Source: Dehalococcoidia bacterium (GTDB lineage Bacteria; Chloroflexota; Dehalococcoidia; Lucifugimonadales; UBA3495). From it: DNA of 63,160 nt. The notes beneath the pieces were generated by a model. It did no database searches. It saw nothing but the letters and a program-made list of their open reading frames with translations, and was not told the origin of the DNA. The stretch spans positions 1 to 63,160 of the forward strand of contig JASLXV010000095.1 in NCBI GenBank assembly GCA_030740155.1, read 5' to 3'. Positions within the stretch are counted from its first letter, which is position 1. Each line of letters starts with the position of its first letter. Below are positions 1-63,160 of the stretch, piece after piece. The translations under genes and the position numbers were made by a program.

Positions 1-2
1 AC

Positions 3-602
3 GGCTTTCTGTCCCCGGGAATGCCCGGCTACCTCGCGGATTTTCCAGACATCCCCTATGATCCGGAGGAGGCCCGCCAGCTTCTGGTCAGCTCTGAATA
101 TGGCGGCCCAGAGGGGCTGCCGCCCATCGTGTACACGACCTCTGGCCAGGGCAGCGCGGACGCTGTGATGGGGGCGACGGTGGATATGTGGCGCACCAAC
201 CTGGGCGTGGAGGTCACCGTCCGCCAGATCGAATCGGAGAGCTACTTCGACCAGATCGCGGTTGAGGTGGACAACCTGTTCGACTATGGCTGGATCGCCG
301 ACTACCCGGACCCGGAGAACTTCCTCGATATCCTGTTCTACAGCGCAAGCAGCAACAACCACACCAATTACAGCAATCCCGTGGTGGACCGGCTACTGGA
401 GCAGGCGCGCACCGAGACCGACCAGGTTGCCCGTTACCAGCTGTACAACCGGGTTGAGCAAATGGTCATCGACGACGCTCCCTGGATACCTCTCTGGTAC
501 AGCGGCGAGCGATTTGTGCTGGTCAAGCCTAGCGTGCGTGATTACTTCTTGACTCCCCTGTATATCCCCAGCCTGCGGTACGTATACCTAGCCGAAGAGT
601 AG
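3..602 (+). CDS. ABC transporter substrate-binding protein, peptide/nickel family 5 (C-terminal part; 5' end outside window)
   Basis: GWIADYPDPENFL and DAPWIPL motifs; frame is open to the window edge; followed by two permeases. Confidence 0.9.
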   Translation, partial: GFLSPGMPGYLADFPDIPYDPEEARQLLVSSEYGGPEGLPPIVYTTSGQGSADAVMGATVDMWRTNLGVEVTVRQIESESYFDQIAVEVDNLFDYGWIADYPDPENFLDILFYSASSNNHTNYSNPVVDRLLEQARTETDQVARYQLYNRVEQMVIDDAPWIPLWYSGERFVLVKPSVRDYFLTPLYIPSLRYVYLAEE

Positions 603-616
603 GAGGCTACCCCGAG

Positions 617-1564
617 TTGAGAGCCTACATCTTCCGCCGGCTGGCCTGGTTGCCCTTGATACTGCTCATCACCACCTTCATCACGTTCATGCTGGGCCGG
701 TTCGGCCCCGGCGACCCGGTGGAGATCCTCATGGGCCAGCACTCTGACCCCAGGGTCGTCGAGCGGATCCGTGAGCAGCGGGGGTTGAACGACAACGTGC
801 TGCTCCAGTACGGCCGCTACTTGAAGAACGTGACCCGGGGCGATTTCGGCGAGAGCTATAAGTACAGGGGCCGCACCGTCGGTGAATTGCTCAAGAAAAA
901 GATGTGGGTGTCCGGCCAGCTGAACATCGCCGCCTTGATGATATCGGTGGGGTTGGGTATCCCAATTGGGCTCTTCGCCGCCCTGAAACAGGGGACGCTG
1001 TGGGACACTGCGGCCGTGGTGGCCACCCTGATTGGCCAGTCGCTGCCGGTATTCCTCACCGCCCCAACTTTGCTGCTGGTATTCGCCCTCAAGCTGGATG
1101 TGCTGCCGACCCACGGTTGGGGCGGCTTCTTCGACACCAGGATCATCCTGCCCGCCGTGGCCATGGGCATTCCCGGTGTTGCCATTATGACCCGGCTGAC
1201 CCGGGCGAGCACCTTGGACGTGGTGACCCAGGATTATATACGAACGGCCCGGGCCAAAGGACTGCCGGAGCGAATTGTGCGGAGCCGGCATATTCTCCGC
1301 AACTCATTGATCCCCGTGGTGACCACGCTGGGGTTTTCTTTGGCCGGCTTGGCGTTCACCTCATTCATAGTGGAGCGGTTCTTCGGCATACCGGGGGTGG
1401 GCAGTCTCTTCATCGAGGCGATCTTCGCCAGGGACTATCCGATCATCAATGCGATCATCATCATCGGCACCACCATGTTCGTTCTGGCCAACCTGGTGGT
1501 GGACCTGATTTACCCGTTGATGGACCCGCGCATCCGGCTGGGAGGCAGCTACGTTGCGGGATGA
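617..1564 (+). CDS. ABC transporter permease, OppB/DppB type
   Basis: PGDP motif, GDFGESY, DYIRTARAKGL, RDYPII...DPRIR; multiple TM segments. Confidence 0.93.
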   Translation: MRAYIFRRLAWLPLILLITTFITFMLGRFGPGDPVEILMGQHSDPRVVERIREQRGLNDNVLLQYGRYLKNVTRGDFGESYKYRGRTVGELLKKKMWVSGQLNIAALMISVGLGIPIGLFAALKQGTLWDTAAVVATLIGQSLPVFLTAPTLLLVFALKLDVLPTHGWGGFFDTRIILPAVAMGIPGVAIMTRLTRASTLDVVTQDYIRTARAKGLPERIVRSRHILRNSLIPVVTTLGFSLAGLAFTSFIVERFFGIPGVGSLFIEAIFARDYPIINAIIIIGTTMFVLANLVVDLIYPLMDPRIRLGGSYVAG

Positions 1565-2516
1565 GGCGCGGGCCCCGGTCCTCAACATGCCCACTCGGGG
1601 CCAGAGCTACTGGGCGCTCTCCCTGCGGCGGCTGTTGCGCAAGAAGCTGGGTGTCGCCTGCCTCGCCGTGATCTTGCTGATGTACGGCTCGGGTGTCCTG
1701 GCTCCCCTGGTGACACCCTACGGCTACAACGACCAGAATCTGAGCATGGCCAAGCAGGGCCCTAGCGCGAGCCATCCCTTTGGGACCGACCGGCTGGGCC
1801 GCGATATCCTGACTCGGATCATCTACGGGTTGAGGACCACGGTGATTATCACCGTGACCACCCTGGTCACCGGCAGCCTGGTGCTGGGCATCACCCTGGG
1901 CCTGGTGGCCGGCTACTTCGGCAGGCTCATCGACACCATCATCATGCGGGTGGGGGAGGTGACCTCGGCCTTCCCCGAGATATTCCTGGTTCTGATCATC
2001 GTCGCAACGGTGAAACCGCCCATCACCGAGTGGGTGCGCGGAATCGAGGATGCCGTCGGGTTCGATATCGTGCGGCTCGGGATCGTGGACTATATGGTCA
2101 TCGCATTGGCATTGTCCATCTTCTCCTGGTTCGGCATGGCGCGGCTGGTGCGCGGCCAGGTGCTTCAGGTGCGGGAGAACCAGTATGTGGAGGCCGCCCG
2201 GGCCGTCGGCGTGTCCACCCCCTGGATTCTGGCGAGGCACGTGTTTCCCAACGTCATTGGGCCGGTGATCGTGGTCAGCTCGGCGGGACTGGCGGGCATA
2301 GCCGGGTCGGAGATCTTCCTTAGCTGGCTGGGCATCGGCATTCAGCCGCCGACTCCCAGCCTTGGGTTGATGATCTTCGAGAACGGCAGCATCTCGGTCC
2401 TGCGGACCAATCCCCACCTTTTGCTGTTCCCGGTGGGGACGCTGGCGTTGCTTCTGTTCACCTTCAACCTGCTGGGAGACGCGATGAACGACGCCTTCAA
2501 CCCCCGTACTCGTTGA
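1554..2516 (+). CDS. ABC transporter permease, OppC/DppC type
   Basis: HPFGTDRLGRD, QYVEAARAVG, FNLLGDAMNDAFNP; overlaps upstream permease. Confidence 0.93.
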   Translation: MRDEARAPVLNMPTRGQSYWALSLRRLLRKKLGVACLAVILLMYGSGVLAPLVTPYGYNDQNLSMAKQGPSASHPFGTDRLGRDILTRIIYGLRTTVIITVTTLVTGSLVLGITLGLVAGYFGRLIDTIIMRVGEVTSAFPEIFLVLIIVATVKPPITEWVRGIEDAVGFDIVRLGIVDYMVIALALSIFSWFGMARLVRGQVLQVRENQYVEAARAVGVSTPWILARHVFPNVIGPVIVVSSAGLAGIAGSEIFLSWLGIGIQPPTPSLGLMIFENGSISVLRTNPHLLLFPVGTLALLLFTFNLLGDAMNDAFNPRTR

Positions 2517-2553
2517 AGGGGCCGCTGGTCAGTAAAAAGGGGTCTTGCACCGG

Positions 2554-2581
2554 GTAGGGGCGGTGCATGCACCGCCCCTAC
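2554..2581. repeat. GTAG-type REP-like perfect palindrome
   Basis: GTAGGGGCGGTGCATGCACCGCCCCTAC between convergent genes; supplies the TAG stop of the peptidase gene. Confidence 0.8.
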
Positions 2582-4029
2582 GGTTCAGTCGATACGCATT
2601 GCCTGACCACCCGCCGGCGGCGGAAGGCCCCGAACGAGAGCAGCCCGAGCGGCCCGCCCAGCAGCAGCAGGGTGCCGAGACCCGCGGCGCCGCCATCCTG
2701 GCCGGGCATCGGCGCGGTGCATCCTCCGCCCGAGGTTGCGCCGCCGTCCTCGTCTTCCGTGGAAGCGACCTGGGTGGGCTCGGGCTGAGGCGTGGGTTCC
2801 GGAGTGGGCGTCGGCATCGTCGTGGGAGTGGGCTCCGGCGGGGCCGTAGGTTCCGGAGCGGGCTCCGGTGTCGGCGTCGGCGGCTCCTGAAGCTGGCGCG
2901 CCAACTCTTCGGGGGGTGGCAACGTTTCGATTCCCACGGCTTCCCGCCATTCGGTGTCCAGCCCGTACTGGTCGAACCCGTATACCTGAGTCAGCGCCGC
3001 GTCGATATCAAGGGTCTGCTGGATGACCTGCATCAGTTCAGCCATCTTCTCCGGCCCATACCGGTTGATCATCAGCCCCACCACGGACCGGCCCTGCCCG
3101 TAGGCGATGATGATATCGTCCGGGGTCCCACCGAAGGCCCCCAGGTACCAGAGAGGCTTGAGCCGGCGGGTGAAAATTCCGTAGCGCAGGGCCGAATCGT
3201 AGCTGTCCGTTGGGTCGATGTTGCCATACTCGGCCAGGCCCTCGTTCAGCCAGGCCGGTATCTGGGAAACGGCCCGGCCGGCGGCCTCCGCCACCAGCAA
3301 GTGGACAAACTCGTGGGACGTCGTGCCTTTGACCGTGGGGTCGAAGGCGTGCACCAGCAGGACCCGCTCGTCGGTGAAGGCCATCCCCTGGGTCTGCAGC
3401 AGCTCCCGCACGGCCTGGGCCCTGAAGGGCAGCGCGGCGGACATGTGACGGTAGTTGTTGTAAGAGACGATGCGCAGCGGCTCCGTGGGCTCGATGCCCA
3501 ATACGGGCACCATGAGTGCCATGGCCTCATCGGCGGCCTCCAATACAGTCCGGGCCCGCTGTTCCACGTAGTCGCCGTAGTAGTGGACGGTTATCAAGCC
3601 GGAGGAGACCGTGAGCCAATCAAACCGGCTGTCGGAGTAGATGAATTCCTCGTCCGGGGTCCGGAGGACCCCTCCCGCTGAGTCCCGAATTTCGAAGGAA
3701 AACTCGATTCGAGTGCCGGGCGGGTAGTAGTCCGCTCCGCCGCTGCCGCTGCGCAAGAGGGACTCGCCGGTCACCTCTTTCCCTGGCTCGAACTCCACTG
3801 TCCGGTAGGCGCTCCGGCCGGCCTGATCCGCCTTCCTGATAAAGACCCGGATATCGTCGATTTCATCGGAGCTGCGCGCCGTGATGGAGAACATGATGCC
3901 GTCGGGGAACTGGCTTTCCGCTCCCGTGGACAACACTTCAATGTCCGGGGTGTCGGCCCGGATGGTGGCCCCAGGAACAAAAAGCGCACCCGCCGATCCC
4001 AGAATCAGGAGCAAAACCAATATCCGCAC
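2578..4029 (-). CDS. Secreted peptidase MA-like (gluzincin) metallopeptidase with Pro/Thr linker and C-terminal membrane anchor
   Basis: N-terminal signal peptide, HEFVH + WLNEGLAEY, PTPTPEP-rich linker, SGGGC-TM-RRRR tail. Confidence 0.88.
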   Translation of the reverse strand: MRILVLLLILGSAGALFVPGATIRADTPDIEVLSTGAESQFPDGIMFSITARSSDEIDDIRVFIRKADQAGRSAYRTVEFEPGKEVTGESLLRSGSGGADYYPPGTRIEFSFEIRDSAGGVLRTPDEEFIYSDSRFDWLTVSSGLITVHYYGDYVEQRARTVLEAADEAMALMVPVLGIEPTEPLRIVSYNNYRHMSAALPFRAQAVRELLQTQGMAFTDERVLLVHAFDPTVKGTTSHEFVHLLVAEAAGRAVSQIPAWLNEGLAEYGNIDPTDSYDSALRYGIFTRRLKPLWYLGAFGGTPDDIIIAYGQGRSVVGLMINRYGPEKMAELMQVIQQTLDIDAALTQVYGFDQYGLDTEWREAVGIETLPPPEELARQLQEPPTPTPEPAPEPTAPPEPTPTTMPTPTPEPTPQPEPTQVASTEDEDGGATSGGGCTAPMPGQDGGAAGLGTLLLLGGPLGLLSFGAFRRRRVVRQCVSTEP

Positions 4030-4224
4030 GACGCCTCCCTCAGAGCAAGTCTACCCCATACCTACGCCTTTGTCGAAGGAGCAGACTCCTCGCATCAAGC
4101 GCTGTAACCGGGCCGGGCCGGCCGCCGGCACGCCCGCTTCCGGGCCTGGTTCACGGCGTGGTAACATGTTCGATACCGTGTCCGGTGAGCGGGTTGCCGG
4201 CCCGGCCTTTCCGGAGGTGCAGCC

Positions 4225-5091
4225 ATGGCGAAAGTAACCCAGCGGTGCCACCAGGCCACCGGCCGCACCACGTTTATCTGCGACTTTTCACCACCTCGCT
4301 CCGGCGACCCGGCGATGCTCCGGCAGGCCGCCATCGACGCGGATTTCATCTCCGTGGCCTATAACCCCGGTAGAGCGGTGCGGGTCAACTCGGCGATGCT
4401 GGCGGCCGCGATCAAGCAGCATACGGGCCAAGGCGTGTCGTTCACCCTGGCGACCCGCGACATGAACCGTCTGGCGCTCCAATCGTTGTTGCTGGGGGCC
4501 CAGCTTCTGGGCGTGGAGAACGTCGTGGTGGTCCAGGGAGACCCGTTCACGGAGCGAGACCTGGCCCTGGTCAAGGCCGCCGGCGACATCACTCCCACCG
4601 GCCTGATCGCGGCCATCGCCGGGATGAACCAGGGGGTGGATTTCCGGGGCTCGAAGCTGCGGGCGGCCACCGAATTCTGCACGGGCGCCACCGTGGACCT
4701 GGGCCGGGGAATCCAGGAAGAGGCCGGTTTGGCCCGTCGCAAGGTCTTGGCCGGCGCCCAGTTCTTGATCACTCAGCCCATCTTCGACGTGGAAGACGCC
4801 GCCCGCTTCCGGGACGCCTACGCCGACGTGGCCGGGGAGCCGCTCGGTATCCCGGTGTTTTTCGGCCTCCAGGTCCTAGAGCCTGACGGCATCATCTTCA
4901 GCTCGGTGCCCGAGGGCGTGCGCCGGGAACTGGCCCAGGGCCGTTCGGGAGTGGCAATCGCGTTGGAGCTATGCGGGAGGTTCCAGGAGAGCGGCCTGCA
5001 CGACATCTACTTGGTTCCGCCCATCCGGCGCGGCGGCGCCCGCGATTACCAAGCGGCTCAGGAGGTGCTGGCGGGGGTGAAGCGCGTTTAG
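4225..5091 (+). CDS. metF: Methylenetetrahydrofolate reductase family protein
   Basis: TRDMNRLALQSLLLGA, VVQGDP, KVLAGAQFLITQPIFD. Confidence 0.8.
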   Translation: MAKVTQRCHQATGRTTFICDFSPPRSGDPAMLRQAAIDADFISVAYNPGRAVRVNSAMLAAAIKQHTGQGVSFTLATRDMNRLALQSLLLGAQLLGVENVVVVQGDPFTERDLALVKAAGDITPTGLIAAIAGMNQGVDFRGSKLRAATEFCTGATVDLGRGIQEEAGLARRKVLAGAQFLITQPIFDVEDAARFRDAYADVAGEPLGIPVFFGLQVLEPDGIIFSSVPEGVRRELAQGRSGVAIALELCGRFQESGLHDIYLVPPIRRGGARDYQAAQEVLAGVKRV

Positions 5092-5106
5092 TGACTGTCT
5101 TATGCG

Positions 5107-5200
5107 GTGGTTCGACAAGCCCGACTTCGTCGAGACTCTCAATGGAATCGGATCTCGCCACGAACGGGGAGAATCCGTTCGTCCTGAGCTTGTCGAAGGA
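5107..5200. repeat. REP-like dyad (GTTCGACAAGC...GAGCTTGTCGAA family) with an internal insertion
   Basis: Inverted arms GTGGTTCGACAAGC / ACGAACGG...CCGTTCGTCCTGAGCTTGTCGAAGG; related half-copy at 54685-54711. Confidence 0.7.
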
Positions 5201-5257
5201 TGATCCACCTTGAAAATGTGGCTTTGAGATAGATTATTAGATTGACCGGCGAGCCGC

Positions 5258-6928
5258 CTATCCGCTCCAGGGCAAGGGCGCGACGCCATCGATGTCCGTC
5301 ACCACGTCAACGAGGGCGGGCCTCCCGGAGGCCAACGCCTGCTCCAGGGCGCTCTGAATCTGGCCCGGCTGGTCGACCCGGATGCCGAAACAGCCCATGG
5401 TCTCGGCCAGGTGGGCAAAGTCCACCTCCCGGAAATGCCAGATCTCGTCCGAGTTACCCGAGTATCCCTTGTAGACCCGCTCCGTTCCGCGTTTGTCCTG
5501 GTTCAGGGAGTGGTTGTTGTTGACCACGATTACGGCGTTTATGCCATACCGCGCTGCCGTCTCCAGTTCGCCGATGTGGTACCAGAGCCCGCCATCCCCA
5601 GTGAAACACACCACCGGCCGGTCGGGAAGGGCGCACTTGGCGCCAACGGTAGCGGAGAGGCCCCAGCCCAGGGAGCCGGCGGCCCGGATGTAACCCTGCC
5701 CCGGGTGTTTCAGGTCCACCATGGTCCCGGTCCATATCCCGGCGTGGCCGGTGTCCGTCACCAGCATGGCGTCAGAGGGTAGAAACTTCGCGAGTTCGGT
5801 GCAGAGGCGCTCCGGCCGGATGGGCACGGCGTCGGAGCCGGCCAGAGGGGCCACGTCGGCCCGCCACTCCCGCACCAACTCCTGGGCCCGGCCGACCCAC
5901 TCGGCCCGCCCCGCTATCGGCTCCAGGGCTTCGATCAGACGGACCAGGGTGGCCCTGGCGTCGCCCTGCAAAGCCACCTTGGTTGGGTAGCTGCGGCCCA
6001 ACTCCGTCGGGTCGATGTCGATCTGGATGACCGGGGTACCCACGGGCGGTATCCTCCAGTCCAAAGTGACCTGGTCTCCGGTGTGGCTGCCGATGAACAG
6101 AACCAGGTCGGCCTCGGCAACCACGCGATTGGCGCACCACCGGGAGTAGGAGCCGCAAACCCCGACCGACAGCGGGTGGTCGTCGGGTATGGCCCCCTTG
6201 GCGTTGAGGGATGTCGCCACCGGAATCGACAGCATCTCCGCCAGTTGCACCACCTGCTGCTGGGCCTGGGAGGCCGTGACTCCGCCGCCGGCCACGATGA
6301 CCGGGCGCCGGGCGCTAGCCAGCACCTGGGCCGCCTCCCGCACGATCTCCGGCTCGGGAACCGGACGAAAGGCGGGCCGTTGGGCGAAGGCCGGCTCCGT
6401 GAGCACAGTCAGGTCTCCTTCCGCTTCAACTATCAGTTCGCCGGAGTTTCCCTGGAAATCCAGGTGGACCGGGCCGGGGGCGCCGGTGGTGGCTTCCCGG
6501 AAGGCCTGCCGCGTCAGGTGGGGCAACTGCTCGACGCTGTCGACCACCACGCTGTACTTGGTGACGGAGCTGAAGGGCTGGGCGTGAGATATCTCCTGGT
6601 AGGAGTTGCGGTACTGGTGCATCAGAGGGCGGTGACCGGTGATGGCCACCACCGGGGAGCCGCCCAAGTAGGCGTCCTGGAGCCCCGCCGCCAGGTTGGC
6701 CGCTCCCACCGATTGAGCCATGCAAACCGAGGGCCGGTTGCAGGCGCGGGCATAGCCGTCGGCCATGTAGGCTGCGGCCTTTTCGCCGTGGGTCACGATC
6801 CGTTGGATGCCCACCCGCTCCATTTCCAGCAGAGCTTTCCTGACGACGGCCGGAACGAAGAAAGCGTGGGTTACCCCATACCCTTTCATGGTCTCCGCCA
6901 GGAACTGGCCCCCGGTCATCTTTGGCAT
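5258..6928 (-). CDS. Thiamine pyrophosphate-binding protein (acetolactate synthase large-subunit-like)
   Basis: HGEKAAAYMADGYAR, GPVHLD, GDGG...NN TPP motif; GGAGG RBS before ATG 6928. Confidence 0.92.
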   Translation of the reverse strand: MPKMTGGQFLAETMKGYGVTHAFFVPAVVRKALLEMERVGIQRIVTHGEKAAAYMADGYARACNRPSVCMAQSVGAANLAAGLQDAYLGGSPVVAITGHRPLMHQYRNSYQEISHAQPFSSVTKYSVVVDSVEQLPHLTRQAFREATTGAPGPVHLDFQGNSGELIVEAEGDLTVLTEPAFAQRPAFRPVPEPEIVREAAQVLASARRPVIVAGGGVTASQAQQQVVQLAEMLSIPVATSLNAKGAIPDDHPLSVGVCGSYSRWCANRVVAEADLVLFIGSHTGDQVTLDWRIPPVGTPVIQIDIDPTELGRSYPTKVALQGDARATLVRLIEALEPIAGRAEWVGRAQELVREWRADVAPLAGSDAVPIRPERLCTELAKFLPSDAMLVTDTGHAGIWTGTMVDLKHPGQGYIRAAGSLGWGLSATVGAKCALPDRPVVCFTGDGGLWYHIGELETAARYGINAVIVVNNNHSLNQDKRGTERVYKGYSGNSDEIWHFREVDFAHLAETMGCFGIRVDQPGQIQSALEQALASGRPALVDVVTDIDGVAPLPWSG

Positions 6929-7226
6929 GGTTTGACCTCCAGTGAAAAGTTGGCCGCGCCGCCGGCCGGGCATTGGCCCGGGTGCGCCGGCGCCGAACTA
7001 ATTCGAACGAAACGGCCCGTCTCGCCGGATACCGGGAGGTATCAGCGACAGAAGCGGACCCAGCCCGCCGGGGAACTGTGGCTATCTTGCTCCCGCTGCC
7101 GCCGCCGGTCAAGCTCCCGGGCTCAGCCGCGCAGTTCGATCCTGGTAGGTTAACTACCTACTGCTGGATCGGAGATACACTCGTCACGCAATTCGCGGAC
7201 GTTGGTGGTCAGGCATTAGGCAAGCC

Positions 7227-8456
7227 TCAGATGATCCCCTCCTGTTTCAACCGTTGAACGTCGTCCTCGGACATTCCCAGCCGCTCGGCGTATATCTCGT
7301 GATTATGCGCCCCCATCTCGGTTGGACCGGTGAAGCGGATCTTGCCCGGCGTCTGGCTCATTAGCGGGAAGGTGTTCTGCATGCGGATCGTTCCCAAATC
7401 CGGGTCTTCCACCGGCACTATCGATTCGCGGGATTTGGCCTGCGGGTCCTCCATGAATTCGGCGATGTTGTAGACTGGGCCGATGGCGGCTTGCGCCTGC
7501 TCAAACCGCTCGAGTACAGTTTCCCTGGGGTATTGGCGAATCCATTCCGTCACCAGGGCATCCACCTCGTCGGCGTGCTGGGCGCGAGCCGCGGGCGTGG
7601 CGTACCGGGGATCGTCGGCCAGTTCGTCGCCGCCCACGAGCTGCATCACCCGACGGGCGATGGATTGCGTGGTCGCGGAAAGCGCAACCCACTTGCCGTC
7701 GCTGCACAGATATAAGTTCCGAGGTCCGCCGCCTCCGCTGCGGTTGCCACGACGGTTCTGGATAATACCGGTCTGGTCGTACGCCAACGGCTGCGCTCCC
7801 AGGATGAACGACATTGGCTCGTATAGGGAGACATCGATCTCTTGGCCAACCCCGGCGCCGGCCACGTCGCGGTAGTAAACAGCGAACATGGCGCCGAACA
7901 AGCCAAACAAGCCGGCAATGCCGTCCGCCAGGGCGAGAGGTGGTAGTGTCGGGGGACCGTCCGGCTGCCCGGTGATGTGCGCGAATCCGCTCATGGCCTC
8001 GGCCAATGTGCCAAACCCCGGCCGGCTTTTGTAAGGGCCGGTCTGGCCAAAGCCGCTGACCCTCACCATTATCAGACGGGGGTTGACGGCCTTCAGGTCC
8101 TCATACCCAAGCCCCCAACGTTCCATCGTGCCGGGGCGAAAGGCCTCGATCAGGATATCCGTGTCCTTGACCAGCCGTTTGAATATCTCGCCGCCCTCCG
8201 GGCTGCCCAGGTCCAAGGTAATGCACTTCTTGTTCCTGGAGTGAAACTTCCACGCCAGCGGTACTCCATCTTTGACCGCGCCCACCGACCGCAGATTATC
8301 TCCATACTTTGGATGCTCTACCTTTATCACCTCGGCGCCAAAATCCCCCATAAGAGTTGCCGGCATGGCCCCGGCGAAAAGCTGGCTGGTGTCCAGAATC
8401 TTCAACCCTTCAAGTGCCGTGCCGTTGCCGCCGGCAAAATTCGCGCCCAGAGTCAT
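7227..8456 (-). CDS. CaiB/BaiF family III CoA-transferase
   Basis: GAEVIKVEHP, RNKKCITLDL, FRPGTMERWGL, SGFGQTGPY. Confidence 0.93.
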   Translation of the reverse strand: MTLGANFAGGNGTALEGLKILDTSQLFAGAMPATLMGDFGAEVIKVEHPKYGDNLRSVGAVKDGVPLAWKFHSRNKKCITLDLGSPEGGEIFKRLVKDTDILIEAFRPGTMERWGLGYEDLKAVNPRLIMVRVSGFGQTGPYKSRPGFGTLAEAMSGFAHITGQPDGPPTLPPLALADGIAGLFGLFGAMFAVYYRDVAGAGVGQEIDVSLYEPMSFILGAQPLAYDQTGIIQNRRGNRSGGGGPRNLYLCSDGKWVALSATTQSIARRVMQLVGGDELADDPRYATPAARAQHADEVDALVTEWIRQYPRETVLERFEQAQAAIGPVYNIAEFMEDPQAKSRESIVPVEDPDLGTIRMQNTFPLMSQTPGKIRFTGPTEMGAHNHEIYAERLGMSEDDVQRLKQEGII

Positions 8457-9291
8457 GCTTCACCTCCTAGTACTACGAAACCACGGTACTACGGAACCGC
8501 TGGTTGGGAAAGCGGTCCGAACCGGTCCGCCCACTGCATCCGTGGAGTGAACTGGCGGTTGGCGGGTTCTTCCGGTGATTCAAGGATTGGCCCATTCCGC
8601 CTCAGAGTCCACTGCGCCCAGGCTATCACTTCCCGAGGCGCGGAGAAACCATCATTACTTGAATCCGCCCCGCCGGTACGCCGGGCAGCGGCACCCTGGA
8701 AACCCAAAGCCCGGCCAAGAGGGTCATCGCAAGACCACTGGTCGCCACCAATGCCGGGCTAACGACGCGTCCCGATTCCGGGTGGTGGTTGGGGCTACTG
8801 CTGCCTGGTTACAGTGATGGATGACTACTCCATGCCCGCTGATTTGGTCGAAGCTCTTGCCGCCCCGAATCTTCGGAGTCAACACCCAGCTATTGCTGAC
8901 ACCCCACAGCGTGATTCCTGCAAAAAATCTTCCTGCATCGACTGGGTTGAAACGGCAAAGTGCGGGGGATATAGTGGTTCTCGGTGGCATCAGCTTCGTG
9001 GTCGCCTGACCCCGCGCATTCCGCGGAGCGATGAGGCCTCGTCTCGCTGGGCCACCCTGGTTTCTGGCCGGGCCCGTGTGAGAGTAAATCCAGTTTCCCA
9101 TTTGGCTGATCGGTGAATCTGGGAGCGGGCAGAGGCAGTTCAAATACCCAGATTCCATGGTCGGTCCGATTCTCGATGGAGCGATCTGGCGGACGGCGAT
9201 GGACAACCGGGGCTTGGCGCGACAGGGCTGAGGCCTCCGCCCGGCCTTCTGAACCCTTCCCGTCGCTCCGATAATCCTGCGGTAAAGAGGT

Positions 9292-12200
9292 ATGACAATG
9301 GGCAGAAAAGGTGTCAGTTCCACGGGCCGCGGGAACCTTCTCGCTACAGCTCAATCGTCCCTCGCCGGTGGCGAAGCTCCTGTAGCGTTCAGCTCTGGCA
9401 CAGTTGGCAACAGCGGTGTCCTGCCGGAAGGGGTGGCGGTGATCCAGCAGATCGCCTTGATTGTCGCCTCCACCCTGGATATCGACCAGGTGTACGAGAG
9501 GTTTGCCGCGGAAGTGAAGAAGCTGCTGGACTTCGACCGGATCTCCGTAAGCGTTGTAGACCGTCATGCCGGTACTTTCACCACCGCGTACCTGTTCGGA
9601 ATCCACTGGGCAGGACGGGAAGTCGGTACCGTCGTGCCCCTGGCAGGGACTTTGACAGAGAGGACGCTGCAGACGGGACAGCCTTGCCTGCGGCAGGACT
9701 TCCGCAACGGGGAGAGCTTCTTCGGGGACGAGGTTCGTCTCAAGGCCGGCATGCGTTCCTCGCTCATGGTGCCCCTGAGGAGCGAGAGCGGAATTGTGGG
9801 CACCCTCCAGGTACTCAGCCGCCGAGTGGGCGCCTTTGGCCCCCCGGAGCAGGCCATTTTGGAACAGTTGGCGGACCAGATAGCTCCGGCCGTGGAGAAC
9901 GCGCGACTGTACGAGTCCCTGCAAGAAACACACCACGAACTGGAATCACGGGTCGAGGCCGGCACGCGGGAGAACGCTCTCTTAAGCGAAGAACTCAGGG
10001 TTGGCACCGAAGAGAAGACGGTCATAGGTGAGGTGGCGCGTATCGTCACCTCCACCCTGGATATCGACCAGGTGTACGAGAGATTTGCCGCCGAAGTCAA
10101 GAAGCTGGTGGACTTCGACCGGCTGACCGTCACCACCATCGACCGTGAGGCCCGGACCTTCAGTCCAACGTACGCGTCAGGTGTCAAAGTCGAAGGACGC
10201 GAATTGGGAAAAGTGGTGCCCCTCGCCGGGACGGTGGTAGAGCAGATGCTGAAAACCGGCCGGACCTTTTCGCGGGAGGATCTAAGGACCGATAATCGCT
10301 TCAAACACGACTCGGTTCGGTTCGATGCCAGGCTCCGCTCTCAAATCTTGGTGCCTCTGGTAGTTCACGGTCAGGTTCTTGGCAACATGTCGTTGACAAG
10401 CCGCCAAGCCGCCGCCTATGGGCCGCAGGAGCAGGCCTTACTGGAACTGCTGGCGGATCAGATCGCCCCGGCGGTGGAGAACGCCCGGCTCTACCAGGAG
10501 CTGCAGACCAGAACTGAAGAAAAAGCAGTAATAGATGAGGTGGCACGAGTCGTCACCTCCACCCTGGACATAGACCAGGTGTATGAGAGATTCGCCTCCG
10601 AAGTGAAGAAACTGGTGGACTTCGAGCGCATCGCCATCAATATCTTCGACCGCGAAGCGGGCACTTTCAGATCCATGTACATGTCCGGGGTCCATCGGGG
10701 AGGACGGGCCGTCGACAACCTTGTCCCCTTCGAAGGGTCCAAGGGCCAACTGGTGATGAAGACGGGCCATTCCCTTCTGAGGCCAGACATCCAGGCTGAG
10801 AGGACCCTATCAGCTGACCCGGACCGCCTCCAGGCAGGTCTGCGTTCGGACCTCACCGTGCCCCTGTTCAGCAAGGGGGCCATCATAGGCGTAATGGGAG
10901 TGCACGGCTGCAAAGCCGGTACCTACGGACCCAAGGATCAAGCCATTCTGGAACGTCTGGCGCACCAGATAGCTCCGGCCGTGGAAAACGCTCGATTGCA
11001 TCAAGAACTCAGAGCCAGTACCGAACAGCAGGCCGTCATCGACGAGCTGGCGCGTATCGTCACCTCCACTCTGGACATCGATCAGGTGTATGAGAAGTTC
11101 GCCACCGAAGTGAAGAGGCTGGTGGACTTCGACCGGTTGGTCATCAACGCGATCGACCTCGAATCCAAAACCATCCAGCAAACGAACTCATTCGGCATCT
11201 CATATGAGAACCAAACTAGCAAGAGGACGGTGCCTCTTGAGGGAACTACCACGCATCGGGTGCTGCAAACCGGCCAGCCTTTCTTCTGGGAGGATACTGG
11301 GTCCGGCGACGAATTCTCGAACTCCCGAGCCCGTATGAAGGCCGGCATTCGGGGCAGCATGACGGTGCCGTTGTTTAGCAAGGGGCGAATCCATGGCACC
11401 CTCAACGTCCTCAGCTGCCGGCTCGGGGCCTATGGACCCAAAGCGCAGGCCATTCTGGAGCGTTTGGCGGACCAGATCGCTCCGGCGGTGGAGAACTCCC
11501 GGTTGTATGCGGACCTCCAAAAAGCTCACGATGAACTGGAATCACGGGTCGAGGCCCGCACGGCGGAGAACGACAAGTTGTACCGGGAACTCGAAGCCAG
11601 CACCAGAGAGAGGGCGGGGGTGGACAAGGTGGCGCGCATCGTAACCTCGACCCTGGACATCGATGAGGTGTACGAGAAGTTCGCCACCGAGGTGAAGAGG
11701 CTGGTGGACTTCGACCGGCTGGTCCTCAACTCCGTAGGGCAGGAAGCCAACAACATGGAGCAGACCTGCTGGTCCGGAGTAGCCTATGATGGCCATATCG
11801 CCCGAGAGATTGGGTCCATTGCAGGAAGCCTAATTCAACCGGCGCCGAAGACGGGTTGGCCCTTCCCAGGGGAGGACGTCCAAACCGGCCGCCCGCTCTC
11901 GTCTGATTCGGCCCCGCCCAACTTGGATATTCGTTGCCGCCTCGCGGCGCCGCTGCTCAGCAAAGGCCGGATTACGGGCACCCTAGCGGTACACTCGCAA
12001 CGCGTTGCGGCCTACGGCCCCCGAGATTAGGCTATCCTGGATCGGCTGGCCGACCAGATCGCTCCGGCGGTGGAGAACGCCCGGCTCTATGAGTCACTCC
12101 GGGCCAGCACCGAACAGCAGGCCGTTGTCGATGAGATTGCCATGATTATCACCTCAACCCTGGATATCGATGAGGTGTACGAAAAGTTCGCCGCCGAAGT

Positions 12201-13806
12201 GAGGGAGTTGCTGGACTTCGACCGGATTGGCATCAGCATCCTAGACCGGGAGGCCGGCACCTTCAGCCCCACGTACGTCTCGGGGGTCCAATATGCAGGG
12301 CGCGAAATCCACGCTGTCGTTCCCATTGAAGGGACGCTGGTGGAGCGGCTATTGCGGAGAGGCACCGCTATCATGCGTGACGATATCCGCTCAGCGGATA
12401 TCTTCTCGGGGGACCCGGCTCGGATCGGGGCCGGCCTGCGTTCCGAACTAATGGTGCCCCTATTCTGTTCTGGCCAAATTACGGGCACGCTCCACGTGTA
12501 CAGCCTTAGGGTGGGGGCCTACGGTCCCAAAGAGCAGGCCCTCCTGGAACGGCTGGCAGACCAAATCGCCCCGGCGGTGGAGAACGCCCGGCTGTATGAG
12601 GCACTCCAGGCCAGCATCGAACAGCAAGCCGTGGTGAGTGAGGTTTCCAGGATTATCACCTCTACCCTGGAGATCGACCAGGTGTACGAGAGGTTCGCCG
12701 CCGAAGTGAAGGAGTTGCTGGACTTCGACCGGATCGGCATCAGCGTCATAAACGACGAGGCCGGCACCTACATCCCAACGTATCTGTCCGGCGTGGGTGT
12801 GGCAGGACGTGAAGCCAACTCGGTTGTGTATCTGGGCGGGACGATTGTGGAGCAGGTGCTGCAGACGGGCCGGCCCATTCTACGTGACGACATGCGCACT
12901 GGTGGCGACCTTCCGGGCGATCCAGCACGCGTGGAGGCGGGTCTATGTTCCTACCTTTCGGTGCCGATGGTCAGCAAGGGCCGGGTATCCGGAACGCTAG
13001 GCGTGTACAGCGCTCGCGCGGGCGCCTACGGGCCCAGAGAGGAGGCCATATTGGAACGGTTGGCGGACCAGATCGCGCCGGCCGTGGAGAATAGCCGTCT
13101 GTACGAGTCACTCCGGGCCAGTACCAAAGAAAAGGCGGTCGTAGATGAGATATCCAACATCATCACCTCCACAGTGAACATCGACCAAGTGTATGAAAAG
13201 TTCGCCGGGGAGCTGAAGAAGCTGGTGGATTTCGACCGCATCGCCATCAGCGCAATAAATGAAGAAGCCGGCACGTTCCGCCCCACGTATATCGGGGGGA
13301 TCCACTTCTCAGAGAGTGAACTCCACGCAACCTTTCTCCTCGAAGGGACGATGGTGGAGCGGATACTGCGGACGGGCACGCCCTTCATGCGGGAAGATAT
13401 TAACTCCGAGGATGGCATCCCGGGAGACCCGGCCCGAATCAGGGCTGGCCTGCGCTCCGAACTCATGGTGCCGCTGTACTGCAAAGGCCAAATTACGGGC
13501 ACCCTCCGCGTTTACAGCTCCGGAGTGAGGGCCTACGGGTTAAAAGAGCAGGCCATCTTGGAGCGGCTGGCAAACCAGATCGGCCCGGTGGTGGAGAACG
13601 CCCGCCTGGATGAGTTACTCCGGGCCAGTACCGGACAGCGGGCCGTGGTCCAAGAGATTGCCAGGATCATAACCTCCACCCTGGATATCGACCAGGTGTA
13701 CGACAGGTTCGCCGGTGAGGTGAAGGAAATACTTGACCGTCAGCGGCAATGGGACTCGAACGAGGACAAAGGAAGCCGAGGGTCCGATGGTGGCGGGAGT
13801 TCTTGA
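9292..13806 (+). pseudogene. Tandem GAF-domain protein (8 complete + 1 truncated GAF), interrupted by in-frame TAG at 12028-12030; no output domain
   Basis: Repeated STLDIDQVYERFAxEVKKLVDFDR ... LADQIAPAVENARL units; ORFs 9292-12030 and 12070-13806 share one frame and the repeat continues across the stop. Confidence 0.8.
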
Positions 13807-13936
13807 CGTGAGGCTTTCGCCGGACCGGTGAGGAGCAAACACAGGCCCATACGGGGAGGAATTGAGAGGCAACAGGATCGCCGGCCGCTTCATCGCCGCG
13901 ATCAGATGTTCCGGTGGGAATCGCCTAATCGAGGTG

Positions 13937-14722
13937 CTAGGGCGTTGCTCCTGGACCCCAGGCGGCGCCGAACTGGGCCCGCTGGACTACTTGGCCGGTG
14001 AAGGATTGGGCCGTCTGCCCGGCCAGCCAGACCGCCGAGGGGATGATCTCTTCGGGAGGCGCCATCGGGATATGCTCTGTGCCCGGCCAATCCCCGTGGC
14101 GGTTCATCCAGGTGTCCACCCTTCCCGGACCCAGGACGTTGACCGCGATGTTGTGGGGGCGTACTTCCTCGGCCAAGCTCAGAAACATTCTCTCCAGGGC
14201 CGCTTTGCTCATGGAGTAGCCCACCCGTCCCTGGCGATAGACCTGGGCCGACCCGGAGGTGATGCAAAACATGGAGCCGCCGGAGCCCTGGGCGATCATG
14301 GGGGACAACGCGTACTTGCACAGGAGCAGTGGCCCCCGGACGTTCACCGCTAGACACCGGTCCAGGAGGCCGATGTCCAGGTCCACCACCGGCGATTCGC
14401 AGTCGACGCCTGCGTTGGCCACGACGATGTCTAGCCGGCCGAAGCGCTCCAGGGTGGCGTCCACTAGCCGGCGCAGGTCGTCCGCCTCGGTGACATCGCA
14501 CCGGACAGGCAGGGCGGCTCCGCCGGCCTTGAGAATGCGCCGCGCGGTGTCGCCGATGGTCCCGGAGCCGAATTTCTCGAAGGGGCTACCCGCCGAGGTG
14601 TCCGCCTCAGTGCGGGCGGCCACCACCACCTTGGCGCCGCGGGCGCCCAAGCCGAGGCAGACAGCCCGGCCGATACCCCGGCTGCCCCCGGTGACGATGG
14701 CTACTTTGCCGTCTAGTCTCAT
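13937..14722 (-). CDS. SDR family NAD(P)-dependent oxidoreductase
   Basis: TGGSRGIG, ANAG, YSMSK catalytic motif. Confidence 0.93.
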   Translation of the reverse strand: MRLDGKVAIVTGGSRGIGRAVCLGLGARGAKVVVAARTEADTSAGSPFEKFGSGTIGDTARRILKAGGAALPVRCDVTEADDLRRLVDATLERFGRLDIVVANAGVDCESPVVDLDIGLLDRCLAVNVRGPLLLCKYALSPMIAQGSGGSMFCITSGSAQVYRQGRVGYSMSKAALERMFLSLAEEVRPHNIAVNVLGPGRVDTWMNRHGDWPGTEHIPMAPPEEIIPSAVWLAGQTAQSFTGQVVQRAQFGAAWGPGATP

Positions 14723-14773
14723 CTTCGGAGCAATCAGCAGTCAGCTATCAGCCTTCCCGTTCCCGGGTCCGGC

Positions 14774-15205
14774 TTAGCGGGCCGGACGGAACTTGGGCAG
14801 GCTGATCTTCTCGTTCAGGTCGTCGAAAACCACTTCAAGGGCCATGCCCACCTTGATGCTCTCGGGATCGGGCTCCACCTCCACCAGGTTGGTGGGCATG
14901 CGGGCGCCTTCCTCCAGCTCGACGATGGCGCAGACGTAAGGGGCGCGGTCGCGGAAAGCGGCGGTGGGTCCCCGGTGGGCTATGCAAAAGGTGTGCAAGG
15001 TGCCCCGGCCGCTGCTGTGTATCCAGTCGGTATCCCTGGAAAAGCACTCGGGGCAGATGTCCCTGGGGTAGAAGTAGGCGGTGTCACAGGCCTTGCAATG
15101 GCGCAGCCACAGCTCGTGGGCCTTGCATTTCTCCCAGTAGAAATCCGACTCCGGCTGGGGTACCGGCGGTGGTATTGGCGGCAGTTCCTGGGCTTGCTGG
15201 GTCAT
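14774..15205 (-). CDS. Zn-ribbon/OB-fold (DUF35) protein
   Basis: CKAC...YPRDICPEC, SSGRGT, ELEEGARM, PKFRP. Confidence 0.9.
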   Translation of the reverse strand: MTQQAQELPPIPPPVPQPESDFYWEKCKAHELWLRHCKACDTAYFYPRDICPECFSRDTDWIHSSGRGTLHTFCIAHRGPTAAFRDRAPYVCAIVELEEGARMPTNLVEVEPDPESIKVGMALEVVFDDLNEKISLPKFRPAR

Positions 15206-15357
15206 GTTCCGATCTCCTGTGCTTCTGAATAAGCTCAGAGCACCTAGAGGATAGGGACAAAAGGAACCGCCGTCAAGGTTTCACCGGGCCCGGCCGCGGG
15301 TGGGCCGGGGCGACGTGCGCCGGCGGCGGTTGCGTCCCTCCCGGCCATAGGTTAATG

Positions 15358-15444
15358 TGAGGGACACCAAAAAGACTGGCGGTATTCGGCTGGAGGGTTG
15401 CTATTTATGCATGTTGCGGTCATGGGCGCCGGCGGCGTGGGAGG
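15358..15444 (+). repeat. 87-bp direct repeat, copy 1: orphan duplicate of the panE 5' leader and first ~13 codons
   Basis: Matches 16004-16090 with 5 mismatches; encodes MHVAVMGAGGVGG then diverges (stop at 15479-15481). Confidence 0.92.
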
Positions 15445-15544
15445 TCAGCACATCTTCCCCATGCCTCAGTATGAGGAGTAGAGTAGAGATGCAGCACCTC
15501 TTCGCGGGCGCATCAATTGCCACCGAGTTTTGAAGGACAACGAG

Positions 15545-15763
15545 ATGAAGAACGAATTCACCGCCGTGCTTGAGCCGGCCGAGGAAGGCGGCTATTTCGC
15601 CTATTGCCCAGAGGTACCCGAAGCCAACGGACAAGGCGAAACGAGGGAAGAGACATTGGATAACCTTCGAGATGCGATCTCTCTGGTCCTCGAAGACCGG
15701 CGTGAGCAAGGGCTGCGAGGGATTCCAGCCGACGCGGATACGACTGTCCTGACCGTCGGATGA
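15545..15763 (+). CDS. hicB: Type II TA system HicB-family antitoxin (short form)
   Basis: FTAVLEPAEEGGYFAYCPEVPEANGQGETREETLDNLRDAISL. Confidence 0.9.
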   Translation: MKNEFTAVLEPAEEGGYFAYCPEVPEANGQGETREETLDNLRDAISLVLEDRREQGLRGIPADADTTVLTVG

Positions 15764-15951
15764 AGCGGTCGGCACTCATTCGCCACCTTCGGCGTCACGG
15801 ATGTCAGATGGTCAGGGAAGGCCGTTCCCACTCGATTTGGATCAACACAGGTAACGGACGGAGGCAGACCATCCCTCGCCATGCTGAGATTAAGAACCAA
15901 CTTGCGCGTCGCATCTGTCGACAACTTGGCCTGCCTGAGATCGGCAAATAG
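15760..15951 (+). CDS. hicA: Type II TA system HicA-family toxin
   Basis: MKRSALIRHL...REGRSHSIW...IPRHAEI...ICRQLG; ATGA overlap with hicB. Confidence 0.9.
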   Translation: MKRSALIRHLRRHGCQMVREGRSHSIWINTGNGRRQTIPRHAEIKNQLARRICRQLGLPEIGK

Positions 15952-16003
15952 GGCTCCGTGTACGGCTAACAGGCGGTTTCAACGGGCGGCCTTCGCCCGT
16001 CAT

Positions 16004-16090
16004 TGAGGGACACCAAAAAGACTGGTGGTATTCGGCTGGAGGGTTGCTATTTATGCGGGTTGCAGTCATGGGCGCCGGCGGCGTGGGCGG
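16004..16090 (+). repeat. 87-bp direct repeat, copy 2: functional panE 5' end
   Basis: Pairs with 15358-15444; preceded by a GC hairpin ACGGGCGGCCTTCGCCCGT. Confidence 0.92.
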
Positions 16091-16970
16091 CTACTTCGGG
16101 GGCATGCTGTCTCGGGGGGGCAACCAGGTGACGATGATCGCCCGGGGGCCTCATTTGCGCGCCATCTCCGCCCACGGGCTCACGCTCATCACGGACCAGG
16201 AGCGGCTCACCATCGCCTGCGCCGCGACCGACGATCCCAGCCAGGTGGGGCCTGTGGACCTGGTGCTGCTCGCGGTGAAAACCTACCACAACGAGCAGGC
16301 CATCACCGCGATGCTGCCGATGGTCAGACCGGACACCGTGGTCCTCTGTCTGCAGAACGGCATCGACAGCTACCAGGCTGCCGTCGCCGCCGTGGGGCCG
16401 GAGAAGGTGCTGCCTGGCGCCGCGTATATCGAAGCCAGAATCCAGGAGCCGGGCGTGGTGAAGCAGACGGGAAAGGTGGTCCGCATCGTTTTCGGGGAGC
16501 TGGACGGCAGCGAATCGGAGCGGGGTGAGCTGATCTTGCGGACCCTGGAACAGGCCGGCATCGCCACCCAATTCGTCCCTGATATCCACAAGACCCTGTG
16601 GACCAAGTTCCTATTCATCGCCACCGTGGCCGGCGTGACCAGCATGTCGCGGGAGACGATGGCCGAGATGGCGTCGCGTCCCGAGTGGCGCCCGGTGATC
16701 CTCGGTTGCATGGCGGAGATCGAGGCAGTGGGCCGGGCTAGCGGAATCGACCTGGACCCCGGGATAGTGGAGCGCACCATGGACTACGTCGAGGCCAATC
16801 TAGTGCAGATGCACGCCTCGATGCACGCCGACATCATGGCGGGACGTCCCCTGGAGATCGAGGCGCTCAACGGCGCGGCAATCCGGGCCGGCAAGGCGGC
16901 CGGGGTGCCCACGCCCATTAACGACACCATCTACGCTATGCTCAAGCCCTTCGAAAAAGGGAAGTCTTGA
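16053..16970 (+). CDS. panE: 2-dehydropantoate 2-reductase (ketopantoate reductase family)
   Basis: MRVAVMGAGGVGGYFG, LQNG, LWTKF, SMHAD...GRPLEIEALNG. Confidence 0.9.
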   Translation: MRVAVMGAGGVGGYFGGMLSRGGNQVTMIARGPHLRAISAHGLTLITDQERLTIACAATDDPSQVGPVDLVLLAVKTYHNEQAITAMLPMVRPDTVVLCLQNGIDSYQAAVAAVGPEKVLPGAAYIEARIQEPGVVKQTGKVVRIVFGELDGSESERGELILRTLEQAGIATQFVPDIHKTLWTKFLFIATVAGVTSMSRETMAEMASRPEWRPVILGCMAEIEAVGRASGIDLDPGIVERTMDYVEANLVQMHASMHADIMAGRPLEIEALNGAAIRAGKAAGVPTPINDTIYAMLKPFEKGKS

Positions 16971-17055
16971 GCGGGGGACAAGTGCGGTTCAAGGCGGACC
17001 GCGCCGGCGGGACTTGCTCCGCTCCGGCGCCGTCCGGAAAGGAGGCAGCGATAAC

Positions 17056-17508
17056 ATGGATGCTACCGGAGTTTCCCACATCGCGATATGCGTGCGCGAC
17101 CTGGATAAATCCCTGGCGTTCTACCGCGACATTCTGGGTATGAGGGTAACCTTTGACGAGGTGCAAGACACCACCAGCGGCGGGCTCCCCAGCGTCTACA
17201 AGCACCATCGAAACACCCGCAGGACGGTTCACGTCAGGTACGGCGACGGCGACTCCACCCCTGCCCTCATCTTGACCAGCCATCCCGGCGACCAGACTGA
17301 TGGTGAGCCGATCAAATTGGACCAGATCGGCATCAGCCACTTTTCATTCTCGGTCAAAGATGTCAAAACGCTGGCCGGGGAGCTGGTCAAGAATGGAGTT
17401 CGGCTGGCGGCCCCCATGGAGGCTTTCACCAACACCCAGGGCGGAGTCAGCAGCATCTTCGTCTACGATCCCGACGGCATTCTGGTCCAGATCGACGGCC
17501 ACGGCTGA
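17056..17508 (+). CDS. VOC/glyoxalase family protein
   Basis: SHIAICVRDLDKSLAFYRDILG, GISHFSFSV, YDPDGILVQI. Confidence 0.9.
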   Translation: MDATGVSHIAICVRDLDKSLAFYRDILGMRVTFDEVQDTTSGGLPSVYKHHRNTRRTVHVRYGDGDSTPALILTSHPGDQTDGEPIKLDQIGISHFSFSVKDVKTLAGELVKNGVRLAAPMEAFTNTQGGVSSIFVYDPDGILVQIDGHG

Positions 17509-17645
17509 GGCTGGCGGACGTTTCAGCGGCCGGGAGGCTGGCGGCCTTTCGGCGTCGGCCTTGACCCCCTCGGTACGAGCCGGTAGATGGAGCTCCGCGA
17601 AAGCAGGAGGCGGACCCTCCGGCCTGCCCCGGCTTCTTCCGCGGC

Positions 17646-18437
17646 CTATCCAAGGACCCCGGCGGCCATGAGCGCGCCCCAGGCGAATAGCAGCACCCCG
17701 GTCCCCCGGCCGACCTGGCGGCCCCCCGAAGCGGCCTTCTCCAATAGGACGAACCCGGCGAGGGCGGCGATCCACAGCAGGTTCATTACCCCCAGGACGA
17801 ACAGCAGGCCCATCAGTATCCAGCAGCAGCCCACGCAGTAAATGCCGTGGCGCAGCCCCATCCTCAGGGCGCCCCCGGTCCCCTCCCGCCAGTCGCTCAG
17901 GAGAAAACTCAGAGGTGAGCGGCAACGGGTCAGGCAAATGGACTTCAAAGTGCTCCACTGGAAGATCCCCGCCGTCATGAGAAGGGCTCCGCCCAGGTAG
18001 GCGCTGGTGCTTCCTCCCATCATGGAGGACAGCAGGGAGTTGGTGTGGAGGCCCCAATTGGCCAGGGTGGCCGCGGCGGCGAACCCGCACCAGACCAAAA
18101 CATACCCCGAAAGAAACACCCCTGTGGGAACGTAGGGGCGCTGTTGCTCGCGGCGCCTGCGGTTGACCGTGGCGAACAGGAGGACCATGGGGGCGGCGGA
18201 AGGCACCATCATCGCCGTCATCATCACCGCCCACATGAGGAACATCAGGCCGAAATCCGCGATGCTCCAGGACTGCAACTGGGCCATAGTCATATCCAGG
18301 CTGCTGCCCTGGGCCAGGTAGACCGTGTACGCCCAAGCCAGTGCGGAGACTGCCACGACGCCGGCCAGCACCACCGCCCGGTCACGTTTGAGGATCGCCT
18401 CTATGGGTGTTTCTGCTTGAGGGGTTATCGCTTGCAT
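17646..18437 (-). CDS. DUF2182 family predicted metal-binding integral membrane protein
   Basis: MWAVMMTAMMVPS, CLTRCRSP, YCVGCCW, GVMNLLW, LLEK. Confidence 0.88.
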   Translation of the reverse strand: MQAITPQAETPIEAILKRDRAVVLAGVVAVSALAWAYTVYLAQGSSLDMTMAQLQSWSIADFGLMFLMWAVMMTAMMVPSAAPMVLLFATVNRRRREQQRPYVPTGVFLSGYVLVWCGFAAAATLANWGLHTNSLLSSMMGGSTSAYLGGALLMTAGIFQWSTLKSICLTRCRSPLSFLLSDWREGTGGALRMGLRHGIYCVGCCWILMGLLFVLGVMNLLWIAALAGFVLLEKAASGGRQVGRGTGVLLFAWGALMAAGVLG

Positions 18438-18527
18438 CGATCTTCCCCGCGATGGCCCCCACCAGGGCACGGAGGGGCCAGGCGGAAATCCGCCTGGAGG
18501 CCCCCGCCCCAGGTTCGAGCCACGCGG

Positions 18528-19154
18528 CTACTTCTGATTGGTCCAGTCGAAAGCGGAAATGAAAGCGCTCTGCCCCGGATGCTCGAACTTAACAGCGCCG
18601 TGGTCGATCCGCATGGTCTTGGTGGTGGCGGTGTCGCCAACGTCCCAAATGAGGCCGCCCTTGGGGAAGACAATGTGCACCTCGTTGTCATCCCCGGTGA
18701 CCGGGTTCTTGAGAGGAGTCAAGCTCGCCTCAAGGACGCCTGGGATTCGGAAGCTGGAATTTCGGCCGTCCACGTTCATCTCGATGGGTTTGAGGACCGG
18801 TCCCTCGACGGAAGACAGGGTGGTGGCCAGAAGTTCCCAGGGCATTCCGCCGGCTTGTCCCGTGAGGATGGTCGCTACGCCCGTCACCTGTTCCGGACTG
18901 GTCCCTTCGTCCACGAAGAGGACCCCCACTCCGTTGCCTTCATGGATCGCCTTCGGCCAGTTCACGGCCACTACGGCCCGCACCCCTGCCATGTCCACGC
19001 TGCCGAAATTGCCTTCCGAGACCGCTATCCCAATGATTGCCTGGCATGAACCGTGGTCCGGGAAGCCGCCGAAGTTGCAATTGCAACCTGCTTCGCAGTT
19101 GCAGGTCTCCAGCCAGTTGCCTTGTAGCCGGTAAGGTGTATGTGCTTGTGTCAT
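18528..19154 (-). CDS. DUF1326 family protein
   Basis: ETCNCEAGCNCNF...GSC Cys cluster; AGGAGG RBS before ATG 19154; adjacent to DUF2182. Confidence 0.85.
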   Translation of the reverse strand: MTQAHTPYRLQGNWLETCNCEAGCNCNFGGFPDHGSCQAIIGIAVSEGNFGSVDMAGVRAVVAVNWPKAIHEGNGVGVLFVDEGTSPEQVTGVATILTGQAGGMPWELLATTLSSVEGPVLKPIEMNVDGRNSSFRIPGVLEASLTPLKNPVTGDDNEVHIVFPKGGLIWDVGDTATTKTMRIDHGAVKFEHPGQSAFISAFDWTNQK

Positions 19155-19261
19155 GGAGATTCCCTCCTTCTTGAACTTGTTCTGATTACTTCCCATGGGC
19201 GGTCGAGAGTACCGTTTTCCGCGGCGGCCAGGGTCTGTGAAGCCAGCGCGGTGACCACCTT

Positions 19262-19307
19262 GTACCGCGTACCGCGCGATCCAGGTACCGCGTACCGCGC
19301 GATCCAG
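19262..19307. repeat. Exact 23-bp tandem duplication in the DUF1326 leader
   Basis: GTACCGCGTACCGCGCGATCCAG x2. Confidence 0.9.
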
Positions 19308-19393
19308 ACCTTGCTCCGTTCCTCCCACCGACCAGCCCCCGCTGGAAGGTCCCTTCCGAGGCAGACCGTGAGCCCGCAATGGACCCGGAGAAA

Positions 19394-19548
19394 ATTGATT
19401 ATATCGCACCTATTACTGGGTGTCTAGCATGTATGCAAATGAGTATCTGAAAGACTGAGCAGGATCAATGCCCAGTAGATTCACCGGTGGCACTTGCCTG
19501 GAGGCACGGGAAAGATTGATTATATCGCACATGATAGTCGGTGTCTAG
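19394..19548 (-). promoter_or_regulatory. Two tandem sigma70-type promoters (TAGACA-N17-TATAAT) pointing to DUF1326/DUF2182
   Basis: 34-bp direct repeats at 19394-19427 and 19515-19548; both read TAGACA-17 nt-TATAAT on the minus strand. Confidence 0.75.
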
Positions 19549-19728
19549 TAGATATTCCGACGGTTTACGCCGAGTAGAGCAATGTGTTATTAAGTAGATG
19601 CGGATTATTGTGGATGTATTCCGCAAAAGAGCAGGTTTCGATTGGAAAGGTGCTGAATGCGATGACACGCGTTGACCGCCTACCGGCCTGAAGTTAACAT
19701 GGGTGGAAGAGCTTGTTCGAAGGTTTAG

Positions 19729-21084
19729 ATGCAGGTCTCCACCCAGTCTAGCGAATCGCGGCGAGGCGGCCGCATTTTTTATGGCTGGTGGATAGTCGCC
19801 GTTACTTCAGTGCAGGGGATGATCGGTAACGGCGCTATCTCCAGCGGATTTCCGATATTCTTCGAGCCTATCCGCACGACCTTGGGGATCGGCTACGCCT
19901 CCATGTCCCTGGTGCTGAGCCTGGCCCGGGCGGAGGGTGGCATGGGTGGCCCGTTGGTCGGGTGGCTGGTGGACAAGTTTGGCGGCCGGCCCATGATCCT
20001 CTTCGGTGGGCTAACCGCCGGCGTGGGGTTGGTCCTGGTTTCCCACGCGCAGACCTATTGGCAATTCGTCTTGCTTTTTGTCGGTGTGGTCTCGGTTGGC
20101 AAGACCGCGGGCCTGGGCCAGACCCTAATGGCCACGGTCAACCAGTGGTTCATTCGCCGCAAGGCGGTGGCCATGTCGGCGTTGATGACCTCTTTCGCGG
20201 GCGGCGGGGCCATCGTGGTGCCCCTGCTGGGTCTGGGCATCGACCGCATAGGGTGGCGGGATACCCTGCAGATCACCGGAATTCTCATTGGTTTGCTAAC
20301 TATACCGGTGGCCCTGGTGGTCCGGAGCAGGCCGGAGGACAAGGGGTTGAGGCCGGACGGCGATGCCGCGCCTTTGGTGGAGAGGCTGGGTGGCCCGGCA
20401 GGGGCCAGGTCCCGTCGAGAACCCGGGGATTTCACTGTTCGCGAGGCCACCCGCACCCGGACATTCTGGTTCATGCTGTTGGGAGTTGTCGCCCGGGTAT
20501 CGGCCACCAACGCCATCATCATTCACATATTCCCCTTGTTGGAAGACGAAGGGATGTCCTCGGGTAACGCGGCCATTTACGTGTCGGTGATGTTCTTCAT
20601 GGCGATACCGTTGCGCTTCATCCTGGGCGTCGCCGGCGGCCGGGTGTCTCCCCGCAAGCTGCTTTTCGTGGGGATGAACCTGGGAGCCCTGGGCCTGCTG
20701 GCGCTGCGCGGCTTGGATGGAACGCTCGGGGTTGTAATCTTCATCCTGGCCTTTGGGGTGGTAGAGGGTGTCACCGCGGTCAACTGGATAATGTTGGGCG
20801 ACTATTTTGGCCGGAGCCGTTTCGCCAGCCTCATGGGGTTCATGAGCGTGTTCCATAACATGGGGATGTTCGTCGCTCCCATCTTCAGTGGATGGGTGAA
20901 AGACCAGACAGGGAGCTACAACCTGGTGCTGATCGCCTTCGCACCCTTGTTCATGGCCAGCGGCCTGATGTTCCTGCTGGCCCGCCGGCCGCCACCGCCG
21001 CCGGTGCGCGTGGAGGAACGGGAGCACGATCAGTCGACCGCGCCCCGCCCGCCACAGCCCTATTCCCCTCCAAGTGGTAGCTGA
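19729..21084 (+). CDS. MFS transporter
   Basis: IFYGWWIV, GWLVDKFGGR motif A, about 12 TM segments, DYFGR. Confidence 0.92.
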   Translation: MQVSTQSSESRRGGRIFYGWWIVAVTSVQGMIGNGAISSGFPIFFEPIRTTLGIGYASMSLVLSLARAEGGMGGPLVGWLVDKFGGRPMILFGGLTAGVGLVLVSHAQTYWQFVLLFVGVVSVGKTAGLGQTLMATVNQWFIRRKAVAMSALMTSFAGGGAIVVPLLGLGIDRIGWRDTLQITGILIGLLTIPVALVVRSRPEDKGLRPDGDAAPLVERLGGPAGARSRREPGDFTVREATRTRTFWFMLLGVVARVSATNAIIIHIFPLLEDEGMSSGNAAIYVSVMFFMAIPLRFILGVAGGRVSPRKLLFVGMNLGALGLLALRGLDGTLGVVIFILAFGVVEGVTAVNWIMLGDYFGRSRFASLMGFMSVFHNMGMFVAPIFSGWVKDQTGSYNLVLIAFAPLFMASGLMFLLARRPPPPPVRVEEREHDQSTAPRPPQPYSPPSGS

Positions 21085-21113
21085 ACGATGATCGAGTGAA
21101 CCTCATTAGGAAT

Positions 21114-21162
21114 CCCTCACCCTCGTTCCCTCTCCCATTGGGAGAGGGAACGAGGGTGAGGG
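21114..21162. repeat. Perfect 49-bp palindrome (CCCTCACCC/GGGAGAGGG REP-like family)
   Basis: CCCTCACCCTCGTTCCCTCTCCC-ATT-GGGAGAGGGAACGAGGGTGAGGG; relatives at 45828-45893 and 53611-53645. Confidence 0.85.
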
Positions 21163-21238
21163 CGTGTCCCGGCCCGCCGCCGCCGGTTGCTGCGAAATGA
21201 TGCGAGTGATACTATATTTCATCTAAGGAGGTGGCCAA

Positions 21239-22114
21239 TTGGAATGGATTGATTATGCCGCACCAAAGACCATCACCGAAGCCGTCGGGCTTTTGGCCTC
21301 CAAGGAAAACCGGGCCAGGGTTATGGCCGGGGCCACCGACATCCTGGTCCAGATGCGGGCCGGGCGTCGCGGCGCCGGTCTTTTGGTTGACGTGAAAGGG
21401 ATTCCAGAGCTTAACCAAATCTCCTATGACCCCCAACAGGGCCTGGTATTGGGTGCCGCGGTACCCTGTTTCCGCATTTACGGAGACCAGGTGGTGATCT
21501 CGAACTACCCGGGGCTTATCGATGCCGCGTCGCTGATCGGCGGGATCCAGATTCAGGGCCGGGCCAGCATCGGTGGCAACCTATGCAACGCCGCTCCCAG
21601 CGGGGACTCCATACCGCCGGTCATCGTGGTGGGCGGGGTTTGTCACATCGCCGGGCCGAGCGGCACCCGCCAGTTGCTCGCCGAAGAGTTTTGCACCGGG
21701 CCGGGCCAGAACGCGTTGCAACCCGGCGAAATCCTGGTGTCCATCAATATTCCGCCGCCCCAGGCCCATTCCGGCGCCTGCTACCTGCGCTTTACTCCCC
21801 GAAACGAGATGGATATCGCCGTCGCCGGGGTAGGAAGCTCGGTGGTGTTGGACGCTTCGGGGCAAAACATCGTCTCGGCCCGAATCGCTTTGGCGTCGGT
21901 GGCGCCCACGCCGGTGTTGGCCAGAGAAGCCGGCGATAGCCTGGCGGGCAAGCCGGTCTCCGATGCGGCAATCCAGGAGGCGGCGGAGAAGGCCATGGCC
22001 GTCGCCAAACCGATCGACGACATGCGGGGCACCATCCGCCAGCGGATTCACCTGGTGGGTGTCCTGACCCGCCGCAGCCTGAACACCGCTATTCAACGCG
22101 CCAGGGGGAATTAA
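21239..22114 (+). CDS. Xanthine dehydrogenase/CoxM-family FAD-binding subunit
   Basis: MAGATD, RASIGGNLCNAAPSGD, PIDDMRG. Confidence 0.9.
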   Translation: MEWIDYAAPKTITEAVGLLASKENRARVMAGATDILVQMRAGRRGAGLLVDVKGIPELNQISYDPQQGLVLGAAVPCFRIYGDQVVISNYPGLIDAASLIGGIQIQGRASIGGNLCNAAPSGDSIPPVIVVGGVCHIAGPSGTRQLLAEEFCTGPGQNALQPGEILVSINIPPPQAHSGACYLRFTPRNEMDIAVAGVGSSVVLDASGQNIVSARIALASVAPTPVLAREAGDSLAGKPVSDAAIQEAAEKAMAVAKPIDDMRGTIRQRIHLVGVLTRRSLNTAIQRARGN

Positions 22115-22115
22115 A

Positions 22116-22595
22116 ATGCCCGGAGTGGTTCACGTTCAGACGACCATCAATGGGGAATCAGTTGATTTTCTATGCGAGCCCCGCCAGAGCCTGCTGGAAG
22201 TGCTGCGCGATGTTCTGGGCCTGACCGGCAGCAAAGAAGGTTGCAACGACGGAAACTGCGGGGCTTGCACCGTAAACTTCGACGGCCGGATCGTCGATTC
22301 CTGCCTGGTCTTGGCCGTGGAAGCCCAGGGCAAGGAGGTCAATACCATAGAGGGCTTGGCCACCGCCGAGGGGCTCCACCCGCTGCAGCAGGCTTTCCTG
22401 GAGCATGCCGCCCTCCAGTGCGGGATCTGCACTCCCGGGTTCATCGTCGCGGCCAAGGGCCTGCTGGACCAGGAACCCGAGGTGGATGAAGCCCGGGTCC
22501 GGCATTGGCTGGCCGGCAACCTGTGCCGTTGCACCGGCTACGACAAGATTGTCCGCGCCGTGCTGGATGCCAGCGTCAAGATGAAATCAGGGTGA
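22116..22595 (+). CDS. CoxS-family [2Fe-2S] subunit
   Basis: KEGCNDGNCGACTV, QCGICTPG, GNLCRCTGY. Confidence 0.93.
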   Translation: MPGVVHVQTTINGESVDFLCEPRQSLLEVLRDVLGLTGSKEGCNDGNCGACTVNFDGRIVDSCLVLAVEAQGKEVNTIEGLATAEGLHPLQQAFLEHAALQCGICTPGFIVAAKGLLDQEPEVDEARVRHWLAGNLCRCTGYDKIVRAVLDASVKMKSG

Positions 22596-22602
22596 CCGGT
22601 TA

Positions 22603-24870
22603 GTGGCCTCGAATGTAGTCCTGTCTCAAGTTGAGTACCGGGTCGTCGGCAAGCGCGTACCCCGGCCCGATGGCGTGGACAAGGTCACCGGCCGCGCTCA
22701 ATTTGGGGCAGACATCAACCTGGCCGGTCTGCTGCACGGAAAGGTCTTGCGCAGCCCCCACGCCCACGCGAAGATCAAGTCCATCGACACCAGCCGGGCG
22801 GAGGCCTACCCTGGTGTCAAGGCCGTGGTCACCGCGCGGGACCTGCCCCTCGCTTCCCTGACGCGGGAGCAATTGGGGGGTGAATACCAGAAGCTCAAGA
22901 TCGCCAGCGACCTTGTTTTGGCCAGCGATAGGGTCCTTTTCAAGGGCCAAGGCGTGGCCGCCGTGGCCGCTACAAATCCCCATGTGGCCGGGGAAGCGGT
23001 CAAGCTGATCGAAGTGGAGTACGAAGAACTGCACCCCCTGCTGGATGTCCTCGCGGCCATGGAGGAGGGGGCGCCGCTGCTTCACGAGGACCTCTACACC
23101 TCTTTCATGGGTGAAACCTCCGAGCAGTGCAGCAACATCGCCGCCCACTTGAGCTTCGAAAAAGGCGACGCGGAGCGGGGATTCGCCGAGGCCGAGGTGG
23201 TGGTGGAGCGGGAGTTCCGGACCGCCTGGGTGCATCAGGGCTACATCGAGCCCCAGGCGAGCACTGCCTGCTGGAACGCCGACGGTCAGTTGGCGATCTG
23301 GTCCAGCACCCAGGGGGCCTTCGGGGTGCGGGCCGAAGTGGCCGGCGTGCTGCGCCACTCGGTGTCGAAGATCAAAGTCACCCCGATGGAGGTTGGCGGT
23401 GGTTTCGGGGGCAAGCTGCCGGCGTTCTTGGAGTCACTGGCGACCCTATTGTCCCGGAAAACCGGCCAGCCGGTCAAGCTGGTTATGACCCGCACCGAAG
23501 TGTTTGAGAGTTCCAGCCCGGCATCGGGCTCCTGGGTCAAGGTGAAGATGGGCGCCGCCAAAAACGGCAGGCTCACCGCGATCCAGCTCACCCTGGCCTA
23601 TGAGGCTGGGGCCTACCCCGGCGCTCCGATCTCCCAGGGTATCGGCGCCGGCGTCGCCTGCTATGACGTCCCCAACGCGCTGGCTGACGGCTACGACGTG
23701 GTGGTGAACAAGCCCAAGTCCGGCGCGTACCGGGCTCCCGGCGGCCCCCAGGCGAACTTCGCCGTGGAATCGGTGGCGGACGAACTCTGCCAGAAGCTGG
23801 GGATGGACCCGATCGAGTTTCGCCTGATCAACGCCTCCAAAGAGGGCACCCGCCGCATTGAGGGTCCCGTCATACGGCGCGTCGGCCTGGTGGAGTGTTT
23901 GGAGGCTGCCCGGAACCACGATCACTACAGAACACCCCTCACCGGCAAGAACCGCGGCCGGGGCGTGGCCTGCGGGTTCTGGCACAACCGCGGCTTCGTT
24001 TCGAGTTGCCATGTCACCGTCAATCCGGATGGCTCGGTAGGCGTGGCGAGCGGGTCGGTGGACCTCTCCGGCACCAGAGTCACGATCGCTCAGCAGACCG
24101 CTGAGGCACTGGGGATCGACTACGAAGACGTGCGGCCCGCCGTTGTGGATACCGATTCCATCGCCTTTACCTTCGTAACCGGCGGTAGCCGGACCACCTT
24201 CGCCACCGGCTTGGCCGCCATTAACGCCGCCGAAGAGGTGAAGCAGCAGATGGTGGAGCGGGCGGCCAGAATCTGGGAGGCATCGGCCGAGGACGTCGAG
24301 TACGTGGACGGCGTGATCAGTCACAAGTCGGACTCTAAGCTGCGGTTTACCTTCCGGGAGTTGGCCGGCCGGCTGCTGTCCACCGGCGGCGCGATCACTG
24401 GGAAGTGCAACATCGACCCCTCCGGTGAGGGCAACGCCTTCAGCGTCCACCTGGTGGATGTGGAGGTTGACCCGGAGACGGGCAAGACGAACATCCTGCG
24501 ATACACCGCAATCCAGGACGTGGGCAAGGCCGTCCATCCCAGCTTCGTAGAGGGCCAGATGCAGGGCGGCGTGGCCCAGGGTATCGGCTGGGCGTTGAAC
24601 GAAGAGTATTTCTTCAATGACCGGGGCCAGATGATGAACCCCAGCTTCCTGGACTACCGAATGCCCACCACCCTTGACCTGCCCTGGATCGACACGGTGA
24701 TCGTGGAGGTCGCCAATGCAGGCCACCCGTACGGCGTGCGTGGAGTGGGCGAGAATGCCATCGTCGCGCCGCCGGCGGCCGTCGCCAACGCCGTTTCTCA
24801 CGCCACCGGGGTCCGGATGAACAGCCTACCCTTGAGCCCCGGCAAGATACTGGAGGCCCTGGGCGGATAG
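22603..24870 (+). CDS. Xanthine dehydrogenase family molybdopterin-binding subunit
   Basis: DKVTG, RSPHAHA, GGGFGGK, AYRAPG, GQMQGG, RGVGE. Confidence 0.92.
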   Translation: MASNVVLSQVEYRVVGKRVPRPDGVDKVTGRAQFGADINLAGLLHGKVLRSPHAHAKIKSIDTSRAEAYPGVKAVVTARDLPLASLTREQLGGEYQKLKIASDLVLASDRVLFKGQGVAAVAATNPHVAGEAVKLIEVEYEELHPLLDVLAAMEEGAPLLHEDLYTSFMGETSEQCSNIAAHLSFEKGDAERGFAEAEVVVEREFRTAWVHQGYIEPQASTACWNADGQLAIWSSTQGAFGVRAEVAGVLRHSVSKIKVTPMEVGGGFGGKLPAFLESLATLLSRKTGQPVKLVMTRTEVFESSSPASGSWVKVKMGAAKNGRLTAIQLTLAYEAGAYPGAPISQGIGAGVACYDVPNALADGYDVVVNKPKSGAYRAPGGPQANFAVESVADELCQKLGMDPIEFRLINASKEGTRRIEGPVIRRVGLVECLEAARNHDHYRTPLTGKNRGRGVACGFWHNRGFVSSCHVTVNPDGSVGVASGSVDLSGTRVTIAQQTAEALGIDYEDVRPAVVDTDSIAFTFVTGGSRTTFATGLAAINAAEEVKQQMVERAARIWEASAEDVEYVDGVISHKSDSKLRFTFRELAGRLLSTGGAITGKCNIDPSGEGNAFSVHLVDVEVDPETGKTNILRYTAIQDVGKAVHPSFVEGQMQGGVAQGIGWALNEEYFFNDRGQMMNPSFLDYRMPTTLDLPWIDTVIVEVANAGHPYGVRGVGENAIVAPPAAVANAVSHATGVRMNSLPLSPGKILEALGG

Positions 24871-25106
24871 GCGGAGCGGCCGGAACCGGGACTTTCCGCC
24901 GGGACTTTCTGATTGTGTGGCGAAATCCCCCTTTAATCCCCCTTTGCGAAAGAGGGACCGAGTTAGTATGTTCTTGGAGTAAGGGTTTTTCGTTGTGAAA
25001 ATTGGAAGGTCTTCCGTAGTTCAGGAGGCGGGTCGCCAACGGAACTTGAGTGTTCAGCCGTCGGTCAATACCGTTGGCTGATAGCTGATAGCAGGAGCCC
25101 GGCGCT

Positions 25107-25373
25107 TTGGCCACGGTGTTCATACCCACCATGCTCCAGGCCATGACCGGTGGGGTCAAGCGGGTCGAACTGGCGGCTGAAAACGTCCGCCAGGTTGTCG
25201 ACGGTCTCGACCGGCTCTTCCCGGGGATGAGGGACCACCTGGTGGTGGAGGGGCGAATCAAGCCCAACCTGGCCATTGCCATCGACGGCGAGGTGGCCCG
25301 GATGGGCCTGTTGGAGAAGGTGGGCGAGCACAGCGAGGTCCATTTCGTGCCCGCCATCGGCGGCGGGGCCTGA
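25107..25373 (+). CDS. MoaD/ThiS family ubiquitin-like protein
   Basis: ATVFIPT...EVHFVPAIGGG. Confidence 0.85.
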   Translation: MATVFIPTMLQAMTGGVKRVELAAENVRQVVDGLDRLFPGMRDHLVVEGRIKPNLAIAIDGEVARMGLLEKVGEHSEVHFVPAIGGGA

Positions 25374-25687
25374 GGCCGCTCCGGTAGCCATGTCTCATCG
25401 GTTGGATCGCCGCCCTATCCAGGTGGCCGGTCGCCACGGTGAACCCGGCCAGGATTTTCCACTTTCCTTTCCGGTTCAACCGTAACTACTTTCGTAAGTA
25501 CTTTCGTTGAGCCGCTTCTTGGGCCCCCTTCCGAACCGCCTCGCGTCATGCCACCCCTCAGTAACGTTCTTTGCGAGGCAACGATACTCCCTTTGGCGAC
25601 GTTTCTTGTGAGTCAATTCGCGGCGTTGACGCTTTGCGGGAACGCCTCGTAGAATGGTGCAATGAGTGTGATGATGGCGATGTTGTC

Positions 25688-26212
25688 TTGACGGAAAGAA
25701 GGGCCAAGCGCCGGTCGGAGACTCTGGTGTCGGCCGGAGGAGTGGTCTATCGACAGGTGAACGGACTGATTGAGGTTGTGCTATGCGGCCTGGTCATGCC
25801 AGTCGCGGGCGGCCGTGCCTGGGCCCGTCGGCGAACCGAAGTCAGTGGCGTTTCGAGTGAAAGAATCCGTTGGAGCCTGGCCAAAGGCACACCCGATCCT
25901 GGAGAGACCCTGGAGGAGACGGCTCTGCGGGAGGTCCGGGAGGAAACCGGCCTGGAAGTGGAGATCAACTCATCCCTGGGCAGCATCGAGTACTGGTTTT
26001 CGGACTACGAAGCGGATGTACGGTATCATAAGACCGTGCATTTTTATCTGATGGCGACCGTCGGCGGCGACATGGGGCTCCACGACCCGGAGTTCGACGT
26101 AGTGCAATGGTTCTCGCTGGACGAGGCGTTCACCACGATATCCTATCCCAACGAAGCTGACGTCCTGCGCCGGGCGCTGGAGACCATTGGGAAGGCCAAG
26201 GGGGACCGCTAA
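25688..26212 (+). CDS. NUDIX hydrolase (start uncertain)
   Basis: SAGGVVY; Nudix box GETLEETALREVREETG. Confidence 0.88.
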   Translation: MTERRAKRRSETLVSAGGVVYRQVNGLIEVVLCGLVMPVAGGRAWARRRTEVSGVSSERIRWSLAKGTPDPGETLEETALREVREETGLEVEINSSLGSIEYWFSDYEADVRYHKTVHFYLMATVGGDMGLHDPEFDVVQWFSLDEAFTTISYPNEADVLRRALETIGKAKGDR

Positions 26213-26213
26213 T

Positions 26214-26807
26214 ATGGTGGAACTCCAGGGCGCAAGGGTAGTGCTTCGGGACAAACGCCTGGATGACGCTGAGCAGGACTACATCTGGCGTAGCGATCCC
26301 GAGTTGGCGGCGTTGGACGCGGCCTTTCCGCTAACCATAAGCTTCGAGCGCTACAAGAAGATATTCCAGGACCAGTTGCGTTTTCCCACACCCGGATCCC
26401 ATCACTTTTCCACCGAGACCACCGACGGGGTGTTCATCGGCAACTGCATGTACTATGACCTGGACAACGTGAACCTGGAAACCGAACTGGGCATAGTCAT
26501 CGGCGACCGTGACTACTGGAGCAACTCCTACGGGTACGACGTGGTTACGACGCTGCTGGATTACCTGTTCTCCGAGAAGAAATTGAAGCGGGTCTACCTG
26601 CATACGCTGGAATGGAACCTGCGCGCCCAGCGCTGTTTCGAGAAATGCGGGTTCATTCGGGTCAGGCAGGTTCGCCGCCTCTCCCATGACTTCATTCTGA
26701 TGGAAGTGTGGCGGGCAGGATGGTTCGAAAACGCCGAAGAGCGCCTGGCCGCCCGGTGGCAGCATCGGGGTGGCGCCGCCGGGTCTGAAAACTCCAACTC
26801 GCAGTAG
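26214..26807 (+). CDS. GNAT family N-acetyltransferase (RimJ/RimL-like)
   Basis: ELGIVIGDRDYW, NLRAQRCFEKCGF. Confidence 0.88.
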   Translation: MVELQGARVVLRDKRLDDAEQDYIWRSDPELAALDAAFPLTISFERYKKIFQDQLRFPTPGSHHFSTETTDGVFIGNCMYYDLDNVNLETELGIVIGDRDYWSNSYGYDVVTTLLDYLFSEKKLKRVYLHTLEWNLRAQRCFEKCGFIRVRQVRRLSHDFILMEVWRAGWFENAEERLAARWQHRGGAAGSENSNSQ

Positions 26808-27037
26808 CCCCGGTCGCCCCTACAGCCTCTCGCGGGGCACACGGTCTCCTACCCAGGTTCTTTGCCCGGTGAGAGGTTCAGAGGGGAAATCCCCCCAACT
26901 CCCCTTTACGAAAGGGGGGCGATGCGGTAGCCCCGGTGGCTCCAGATACCCCTCTTGCGGGAGCATGTGGTGTCCCACCCCGGTTCTTCGCCCGCTGACG
27001 GGCTCAGAGAGGGCGGGGAATTCCCCCAACTCACCTG

Positions 27038-27784
27038 TCAAAGAGGGACTTGGCCGGACTCGGCTGCCTCGTGGGCCACGGCCAGGGCCTCCGGCAGGCG
27101 GATAGCGTCGACGTACAGGGCTCGGCCCAGGATGGCCCCCTCGACGCCGGTGCCGGCCAGACGCCGGATGTGCTCCAGCGCGGTGACGCCTCCCGACGCC
27201 AGGACCGCCATTCCGGTGTCCCGCACCAGTTCTTCGTTGGCGGCGAAGTTGGGCTCGGTCATGGTCCCATCCCGGGAGATGTCGGTATATAGCAGGCGGC
27301 TCACGCCCAGCCCGGCCATCCGCATCGCCAACTCCAGGGCAGTGAGGGGACTCCCCTCGGTCCAACCTTTGATGGCCACCCGGCCGTCCCGAGCGTCCAC
27401 CGCCACCACCACGCTGCCGCTGCCGTGCTTCCGGCAAAGGCCCTCAACCAGGGAAGGCTCCTGGACCGCCGCGGTGCCGATGACGACCCGGTCCGCGCCC
27501 GCCGCCAGCAGGCTTTCCGCGGTTTCCTCGTTCCGGATGCCCCCTCCTATCTGGACCGGTATGGTCAGTCGCTGGATGATCTGGCTGATGATCTCAAGGT
27601 TGGCCGGTTTCCCCTGGACCGCGCCGTCCAGGTCCACCAGGTGCAGCCGGGGCGCCCCCTGCTGCTCCCAGCCCAGGGCCACCGACACCGGGTCTTCGGA
27701 GTACACCGTCTCCCGCCGGTAGTCGCCCTGGTACAGCCGGACGCAGCGGCCCGCTCTCAGGTCAATGGAGGGGATGACTTCCAT
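27038..27784 (-). CDS. hisA: ProFAR isomerase
   Basis: IPSIDLRAGRCVRLYQG, HLVDLDGA, GGGIR, YTDISRDG. Confidence 0.95.
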   Translation of the reverse strand: MEVIPSIDLRAGRCVRLYQGDYRRETVYSEDPVSVALGWEQQGAPRLHLVDLDGAVQGKPANLEIISQIIQRLTIPVQIGGGIRNEETAESLLAAGADRVVIGTAAVQEPSLVEGLCRKHGSGSVVVAVDARDGRVAIKGWTEGSPLTALELAMRMAGLGVSRLLYTDISRDGTMTEPNFAANEELVRDTGMAVLASGGVTALEHIRRLAGTGVEGAILGRALYVDAIRLPEALAVAHEAAESGQVPL

Positions 27785-27820
27785 AGGGCTCACAAGCTGT
27801 CAGCTATCGGCATTCAGCGG

Positions 27821-28441
27821 TCAGCTCACCGGTTGGCGGGCGGCTAAAGCGACAAAGTTTTCGTAGATGCGCAGGCCGAGACCGGCGCTCTTCTCGGGGT
27901 GGAACTGGGTGGCCACCAGGTTGCCCTGGGCGTAAACGCTGCAAAAAGGCACCCCGTATTCGGTCACGCCGGCCACCCCCGCCCCATCCGCCGGCGCGGC
28001 ATAATAGCTGTGGACGAAGTAGAAGTAGCTGTCTTGGGGGATTCCCTTGAAAACCGGGTGCTCGGCATTGAACCGGACGCTGTTCCAGCCCATGTGGGGC
28101 ACCTTCAATCCCGGCGGCAGCCGCAGCACCTTGCCGGGAATGATTCCCAAGCACGGGGCGTCGCCTTCGTCGGTGCGCTCCAGCAGCAGTTGCAAGCCGA
28201 GGCACACCCCCAAGAAGGGCCTCCCCGAGGCTATATAGTCCCGCAACGGCTCCACCAGCCCCCGCTCTCGTAGCGCGGCCATCGCCGCCGGGCCGGAGCC
28301 GACCCCAGGCAGGATCACCGCATCGGCCGTCCTGATTTGGGCTGGGTCGCCCGTCACCTGGGGAGTCACGCCCGCCGACTCCAGCGCCTTGGCGACGCTC
28401 CGCAGGTTGCCGGACTCGTAATCGATCACCACCAGTTTCAT
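27821..28441 (-). CDS. hisH: Imidazole glycerol phosphate synthase, glutaminase subunit
   Basis: LPGVG, GVCLG, PHMGWN, YFVHSY, QFHPEKS. Confidence 0.96.
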   Translation of the reverse strand: MKLVVIDYESGNLRSVAKALESAGVTPQVTGDPAQIRTADAVILPGVGSGPAAMAALRERGLVEPLRDYIASGRPFLGVCLGLQLLLERTDEGDAPCLGIIPGKVLRLPPGLKVPHMGWNSVRFNAEHPVFKGIPQDSYFYFVHSYYAAPADGAGVAGVTEYGVPFCSVYAQGNLVATQFHPEKSAGLGLRIYENFVALAARQPVS

Positions 28442-28736
28442 TGCACTCGTTCCACTAGTTTCAGGGTTCTGGCAAATCTACTTTAACATCTCGCCCGCCC
28501 CGGGGTGTCACCGCGAGAACGGAAAGGGGCACGTTGGGTTGGGTCTTGGATAGACTCCTGGGCTTGATCGGGGGGTGGAATCCCCCTGAATCCCCCTTTA
28601 CAAAGGGGGACAGAAGGGGAGTCACTCCGGGAAGGGTTGGCAGCTTGTTTAGGGTTCGGTAGTTCTTTTTCTCCTCGGGATCGGCATTGCTAGATGTGAG
28701 CGCCGCTCTCGGGGTGATGGCGCCGGTCAATTTGGT

Positions 28737-29321
28737 TCAGCTTCGCTCGCCGGTGGCCCTTTCCAAGGGCAGGTCCCGGTCCTGGTAGCGGGCCGCCACG
28801 AAGAGCAGGTCCCCCAGGCGGTTCAGGTAGGTGATGATCAGGCCGTTGGTCAGCTTCCCCGCCTCTTGGAGCGCCACCACCCTTCGCTCGGCGGTGCGGA
28901 TGACGCAGCGCGCCAGGTCGATGGCCGCCGAGGCCGGGGAGCCGCCGGGCAGGATGAACACCTTGGGCATTTCCACGTCCTCCTCCAGGGAGTCGATGGT
29001 CTGCTCCAGTGCTTCGACCATTTGGAGCGTCACCGGCTGGAAGTGCTTCTGAAAAAGCTCGTACTTCTCGGGCTCGGTGGCCAGCTCGGCGGCGATGGTG
29101 AAAAGGTCCCGTTGCAGGTCCCTAAGGGTATCCTTCAGCCGGGCGTCCTGGGTCAAGGCCCTGGCCAGCCCCATGGCGGAGACCGCCTCATCGGTGATCC
29201 CGTACGCCTCGCAGTGGGGGTCGGACTTGGAGACGCGGCCCCCGTAGAGTAGGCTGGTCTCACCCTGGTCCCCGAACTTGGTGTAAACTTTCTTTCGGTA
29301 TCCCGAAGATGACGACGACAC
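28737..29321 (-). CDS. PduO-type cob(I)alamin adenosyltransferase
   Basis: VYTKFGDQGET, FILPGG, RTAER, YLNRLGDLLF. Confidence 0.9.
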   Translation of the reverse strand: MSSSSSGYRKKVYTKFGDQGETSLLYGGRVSKSDPHCEAYGITDEAVSAMGLARALTQDARLKDTLRDLQRDLFTIAAELATEPEKYELFQKHFQPVTLQMVEALEQTIDSLEEDVEMPKVFILPGGSPASAAIDLARCVIRTAERRVVALQEAGKLTNGLIITYLNRLGDLLFVAARYQDRDLPLERATGERS

Positions 29322-29795
29322 TGGATGGTCCTTTACGCGCGGACTGGGTTGGGTTTACATAATGCAGCGGAAGTGGACCCGCGCGTGTAGGAGAAATTGT
29401 AGCATGGGGGTGAGGGAGGGGGATATGCTTAGGTCGTTGCGAAATAGTATCGGACCATCATCGCGGATACTCCACAATGCTTGCCAAGCACTCCGCTCCC
29501 ATCGCCGTGTTTCCTTCGTCCTTGTGACAGGTCCCAGCACTCCATTACATCTGACCTGGTTCTAGGAGCAGGACTCACGCTAAGCTACCTGTCCGGTTCA
29601 CCGGGTCCTCCTCAATGTGAGGTGGACCCCATCAGTCGGACAAGATCTGGGCGAAACCAAGCGAGAGTCCCGCTGTCCCTCCACAGTTTACCACTGCTCT
29701 TCTGGGTGGCCACCCCCCTCTGTAGGCAATGGGCACCAGGAATAAGACACCCCGCGCATATCGAAAAAATCTAACCCTGAGCCGCCCCACCCCCG

Positions 29796-30653
29796 TCACA
29801 CCCCAGCCCTCCCCGCGATCTCCTCCATCGTGGTCAGCGCCTCTGGGCCGCCGCTTGGGTCTAGGCGTATCACCACTCGGTTCGCGCCGGCCCGGAACAG
29901 GTCGTCGATTATCGTCCGGTCCCGGAAGAGGCCGGGGCGTCCGAAGGCCACGACTTCGATGGAAGCCGGGTCCCGGCCGGCCTGGGCCGCGAGGCCGTCG
30001 AGGGCTTTGCGGCCCTGCTCTATCTCCTCCACCGACGGCTTGGTGGGCATCCACCCGTCGGCCCACTCCACCACACGCTTGAACACGTTCTTGGCGCTGC
30101 CCCCCAGAAAGATTGGCGGATGGGGCTTCTGGGCCGGTTTGGGGTAGAAGTGGACCGGCGGAAAATCGAAGTACCTCCCGTGGTATTCGGGCAGCTCCTT
30201 GGTCCAGAGTTCCTTCATCGCCATGACGGCGTCTTTGGTCTGGGTCCATCGGTGGGGAAAGTCTCCCCCCATGATCTCGGTCTCCTCTTTGAGCCAGCCG
30301 GAGCCGATGCCGAAGATGAACCGCCCCCCGGAGAAGTGGTCCAGGGTGGCGACCTCTTTGGCCAGGCGCAGCGGGTTGTGCTCCGGGACCAGGCAGACCC
30401 CGGTCCCCAGCTTTATCGTCTCGGTGACCGCCGAGGCCCGCGCCAGCGCCACGAACGGATCGACGATGTGGGCGTAGCCCGGGGGGATACCCTCTTCGGC
30501 GGGACGCCGGAACGGGTCCGATGTGGTGTGCACCGGGATGAGGGAGTGCTCCGAGACCCAGAACGACTCGAAGCCCAGCGCCTCGGCTCTTTGGGCCAGC
30601 ACGGCGGGGTCCAGGGAAGAGTCGGTCACCGACACGAAAAGGCCAATCTTCAT
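29796..30653 (-). CDS. LLM-class F420-dependent oxidoreductase
   Basis: AEALGFESFWVSEH, LAKEVATLDHFSGGR, PKPAQKPHPPIFLGG. Confidence 0.9.
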   Translation of the reverse strand: MKIGLFVSVTDSSLDPAVLAQRAEALGFESFWVSEHSLIPVHTTSDPFRRPAEEGIPPGYAHIVDPFVALARASAVTETIKLGTGVCLVPEHNPLRLAKEVATLDHFSGGRFIFGIGSGWLKEETEIMGGDFPHRWTQTKDAVMAMKELWTKELPEYHGRYFDFPPVHFYPKPAQKPHPPIFLGGSAKNVFKRVVEWADGWMPTKPSVEEIEQGRKALDGLAAQAGRDPASIEVVAFGRPGLFRDRTIIDDLFRAGANRVVIRLDPSGGPEALTTMEEIAGRAGV

Positions 30654-31036
30654 AGAGGCTTCTCTCCGGACTCAGATTGGATACGACTGGGGATACGGCT
30701 GGGTCGGAGTCTAGCAGCGGCCTCTGACCGCGTCAAACAGCCGGCGAGACCCCGGCCCATGCCCGTTCTCGCCGGTGAACAGGCGGCAAAGGGCTCCGGA
30801 GGGAGCTTCACCTTCTCTCGAAACCTTCATGGCGCTGGTGGGCATTGATGCCTCCTCGGGTCGATGTCCCCCCTTGTCCCATCTTCTCCGACGCCCTATA
30901 TTTGGTGGGCGGCCGTTCCACTCGAGTGGGATTTCACCTGCACTGACTGGGAGAGGCGCCATCCGTGGTGCAGCCCTATTCCCGTCGCCATCCGGTGGGA
31001 CCCCTCATGGCTGACTATGTTTGGGAGCGTGCGAGT

Positions 31037-32008
31037 ATGAGTGCCAACGAGCGAGTAACGTTTGTCGTTCCGGCGGACCAGCCGATTCGGATCGAGGGTT
31101 GTCCGCAGCTAGAGCGGCTAAAGCCCTATGGTGACCTGGTCCTCTACTCGGGCCGCCCGGCAACCCCGGAGGAGAAGATGGAGAGGGTCCGGGATGCCGA
31201 CATCATCCTGAACACCAAAGCACTGATTTCCTGGCCTGGCGATGACCTCAGGGCGTTGCCCAAGCTTCGCATGATAACAACTTGTTCAATCGGGACCGAT
31301 AACATCGATCTGGCGACGGCATCCAAGATGGGCATCGTCGTGAGCAACCAGCCCAGCGCCACGGCGGACCACGTGGCGGAGCACATTCTCGGAATGATGC
31401 TGGCCGCTTCCAAAAGGTTCCCCTTTCAGACGGCGGAACTCAGGGCGGGCCGCTGGACCCGAGTGGATAACATCTTCCTGCGGGGGAAGACGCTGGGCGT
31501 CATCGGCACCGGCAACATCGGGAGCCGGGTCGCGCGCCTGGCCAGCGCCATAGGAATGAAGGTCATTGCGTGGACCCACCATCCGTCAGACGAGCGCGCC
31601 GCCCGGTTGGGAGTCCGCTTCGTGGAGCTGGACGACCTGCTGCGGCAGTCCGACGTGGTTAGCCTGAACGTCAGGCTCAGCGACGAGACCAAGGGCATGC
31701 TGGGGGAGAAGGAGTTGGCCATGATGAAACAGGGTTCCCTCCTGGTCAACGGCGGCCGGGCCGGCCTGGTGGACACATTGGCCCTCGTCGATGCCCTGAA
31801 CTCGGGCCACCTGGCCGGCGCGGCCATCGACGTTTTCGACCAGGAGCCCCTGCCCCCGGACAACCCTATTCTCTCCTGCGAGCAGGTGGTCCTGTCACCT
31901 CATAGCGGGGACAACACCCCCGAGGGGATCGAGGCCCTGCATGAGGGTGCGGTGGACAACGTGATCGCCTACCTGGAAGGCCGCCCCCAAAACGTCGTTA
32001 CCTGGTAG
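31037..32008 (+). CDS. D-isomer-specific 2-hydroxyacid dehydrogenase family protein
   Basis: GTDNID, GKTLGVIGTGNIG, DVFDQEP, SPH. Confidence 0.9.
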   Translation: MSANERVTFVVPADQPIRIEGCPQLERLKPYGDLVLYSGRPATPEEKMERVRDADIILNTKALISWPGDDLRALPKLRMITTCSIGTDNIDLATASKMGIVVSNQPSATADHVAEHILGMMLAASKRFPFQTAELRAGRWTRVDNIFLRGKTLGVIGTGNIGSRVARLASAIGMKVIAWTHHPSDERAARLGVRFVELDDLLRQSDVVSLNVRLSDETKGMLGEKELAMMKQGSLLVNGGRAGLVDTLALVDALNSGHLAGAAIDVFDQEPLPPDNPILSCEQVVLSPHSGDNTPEGIEALHEGAVDNVIAYLEGRPQNVVTW

Positions 32009-32211
32009 CGATCGATCGGCCCGGGCCCGGGGCCACCCCTACCGCCGAGGCTTGGAAACCCGCGGGCATCGCGTGCGTGGACAAGGTACCTCTCAGTCCC
32101 CCTTTGTAAAGGGGGATACAGGGGGATTTCTTTCATCATTCAGGCCTTCATTCAAGTTCGGCGGTCCCTCCAAGCGGTTACCACCCTGCCGCCGGTGTAG
32201 TACACTGGCCC

Positions 32212-32433
32212 TTGGCCGCCTGGACGGCGAATCACGTTGGGGAGAGCAACAAAGTGGAGTTACGTTTCCAGATCGCGGGATGGATCATTTTTCTGGTGTG
32301 CAGCGGGCTTTTTATCATAAACAGCATACGCGCCGGTGATATGCTGGGGCTCGCCGCAAGCCTGGTCTTCTTGCTTGGGTGCCTGGTGTTCTTGGCCCCG
32401 TACGTGCTGGACCGGGGGGAAGAGCGCGGTTGA
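32212..32433 (+). CDS. Small two-helix membrane protein (start uncertain)
   Basis: Two hydrophobic segments: FQIAGWIIFLVCSGLF and LAASLVFLLGCLVFLAP. Confidence 0.6.
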   Translation: MAAWTANHVGESNKVELRFQIAGWIIFLVCSGLFIINSIRAGDMLGLAASLVFLLGCLVFLAPYVLDRGEERG

Positions 32434-32561
32434 CCGTCGCGCGCCGGGCAAGGGACTGATTCAAGGCGTTGACCGGACCGTGAATAAAGCTGATACTGAG
32501 GTTCCAATGCTTGGCCGCCGCATGTTCAGCGCAGCCCACTCCATCACCGAGGTATGAAGCT

Positions 32562-33320
32562 ATGCCGCCGGAGGTCCGCGTTATCGGCGTCGAAGGGATG
32601 CCAGAGATCCAGCCGGGGGACGATCTGGGCAGTCTGATGATGGATGCCGCCCAGCGGCAGGGGACCCCCATCGAGTCCGGGGACGTGGTCGTCGTCACCC
32701 AGAAAATCGTGTCCAAGGCCGAGGGCCGGGTGATGAGCGTTGAGGGCGTGGAGCCGTCCGCCCTGGCTCTGACCATCACCGAGGGCCATCGCCGCGACCC
32801 CCGTCACACCGAACTCATCCTGCGGGAGAGCCGGCGGATCGTCCGCATGGACCGGGGCGTGATAATCAGTGAGACGCACCACGGCTTCATCTGCGCCAAC
32901 GCCGGCATCGACGCGTCAAACATTCCCGGCTCCGACACCGTCTGCTTGCTGCCGGTGGAACCCGACGCCTCGGCTCGGGGCATACGTGATGCCATCAAGG
33001 CCCGGCTGGGGTTCGAGGTGGCGGTGGTCGTCTCCGACACCTTCGGCCGGCCCTGGCGCAACGGGGCGGCCAACGTGGCCATCGGCATCGCCGGCTTCGA
33101 CCCCATGCTCAGCTACGTGGGCCACGAGGACAGCCACGGGAACATGATGTACACCACGGTGATCGCGGTGGCCGATGAGCTGGCGGCGGCCGCGGAACTG
33201 GTCACGGGCAAGGTGGACGGGGTGCCGGTTTCCATCATCAAAGGCTACCGTTACGAGCCGATGGAAGACGCCAGCCTCGAAGCGTTGATCCGCCCGCCGG
33301 ACAAAGACCTGTTCCGGTAG
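32562..33320 (+). CDS. cofE: Coenzyme F420-0:L-glutamate ligase
   Basis: QKIVSKAEGR, CANAGIDASN, SDTFGRPWR, AVADELAAAA. Confidence 0.92.
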   Translation: MPPEVRVIGVEGMPEIQPGDDLGSLMMDAAQRQGTPIESGDVVVVTQKIVSKAEGRVMSVEGVEPSALALTITEGHRRDPRHTELILRESRRIVRMDRGVIISETHHGFICANAGIDASNIPGSDTVCLLPVEPDASARGIRDAIKARLGFEVAVVVSDTFGRPWRNGAANVAIGIAGFDPMLSYVGHEDSHGNMMYTTVIAVADELAAAAELVTGKVDGVPVSIIKGYRYEPMEDASLEALIRPPDKDLFR

Positions 33321-33341
33321 CTGGGCCACCTACCCTTCAGC

Positions 33342-34499
33342 TCATCCCGTCTCCCCATCGTTTTGCGCGGCCGTAGCCCCGAACAGCGGCAACAGAAGCT
33401 GGTACTCCTCCTGGAATGAGGCGACGCCCACCCCCAGCAGCCGGAAGGATCGGCCCGGCGCCAACTCCTGAGCCAAGAGCCGCCAGGAGGTATCGAGGAT
33501 CGTCTGCTCCGAGCCGGTGGGTGCCGGAAGGGTGACCTGGCGGGTAAAGGTGGTGAAATCGGCCAGCCGGGCCTTCATGGTCACCGTCCTGCCCTGCAGT
33601 CCCTTGCGTTCCAGGTGGCGGGACACGTTGGCGGCGAGGCCGGCCAATTCAGCGTGCAAGCGCTCCGGATGGCCGAGGTCGGCGGCGAAGGTGGTCTCGG
33701 CGCTCACCGATTTTGTCTCCCGTCCGGTATGCACCGGCTCCTGGTCCTCCCCCCGGGCCTTGGCCCGGACGCTGCAGGCCCTCGCTCCGAAGCAGCGGTT
33801 GAACCAGTCCATCGGCTGGTCCGCCAACTGGCCTATCGTGTCGACGCCCTCCTGGCGCAAGCGCTCCGCCGTCTTGGGGCCGATGCCCCATAGCTTGCCC
33901 ACACCCAAGGGCGCCAGAAATTCCGCCTCTTCCCCCGGCGGCACCACCACCAAGCCGTCCGGCTTGTTCAGTTCGGAGGCGATCTTGGCCACGGACTTGT
34001 TGGTGCCCACGCCCACGGAGAGGGTCAGGCCCGTCACCTCGTTGACCCTTCGCTTCAAGTCCAGGGCCACCGCCAGGGGCGGCAGGCCACCCTCCACCTG
34101 GGAGGTAATGTCCAGGTACGCTTCGTCCAGGGACAGGGGCTCCACCAGGCCGGTCACCTCCTGGAAAAGCTCCATTACCATGCCGGACATCTCCTTGTAG
34201 CGGCTGAACCGGGGCCGGACGATGATTCCCTGAGGGCAGCGGCGCACCGCCGACCGCATCGGCATGGCCGAGTGGACCCCGAAAACCCGGGCTTCGTATG
34301 AGGCTGCCGCCACCACACCCCGGCCCTCCGGGCTTCCGCCGACCATCACCGGCTTACCCCGCAGGTCCGGGTTGTCCAACTGTTCCACCGAGGCGTAGAA
34401 GGCGTCGAGGTCGGCGTGGATTATGTGGCGCAGCGGGCGGTCCGCCGGTTCCCGAGCCGGTTTACGAGCCGGTTTACGAGATTGAGGGACGTCGTTCAT
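33342..34499 (-). CDS. dinB: DNA polymerase IV
   Basis: HADLDAFYASVEQ, SYEAR, SLDEAYLD, KPDG, RLLGVG; N-terminus encoded by 12-bp tandem repeats (RKPA). Confidence 0.94.
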   Translation of the reverse strand: MNDVPQSRKPARKPAREPADRPLRHIIHADLDAFYASVEQLDNPDLRGKPVMVGGSPEGRGVVAAASYEARVFGVHSAMPMRSAVRRCPQGIIVRPRFSRYKEMSGMVMELFQEVTGLVEPLSLDEAYLDITSQVEGGLPPLAVALDLKRRVNEVTGLTLSVGVGTNKSVAKIASELNKPDGLVVVPPGEEAEFLAPLGVGKLWGIGPKTAERLRQEGVDTIGQLADQPMDWFNRCFGARACSVRAKARGEDQEPVHTGRETKSVSAETTFAADLGHPERLHAELAGLAANVSRHLERKGLQGRTVTMKARLADFTTFTRQVTLPAPTGSEQTILDTSWRLLAQELAPGRSFRLLGVGVASFQEEYQLLLPLFGATAAQNDGETG

Positions 34500-34699
34500 G
34501 GCGCGGTCGTCTACCTTCCCCGGACTCCCTGGTGAGTGTATTCTACAGCGCCGGACGGTCTGCGGTCAGCCGGGGCCTTTCAGTGGCCCGTCGCCGTGAG
34601 CCGCTACAACCTCCCATCTATCCCTCCCTTGGCGGGGAGGGAAGCCGGCGCCCTGAGAGCATTCGAATGATTGGCAACAACCTTGCTTCTCCGGAGTTC

Positions 34700-34766
34700 T
34701 TGACATTACGGTCGACGTGTAGTATAAAAAACAAACGTTCGTTTTAAGAAGGGAACGTTCGTTCTT
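34700..34766 (+). promoter_or_regulatory. Sigma70 promoter overlapped by two putative TetR operators
   Basis: TTGACA(34700)-N17-TATAAA(34723); palindrome AAAACAAACGTTCGTTTT (34728-34745) and a second AACGTTCGTT 20 bp downstream. Confidence 0.75.
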
Positions 34767-34782
34767 TTTAGCGAGGTGACTT

Positions 34783-35409
34783 ATGCCGAAGGTAACCGAA
34801 GCCCATCTGGAGGCACGACGGCAGCAGATACTGGAGGCCGCCTCAGCCTGTTTCTCCCGGCAGGGGTTCCACCAAACCACCATGCAGGACATCTGCCGGG
34901 AGGCGGACCTGAGCCCCGGCGCGGTCTACCGCTACTTCGCCAGCAAAGAGGAGATCATCGAGGCAAGCTGCGAAGACTGCCACCGGCAGAGCCTGGAGTT
35001 CCTCGAATCCGTCACGGGGCAGAGCGACGACACCCTGCAGGTCCTGGACCGGCTGACCGACCGCGGCTTCGAGCAGTTGAACGAACCCGAGGCCCAGGAG
35101 CACATACGCATGAACATTCAACTCTGGGCTGAGTCGCTGCGGAGCGCCGAGGTCATGGAGGTGTTGAGCCGCTCCGGCTTTGACACCTGGCGAAATGCCC
35201 TCTCGGCGATCATCCAGCGGGCCCAACAGCGGGGAGAGATCGACCCTTCGCTGGAGCCGGGATCGGCGGCCCAGGTGCTGCTATCATCCTGGCTTGGCCT
35301 GCTCCTCCAGAAGGCTTTCGATCCTCAGATGGATGTTTCAAAATACGCCGCCGTTTTGAAAGCTATGTACGGCGGCCGCTTCTGGTCGGGGCCGGGGGCC
35401 CAATCTTAG
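34783..35409 (+). CDS. TetR/AcrR family transcriptional regulator
   Basis: RRQQILEAA...GFHQTTMQDICREADLSPGAVYRYF. Confidence 0.94.
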   Translation: MPKVTEAHLEARRQQILEAASACFSRQGFHQTTMQDICREADLSPGAVYRYFASKEEIIEASCEDCHRQSLEFLESVTGQSDDTLQVLDRLTDRGFEQLNEPEAQEHIRMNIQLWAESLRSAEVMEVLSRSGFDTWRNALSAIIQRAQQRGEIDPSLEPGSAAQVLLSSWLGLLLQKAFDPQMDVSKYAAVLKAMYGGRFWSGPGAQS

Positions 35410-35539
35410 AAACCGGCCCGCCGGAGCTTCCCGGTCCCCCTTCGCGCCCCTCGGTTTAGAAGTATCGCCCGACGAGCCGGACCAGGAAGACGGGCCGTTA
35501 CCGGCTACGGCCCACCTTATCGAAATAAGGAGTGACACC

Positions 35540-37775
35540 ATGGCACTGGACCTCTCTACCCAAGGCTTCGCCCGCCGGAGCACCCGCAGGCCTTGGACCA
35601 CCATTCTGATTTGGGTGGGCGTGTTGGTGGCCGCCCTCGTCCTGAATGCCACTATCCTTGAAGATGGCCTGACCACGGAATTTGCTTTCATGAACAATCC
35701 CGACTCCAAGGTGGGTTTCGACCTGCTGGAGGAGCGGCTGCGGGGTGAGGCTGAGACCAACGAGATGGTCATATTTCGGTCGGAGTCCCTGACCGTCGAC
35801 GATCCGGCGTTCCGGGAAGCCGTGGAAGCCCTGATGGAGGACCTGGCGGCTCTGGTCCCCGATGTCATCAGGCCCGAGACAATGTACAGCTACTATCAAA
35901 CCGGCGCCGAGTCCCTGGTTTCCCAAGACCGGCACACGACCATTGTGCCCTTGACCATGGCTGGAGACTTCGACGACGCCGGCGACAATATCGAGCAGGT
36001 ATTGGAAGTGGCCAGGAAGCACCAGGATCAACGGGAAGTGAGGGTCCTGATGACCGGACAGGCCACCGTGGGCCAGGACTTCCGGGAAGTGGCCGACGAG
36101 GCCCTTCGGACTGGTGAGATGTTCGGCGTACCCATCGCCCTCGTCATTCTGGTGCTGGTCTTCGGGGCCGTGGCCACCGCCCTGGTGCCCCTGGTGCTGG
36201 CCGGAATCTCCATCATCGTCGCTCTCGGCGTGGCGGCCTTGCTCGGACAGGTTTTCCAGCTCTCCTTCTTTGTAACCAACATGATAACCATGATCGGGCT
36301 TGCCGTCGGCATCGACTACTCCCTGTTCGTGGTTGCCCGCTACCGGGAGGAGCGGACCAACGGCCGGGATAAGGCCGAGGCTATCGCCAGGGCCGGGGGC
36401 GACCGCTGGGCGGGCGGTGTTCTTCAGCGGCATGACGGTGGTCCTGGCCTTGCTTGGGCTGTTGCTGGCACCTTCCAACATCATGATCAGCCTGGGAGTC
36501 GGCGCTAGTTTCGTGGTGGTTGCTTTCGTTTTGGCCTCAATGACCCTGCTGCCCGCCATACTCAGCCTGGTGGGAGACCGGGTCAACATGCTGTCGATTC
36601 CGTGGTTCGGCAGGGCCCGGGCCGGGAGCGATGAGACTCGCCCCGGTGGATTCTGGGACCGCATCTCCAGGGGAGTCATGCGCCAGCCCGTGATTAGCCT
36701 GCTTTTGGCCGGCGGGCTCCTGGTAGCCGCCGCACTCTCCTTCTTCGATCTCAACACCGGGTTCGCCGGAGTTTCCGACATGCCCGACAGAATCCAATCC
36801 AAGGAAGGGTTTCTCATTCTGGACGCCGAATTCTTCGCCGGTGAGGTTACCCCGGCCGAGATCGTTATCGACGGCGAAATCGGCGCCGCTTCGGTACAGG
36901 CCGGGATTCAGGAATTGCAAGCTTTACTGGCCGGGGATGAGGGCTTCGGCGGCCCCCGCCCTCTGGAAGTCAATGACGCCGGGGACTTGGCGCTCTTATC
37001 CGTTCCCGTCGCCGGTGATGCCGTCGGCGCCGTTGCCCAAGACGCCATCAAACGGCTTCGCCGGGACTACGTGCCGGCCGCCTTCGCCGAGGTCCCGGCT
37101 AACGTCTACGTAACCGGCGAAACAGCGATGAACCTGGACTTCTTCGACATAGCCAAAGACTCGGCGCCGGTGGTTTTTGCCTTCGTTCTCGGGATCAGCT
37201 TTCTGCTGCTGACCCTCGTCTTTCGCTCCATCGTCGTCCCCCTAAAGGCCATTATGTTGAACCTCCTCTCGGTGACGGCAGCCTATGGCATCCTGGTCAT
37301 GGTATTCCAGAAGGGATGGCTCGTCGACGCCTTTGGCTTTCAGCAAGTGGACACGGTAGAGGCGTGGCTCCCCTTGTTTCTCTTCGCGGTGCTGTTCGGG
37401 CTGCCCATGGACTATCACGTCTTCCTGCTGAGCCGGATCCGCGAGCGTTATGACGCTACCCAGGACAATACCGGCTCGGTAGCTTTCGGTATCCGCACCA
37501 CCGGGAGGCTGATCACCGGCGCCGCGTTGATCATGGTCGCGGTCTTCCTGGCCTTCGCCTCCGGCGACCTGGTCATGTTGCAACAGATGGGGTTCGGCCT
37601 GGGCACGGCGATTCTTCTGGATGCGACCATCATCCGCGTCGTACTGGTTCCGGCGTCCATGCGGTTGTTGGGTAGCTGGAACTGGTATTTGCCCCGGTGG
37701 CTCGAATGGATGCCGGACCTGCGGGTGGAGCCCGCCGCGACGGTCGCCGCACCCGCCGCCGCCGATGACGACTGA
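35540..37775 (+). pseudogene. MMPL/RND transporter with +1 frameshift in the G5 run at 36395-36399
   Basis: GIDYSLF...EAIARAG in one frame continues as ATAGRAVFFSG in the next frame; removing one G restores a full-length MMPL similar in size to the downstream paralog. Confidence 0.85.
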
Positions 37776-37932
37776 TCTTCTCCCTCCCGTCTCTACGGGG
37801 ATGAGGGTGGCACAGGGAACGGAGAGGGAGAAGATCTGAGGGCTGTTATCTCCCGTTGAGCACTCCACCCGGAAGGCAAGTGTACCCCTGCCGCCGATGC
37901 ACCCCTGCGAAATGATGAAGGAGACCGAAAGG

Positions 37933-40170
37933 ATGGGTAAGAAACCGTCACTGCTGTTTGAGAGGTGGCCCCGCTTTGCCACCCGCCACCCCTGGCGGGT
38001 ATTTCTGGGCGGGCTTGGTGTGATCATCATCCTCGTCGTGATTGCGAGGTCGATGGGGGGAGAACTTGTCGATAGCTTTTCCATTCCCGGGACTGAATCC
38101 CAGGAGGTTATAGACCTGCTGGAGGAGCGCTTCCCGCGTCAGTCCGGGGGCTCCGCCACAGTGGTGGTCTACGCTCCCGATGGGCTGGAAACTCCCGAGA
38201 CGCGCCAGCGGGTCGAAGCGCTTACCGCGGACTTGAGGGACCTCCCAGAAGTCGTGGAGGTTGCCGACCCCTACGATCAGCGGGGATCCATGTCGGATGA
38301 TCGCACCATCGCGCGGATCTCAACCCAGTACGCGCGCCAGAGCTTTGAGATCGACAGCAATAGCCTGGACGCCCTGGTGGACCTTCGGGAGGAATCCGAC
38401 GCCGACGGCTTCCAGGTTGAGCTGGGAGGGCCGGTGGCGAGCGCGATCGAGCAAGAGCCGCCGGGCACCTCCGAGATCATAGGCGTTATCGCGGCCGCCA
38501 TCATTCTCCTCATCGCTTTCGGGTCCGTGGTGGCCATGGGGCTGCCCATCCTGACCGCTCTGATGGGGCTCGTTCCAGGATTCATGCTGGCCACGATTCT
38601 GGCCGCGTTCGTGGACATGCCTTCATTCACTACCCAGTTCAGCGCCATGATCGGCATCGGTGTTGGGATCGACTATTCACTTCTGATCGTTAACCGGTTC
38701 CGGGAGTCCATTCACAACGGCAAGAGTGTGGAGGACTCGGTGGTGATGGCCTCGGCGACCGCCGGCCGGTCCGTGCTTTTCGCGGGCTCGGTGGTTATCA
38801 TCGCGCTCATGGGGCTTTGGGCCGTGGGCATCCCCTTCGTGGCCTTTCTTGGGACGGCGGCGGCTCTTCTGGTGGGCTGCACGGCCCTGATCGCCGTGTT
38901 TCTCCTGCCTGCCATGCTGATGCTGGTGGGACGCGGCATGGACCGGTGGACCCTGCCGGGGCTGTCCACCCGGAACACCGTCCGCGAGGACAGCTTGACC
39001 ATGCGCTGGGCCCGCAGCATTCAGCGCCGGCCCGCTATATTCCTCGTGGCCGGCCTCGCGGTCGCGGCACTGATCGCCTCTCCCTCCCTCGGCATGCGTC
39101 TTGGCTCCTCCGACGCCGGCAACAACCCCGAGTCCTCGACGACCCGCCGCGCCTATGACCTGCTGGCCCAGGGCTTCGGCCTTGGCTTCAACGGCCAGGT
39201 GCTGGTGGCCGTGGCCATCGACACTCCCGAAGCCGTACCGGCAGTTGAGGATTTGCCATCCATTATCCGGAAGGTGGACGGTGTATCCACCGTCTCGCCC
39301 GTGATATTCAACCGGGACTCCACAGCGGCAATTGTCAGCGTTTTCCCGGAGTTCGCGCCCCAGGACCCGGAGACTGACGCCCTCGTCGAGGAACTGCGGG
39401 CCGTACTGCCCGAGGAACTCAGGGGCAGCGGAGCGACGCCGTTGGTCGGGGGCCAGACCGCGGCATTCATCGACATCGCCGACAAGATATCCCAGAGCCT
39501 GCCGCTCTTCCTCTTCCTGGTCGTTGGTCTGAGCATGGTCCTCCTTGCCATGGTCTTCCGCTCCATCCTGATCCCCATCAAGGCCGCTCTCATGACTCTG
39601 GTATCGTTGGGCGTGGCTTTCGGAGTAATCGTCGCCGTGTTCCAGTGGGGCTGGCTGTCGGGCGTGCTGGGAACCGGGGGCGAAGGGCCGGTGGAGTCCT
39701 TCCTGCCCATGATGCTGTTCGCCATTCTCTTCGGTCTGTCGACAGACTACGAAGTGTTTCTGATAACCCGCATCCATGAGGAACACCAGCGGACCCGGCG
39801 CAACGGCGAGGCGGTGGCGAGGGGGCAAGGTGTGACCATGCGGGTGATCCTGGCAGCGGCCGCCATTATGGGCGCGGTGTTCCTCAGCTTCGTGCTGGGA
39901 GACCAGCGGGTCATCAAGGAGTTCGGCCTTGGCCTGGGGATCGCCATCCTGGCCGACGCCCTGCTGGTCCGGATGGTGCTGGTACCGTCCATCATGCATC
40001 TATTTGGCGATTGGAACTGGTGGTTCCCCGCCTGGCTGGACCGGCTGCTGCCCAGGTTCCACGTGGAGCCCGAGCCCGAAGAGCTGCTTGCACCCGCGGG
40101 CTACGGAGCCATCGCCGGCGGGGCTCTTGGTTCGGAACCGGCCGCCGCCGACGAGGGAGACGGCGCCTGA
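37933..40170 (+). CDS. MMPL/RND family transporter
   Basis: GVGIDYSLL, TAGRSVLFAG, FGLSTDYEVFL, NWWFPAWLD. Confidence 0.92.
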   Translation: MGKKPSLLFERWPRFATRHPWRVFLGGLGVIIILVVIARSMGGELVDSFSIPGTESQEVIDLLEERFPRQSGGSATVVVYAPDGLETPETRQRVEALTADLRDLPEVVEVADPYDQRGSMSDDRTIARISTQYARQSFEIDSNSLDALVDLREESDADGFQVELGGPVASAIEQEPPGTSEIIGVIAAAIILLIAFGSVVAMGLPILTALMGLVPGFMLATILAAFVDMPSFTTQFSAMIGIGVGIDYSLLIVNRFRESIHNGKSVEDSVVMASATAGRSVLFAGSVVIIALMGLWAVGIPFVAFLGTAAALLVGCTALIAVFLLPAMLMLVGRGMDRWTLPGLSTRNTVREDSLTMRWARSIQRRPAIFLVAGLAVAALIASPSLGMRLGSSDAGNNPESSTTRRAYDLLAQGFGLGFNGQVLVAVAIDTPEAVPAVEDLPSIIRKVDGVSTVSPVIFNRDSTAAIVSVFPEFAPQDPETDALVEELRAVLPEELRGSGATPLVGGQTAAFIDIADKISQSLPLFLFLVVGLSMVLLAMVFRSILIPIKAALMTLVSLGVAFGVIVAVFQWGWLSGVLGTGGEGPVESFLPMMLFAILFGLSTDYEVFLITRIHEEHQRTRRNGEAVARGQGVTMRVILAAAAIMGAVFLSFVLGDQRVIKEFGLGLGIAILADALLVRMVLVPSIMHLFGDWNWWFPAWLDRLLPRFHVEPEPEELLAPAGYGAIAGGALGSEPAAADEGDGA

Positions 40171-40389
40171 CCGGCAGCATGGCGGACCATCCGGAGCCGC
40201 CCGGTCCCCCCGATGGCGGAACCGCCGCGGAACCGCTAGAATATCCGGAACGGCACCCACGGGCCGCCGTTCCTTATGCGGGACCCATGGCGGTTTACCC
40301 GTTGCAGACGGTTTCCGCTCTGGTCCCAATTTCAAGGCGCCGCTCTTTGCCTTCATCGACATGAGGGCTGGGAGACATGAGGAGGCAGC

Positions 40390-41724
40390 ATGGCCACCAT
40401 ACTGGAAGAGTACATCGCCAAACATCCGGGCTCGGCTCAGCGCTACGCCGAAGCCGCCAAACTGTTTCCCGGCGGCGTGACCCACGATACCCGGTACGCC
40501 CAGCCTTTCCCCCTGTACATGACCCACGGGTCCGGACCCCGCAAGTGGGACGTGGACGGCAACGAATACGTCGACTATGTGTCGGGCCACGGTGCCCTGC
40601 TGCTGGGCCATTCCCACCCGGCCATCGCCGAGGCGGTATCCAAGCAGATCCTCCGGGGCACCCACCTGGGCGCGTCCACCGACGAGGAGATACGCTGGGC
40701 CCGGGCGATTCAGGCCTTGATGCCTTCGGTGGAGAAGCTGCGATTCCACTGCTCCGGCACCGAGGCAACGCTGATGGCCATGCGGCTGTCCCGGGCCTAC
40801 ACCGGCAAGAACAAGGTCATAAAATTCCAGGACCACTTTCACGGCTGGCACGACTACGCCATGGCTGGCTCCGACCGTTCGGCGCCGGGAATCCCCGCAG
40901 CCAGTTGGGGCAGTATGGTGGTGCTGCCCCCGGGAGACCTGGCGGCCGTAGAGGATGCCCTGAGCCATGACTCGGATATCGCCGCGCTGATTCTGGAGCC
41001 CACGGGAGCCCACTTCGGACAGTTGCCCTTCGATACCAGCAGCTATTTGAAAGGCCTGCGAGACTTGACCAGCCGGTACGAAGTAGTGCTCATCTTCGAC
41101 GAGGTGGTCACGGGCTTTCGAGCCTCCCCCGGTGGGGCTCAGGTTCTCTACGGGGTGAACCCGGACCTTACCACAATGGCCAAGATCGTCTCCGGTGGCC
41201 TGCCGGGAGGTGCGGTGGGCGGACGGGCGGAGATCATCGACATGATCGCTCATCGGGGCGACCCGGAGTGGGACAGCACGCGCCGCATCTCCCATCCGGG
41301 CACTTTCAATGGGAACCCCCTATCGGCGGTGGCCGGCGCTACCTGCCTGGAGATGATTGCCAGCCAGCCCATCAACCGGCGGGCCGACGCCATGGCCTCC
41401 CGATTGAAGGCGGGCCTCAACGAGATATTCGGCAAGCTGGAGGTTTCGGGTCATGCCCACGGCGTGGCGTCGATGATCCACGTGGTGTTGGCGGACTGCG
41501 ATTGCGACCGGGAAATCTGCGCCATGCCCCACGGGAAGATCAAGGAGGCCGTCGGCTCCCCGGCGATGACCGAGCTGAAGCGGGGGCTGCAGAACTCCGG
41601 AGTGGACATGATGGGCCGGGACTCCTTCCTGGTGTCGGCCACCCACACCGAGCAGGAGATAGACCATACGCTGGAAGCCTTCGAGGGCGTTCTCGCGGCG
41701 GTCCGGGCCGAGGGGCTGGTGTAG
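40390..41724 (+). CDS. Class-III PLP-dependent aminotransferase (GSA-aminomutase-like)
   Basis: WDVDGNEYVD, SGTEA, FHGWHD, FDEVVTGFR, AKIVSGGLP, GTFNGNP. Confidence 0.9.
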   Translation: MATILEEYIAKHPGSAQRYAEAAKLFPGGVTHDTRYAQPFPLYMTHGSGPRKWDVDGNEYVDYVSGHGALLLGHSHPAIAEAVSKQILRGTHLGASTDEEIRWARAIQALMPSVEKLRFHCSGTEATLMAMRLSRAYTGKNKVIKFQDHFHGWHDYAMAGSDRSAPGIPAASWGSMVVLPPGDLAAVEDALSHDSDIAALILEPTGAHFGQLPFDTSSYLKGLRDLTSRYEVVLIFDEVVTGFRASPGGAQVLYGVNPDLTTMAKIVSGGLPGGAVGGRAEIIDMIAHRGDPEWDSTRRISHPGTFNGNPLSAVAGATCLEMIASQPINRRADAMASRLKAGLNEIFGKLEVSGHAHGVASMIHVVLADCDCDREICAMPHGKIKEAVGSPAMTELKRGLQNSGVDMMGRDSFLVSATHTEQEIDHTLEAFEGVLAAVRAEGLV

Positions 41725-41908
41725 CGGTCAGCGGTCAGCGGTCAACGGGAGCACCGGCTGCTTTTCTTGCCGAGGGTCCCTGTTTGGAGCGAAATCCCCC
41801 TGAGTCCCCCTTTACGAAAGGGGGATCAAAGAAAAGGAGGATCGCAGGTGTATTTTGTGGTGAATAGCGTCGTAGTGACGAAAGCGCGCAATATTATCTC
41901 TGCATAAT

Positions 41909-41975
41909 CGTCATTCCGGCGAAAACCGGAATCCAGAGACGTGCTACCTGAATCCCGGCCATCACTGAGATGACG
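41909..41975. repeat. CGTC-type REP-like dyad
   Basis: CGTCATTCCGGCGAAAACCGGAATCCA with a degenerate inverted partner ending ATGACG. Confidence 0.65.
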
Positions 41976-42168
41976 GGCCGGGCATCTTGCCATTCTCGAG
42001 ACACCGGACGAGTTTGCAAGGCCCTTGGCGGGAGATTCTGGAATTGAGGTTCAAATTTCAATCACTTTGCCCGCGGAGAGCATCTAACTGTTTTGGACCT
42101 CGAAGGAGAGTCGCAGGGCCGGCTGACAGCTGATGGCTGAACGCCGGCCGCTGCCTGTGGAGGGCACC

Positions 42169-43653
42169 GTGGCAGGCACGTCTTTCGCCGGAAAGACCAA
42201 CGCTCCGGAGTTTCCGCCGGGGCTGGAGTGGGTCAACACCAGTCGGCCGCTGACCCTCGCCGAGTTGCGGGGCAAGCTGGTGGTGCTGGATTTCTGGACC
42301 TACTGTTGAATCAACTGCATGCACATCTTTCCGCAGTTGCGGAAGCTGGAGAAGAAGTACGCCAACGAGTTGGCCGTCGTGGGCGTTCACTCGGCCAAGT
42401 TTCCCAATGAAAAGGATGCCGGGAACCTGCTGAAGGCGGTCCAACGCTACGGGCTGGAGCACCCGGTGGTCAATGACGCGGAGTTTCAGGTCTGGCAGCA
42501 GTACGCCTGCCGCGCCTGGCCCACCCTGATGTTCATCGATCCTCAGGGAAAGGTCATCGGCAAGCACGAGGGGGAGCTTCCCTACGAGCCCTTCGACGAC
42601 CTTCTTGGCCAGATGATCGCCGAGTTCGACGCCGCGGGGGTTCTCGACCGGACGCCGCTGGCCTTCGTTCCGCAGCGGGAGCCGGATACGCCCCTCTCGT
42701 TTCCCGGAAAAGTGTTGGCCGACGCCTCGGGGGACCGCCTCTTCATCGCCGACTCCAACCACCACCGCATCCTGGTCACCTCGCTGGACGGCGGGCTCAA
42801 AGCGGTCATCGGCTCGGGCGAGGAAGGACTTGCCGACGGAGGCTTCGATTCGGCCGCTTTTAACCAGCCCCAGGGTATGGCCCTGGCGGGGGATAGCCTG
42901 TACGTGGCGGATACGGAGAACCATGCTATCCGCCGGGTTGATCTGGCCGGTCGGACTGTGGAGACCATCGCCGGCACCGGGGAGCAGGGGCACTCCCGGC
43001 CAGGGCGTGGGGCCGGGCGGAGCATGGAACTCAGCTCGCCCTGGGACCTGACATTTCACGATGGCGTCCTGTACATCGCCATGGCGGGGACTCACCAGCT
43101 CTGGTCGATGACCCTGGCCGATGGGTCCATCGGACCCTACGCCGGCAGCGGCCAAGAGTTTCTGTCCGACGGACCCCTGGCCTCGGCTGCCCTAGCTCAG
43201 CCCGGCGGCATCACGTCTGATGGTGTCATGGTTTACTTCGTAGATAGCGAGACCAGCTCCGTTCGGTCCGCCGGCCTGGACCCGGCAGGCCGGGTGGGCA
43301 CCATCGTCGGACAGGGCCTTTTCACCTTCGGCGACATTGACGGCGCGGAACCCGAAGTCCGCCTGCAACACCCCCTAGGCATCGCCCACCTCGACGGCGC
43401 ACTGTACGTCGCCGACACCTACAACCACAAGATAAAGCGGGTGCTCCCGGCCGAGCGTAGCGCGTTCACCCTGCTGGGCGCCGGGGAGCCGGGCCACCGG
43501 GACGGTCCGGGGAGCCAGGCCCAATTCTCCGAGCCCAGCGGCCTCAGCATCGCCGGCGGCAAGATATACATCGCCGACACCAACAATCACGTTATCCGGG
43601 TGGCTGACCTGGAGACCGGAGAGGTTGCGACGCTGGAGATAAGCGGGTTGTGA
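42169..43653 (+). CDS. Probable selenoprotein: thioredoxin-like + NHL-repeat protein (NHLRC2/SOQ1-like), Sec at TGA 42307-42309
   Basis: GGAGG RBS + GTG 42169; reads APEFP..EWVN...[32 protein letters not shown] repeats ([39 protein letters not shown]). Confidence 0.85.
42328..42345 (+). promoter_or_regulatory. Candidate bacterial SECIS hairpin
   Basis: TTCCGC-AGTT-GCGGAA stem-loop; the G-containing loop starts about 26 nt 3' of the UGA. Confidence 0.6.
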
Positions 43654-43721
43654 GCACATAGCCGCGAGATGGACTGGAGTGACGGGTTGGCGGGTCTTCT
43701 CCGCTAGCTCCTGACCTGGTG

Positions 43722-44582
43722 CTACTCCCCGCCCCGGTTGATCACTAAAACCCGGTCCAGGTGGGCCAGGTCCTGCTCCACGTTGATTGTTGCCTCGGGC
43801 AGGTACCGGTGGACCAACTCCTCCACCGCGGGCACCTGCTCCGGATCCAGCTCCAGCAGGATAATTCCCTGGTCGTTGAGCTTGTCGCTCGCCTGGGAAA
43901 GCAGCCTTCTTATCGGGTCCAGGCCGTCGGGACCGCCGTCCAGGGCTTCCCGAGGCTCCCACTGGATCTCGGGCTGCAACGTGGCGATACGCTCGGATGG
44001 TATATAGGGCAGATTGGCCACGATCAGGTCCACCGGTTCCGGCAGCGGCTCCAGCAGGTCGCCCTTCCCCAGCGCGACGCGGTCGGCGACGTTGTGGGTC
44101 AGGATGTTGTAGCTGGCCACATCCAACGCCCCGTCGGAGGCGTCGAGGGCATGGATCCGGGCGGCCGGCAAGTGAAGTGCCAGGCTGATGGCGATGGCCC
44201 CGGAGCCGGTTCCCACGTCGGCGATGGCCAATTGGGGCGTCTCCATCCCCATGAGGGCCATGAACAGGGCGTGCTCCACCAGGGTCTCGGTCTCGGGGCG
44301 GGGGATCAGCACCGCGGGCGTAACCAGCAGGTTGATGCCGTAGAATTCCCAGTGGCCCAGGATGTAGGCTAGCGGCTCGCGGGTCAGCCGGCGCTCCACC
44401 ATGCGGTCCAGTTCCAGTTCCCGCGGGGCTCCGACTTCGGCTTCTTGATTGGCGTATATGTCGTGGCGCCGCATCGCCATCAGGTCCATCACCAACACCT
44501 CCGCCTCGAGGCGGGCGTCGGGTATGCCTGCTGACTCCAGAACTCTATGGGTCTGTTGGATGACCTCTCGGAGCGATGCCAC
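43722..44582 (-). CDS. prmC: Release factor glutamine methyltransferase
   Basis: EPLAYILG, VLIPRPETE, DVGTGSG, ANLPY, ALDGG; follows prfA. Confidence 0.95.
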   Translation of the reverse strand: MASLREVIQQTHRVLESAGIPDARLEAEVLVMDLMAMRRHDIYANQEAEVGAPRELELDRMVERRLTREPLAYILGHWEFYGINLLVTPAVLIPRPETETLVEHALFMALMGMETPQLAIADVGTGSGAIAISLALHLPAARIHALDASDGALDVASYNILTHNVADRVALGKGDLLEPLPEPVDLIVANLPYIPSERIATLQPEIQWEPREALDGGPDGLDPIRRLLSQASDKLNDQGIILLELDPEQVPAVEELVHRYLPEATINVEQDLAHLDRVLVINRGGE

Positions 44583-44597
44583 GTCGCGGCGGCCGGC

Positions 44598-45677
44598 TCA
44601 GGCCAGGCTCTCTTCCAGCAGCCGCTCTTGTTCCCAAGCAACGAGCCGGTCGATGATATTGTCCAGGTCGCCATCCATGATTCGCGGTATGTCGTGGAAG
44701 CTGGTGTTGATCCGATGGTCCGTGACCCGGTCCTGAGGGTAGTTGTAGGTCCGGATCTTCTCCGACCGATCGGCAGCGCCGACCTGGGCGCGGCGGGTCT
44801 CGGATATCTCGGCGGCCTGGCGTTCCAACTCCGCCTCATATAACCGGGCCCGCAAGATCGCCATGGCCTTCTGTTTGTTCTTGTGTTGCGAGCGCTCGTC
44901 CTGGCAGACCACCGTCAGCCCCGAGGGTTCGTGAACGATGCGCACCGCCGTGGCCACTTTGTTGACGTTCTGACCGCCGTGGCCGCCCGCGTGGTAGATA
45001 TCGATGCGCAGTTCGCCGGGGTTGACGTTGACTTCCACGTCGTCCGGTTCCGGCATCACCGCCACCGTGGCTGTGGAGGTGTGGATGCGGCCTTGGGCCT
45101 CGGTCTCGGGAATGCGCTGCACCCGGTGGACGCCTCGCTCGTACTTGAGGCGGCTGAAGGCGCCCTTTCCCCGGACCTCGAAGACAACCTTGTTGAGGCC
45201 GCCCAACTCCGACGCGTTGGAGTCCATGACGTCCACTTTCCAGCGGTGAAGTTGGGCGTACCGGGTGTAGGCGCGAAAGAGGTTGCCGGCGAAGATGCTG
45301 GCTTCAGTCCCTCCGGCCCCGGCCCGCACCTCCACGATCACGTCTCGCCCGTCGTTGGGGTCCTGGGGCAAAAGGGCCGGCCGCAGGTCCTGCTCTAGCT
45401 GGACCAGCTGCCCTTCAACCGCCTCCAACTCCTCCCTGGCCATGCGGACCAACTCCGGGTCTGACTCTTCCCTGACCAGGGCTTCCAGGTCCTCTTTTTC
45501 GTGGATCAGCTTCCGGCGTTGGCGAGAGATATCGACGAGATGTTCCAGGGAAGCCCGCTCTTTGGCAAGCTCCTGAACCCGCTCGAAGTTGATGGCCACC
45601 TCCGGCTGGGCCATCGTCTCTTCGATCTCCTCGTAGCGGGCTAAGATGGAGTCTAGCTTGTCAAAAATCGAACTCAT
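44598..45677 (-). CDS. prfA: Peptide chain release factor 1
   Basis: GVHRVQRIPET, GGQ, IRTYNYPQDRVTDHR. Confidence 0.96.
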   Translation of the reverse strand: MSSIFDKLDSILARYEEIEETMAQPEVAINFERVQELAKERASLEHLVDISRQRRKLIHEKEDLEALVREESDPELVRMAREELEAVEGQLVQLEQDLRPALLPQDPNDGRDVIVEVRAGAGGTEASIFAGNLFRAYTRYAQLHRWKVDVMDSNASELGGLNKVVFEVRGKGAFSRLKYERGVHRVQRIPETEAQGRIHTSTATVAVMPEPDDVEVNVNPGELRIDIYHAGGHGGQNVNKVATAVRIVHEPSGLTVVCQDERSQHKNKQKAMAILRARLYEAELERQAAEISETRRAQVGAADRSEKIRTYNYPQDRVTDHRINTSFHDIPRIMDGDLDNIIDRLVAWEQERLLEESLA

Positions 45678-45902
45678 GCTGATACCTGAAACGGACTCAT
45701 AATGGTAGAAATCAAACGGAATCCACCATCGTCGTTCCAGTGTATCTCAGCCGGGTTGGCGTAACAAGGGCAAATGCGCCGCCGGGAAGGGATCTTGCCG
45801 GGAAGGGATTTTGATTAAACAGGCAGGCCCTCACCATACCCGGGCGGCGCCAGGGTATCCCTCTACCATTGGGAGCGGGAACGAGGGTGAGGGCGATTTC
45901 GG

Positions 45903-46625
45903 CTAGGCCGGCGGCCGGTTACCCCAATGCAGGGTCACCGTGCCCATACCTAGCCGGAGGTAGCCGACTTCGACGAGACCCAGCTCTCGAAACAGCTCGG
46001 CCAATCGGTCGGCTTCCAGGAAATAATCAACCGATTGGGGCAGATAGGTATAGGCCGAGCGGTCCCCGGCCACCACCCTCCCCACCAGAGGCACTACCCG
46101 ATGGAAGTACCAGCGGAACAGGTGAGATTGTAGCCCGTGGGGCATCGGGGTCAGTTCCAGGGTGGTCACGCGTCCGCCGGGCCGTACCACCCGCACCATT
46201 TCCGCCAGGGCGCGGCGCAGGTCCGGCATGTTGCGGAGGCTGAAGCCAGCCGTCGCGCAGGCGAAGGCCCCGTCGGGAAAGGGCAGCTCCACGGCGTCGC
46301 CCAGCAGCAGGCTCGTCCTGCCGGCCAGACCCCTGGTTTGGGTTTTGGTCCGGCCCAAGGAGATCATGTCGGGCAGCAGGTCCACGCCCACGGCATGCTG
46401 TATCCCCGGGCGGCGGGCCAGGGCCATGGCCAAATCTCCGGTGCCGGTGGCGATGTCCAGGGCCTTCCCTTGCAACCCGGTGGCGGTCAGCTTCGCCGTT
46501 TTTCGTTTCCAACGCCGGTGCTGCCCGCCGGTCATCAGGTCGTTCATCAGGTCGTAGCGGCTCGCTATCCGGGCGAAAAGGGCTGCCACGTATCGCTGTT
46601 TCGCCGCTCCCTTTAGCTGCGCCAT
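45903..46625 (-). CDS. ubiE: UbiE/MenG-type quinone biosynthesis methyltransferase
   Basis: YDLMNDLM, LDIATGTGD, RVVRPGG, AYTYLPQS. Confidence 0.9.
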   Translation of the reverse strand: MAQLKGAAKQRYVAALFARIASRYDLMNDLMTGGQHRRWKRKTAKLTATGLQGKALDIATGTGDLAMALARRPGIQHAVGVDLLPDMISLGRTKTQTRGLAGRTSLLLGDAVELPFPDGAFACATAGFSLRNMPDLRRALAEMVRVVRPGGRVTTLELTPMPHGLQSHLFRWYFHRVVPLVGRVVAGDRSAYTYLPQSVDYFLEADRLAELFRELGLVEVGYLRLGMGTVTLHWGNRPPA

Positions 46626-46638
46626 GGGGTCAGACCCA

Positions 46639-47226
46639 TCAGTCCTCTTTATCCCGGTACTGAAGGTCCTCGGGGAGGGCTTCATCCAGGCCCAGGGCAA
46701 CCAACACCCGGCTGACCACGAAGCGAACGATGTCGTCGATGCCCTTGGGGTGCAGGTAGAAGGCCGGCTCGGGCGGCAGCATCACGGCGCCCGCCTTCGA
46801 AAGTGTGAGCATGTTCTCCAGGTGGATGCTGTGAAGCGGCGTCTCCCGGGGTACCAGCACCAGCCGGCGCCGCTCTTTGAGGCACACGTCGGCGGCACGG
46901 AGCAACAGGTTGCCGGTTATTCCGTGGGCCAGTGAGGCGACTGTGTTCATGCTGGCCGGTATCACCACCATGCCGCGGGTGGGGTAGGTGCCGCTGGCGA
47001 TGGGGGCTCGAAGGTCGTTTAGCGGGTAGAAGGTAAAACTTGGATGCTCTCGCCACACCGCGAGGGAATTATTGAAGGGCGCCCCCATCTCGTCCTGCCA
47101 GACCAGGCGGGCGCCGTTGGAGCAAACGACCACGGTCGGCACGTCGCGGCGCAGCAACTCTTCCACGGTGTGCAAGGCCAACGCCGACCCGCTGGCGCCG
47201 GAGATTCCAACCACTACCGGTATCAA
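46639..47226 (-). CDS. ubiX: Flavin prenyltransferase
   Basis: GISGASG, IASG, RAADVCLKERR, PRETP. Confidence 0.93.
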   Translation of the reverse strand: MIPVVVGISGASGSALALHTVEELLRRDVPTVVVCSNGARLVWQDEMGAPFNNSLAVWREHPSFTFYPLNDLRAPIASGTYPTRGMVVIPASMNTVASLAHGITGNLLLRAADVCLKERRRLVLVPRETPLHSIHLENMLTLSKAGAVMLPPEPAFYLHPKGIDDIVRFVVSRVLVALGLDEALPEDLQYRDKED

Positions 47227-47334
47227 AGGTGGCCCCCAGGAGCGGGCGATGCAGCCCGAAAGATGCTTCCAGGGTCTGCCGCCGCCACGGTGAGGGAGGC
47301 GGCGCCGCGCCGGCTAGCGTGTAGGCCCAGCAAG

Positions 47335-48231
47335 CTAGGTTGCCACTGCCAGGATGGTGAACACCAGGAGCATCATGGAAATGGTGCTGTTGTACTTGAA
47401 AAAGGGCGAGTGGAGCCTGGATAGGTCGCCGGCCCTGACCAGGCTATTTTCGAACACCAGCAGGGCCGTGCCGATGCCCCAACCTATGAAGTAGTAGAAG
47501 TTCAAATTGAGCCACAGGCCCAGGGCCAGCAGCGCCACCGAAGACACCAGGTGCATGCTCCTGGTGAACCACAGGGCGGTTGCGATACCGAACCGGCTCG
47601 GCACCGAGTGCACCCCGTATTTTCGGTCGAAATCATAGTCGGCGCAGCCGTAGATGATATCGAACCCGCCGGCCCACGCGGCCACGGCGAAGGACAGTAG
47701 CACCGGCTCCGGGTCTAGCCGGCCCGTGACCCCGATCCAGGCGGCGGAAGGGGAGATGCTGAGGGCCCCGCCCAGGAAGAAATGGCATCCCCAGGTGTGG
47801 TACTTGGCGAAGGAGTAGAGGACGACATAACCCGCCGCTACCGGGGCCAGGGCCAGGGCCAAGCCGTTGAGCTGGGAAGCGGCGATGAAAAATATCCCGA
47901 TGGAAACCACCATCATGGCCAGCACTTCCCGGGGTTTGAGCAGGCCCTGGGGCAGATGGCGGCCGGCCGTCCGGGGGTTGGCCACGTCCTCTTTATGGTG
48001 GACCAACCGGTTGGTGGACATGCCCAGGGTCCGGGCCCCGAACATGGCCAGTGTAATCCAGAGGAAGGCGTCCCATCCGGGCCACCCATCGGCGGCGAGA
48101 ATCATGCCGATGTAGGCGAAGGGCAGGGCGTAGAGGGATTCCCATACCCGTATGGAGCCGAGGTAAACGGGCAGCTTGAAGGCCGCTGTCCTGGTTAGAG
48201 CGGCAGCTTCGTGTGTTCCAATCCTAGCCAT
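47335..48231 (-). CDS. UbiA-family prenyltransferase (MqnP-like)
   Basis: ALPFAY, NPRTAGRHLP, GFDIIYGCADYDFD. Confidence 0.88.
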   Translation of the reverse strand: MARIGTHEAAALTRTAAFKLPVYLGSIRVWESLYALPFAYIGMILAADGWPGWDAFLWITLAMFGARTLGMSTNRLVHHKEDVANPRTAGRHLPQGLLKPREVLAMMVVSIGIFFIAASQLNGLALALAPVAAGYVVLYSFAKYHTWGCHFFLGGALSISPSAAWIGVTGRLDPEPVLLSFAVAAWAGGFDIIYGCADYDFDRKYGVHSVPSRFGIATALWFTRSMHLVSSVALLALGLWLNLNFYYFIGWGIGTALLVFENSLVRAGDLSRLHSPFFKYNSTISMMLLVFTILAVAT

Positions 48232-48346
48232 ACTTTCGCGATCCGATAGTAACTTGTATTCTCTCCCGGCCAGGCTAAAATCGCAACTGGACGGAGTCTA
48301 AGAGAGGATGAGAGGCCGGAGCGCCACGAGGGCCGCATCCTTGCCG

Positions 48347-49804
48347 TCACTCGATTCCATACTCGCTCCACCTACGGTCCACCAACTCTTTGACCTCCGG
48401 ACTCATCACCACGTCGGGAGGCCACATGCGTTGGCGGCCCTCCAGCGGGCCTTTGCGGGTGGCGTCGATGCCCACTTTGCTGCCGAACCGGCCCGTCGGC
48501 GATGCGACATCAAGGTCGTCGAGCGGGCCGCTGGCCATCACCAGGTCCTGGGCGGGGTCGATGTTGTTGGTAACCCGCCAGGCGACCTCCGAAAGGTCAT
48601 GGACGTTGACGAAGTGATCCACCACCACAATCGTCTTGGTCAGGCTCATCAGCCCCAGGCCCCACAGGCCGTACATCACCTTGCGGGCCTGCCCCGGATA
48701 CTCCTTCTTCATGGACACGATGACCAGGTTGTGGAAGACTCCCTCGGCGGGCATGTTCATGTCCACCACTTCCGGTAGAATCATGCGGATCGTGGGCAAG
48801 AAGACCCGCTCCGAGACCTTGCCCATCCAGTAGTCTTCCTTGGGAGGCCGCCCCACGATGGTGGCGGGATATATGGGATTGCGCCGGTGGGTGATGCAGT
48901 TGACGTGGAACACCGGGTAGGGGTCTTCCATCGAGTAATATCCGGTGTGGTCGCCGAAGGGACCTTCCATGCGCTTTTCGCCCACACCTACGTAGCCTTC
49001 CAAGACGATCTCGGCTTGGGCGGGGATTAGCAGGTCCACCGTCTTCCCCTTGACCAGCTCCACCCCTTCCTCCCGGAGGAAACCGGCCACCGTCATCTCG
49101 TCCATGTCCGGGGGCAAGGGAGCCGAACCGGTCCAGATGGACGCCGGATCGCCGCCCAGGGCGACGGCGACCTCCATGCGAGAGTCTCCCCGCTCCTGGT
49201 TCAGCCGGTAGTGGTGGGCGCCCACCTTCTGAGTCTGCCAGTGCATGCCGGTGGTGTTGCGGTCGTACACCTGGAGCCGGTACATGCCATAGTTCTGCAC
49301 ACCGGTCTCCGGATTCCGGCTGATAACCAGGGGGAGGGTGATGTAGCGGCCGCCGTCCAAGGGCCAACACTTGAGGATTGGAAACCTGTTGAGGTCAACC
49401 TCGTCGCCGTGGAGGACCACCTCTTGGCAGGGCCCACTGCGGACGGTCTTGGGTTGAAACGACCCCAGGTGGACCAGCTGGCCCAGGGTGCGGAGCTTGT
49501 TCACCAGCCCCTCGGGCGGGCTTTGCGCCAGTCGAAGCAGGCCCTGAACCCGCTCCGCCAGGTCTTCCAGTTGCTCCACTCCCAGGGCCCAGGCGGTGCG
49601 TTGCTCGGTGCCGTACATGTTGAGGAGCACCGGAACATCGTAGCCGGTGACGTTCTCGAAGAGCAGGGCCGGACCGCCTCGTTTGATGACCCGGTCGGCG
49701 ATCTCGGAAATTTCCAGCTCACAACTGACCGGGGCCTGAATGCGGCGCAACTCCTTTTTCCCTTCCAGAAACGCGATGAACTCCCGGAGGTCTTTGAATT
49801 TCAT
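48347..49804 (-). CDS. ubiD: UbiD-family (menaquinone biosynthesis) decarboxylase
   Basis: GPALLFENV, EGPFGDHTGYY, GRPPKED, KVGIDATRK. Confidence 0.92.
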   Translation of the reverse strand: MKFKDLREFIAFLEGKKELRRIQAPVSCELEISEIADRVIKRGGPALLFENVTGYDVPVLLNMYGTEQRTAWALGVEQLEDLAERVQGLLRLAQSPPEGLVNKLRTLGQLVHLGSFQPKTVRSGPCQEVVLHGDEVDLNRFPILKCWPLDGGRYITLPLVISRNPETGVQNYGMYRLQVYDRNTTGMHWQTQKVGAHHYRLNQERGDSRMEVAVALGGDPASIWTGSAPLPPDMDEMTVAGFLREEGVELVKGKTVDLLIPAQAEIVLEGYVGVGEKRMEGPFGDHTGYYSMEDPYPVFHVNCITHRRNPIYPATIVGRPPKEDYWMGKVSERVFLPTIRMILPEVVDMNMPAEGVFHNLVIVSMKKEYPGQARKVMYGLWGLGLMSLTKTIVVVDHFVNVHDLSEVAWRVTNNIDPAQDLVMASGPLDDLDVASPTGRFGSKVGIDATRKGPLEGRQRMWPPDVVMSPEVKELVDRRWSEYGIE

Positions 49805-50147
49805 GCTACTGTCCCATGGGATTCGGTGAGACCCCCGCGCCGCATTTTTAGCCGCCTGGAAACGACAGTGAGGCCAAGCTGGGAATCAGAGGAGAATCGG
49901 TGGTGCCATTGTACCGGTTTTCGCCGCCAACGTTCAATGGACAGGAGGCTTTGGGGGCACAACACGTTGGGGACATAGGGTTTCAGGGGCAAGGGAGGTG
50001 TGGGGCGCCGGCCTCACCGGCGAACGAGGCCGCGGGTCACTGCCTGGGTGTCCTGGGTGACCCATAGGGGTGGCACGAAATGGCGCGGGATTTAACGAGG
50101 GGCTGGCCTCCGCGCCGGCCCCTCGGTCGGGGCTACTCGATGATTGG

Positions 50148-50456
50148 CTAGAATCCAGTGGATTCGTTACGGTTCCGGCTGAAGCAATCGCTGCAATATA
50201 CCGGGCGGTCACCCCGTGGCCGGAACGGAACCATGGCGTCCGCGCCGCAATCGGCGCACACGATCGGGTACATCTCGCGAGGAGCATCCTGGTACATTCC
50301 GCCGCGTTGCTCGGTGCGCCGCACGGCGCGGCAACTGCGACACCGCTTGGGCTCGTTGGAGAAGCCGCGAGCGTTGAAAAACTCCTGCTCACCGACGGTG
50401 AAGATAAACTCCCCGCCGCACTCCGTACAAACTAGGGTCTTGTCTGACAATGCCAC
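50148..50456 (-). CDS. Zinc-ribbon / CxxC-x17-CxxC domain protein
   Basis: DKTLVCTECG..F.FTVGEQEFF...PKRCRSCR; CADCG..VPFRP..RPVYCSDCF; GGAGG RBS. Confidence 0.92.
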   Translation of the reverse strand: MALSDKTLVCTECGGEFIFTVGEQEFFNARGFSNEPKRCRSCRAVRRTEQRGGMYQDAPREMYPIVCADCGADAMVPFRPRGDRPVYCSDCFSRNRNESTGF

Positions 50457-50932
50457 TGGTTGACCTCCTTGCGGTCATGGGACGCGTGAGTTTGGCTCAG
50501 TAGGTCAACCGGCGCCGGGTGTGGAAAACCCCTCGGATTTGACTAGAGACAGCTGCCACGGGTAACCTAACATTTGCCTAGCCACCCATTATACTGACTG
50601 TCGCGATATATGCAACCCATTATGGGAGATGATCACCAGATTACGTCTCGGCCTCTCTCTATGGGTGCGGAACTTGCCGTCACGGCGGGTTCGCGGCGTT
50701 CCGGGCCGAGCACAAGGACAAAAGCAGTTGATCCACGACCGGTGGAAAGGGTGGAACCGGCACTTCAACGAGGCGGTAGTCCCGCAAGTCGAGAGCGGGG
50801 ACTCCACGGGCTCGGTGCGGCGCCTGGACTTTTCTGGGGGAGCCGGGATGTTAGCCTTCTGATTTCGTAAATCAGTCCGCGGCCGGCTGGCCCGAGTGGG
50901 TCCGGTCACCTGGCCGGCCCGGTCCGTATCTC

Positions 50933-52177
50933 TCAGTCTCGGGAAGGTCCGTGGGTCGATTGTCCTCTCCGTCCCTCCAGCAGATGACCGGTGAGGCGGC
51001 CGCCCCAGCTGACCACCAATCCGGCGCCGGCTCCCGTGGCCAGGTTCCCGAAGGGCGCGGCGGCGATGGCGCCCACCACCGCGATCACCACCAGGTGCCG
51101 GGGGTCTTTGACCTTGAGGCCCAATAGCAGGTGCTGCACTCCCACGTAGAGCAGGAGCGCCCCCAGCACGGCGTAGGGCACCAGGCTCCGCACCTCCAGC
51201 GCCGAACTGCCAAACAGCAGTGCCACCGTGATCAGCATTGCTCCCGTGACGCTGGTGGAGACCGGGGTTCGGGCGCCCATCCGGAAGTGAGCCGTCAGGC
51301 CTCCGGATCCGTGGCACACGGGTAGACCTCCGGCCAGCCCCGCCCACAGGTTCCCTACCACCATGCTCAGGCTGGTTCGGACCGGCGTAACTCGCCGGGC
51401 ATCCTCGCCAAAGTAGGAGCGGGCCGTGTCCACGGTGGCGATGACGGCGTTGGTCACGGTAAGGGGAAGCTGGGGGATGACCAGGACCACGAAAGCCTTG
51501 GAGAAATCCCCAGCTTCAGGCCAGGCAAATCCAAAGGGCGCCGGCCCCAGGGAAAGGCGTATACCGTCACCTTCGATGGCCAGTCCGACCGCCACGCCGA
51601 ACGCCGCGACGACGGCCCCGGCGGGGAGCAAGGGCCGCCAGATGAACAGGAGCAGGAGCAATACGCTCAGCAGCCCCACCAGAACACCCACGGACACGTC
51701 GAACCCGGCCAGGTCCAGATAGCGGCGTCCCTCTCCACCCACGAGGAACGGCTTGGTAAACACCATCCCCGCGGCGCTTCGAATCAGCAACACTCCCAGG
51801 CCGAACTGGACCCCCCGGACCACCTCCTGGGGGACCACCCGGTTCAGATACTCAATGGCCCGGGTAGAGGCCAGCAGAAATAAGCACAGGCTCATGAGTA
51901 GGGCGCCGGCCGCGATCACCGAGGGACTCAGGGCCTGGGCGATGGCGATTACCGAGAAAGCCTTCAGCGGCTGGATTGGCATGGGCAGCCGGAAGTACCA
52001 CCCGGCGATGATGTAGGCGACGCCGACTCCCAGGAGCGTGGACGTGGGGTTGATGCCGTTGATGGCAATAAGGGCGGCTTCAAGAGGGATGAGCACGCCC
52101 AGATCGGCGAAGGCCCCGCTTAGTTCGCCAGTGGTCAGCCGGTAGCGGCCGATGCGCGGAATGATGTCCAGGATCAA
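50933..52177 (-). CDS. MOT1-like putative molybdate/sulfate transporter (start estimated)
   Basis: ELSGAFADLG, PMPIQPLKA, PQLPLT, PVCHGSGGL..HFRMGART. Confidence 0.85.
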   Translation of the reverse strand: MILDIIPRIGRYRLTTGELSGAFADLGVLIPLEAALIAINGINPTSTLLGVGVAYIIAGWYFRLPMPIQPLKAFSVIAIAQALSPSVIAAGALLMSLCLFLLASTRAIEYLNRVVPQEVVRGVQFGLGVLLIRSAAGMVFTKPFLVGGEGRRYLDLAGFDVSVGVLVGLLSVLLLLLFIWRPLLPAGAVVAAFGVAVGLAIEGDGIRLSLGPAPFGFAWPEAGDFSKAFVVLVIPQLPLTVTNAVIATVDTARSYFGEDARRVTPVRTSLSMVVGNLWAGLAGGLPVCHGSGGLTAHFRMGARTPVSTSVTGAMLITVALLFGSSALEVRSLVPYAVLGALLLYVGVQHLLLGLKVKDPRHLVVIAVVGAIAAAPFGNLATGAGAGLVVSWGGRLTGHLLEGRRGQSTHGPSRD

Positions 52178-52346
52178 TCTCCTGTTACGTAGCTGGCCTT
52201 GCCCTGGTATCGGCCCGCTTTCGGGAGGCCGATGCCGGGTTTTCGGCCGTGGCTCCGCGCTGAACCGGGCTACTTGGTGGGCCAGCGAGTACGCCGGTCT
52301 GGTTGGCTCCGTAAGATTGTAAAGTATACTTGATATATTAACAAGT

Positions 52347-53504
52347 TTGAAGTACGTTAGCGGTGTGTCATATTTGCGCAACCACCTGAAGCCCCACCGG
52401 CGGAACGCCGGCCTCTCTCAACAGGCGTTGTCCAGCCGGGCCGGCATCAGCCGGCAGGCCTACGCCAGTCTGGAGTCGGGGAGGTCCAGCCCTTCCACCG
52501 AGGTAGCGCTGCGTTTGGCTCGATCCCTGGGGACCACAGTCGAAGAGCTGTTTTCCCTGGCTGAGGAGCGTCCCGGGGTAGTGCAGGCCGACCTGGTGGA
52601 AGCCGCGGACCCGGAGCAGCGCTCCCGTCTCACCCCCTGGCCCCGGCGGGCCCGTCTGGCGCGGGTGGGCAGCCGGCTGATGGCCCGGCCCCTGACCGGC
52701 CCGGCCGCGGCCCGTCACTCTCTGGTGGAAGCCGAAGGAGTGATCGTTTCCACCTCCCGAGGTGGAAAGCGGGTGAACGTCCAACCCTTCGACGAAGAGG
52801 AGGCGGAGGCGCCCGCCCTGGTGTTGCTGGGATGCGACCCCGCGGCGGTCCTGCTGGAGCCGGGTTTGCGCCGGTATGGCGTCAAGCTGGTGTGGGCCGA
52901 GGAGGGAAGCAGCCAGGCCCTGGCCGGCCTCGCCCGGGGGGAGGCCCATGTCGCGGGGTGCCACCTGAAAGATGAGGCCACCGGCCTCTACAACGTCCCC
53001 TGGGTGCGGCGGCTGGTTCCCTTCGCCTGCACCCTGGTGACATTTGCCGCATGGCGGCAGGGGTTGATAGTGGCGACAGGCAACCCCAAGGGTATCCAGG
53101 GCGTGGCAGACCTGTCAGCGCCGAACGTCACCATCGTCAACCGTGAAGCTGGGTCCGGTAGCCGGTCGCTGCTGGACCGGCTGCTCCAGCGGTTGGGTAT
53201 CCCTTCTGACACGCTGGCCGGGTATGACCGGGAAGCGGGAGGACATCTGGCGGTGGCCCGAGCCGTCTCCTCCGGGAACGCGGACGCCGGGATCGGCGTG
53301 CAGGCGGCTGCCGCTGCCCTGGGATTGGGCTTCGTCCCCATCGAGGAAGAACGCTACGACCTGGTAATCCCCAACCACCTGATCGACGAGCCCGGTGTGC
53401 AGGCCCTGCTGGACCTGCTCCGGCGGCCCGGGCTTCGCCGCCGGGTCGAGGCCCTCGGGGGATACGACGTGTCGGGCATGGGCCTCCCGGTGTCGGGAGC
53501 CTGA
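52347..53504 (+). CDS. XRE-type HTH + periplasmic-binding-protein-like (molybdate-binding) regulator (start may be GTG 52365)
   Basis: GLSQQAL...ISRQAYASLESG..PSTEVALRLA; GSSQAL, HVAGCHL, NREAGSGSR, EERYDLVIP. Confidence 0.85.
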   Translation: MKYVSGVSYLRNHLKPHRRNAGLSQQALSSRAGISRQAYASLESGRSSPSTEVALRLARSLGTTVEELFSLAEERPGVVQADLVEAADPEQRSRLTPWPRRARLARVGSRLMARPLTGPAAARHSLVEAEGVIVSTSRGGKRVNVQPFDEEEAEAPALVLLGCDPAAVLLEPGLRRYGVKLVWAEEGSSQALAGLARGEAHVAGCHLKDEATGLYNVPWVRRLVPFACTLVTFAAWRQGLIVATGNPKGIQGVADLSAPNVTIVNREAGSGSRSLLDRLLQRLGIPSDTLAGYDREAGGHLAVARAVSSGNADAGIGVQAAAAALGLGFVPIEEERYDLVIPNHLIDEPGVQALLDLLRRPGLRRRVEALGGYDVSGMGLPVSGA

Positions 53505-53957
53505 CCCGCCCCAGGGTTATCCACGTATCGCCCACAGACAGGCTCGCCACAGTCATCCCTTCTTGGAACGAATTGTAGTTTTGAATAGGCCCCGCTCCCA
53601 TTAACGGCATCCCTCGCCCTTCGGGAGAGGGACCGAGGGTGAGGGCCAGCCCAGAAACCTCGCTCACTAATGCCGGCATCAGCAAGAAAATCACCTGCAG
53701 GCGCTTTGACACCCCACGGAGTCTTGACTGGGCATCACTTCTGCGGTTTAATGGGTTTTCAGCCAGAGGGCGAAGGCCCGCGGCTGAGGAATCGGTGCAT
53801 CATTCGCCGGAGTTCCGTCATTTCCCGTTCCTGGCCTTGGGAATTTATCTGATGGCCGAGTTGAGGGGCTCGGGAGAGGACAATCCGCGAAGAGGTTTTC
53901 GGGAACAACCGTTTTGCGAAGGGCAGAAGCATTTCATTCGAGGGAGGTGAGCGAGCC

Positions 53958-54302
53958 ATGGCGCTGGTACGTTGCCTGACCGAAATCGGAATGGGGGTCG
54001 ATGTTCACGGCCGCAACTACACTTCCGCCGCCACGCGGGCGGTGGACGACGCTCTGCATCACGCCAGTCTGGGTTTCCAACGCCTGTTGGGTCCGGAGGG
54101 CGGCGAGATGCTTATTGACATAACCATCGGAGTGCCCAAGCCTGAGGCGGTGGACTGCGCCAAGGTGGCCGCGACCCTCCCCCACGGCAAAGGGACGGTC
54201 CGCGCGGTCCAAGGCGGGCTGGAAGTGCCCGATCAGGACGGTAATGACGCCATGGTTATTGTCAACGCCGCGGTGATCATCAGCCTTGATGACGGCCGCT
54301 GA
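53958..54302 (+). CDS. Lin0512 family protein
   Basis: EIGMGVDVHG..T.AA.RAV.DA, IGVPKP, LPHG, VNAAV. Confidence 0.8.
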   Translation: MALVRCLTEIGMGVDVHGRNYTSAATRAVDDALHHASLGFQRLLGPEGGEMLIDITIGVPKPEAVDCAKVAATLPHGKGTVRAVQGGLEVPDQDGNDAMVIVNAAVIISLDDGR

Positions 54303-54318
54303 CGAAGAGGTGATACCC

Positions 54319-54669
54319 ATGCCCATCATCGACAATAACGCTACACCGATGCCGGAGCCGGAAGACGGGCGCAGTTCCCGGCGGTTTGTCAACAAAGAGG
54401 CGGGGGCGGCCAACTTGACCATCGGCGAGCTGGTGATGCAGGACGGCTCCGCCTTGCGCTTGCATACCCATCCCACCGACGAGGCCATATTCTTGCTGGA
54501 GGGGCAGGTGGAGATGGTGGTGGGGGACGAGCACCGGGTGGTGGTGGCGGGGCATACCCTGCTGGCGCCGCCGGGCACGCCCCATCGGTTGATCAACAAT
54601 TCCGGCGCGCCGGCGAGGATGTACACCATATTCCCCACGGACAATCCGACAACCGAGTACGTGGACTGA
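54319..54669 (+). CDS. Cupin domain protein
   Basis: LHTHPTDEAI, PPGTPHRLIN. Confidence 0.88.
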   Translation: MPIIDNNATPMPEPEDGRSSRRFVNKEAGAANLTIGELVMQDGSALRLHTHPTDEAIFLLEGQVEMVVGDEHRVVVAGHTLLAPPGTPHRLINNSGAPARMYTIFPTDNPTTEYVD

Positions 54670-54727
54670 CGGAGACCCCCTCCACCGTTCGCGGTGAGCT
54701 TGTCGAACCACATCTTGGGATGCTTAC

Positions 54728-55237
54728 TTACTGCTTGCCGGCCTTCAACCGCGCCTCTTCGGCGTAGACCGGCAATAGGGACCGCCGGTCGGGGCCGGAG
54801 AGCGTAACCCGCACCAGCGCCCGGCCCTCGACGAAGATCAGGGTCAGCGTTTCATCTCCTCCGTGGTCCTCGATCAGAACCTCGGCGACGTCTTTGAAAT
54901 TGCCTTGCTCTATTGGATAAGTGCTCCGGGCAAGCTGACCCCTTTTGATTTCGGCCAGAACGGCCCGGGCCGTATCCTCGCTCTCGAACAACACCAAGCT
55001 CTGGCCGAGCACGAAGTCCGGTCCGGTAAGCTCCGACTGGGCCGACGGTTCGCCCTGCGTCGTTTCACTGACGAGGGCCTTGCTCTCCGTGACCGCCAGG
55101 CCGGAAAAATCACCGGCGTTCAGCAGCAGGTCCCGGACCTCGGGTTGCCCTCCCGAGCAGGCGGCCAGGAAGGCGATTATCGCCCCCAATGACCAGACCA
55201 TGAGGGTGGCTATTCGTCTGTACCTGGGGTGCCCCAA
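54728..55237 (-). CDS. Hypothetical lipoprotein
   Basis: Basic N-terminus, hydrophobic stretch, LAAC lipobox; overlaps the hydantoinase B stop. Confidence 0.65.
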   Translation of the reverse strand: MGHPRYRRIATLMVWSLGAIIAFLAACSGGQPEVRDLLLNAGDFSGLAVTESKALVSETTQGEPSAQSELTGPDFVLGQSLVLFESEDTARAVLAEIKRGQLARSTYPIEQGNFKDVAEVLIEDHGGDETLTLIFVEGRALVRVTLSGPDRRSLLPVYAEEARLKAGKQ

Positions 55238-56802
55238 CCGCCACCTCCCGAGGTGCGGATGCTCAGAATGTCTCCGGCCTCCACGTCCAGTATTTCCTTG
55301 CCGGCCAGTGTTACTTCTTCGTAGCCGCCCCGGAAGAGCACGTTCTCGCCCGTGTGGCCGTGGTGGCCGCCGTGGTAGCCCGGCGGCGGACGCTTCCGGC
55401 GCTCCGACAGAACGGTGACCCGAGCCGGGGCAAGGAACTCCACGTCCCGCACCAGGCCGTCGCCGCCCCGGTACTTTCCATCGCCGCCTGAGCCGCGTCG
55501 CAGGGCGTACCGCTTCAGGCGCAGGGGGAAGGCAAACTCCATCGCCTCGATGGGGGTGTTCATGGTGTTGGTCATGTGGGTGTGGATCCCCGAGATACCG
55601 TCCTTGGTGGGCCGGGCGCCCATCCCGCCCCCGATGGTCTCGTAGTAGACGTAGGGCCGTTCTCGAATTGGGTCGTGCCCCCCGATGATCATGTTGTTCA
55701 TGGTGCCCTGGCTGGCCGCCGGTATCAGTTCGGGGAGCGCCTGCGCCAGGGCGGCGAGCAGCACGTCGGTGATGCGCTGGGAGGTCTCGACGTTGCCTCC
55801 GGCCACTCCGCGCTGGGGCTCCGGGTTCACCAGCGAGCCCAGCGGCGTGATAATGTGCACTGGTCGGAGGCAGCCCTGGTTGGCCGGGGCATCGCCGCCG
55901 ACCAGGCAGCGGATCACGTAGAGACAGGCCGACACGGTGACCGCATGGGGGGCGTTGATGCAGCCGGGCCGCTGGGGTGACGTGCCGGTGAAGTCCACCG
56001 TGATCCGGTCGCCGTCCACCGTTATGGCCACGGCTATGGGAACGAGTTCCTCGGTGACGCCGTCGTCGTCCATGTAGTCCAACACCCGGTACACCCCGTC
56101 GGGGATGCGCTGGATGGCCTGGCGGGTCACCCGCTCCGAGTAATCGAGCAGCGCTTCCATGTGCTCCAGAGTCTCGCTGCTGCCATAGCGCTGGACCACC
56201 TCCTGGAGGCGGCGTTCCCCCACTCGGATGGAAGCCATCTGGGCTGCCAGGTCGCCTTTGCGTTCTTCCGGCGTGCGGGAGTTGCGGCAGATGAGCTGGA
56301 TGACCTCCCGGTTGAGCCTTCCGCCACGGGCCAGCTTGATCGGCGGAATTATGGTGCCCTCCTGGTACATCTCGGTGGACAGAGGCATCGAGCCGGGGGT
56401 CATGCCGCCCACGTCGGCGTGGTGGCCCCGGTTGGCGACAAAGCCGGCCAGGCGCTTGGCGCCATCCTCTTCAGCGTACACCGGGGCGACCAGGGTAATG
56501 TCCGGAAGGTGGGTGCCGCCCAGGTAGGGGTCATTGAGGATCACCATGTCCCCTTTGCGGAGGGTGTTGGGGAAGGCGGTCAGCGCCGCCTGTACCGAGG
56601 CGGGCATCGCGCCGAGGTGTACCGGCACATGGGCTGCCTGGGCCACCATCTGCCCCTGGGGATCGAAGATGGCGCAGGAGAAATCCCGCCGCTCCTTGAT
56701 GTTGGGCGAGTAGGCGGTGCGCAGCAGGGCCACGCCCATCTCCTCGGCCACCGAAATGAACATGTTCTTGAAGACTTCCAGGCTTATCGGGTCGACGGGC
56801 AT
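55210..56802 (-). CDS. Hydantoinase B/oxoprolinase family protein
   Basis: [46 protein letters not shown]. Confidence 0.93.
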
Positions 56803-56834
56803 CGGTCACCCCTTCTCGTTAGTCAATGCCGCGG

Positions 56835-57698
56835 TTACAACCCGGCCAGCAGGTCCGCCCCTTTGTCCCCTTCCTTGGGAACGGCCAGGGTGTAGTACTC
56901 GGTGCTCATGATCTCCCGCATCATTTCCTGGGGCAATTTGGCAAAAGGCCCGTTGGGGTCAATCTGGGTCCGGTGGCAGTTAAGCGAGGCGACCTTGGTC
57001 TCCACGTAGGCGCCGACGTCCACCACCGTGGTCACGTCTTCGTCCGGGGACCCGATGGTCTCGATGTCCAGGCTGGCGAAGGGCGGCGTGATGCCCGCGT
57101 TCAGCATCTGCTGCCACATCCGCCGGAAGTTGCTGCGGGGGAAGCAGACGTAGTAGAGCAGCCGCGGAGACCAGGCCTGCCGGGCGTGGGTCGAGTCTCC
57201 CTCGTGGCCAGGATCACCGGCCAGGGCGAAGGCCCGGGTTGCGTGGCGGTAGACCGCCGTGTGGTCCGGGTGACCGTAACCCCCCGTCGGGTCGTGGGTG
57301 AAGACCATCTCTGGGCGCGTTTCCCGGATGATCTCCGCCAGTTCGCCGGCCACCTTCTCCGGGTCGGCCTGGGACAGGGAGTCCGGGTGGGTGTTGTCGT
57401 CGGTGCCGGCCATGCCGGAGTCACGGTAGCCCAGGAAGCGCAGGTCTTGCACGCCGGTTACGGCCATGGCCCGGCGCAACTCCTCCCGGCGCACCTGGGC
57501 CAGGGTTTCCGGAGTAGCCAGGGAGGGGTCGCTGATCTCGCCCACGTCTCCGTTGGTGGTGCACACCAGGGTAACGTGGGCTCCTCGCTCCACCAGCATG
57601 GCGAGGGTGCCACCGCAGCCGAAGCCTTCGTCGTCGGGGTGGGCGAAGGCGGCCAGCACGGAGAGGCTGTGGAGGTCTTGAGCGGGTTCGTTCGACAC
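56835..57698 (-). CDS. PIG-L/MshB-like deacetylase
   Basis: AHPDDE, GYRDSGMAG, GGYGHPDH, HRTQ. Confidence 0.92.
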   Translation of the reverse strand: MSNEPAQDLHSLSVLAAFAHPDDEGFGCGGTLAMLVERGAHVTLVCTTNGDVGEISDPSLATPETLAQVRREELRRAMAVTGVQDLRFLGYRDSGMAGTDDNTHPDSLSQADPEKVAGELAEIIRETRPEMVFTHDPTGGYGHPDHTAVYRHATRAFALAGDPGHEGDSTHARQAWSPRLLYYVCFPRSNFRRMWQQMLNAGITPPFASLDIETIGSPDEDVTTVVDVGAYVETKVASLNCHRTQIDPNGPFAKLPQEMMREIMSTEYYTLAVPKEGDKGADLLAGL

Positions 57699-57792
57699 TA
57701 TCGCATCCTGCCGTTCAAGAATTCCTGCTCAGAGTTTGTCACCCGGCCGAACCGGGGATCACATGGGTCACGTTGGAGCAAGCTCTGTCCCC

Positions 57793-59799
57793 CTACTCCG
57801 GCTCCAGCACCAGGTTGCCGTAGGGGTCCACGGCGCCGCCCCAGCCGGGTGGCACCACGATGGTGCTGTCCATCTGCACCACCAGGGCCGGCCCCTGGAT
57901 TTGGTTTCCGCTCCGCAGCATTTCCCGTTGGTACAGGGGTGTGGCCAGAGAGCCGTCGCGGAACACCACCTCCGCTTCGCCCATCTTGGCGGCGGACGGA
58001 TCGGCCGCTCCGGGGGGCTCCGGGGTGGCCTGAGGCTTGTCGACGGCCAGCAGAAGCTTCAGCCGCAGGTTGACGATCTCCACGCGTTCGCCCCGGTCGG
58101 CGTAGCCGAATCTCTGAAGGTGGGCCCGGTAGAAGCTGTCGGTGACGGCGCGCTGCAGGTCGCGTCTACCGGATGGTGACGGGTAGTCGATGGTCAACTC
58201 GAAGGATTGGCCGACGTAGCGGGCGTCCAGGAAGCGGCGAGCTTCCATCCGGTCAATGGGCAGGCCTTCCTTCCGCAGCTCCTCGCGGGCCAGACGCTCC
58301 ATGCCGTGGAACTCCTCGTCCAGGCGGAGCCGGGTCACGTCGTCGCCCCGCAGCATCGCCGTTCGCGAGTAGTCCTTGACCACGTCGGCGATGGCCACCC
58401 CCAGGGCCGAGAGGATGCCGGGTCTGGGGGGCACCAGCACCCTCGGGATACCCAGCTCTTCGGCTAGCTCGCAGCTGTGCATCGGGCCGGCGCCGCCGAA
58501 GGGCACTAGTGTAAAGCGGCGGGGGTCGTAGCCCCGCTCCAGGGAGATGGCCCGGATGGCCCGCTCCATGTTGGCGTTGACCACGCGGTTGATACCCAGG
58601 GCCGTTTCCTGGATCGTTGCGCCTATCTGCGACGCCAGGCCGGACATCAGGCTTTCGGCCCGGGCCCGGTCCAGGGTCAAGCGCCCCCCGAGGAACTGGT
58701 CGGGCAACAGCCGCCCCAGGGTCAGGTTGGCGTCGGTGACCGTGATCTGGTCACCTTTGCCGTAGCAAGCCGGGCCGGGGTCCGCCCCCGCCGACTGGGG
58801 CCCCACCACCAGCGCGCCACCAGCATCCAACCGGGCGATGGAACCGCCGCCGGCCCCCACGGTGTGGATCTCGATCATGGGAACGCTGATGGGATACCCT
58901 CCAACGTTGGAGGCGGTGGTCTCTTTGATAGTCCCCGGGCAGAGGGAGACGTCGGTGGAGGTGCCGCCCATGTCCAGGGTGATGATGTCCGGGTAACCGG
59001 CCTGGACCCCCGCGTAGAAGGCGCCCACGACTCCGCCGGCGGGGCCGCTCAGGATGGTGCGCACCGGCTGCTCCGACGCCAACCGGGCGGTGATGCTGCC
59101 CCCCGAGGATTGCATGATCCGCAGTTCGTTACCGAGGGACTTTTCCAGTTCGCCGAGATAGTGTGCCATCAGCTTCCCAACGTAGCAGTTCACCACCACT
59201 GTGCCGGTGCGCTCGTATTCGCGGAACTCGGGGAGTACGCGGCTGGAAATGGAGATGAAGGGAGGCTCGGGTAGCTTCTGCAGAGCTTTGAGAACCATCT
59301 CTTAGTGGGCCGGGTTGAGGAATGAAAACAGGAAAGAGACGGCCACGGAATCGACCTGGGCTTCCTGTATCAATCGGACCACTGTTTCTATAGCCGCGGG
59401 GGACAGGTCCTCGATGATGGTCCCGGTATGGTCGACCCGCTCCGGCAGCCCGAAGCGCAGCTCCCAGGGCGCCAGGGCCGGAGCCCGGTCCATATTCAGG
59501 TTGTAAAGCTCGGTGCGGGCCTGGCGGCCGATTTCCAGCACGTCTTCGAAGCCCAGGGTGGTGACGAGGGCCGTGCGGCCGCCTTTGCCCTCCAGCAGAG
59601 CGTTGGTCGCGACGGTGGAGCCGTGGACGAAGTCGGCCTCACCCACCCTCACCCCGGTTTCGGCCACTCCCTGGAGGATGCCCCGGGTGGGGTCGTCGGG
59701 GGTCGAAGGGAGCTTGTGGACTCGGAGCCGGCCATCTTCGAGCACGGCGATGTCGGTGAAGGTTTCGCCGACGTCGATGCCCACTATGGTCCTGGTCAT
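57793..59799 (-). pseudogene. Hydantoinase A/oxoprolinase family gene with in-frame TAA at 59302-59304
   Basis: HGSTVATNA...FLNPAH-TAA-EMVL...EYER...SGPAGG, DMGGTSTD, SAGADPGP all in one frame. Confidence 0.85.
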
Positions 59800-60008
59800 C
59801 GAGCTAGACGCCTTGGTCTTCGAGATTCCGTGGCTTGGTTGACATAGCAGCTAATTACCCCAAGGCATCGATGGTGAACAATATCTCCCTGTATCCTTTC
59901 ACCGAAGGGAGACTGGGGAGTGTTCCTGACAGGGTATGCCCATGTAGGGCTCAGGAATTTGTGCATAGTTCAGTAAACAAAGCCGGACCCAATGGAGAGG
60001 TGAGCCGG

Positions 60009-60725
60009 CTACTGAGAGTCCTCCAGGCCGATCCTCAGCCGCTTGTTGATGCGCCCTTTGCTCTCGTGACGCACCACTTTGATGACGCCTACCTCGCGGG
60101 TGTTGGCAACGTGGGTGCCGCCGTCGGCCTGGGTGTCCAGCCCCTTTATCTCGATGGTCCGCACCTCTCGGATGCCGGGTGGGAGCAGGTTTATCTTGGT
60201 GCGGATCAGGTCCGGGACCTGTTCGGCTTCTTCCCGGGTCAAGTTGCCCACCAGCACGTCCCGGGCCGCCGCAACCTCGGCGTTGATCTTCTCCTCCACT
60301 TCCTGGGCGAACTCGGCGCTCATCTGCTCCAGTTCGAAGTCCATCCGGGCCTCGCCTGGGCGCATGTCTCCGCCGGTTACCTTGGCTCCGTAGTCGCGCC
60401 AGATCACGCCGCAAAGGATGTGCAGGGCGGTGTGGGTGCGCATCAGGTGATAGCGCCGCTCCCAATCGATCCGGCCAGTGATCGAGGCCCCAGCCGCCGG
60501 CGCCGGCCCTTCAATCCGGTGCACTATCTTACCTTCCGACCGGCCCACCTGGGTGACCGGATGTTCCTGATCCTCGGATATCAGGACGCCGGTATCGTAC
60601 GGCTGACCGCCGCCGCCGGCGTAGAAGGCGGTGCTGTCCAACACCACGCCACCTTCCACCACCTCGGTCACGGTGGCCTAGAACTCCTTCAAGTAGCTGT
60701 CGTCATGGAACAGAAGGTTGGTCAT
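60009..60725 (-). pseudogene. AlaX-family alanyl-tRNA editing protein with in-frame TAG at codon 16 (60678-60680)
   Basis: MTNLLFHDDSYLKEF-TAG-ATVTEV...FYAGGGGQPYDTG, HTALH, ADGGTHV. Confidence 0.8.
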
Positions 60726-61312
60726 CCGTTGCCTCTATCTCCCTGGTTTTCTCGCGGGCAGCCTCGCATCTTGTAGAAGGGTATGGCCGGAACCCGCCGA
60801 TTGCGCCGCCAATTGGGGTAACACCGGAGCTTCGTCCCAGCGGCCGAACCCTTCAAAAGCCCCTCGGACTTGCTGAGTCTCGGCTGGGGCCCCGAGTTTG
60901 CCGCGCCGGCCCGGTGGCCGAACGCGCCACGCGCTCCGGCTCAGGGGGCGTAGCGGTTGATGGTTGGATATTGACGCGACGGTCAGTCGTTTGACCGGAG
61001 TGCCGGAGTGATTGAAGACAGTCGCCCGCGAGGAAACCCGCCGTAGGCGAAGCTTCGATGACCGCCGGCCGATCTCTTCAGTGGCGCCGGATGGTATTAT
61101 AGCAGACTCAAAGTGTCTTCTATCGGCTGGCCGGAGACCGGCCCCGGCGAAGGTTGCCGGTTGCCCATATCCGCCTTGGTTCTCGCAATAATGCGTTGTT
61201 TTTGCCTTGCGGGAGTGACATAATACCGATGCTAGCAGGGTTCTTGCCTGGCCGGGCAGGGAACTACTGTTCCAGAGCGCCAAATATCAGCATTTCAGCA
61301 GGTGGTCCGAGA

Positions 61313-62461
61313 ATGAAGATTTCGTGCTTACAGGAAAACCTAAGCCGTGGGTTGGCCATAGTGGGCCGGGCGGTAGCCACCCGCGCCACCCTGCCGGTGA
61401 CCCAAAATGTGCTGCTCAGCGTCGATCAGTCGATGCTCAAACTTTCCGCCACCAACCTAGAGGTGGCCATCACCACTTGGACCGGCGCCATGATAGAGGA
61501 TGAAGGGTCGGTGACGGTTCCGGCCCGGCTGCTGACCGAGTTCGTGAGTTCGTTGCCCAACGACCGGATCGACCTTGAGTTGCAGCCCGGCACCAGCATT
61601 CTCCAGCTTTCCTGCGCCCGTTCGAAGGCTACCATTCATGGGACCGACGCCGCCGAGTTCCCGCCGATCCCCGCCGTGGACGAAGCCATCGCGGCGCGAG
61701 TGGACTCGCGGGCCTTGAAGTCGGCCATCTCCCGGGTCGCCTTCGCCGCGGCCACCGAGGAATCCAGGCCGGTCCTGACCGGGGTGGAGATGAAGCTAGA
61801 GGGCGACCGGTTTAGCCTCGCGGCGGCCGACGGGTTTCGCCTGGCCGTCCAGCACGGCAAGTTGCAGCAACCGGTGGAGGCAGAGATCAAGGTCATCGTT
61901 CCAGCCCGGACGCTGAACGAGCTGAACCGGCTGCTGGGAGACCAGGAAGAACCGGTGGAGATCATGATGACCCCCGCCAAAGGACAGGTGATGTTCCGCG
62001 TGCGGGGCGCCGAGACAGTTGAGGTGGTCTCGCAGCTGCTTCAGGGCGCCTTCCCCAACTACGAACAGCTGATTCCCAAGGGCTACCAGACCCGCGCCGT
62101 GCTGGATTTACCGGCGCTGCTGCGGGCGGCCCGAACGGCAGCCATCTTCGCCCGGGACGGCAGCAACATCATCCGGGTTCAGCTTGTGCCGGCCGATGGT
62201 GGAGAAGGTTCCGGGAAGCTCATCATCTCAGCGCGGTCCGAAGAGGTCGGCGACAACGAAGATGAGGTTGATGTCGAAGCCATTGAGGGCGATGAGGGCA
62301 AGATCGCCTTCAACAGCCGGTATCTGCTGGATGTGCTACAGGTGCTGGAACGCGGTAAAGTGGCGCTGGAGACAACCACCTCATCCAGCCCCGGCGTGTT
62401 CAAGCCCATCGACTCGGAAGATTACATCCACGTGGTCATGCCGATGTTTGTTCAGTGGTGA
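61313..62461 (+). CDS. dnaN: DNA polymerase III beta sliding clamp
   Basis: LSATNLE, SRPVLTGV, AADGFRL, FPNY, IAFNSRYLLD, VVMPM. Confidence 0.95.
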   Translation: MKISCLQENLSRGLAIVGRAVATRATLPVTQNVLLSVDQSMLKLSATNLEVAITTWTGAMIEDEGSVTVPARLLTEFVSSLPNDRIDLELQPGTSILQLSCARSKATIHGTDAAEFPPIPAVDEAIAARVDSRALKSAISRVAFAAATEESRPVLTGVEMKLEGDRFSLAAADGFRLAVQHGKLQQPVEAEIKVIVPARTLNELNRLLGDQEEPVEIMMTPAKGQVMFRVRGAETVEVVSQLLQGAFPNYEQLIPKGYQTRAVLDLPALLRAARTAAIFARDGSNIIRVQLVPADGGEGSGKLIISARSEEVGDNEDEVDVEAIEGDEGKIAFNSRYLLDVLQVLERGKVALETTTSSSPGVFKPIDSEDYIHVVMPMFVQW

Positions 62462-62541
62462 GTATAAACCGGGGGTTCCCATTCTCTTGGGAATTTACCA
62501 TTCCAGGCAGATTACGTCGAAATGGAGCAGAGTAGTCAGGC

Positions 62542-63160
62542 GTGTCTGGGCGAGGTGGAAACCAACGGCCATTGACTCCCCCGCAGGGGCGGGATCTCAA
62601 GTACGCTCACTTGTTGCTCAAGTCCATGTGGTCCGATACCTCCCCGGCTGGCAAGCGGTTCGCTCATGACCGCGAGGGTCTATATCAACGGTGGCGGCGC
62701 CCTATAAGAGGCATCATCGTCTGCAAACGCGGCTCGCCCTTCGCAGGGATCGAAGATATAGACCGGGACCTGGACAACCTTGAATGTGACCACCGAAGCG
62801 ACGAATATCCAGAACCGAGGCCCCTCACCCCCGAGGAAAAAGCCTGTTGGGTTCGTCCCGCCACGATAGCCAAGTACCGCCAAGATGTCGCCGCATTTTG
62901 TGACCGCTGGCGACTAAAGGCTTGGTGGGCGGTGCCTGCCATTATCGACCACCACTTTCTTCTAACCGAGCACGAGTCGACTTGGAACCCCACGGCACCG
63001 CCGCTAAGCATGTATGTCTACGATCCGGGCCCGCCTGTGTCGCTCATGCTCACGGTCAAGTTGCCTGGCAGGACGGAGGAGCAATTCGAGCGCGACAAGG
63101 CCAGGGCCTTGAGCTTATTAGAGGTGATCGAGAACCTTCAAGCAGATAGCTGGGTGACTC
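62542..63160 (+). CDS. Hypothetical protein, truncated by the window end (absent from the ORF track)
   Basis: Frame open for 206 codons from GTG 62542 (LTPPQGRDLKYAHLLLKSMW...FCDRWRLKAWWAVP...) to the edge. Confidence 0.55.
   Translation, partial: MSGRGGNQRPLTPPQGRDLKYAHLLLKSMWSDTSPAGKRFAHDREGLYQRWRRPIRGIIVCKRGSPFAGIEDIDRDLDNLECDHRSDEYPEPRPLTPEEKACWVRPATIAKYRQDVAAFCDRWRLKAWWAVPAIIDHHFLLTEHESTWNPTAPPLSMYVYDPGPPVSLMLTVKLPGRTEEQFERDKARALSLLEVIENLQADSWVT

Follow-up and report, generated by a model that had tools for sequence, protein, structure and literature searches.

Is the in-frame TGA near the start of a thioredoxin-like gene in a Dehalococcoidia genome a stop codon, or is it read as selenocysteine (Sec) within a longer protein? 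The gene lies in a window of 63,160 nucleotides, the whole stretch of DNA that was analysed (contig JASLXV010000095.1 of assembly GCA_030740155.1). An earlier note, made from the letters of the window, proposed that the list of open reading frames begins this gene too late, at 42319, and that a ribosome binding site and a GTG at 42169 precede 46 redoxin-like codons, the TGA and the residues INCMH. The ORF list does begin the gene at 42319, and the sequence reads as the note described: the frame entered at GTG 42169 runs through 46 codons ending in LDFWTYC, the TGA and INCMH, and then stays open to a stop at 43651–43653. The features of the locus are collected in the table. No signal peptide was seen by eye at the protein start, unlike in P0112; an apparent signal peptide was noted at the start of L202, a Sec form from outside the Chloroflexota. 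Upstream of the gene, the window holds a short palindromic repeated intergenic element (41900–41990), at which the runs show depth raised about 20-fold and numerous loose ends. A promoter and terminator scan gave nothing above shuffles.

Table. Coordinates of the thioredoxin-NHL gene and its features in the window
Feature	Position	Strand	Description
Full gene	42169..43653	+	494 aa; Trx-like domain and six-bladed NHL propeller; without an nDsbD-like C-terminal domain
Shine-Dalgarno-like GGAGG	42159..42163	+	5 nt before GTG at 42169; putative function, read from sequence
TlpA/redoxin-type thioredoxin-like domain	42244..42582	+	residues ~26-138; Pfam PF13905, PF00578, PF08534 above cut-off
Active-site motif C46-U47-I-N-C50	42304..42318	+	aligns to SOQ1 C430/C431/C434 and NHLRC2 C89/C90/C93
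In-frame TGA, putative selenocysteine codon	42307..42309	+	TGA or TGY there in 271/271 motif-bearing loci
Bacterial SECIS-type hairpin, inside coding region	42328..42345	+	6-7 bp stem, loop AGUU, spells F-P-Q-L-R-K
NHL beta-propeller	42688..43641	+	residues ~174-491; match to PDB 6g7w, 7djm; AlphaFold pLDDT 94

The note had kept in view that the TGA might be a point lesion, with TGC in the reads, and this is ruled out by independent contigs that show TGA. A contig from run X14 spanning 42039–43112 was identical to the stretch, and contigs from run X15 (42295–42562) and from the RNA library X20 (42286–42422) showed no difference from it; the DNA runs X14 and X15 carry no mark as possible sources. 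No variant was found at 42307–42309 in the independent runs, which were compared as assembled contigs rather than raw reads. The best-matching sequencing runs for the stretch were marine, and RNA runs contained 6–10% of its words (contigs only). Three other genes in the window are broken, by an in-frame TAG at 12028–12030 (multi-GAF protein), a frameshift at ~36400–36500 (MMPL transporter) and an in-frame TAA at 59302–59304 (hydantoinase A); none of the three breaks is a TGA.

Such broken genes, together with the storage of both pieces of the present gene as separate database proteins, the 46-residue front piece being one of them, could favour the view that the TGA is a true stop, leaving either a conserved split into 46 and 444 amino acids or a pseudogene; a related view is that it is read as Trp or Cys under another code. 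A split would halve the CxxC, however, and conservation extends through the 46 codons upstream, which share the frame. Moreover, the gene's own end is a TGA, while the other breaks in the window are TAA, TAG and a frameshift.

The behaviour of the codon among relatives bears on the same point. Long matches were obtained in 37 of 61 searched relative genomes, each with one TGA, and all 30 fetched orthologue loci, our own locus included, carry TGA at this codon. A set of 80 named loci comprised 23 with TGA (all Chloroflexota), 56 with TGY and one without the region. For unfetched genomes TGA was counted within the matched Trx domain and not at the exact codon; on this basis the order gave matches in 147 of 301 genomes (TGA in 135, no stop in 12), the phylum 79 matches in 78 of 401 genomes (62 with TGA), and a second order 49 matches in 81 genomes (37 with TGA). 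Two weak no-stop matches in which the motif was not seen (L145, L146) were excluded from every codon count. The pairing of TGA with TGY that the note had suggested looking for is therefore present: the 271 motif-bearing loci divide into 199 with TGA and 72 with TGY at the codon, and 86 of the 199 TGA loci come from a metagenome pattern that requires TGA but excludes the usual next motif. Within the motif, these 271 loci have TGA only at the second Cys and never at the neighbouring Cys positions, where the search for the motif already demanded residues. The resolving Cys is present throughout the TGA loci (199/199), and 6/199 have Gly in place of the first Cys, a replacement also seen in 5/120 full-length homologues.

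Downstream of the codon, the hairpin described in the note (TTCCGC-AGTT-GCGGAA) was found at 42329–42344, and one extra U-G pair (42328/42345) extends it. From the UGA to the start of its loop the distance is 25 nt; the note had placed a loop G about 26 nt downstream, and such a G exists but was measured as base +27 (42336). Across the 3.6 Mb of the genome the 12-mer CCGCAGTTGCGG occurs a single time, namely here, 21 nt downstream of the TGA. According to the bSECIS model, an element has a loop of 3–9 nt, a stem of 4–16 bp, a G in the first two loop positions, a distance of 16–37 nt from the UGA and a minimum free energy of at most -7.5 (PMC13188914). The present hairpin agrees with each of these terms (loop AGUU, 6–7 bp, 25 nt, -8.4 to -8.8 kcal/mol). 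The folding energy of the 60-nt region was no better than that of its shuffles (z -0.11), and, with E values up to 10 allowed, an Rfam scan of 42100–42600 returned no SECIS family. An Rfam match is not required, because bacterial SECIS elements are diverse; taken together, shuffle-level folding and the empty Rfam scan mean that folding energy alone is no evidence and that the case for the hairpin rests on comparison.

The comparison is informative in several ways. Codon choice under the hairpin is frozen in 60 TGA loci, with TTT in 52/53, CCG in 60/60, CAG in 59/59, TTG in 60/60 and CGG in 57/59, against background use of 0.29, 0.33, 0.76, 0.20 and 0.33, respectively. The hairpin core CCGCAGTTG is present in 102/113 genome-derived TGA loci and in 0/72 Cys loci. 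In 36 distinct Chloroflexota-clade sequences, 88.5% of cells are paired and three of the seven pairs change on both sides; the 17 cells with double-sided changes were reached in 0/500 shuffles, the counts being those of related sequences under codon constraint that were selected as distinct cores. Compensatory changes, the check proposed by the note, are thus found among related sequences. Our own hairpin test was passed by 149/171 TGA loci and 9/68 Cys loci; many of the 22 TGA loci that failed it belong to one single clade, and one TGA locus (L037) has the loop AUUU, without the G. These comparisons indicate that the hairpin is under selection in the TGA forms. The note would have been refuted by close relatives that all carry TGC or TGT, but relatives keep TGA together with the hairpin, and it is the Cys homologues that are without the hairpin. 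Since the codon alternates only with TGY and the hairpin tracks TGA, we regard a true stop, a pseudogene or another code as highly improbable.

Reading of the codon as Sec also needs the insertion machinery, and all four sel genes that the note had listed for a search are present in the genome. The profile scores of selA (548.6 bits), selB (322.8) and selD (376.8) are all above cut-off, as is that of a tRNA-Sec gene with a TCA anticodon (69.4 bits). The selD gene itself contains an in-frame TGA. The genome is 93.7% complete with 7.65% contamination, and selA was found in 14/14 other genomes of the same family. By eye, the tRNA-Sec gene (G000:C96, L017:1-180) lies 20 bases after an apparent thioredoxin gene end. 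Across genomes, selA accompanies TGA in 131/135 genomes of the order and 51/52 of the phylum set, in a cross-table that leaves out seven TGA genomes of one genus. It is also present in 9/12 and 26/28 of the respective no-stop genomes and in 278/301 genomes of the order overall, and co-occurrence is uninformative because this baseline is so high.

The closest named relatives of the genome are Dehalococcoidia, some of them labelled SAR202. That this lineage uses Sec, as the note took the locus to imply, is true but was already known, because two Dehalococcoidia stand in the BSepDB top ten of selenoprotein-rich organisms (PMC13326102). A coding-potential screen of the genome yielded 72 in-frame TGA candidates, 41 of them with a hairpin; the list is uncurated and includes false positives, and many candidates resemble catalogued selenoprotein motifs by eye. 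Labelled by eye, they include about 22 of the UGSC type and others that are glycine/proline-reductase-like, rhodanese, DUF3179, Prx-like, deiodinase-like, SelW-like, ArsM-like and MerB-like. A further candidate, on the minus strand of contig G000:C13 (TGA at base 39871 of the reverse complement), resembles by eye a nitrate-reductase-beta-like Fe-S subunit and reads C-I-A-TGA-Q-T-C with a downstream hairpin. It is possible that this candidate has Sec at an iron-sulfur ligand position, a case absent from the 119-family table.

Conservation of the codon, constraint on the hairpin, the machinery, the fold and the position of the residue were each established by computation. The proposal of the note, that the UGA encodes Sec at the N-terminal position of the CxxC, gains support from the machinery, codon conservation, the hairpin and the independent contigs, and there is little doubt, judging from sequence comparison, that the UGA would be recoded to Sec. 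No selenoprotein type is commoner than the UxxC thioredoxin fold. The present locus is almost certainly a real, well-supported selenoprotein gene of this common kind, predicted to encode Sec.

Which protein does the recoded frame encode? Pfam finds a redoxin-type Trx domain and NHL repeats in the full protein. Among solved structures, SOQ1 (E 1.7e-134) and NHLRC2 (E 1.5e-114) come closest, and the AlphaFold model (pLDDT 94, with Cys at position 47) superposes with a TM score of 0.93 on SOQ1 7djk and 0.92 on NHLRC2 6gc1. The redoxin and beta-propeller architecture given in the note is thus borne out by Pfam, the structure matches and the model alike. So is its comparison of the site with the CCINC of NHLRC2/SOQ1-type proteins, as U47 aligns with SOQ1 C431 and NHLRC2 Cys90. 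With the lumenal region of Arabidopsis SOQ1 (PDB 7DJJ/7DJK) the protein shares the Trx-like and NHL fold, 45% identity, the CCINC register and the salt-bridge residues of the domain interface; it differs in having Sec for C431 and in being without the HAD domain, the membrane helix and the nDsbD-like C-terminal domain. With human NHLRC2 (PDB 6GC1; FINCA disease) it has in common the two-domain core, 41% identity and a motif placed in a conserved cleft; it differs by Sec for Cys90 and by having no C-terminal domain. The SOQ1 pairs K462/E759 and R478/E859 map, by hand count on the alignment, to K77/E361 and R93/E455. In a set of 127 Sec proteins each of these four residues is conserved to at least 97%, and E361 and E455 of the propeller face the Trx domain. 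The proline of RAWPT (P118) aligns with the cis-Pro motif of the family and is invariant in 68 rows. With a Trx-like domain and, after it, an NHL propeller of six blades, CUINC and the conserved cleft residues, the protein has what marks an NHLRC2/SOQ1 orthologue. Two-domain bacterial NHLRC2 homologues, Chloroflexi among them, have already been noted in PMC6107167, in parts of which no Sec form of NHLRC2 is mentioned.

The note held that function is unknown even for the Cys homologues, a statement now outdated, as an electron relay from the Trx domain to the C-terminal domain of SOQ1 was shown in a 2024 preprint. C431 and C434 of SOQ1 are each needed in vivo (bioRxiv 10.1101/2024.11.01.621559, 10.1101/2021.03.16.435614). 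Its Trx domain has an Em of -274 mV and reduces its own nDsbD-like C-terminal domain (bioRxiv 10.1101/2024.11.01.621559). In the insulin assay SOQ1 (bioRxiv 10.1101/2024.11.01.621559) and NHLRC2 (PMC6107167) were both inactive. We propose the following course for the present protein. SelB with Sec-tRNA-Sec would bind the AGUU-loop hairpin 25 nt downstream of the UGA, giving the full-length 494-residue protein. A protein partner would then sit in the conserved cleft that the Trx domain and the propeller form between them, where the U47 selenolate would attack one of its disulfides. C50 would resolve the mixed bond, leaving an internal selenenylsulfide for the thioredoxin/thioredoxin-reductase system to reduce again; a thioredoxin reductase is present in the genome. 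On this basis the product is rather likely a cytoplasmic, target-specific thiol-disulfide reductase, in both its predicted localisation and its predicted chemistry.

Two findings speak against a reductase: SOQ1 and NHLRC2 do not act on insulin, and the C-terminal domain, the only shown substrate of a Trx domain in this family, is absent in the Sec forms. A profile of the nDsbD-like domain, built from 39 of the Cys loci, matched 0/149 complete TGA loci and 42/65 Cys loci. A search of the genome for a stand-alone copy found none (best match E 0.99, with a positive control included), so an nDsbD-like domain, fused or separate, as in a Trx-to-Msr relay of the SOQ1 type, is lacking here. Three unfinished metagenome TGA loci from outside the Chloroflexota (L215, L241, L247) run on into a C-terminal extension. 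The absence of the domain would be explained if the enzyme, with Sec in place, acted on methionine sulfoxide, sulfenic acid or hydroperoxide directly and so replaced the C-terminal domain. The near mutual exclusion of Sec and the domain in our sample fits this idea, but 23/65 Cys homologues are also without the domain, and the exclusion is confounded with lineage. The lumenal domains of SOQ1 do show Msr activity, yet the activity is assigned to its C-terminal Cys pair and not to the Trx motif (bioRxiv 10.1101/2024.11.01.621559). Truncated members of the family are named 'alkyl hydroperoxide reductase' in GenBank (automatic names), and the catalogued Sec forms include MsrA, Prx and GPx (PMC13188914). 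However, the peroxiredoxin motif PxxxTxxC/U, as defined in PMC13188914, was not found; the sequence reads DFWTYCUINC, without TxxU, and C50 never varies, which is the pattern of a disulfide reductase. Direct reduction of such substrates is in our judgement unlikely.

The residue before the Sec suggests another possibility, namely that C-U-x-x-C forms a three-ligand site for a soft metal or metalloid (Hg, As, Cu) and serves metal handling rather than disulfide exchange. Haft & Gwadz regard CU motifs as marks of heavy-metal interaction, with CCXC making up <0.5% of thioredoxin motifs (bioRxiv 10.1101/2022.07.06.499078), and the genome has the TGA-containing MerB-like and ArsM-like candidates labelled by eye above. 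Against this, Gly takes the place of the first Cys in some TGA loci and full-length homologues; a clustering of 174 TGA loci (short flanks) revealed no recurring metal-related neighbour, and the genetic and redox-titration results for SOQ1 indicate a disulfide (bioRxiv 10.1101/2024.11.01.621559, 10.1101/2021.03.16.435614). We consider a metal site quite unlikely and retain the thiol-disulfide reductase as the preferred reading.

Gene neighbourhoods were also surveyed for candidate partners. The aminotransferase gene upstream and prmC/prfA downstream recur only in close kin, and were read as synteny. A gene labelled YyaL/SPATA20-like, which we take to be a thioredoxin-domain protein, flanks 12/242 loci and is on another contig in the present genome. 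In the Chloroflexota loci L054, L135, L148, L151 and L168 it is found immediately downstream in the same orientation, and in another Sec clade (L189, L202, L207, L245, L246, L251 and L264) it stands divergently upstream. This is a weak hint of a link to the Trx-NHL selenoprotein, too weak to name a partner. In the NC10 clade, 11 closely related loci have an upstream gene of the same orientation that resembles a DsbA-like lipoprotein by eye (L188, L195, L200, L208, L217, L227, L228, L233, L238, L240 and L243).

Several Cys forms bear on how the Sec codon may be lost. Two genomes, G081 (97% complete) and G099 (91%), have Cys at the codon and are without selA, selB and tRNA-Sec. Both retain the residues PQL, but synonymous codons break the hairpin stem, and G099 groups with two Sec rows with 100% support. 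We read G081 and G099 as probable Sec-to-Cys reversions. Family f42 has Cys at the codon although 10/10 genomes keep tRNA-Sec. In L299, TGC replaces the TGA of L297 while the hairpin sequence is unchanged and the genome keeps selA and selB, which would mean that either Sec has very recently given way to Cys or the difference arose in assembly. Family f42 and L299 imply that reversion does not need loss of the machinery.

In a tree of 89 rows (a subsample, with Sec and hairpin columns masked), the Sec rows fall into four clades: Chloroflexota (97%), NC10/Methylomirabilales by cluster look-up (99%) and two further clades. The four clades differ from each other in the sequence downstream of the codon. 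An AU test did not reject a single Sec clade (p 0.08; 48 rows, fast search, 2000 replicates, flagged as too few). Several origins of Sec are suggested by these patterns. A bolder proposal is that this is an undescribed multi-phylum family in which Sec arose repeatedly at the same Cys, each time with its own SECIS in helix 1, the selenolate replacing the C-terminal Msr domain and the two-domain core acting as a sulfoxide/disulfide reductase with a diffusible substrate; as a whole, we think this unlikely.

Public annotation largely misses the active site of the family. The motif is missing in 117 of the best 120 database matches, in which public gene calls cut the gene, and RefSeq records from cultured Thermomicrobium species begin after the TGA. 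U is shown in 0/284 fetched proteins, a count that may reflect conversion of U on retrieval. Full-length members carry the NCBI name 'redoxin domain-containing protein'. No NCBIfam model scored above cut-off, and hence no curated family exists for this protein.

Our literature search on a Sec form of the NHLRC2/SOQ1 family found no paper. The term 'NHL' is absent from the whole of Table 1 and from main-text parts of the 2026 catalogue of 119 families (PMC13188914). Nor was it found in parts of PMC13326102, whose supplementary family table may name the family, or in parts of PMC12013277, PMC9312934, PMC2398784 and PMC5029168. Three catalogued UxxC families come close: 'Prx-like thiol:disulfide oxidoreductase' (PF00578), 'Thiol-disulfide isomerase-like' (cd02966/PF13905) and 'Redoxin family protein' (PF08534) all have Sec at the attacking position, a TlpA/redoxin fold and the same Pfam matches as the present protein (PMC13188914 Table 1). 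No NHL propeller or CUxxC is described for them, a distinction drawn from descriptions and not from their representative sequences. Homology pipelines of the BSepDB type may file the present gene under one of these families.

The closest precedent is a CU motif that Haft & Gwadz reported in redoxin domain-containing proteins related to WP_012872293.1 (bioRxiv 10.1101/2022.07.06.499078). As in the present protein, the CU dipeptide lies in a redoxin domain; the mention consists, in the part of the preprint concerned, of one clause without an alignment and without NHL, NHLRC2 or SOQ1. WP_012872293.1 was not among the members in 30 cluster look-ups. From its accession range, we take it to be a protein of Sphaerobacter (Chloroflexota). 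Sphaerobacter is a Sec user (PMC5029168). Compared by description, the family of Haft & Gwadz is somewhat more probably the present Trx-NHL family than a different one.

The Sec position marks the reactive Cys of the poorly understood NHLRC2/SOQ1 family, and its placement agrees with SOQ1 mutagenesis and does not overturn prior data. Reading the codon as Sec corrects a systematic annotation error, and the locus offers a clean case of SECIS gain and decay within a coding region, Sec-to-Cys reversions included. For substrate trapping, the family provides a soluble two-domain bacterial model that is found in cultured Thermomicrobium species. If repeated origin and replacement of the Msr domain were true, the Sec forms would be a minimal, more reactive model enzyme for finding the target of human NHLRC2. 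What makes the finding notable is its tie to the human disease protein NHLRC2 and to plant SOQ1, together with its spread across several lineages.
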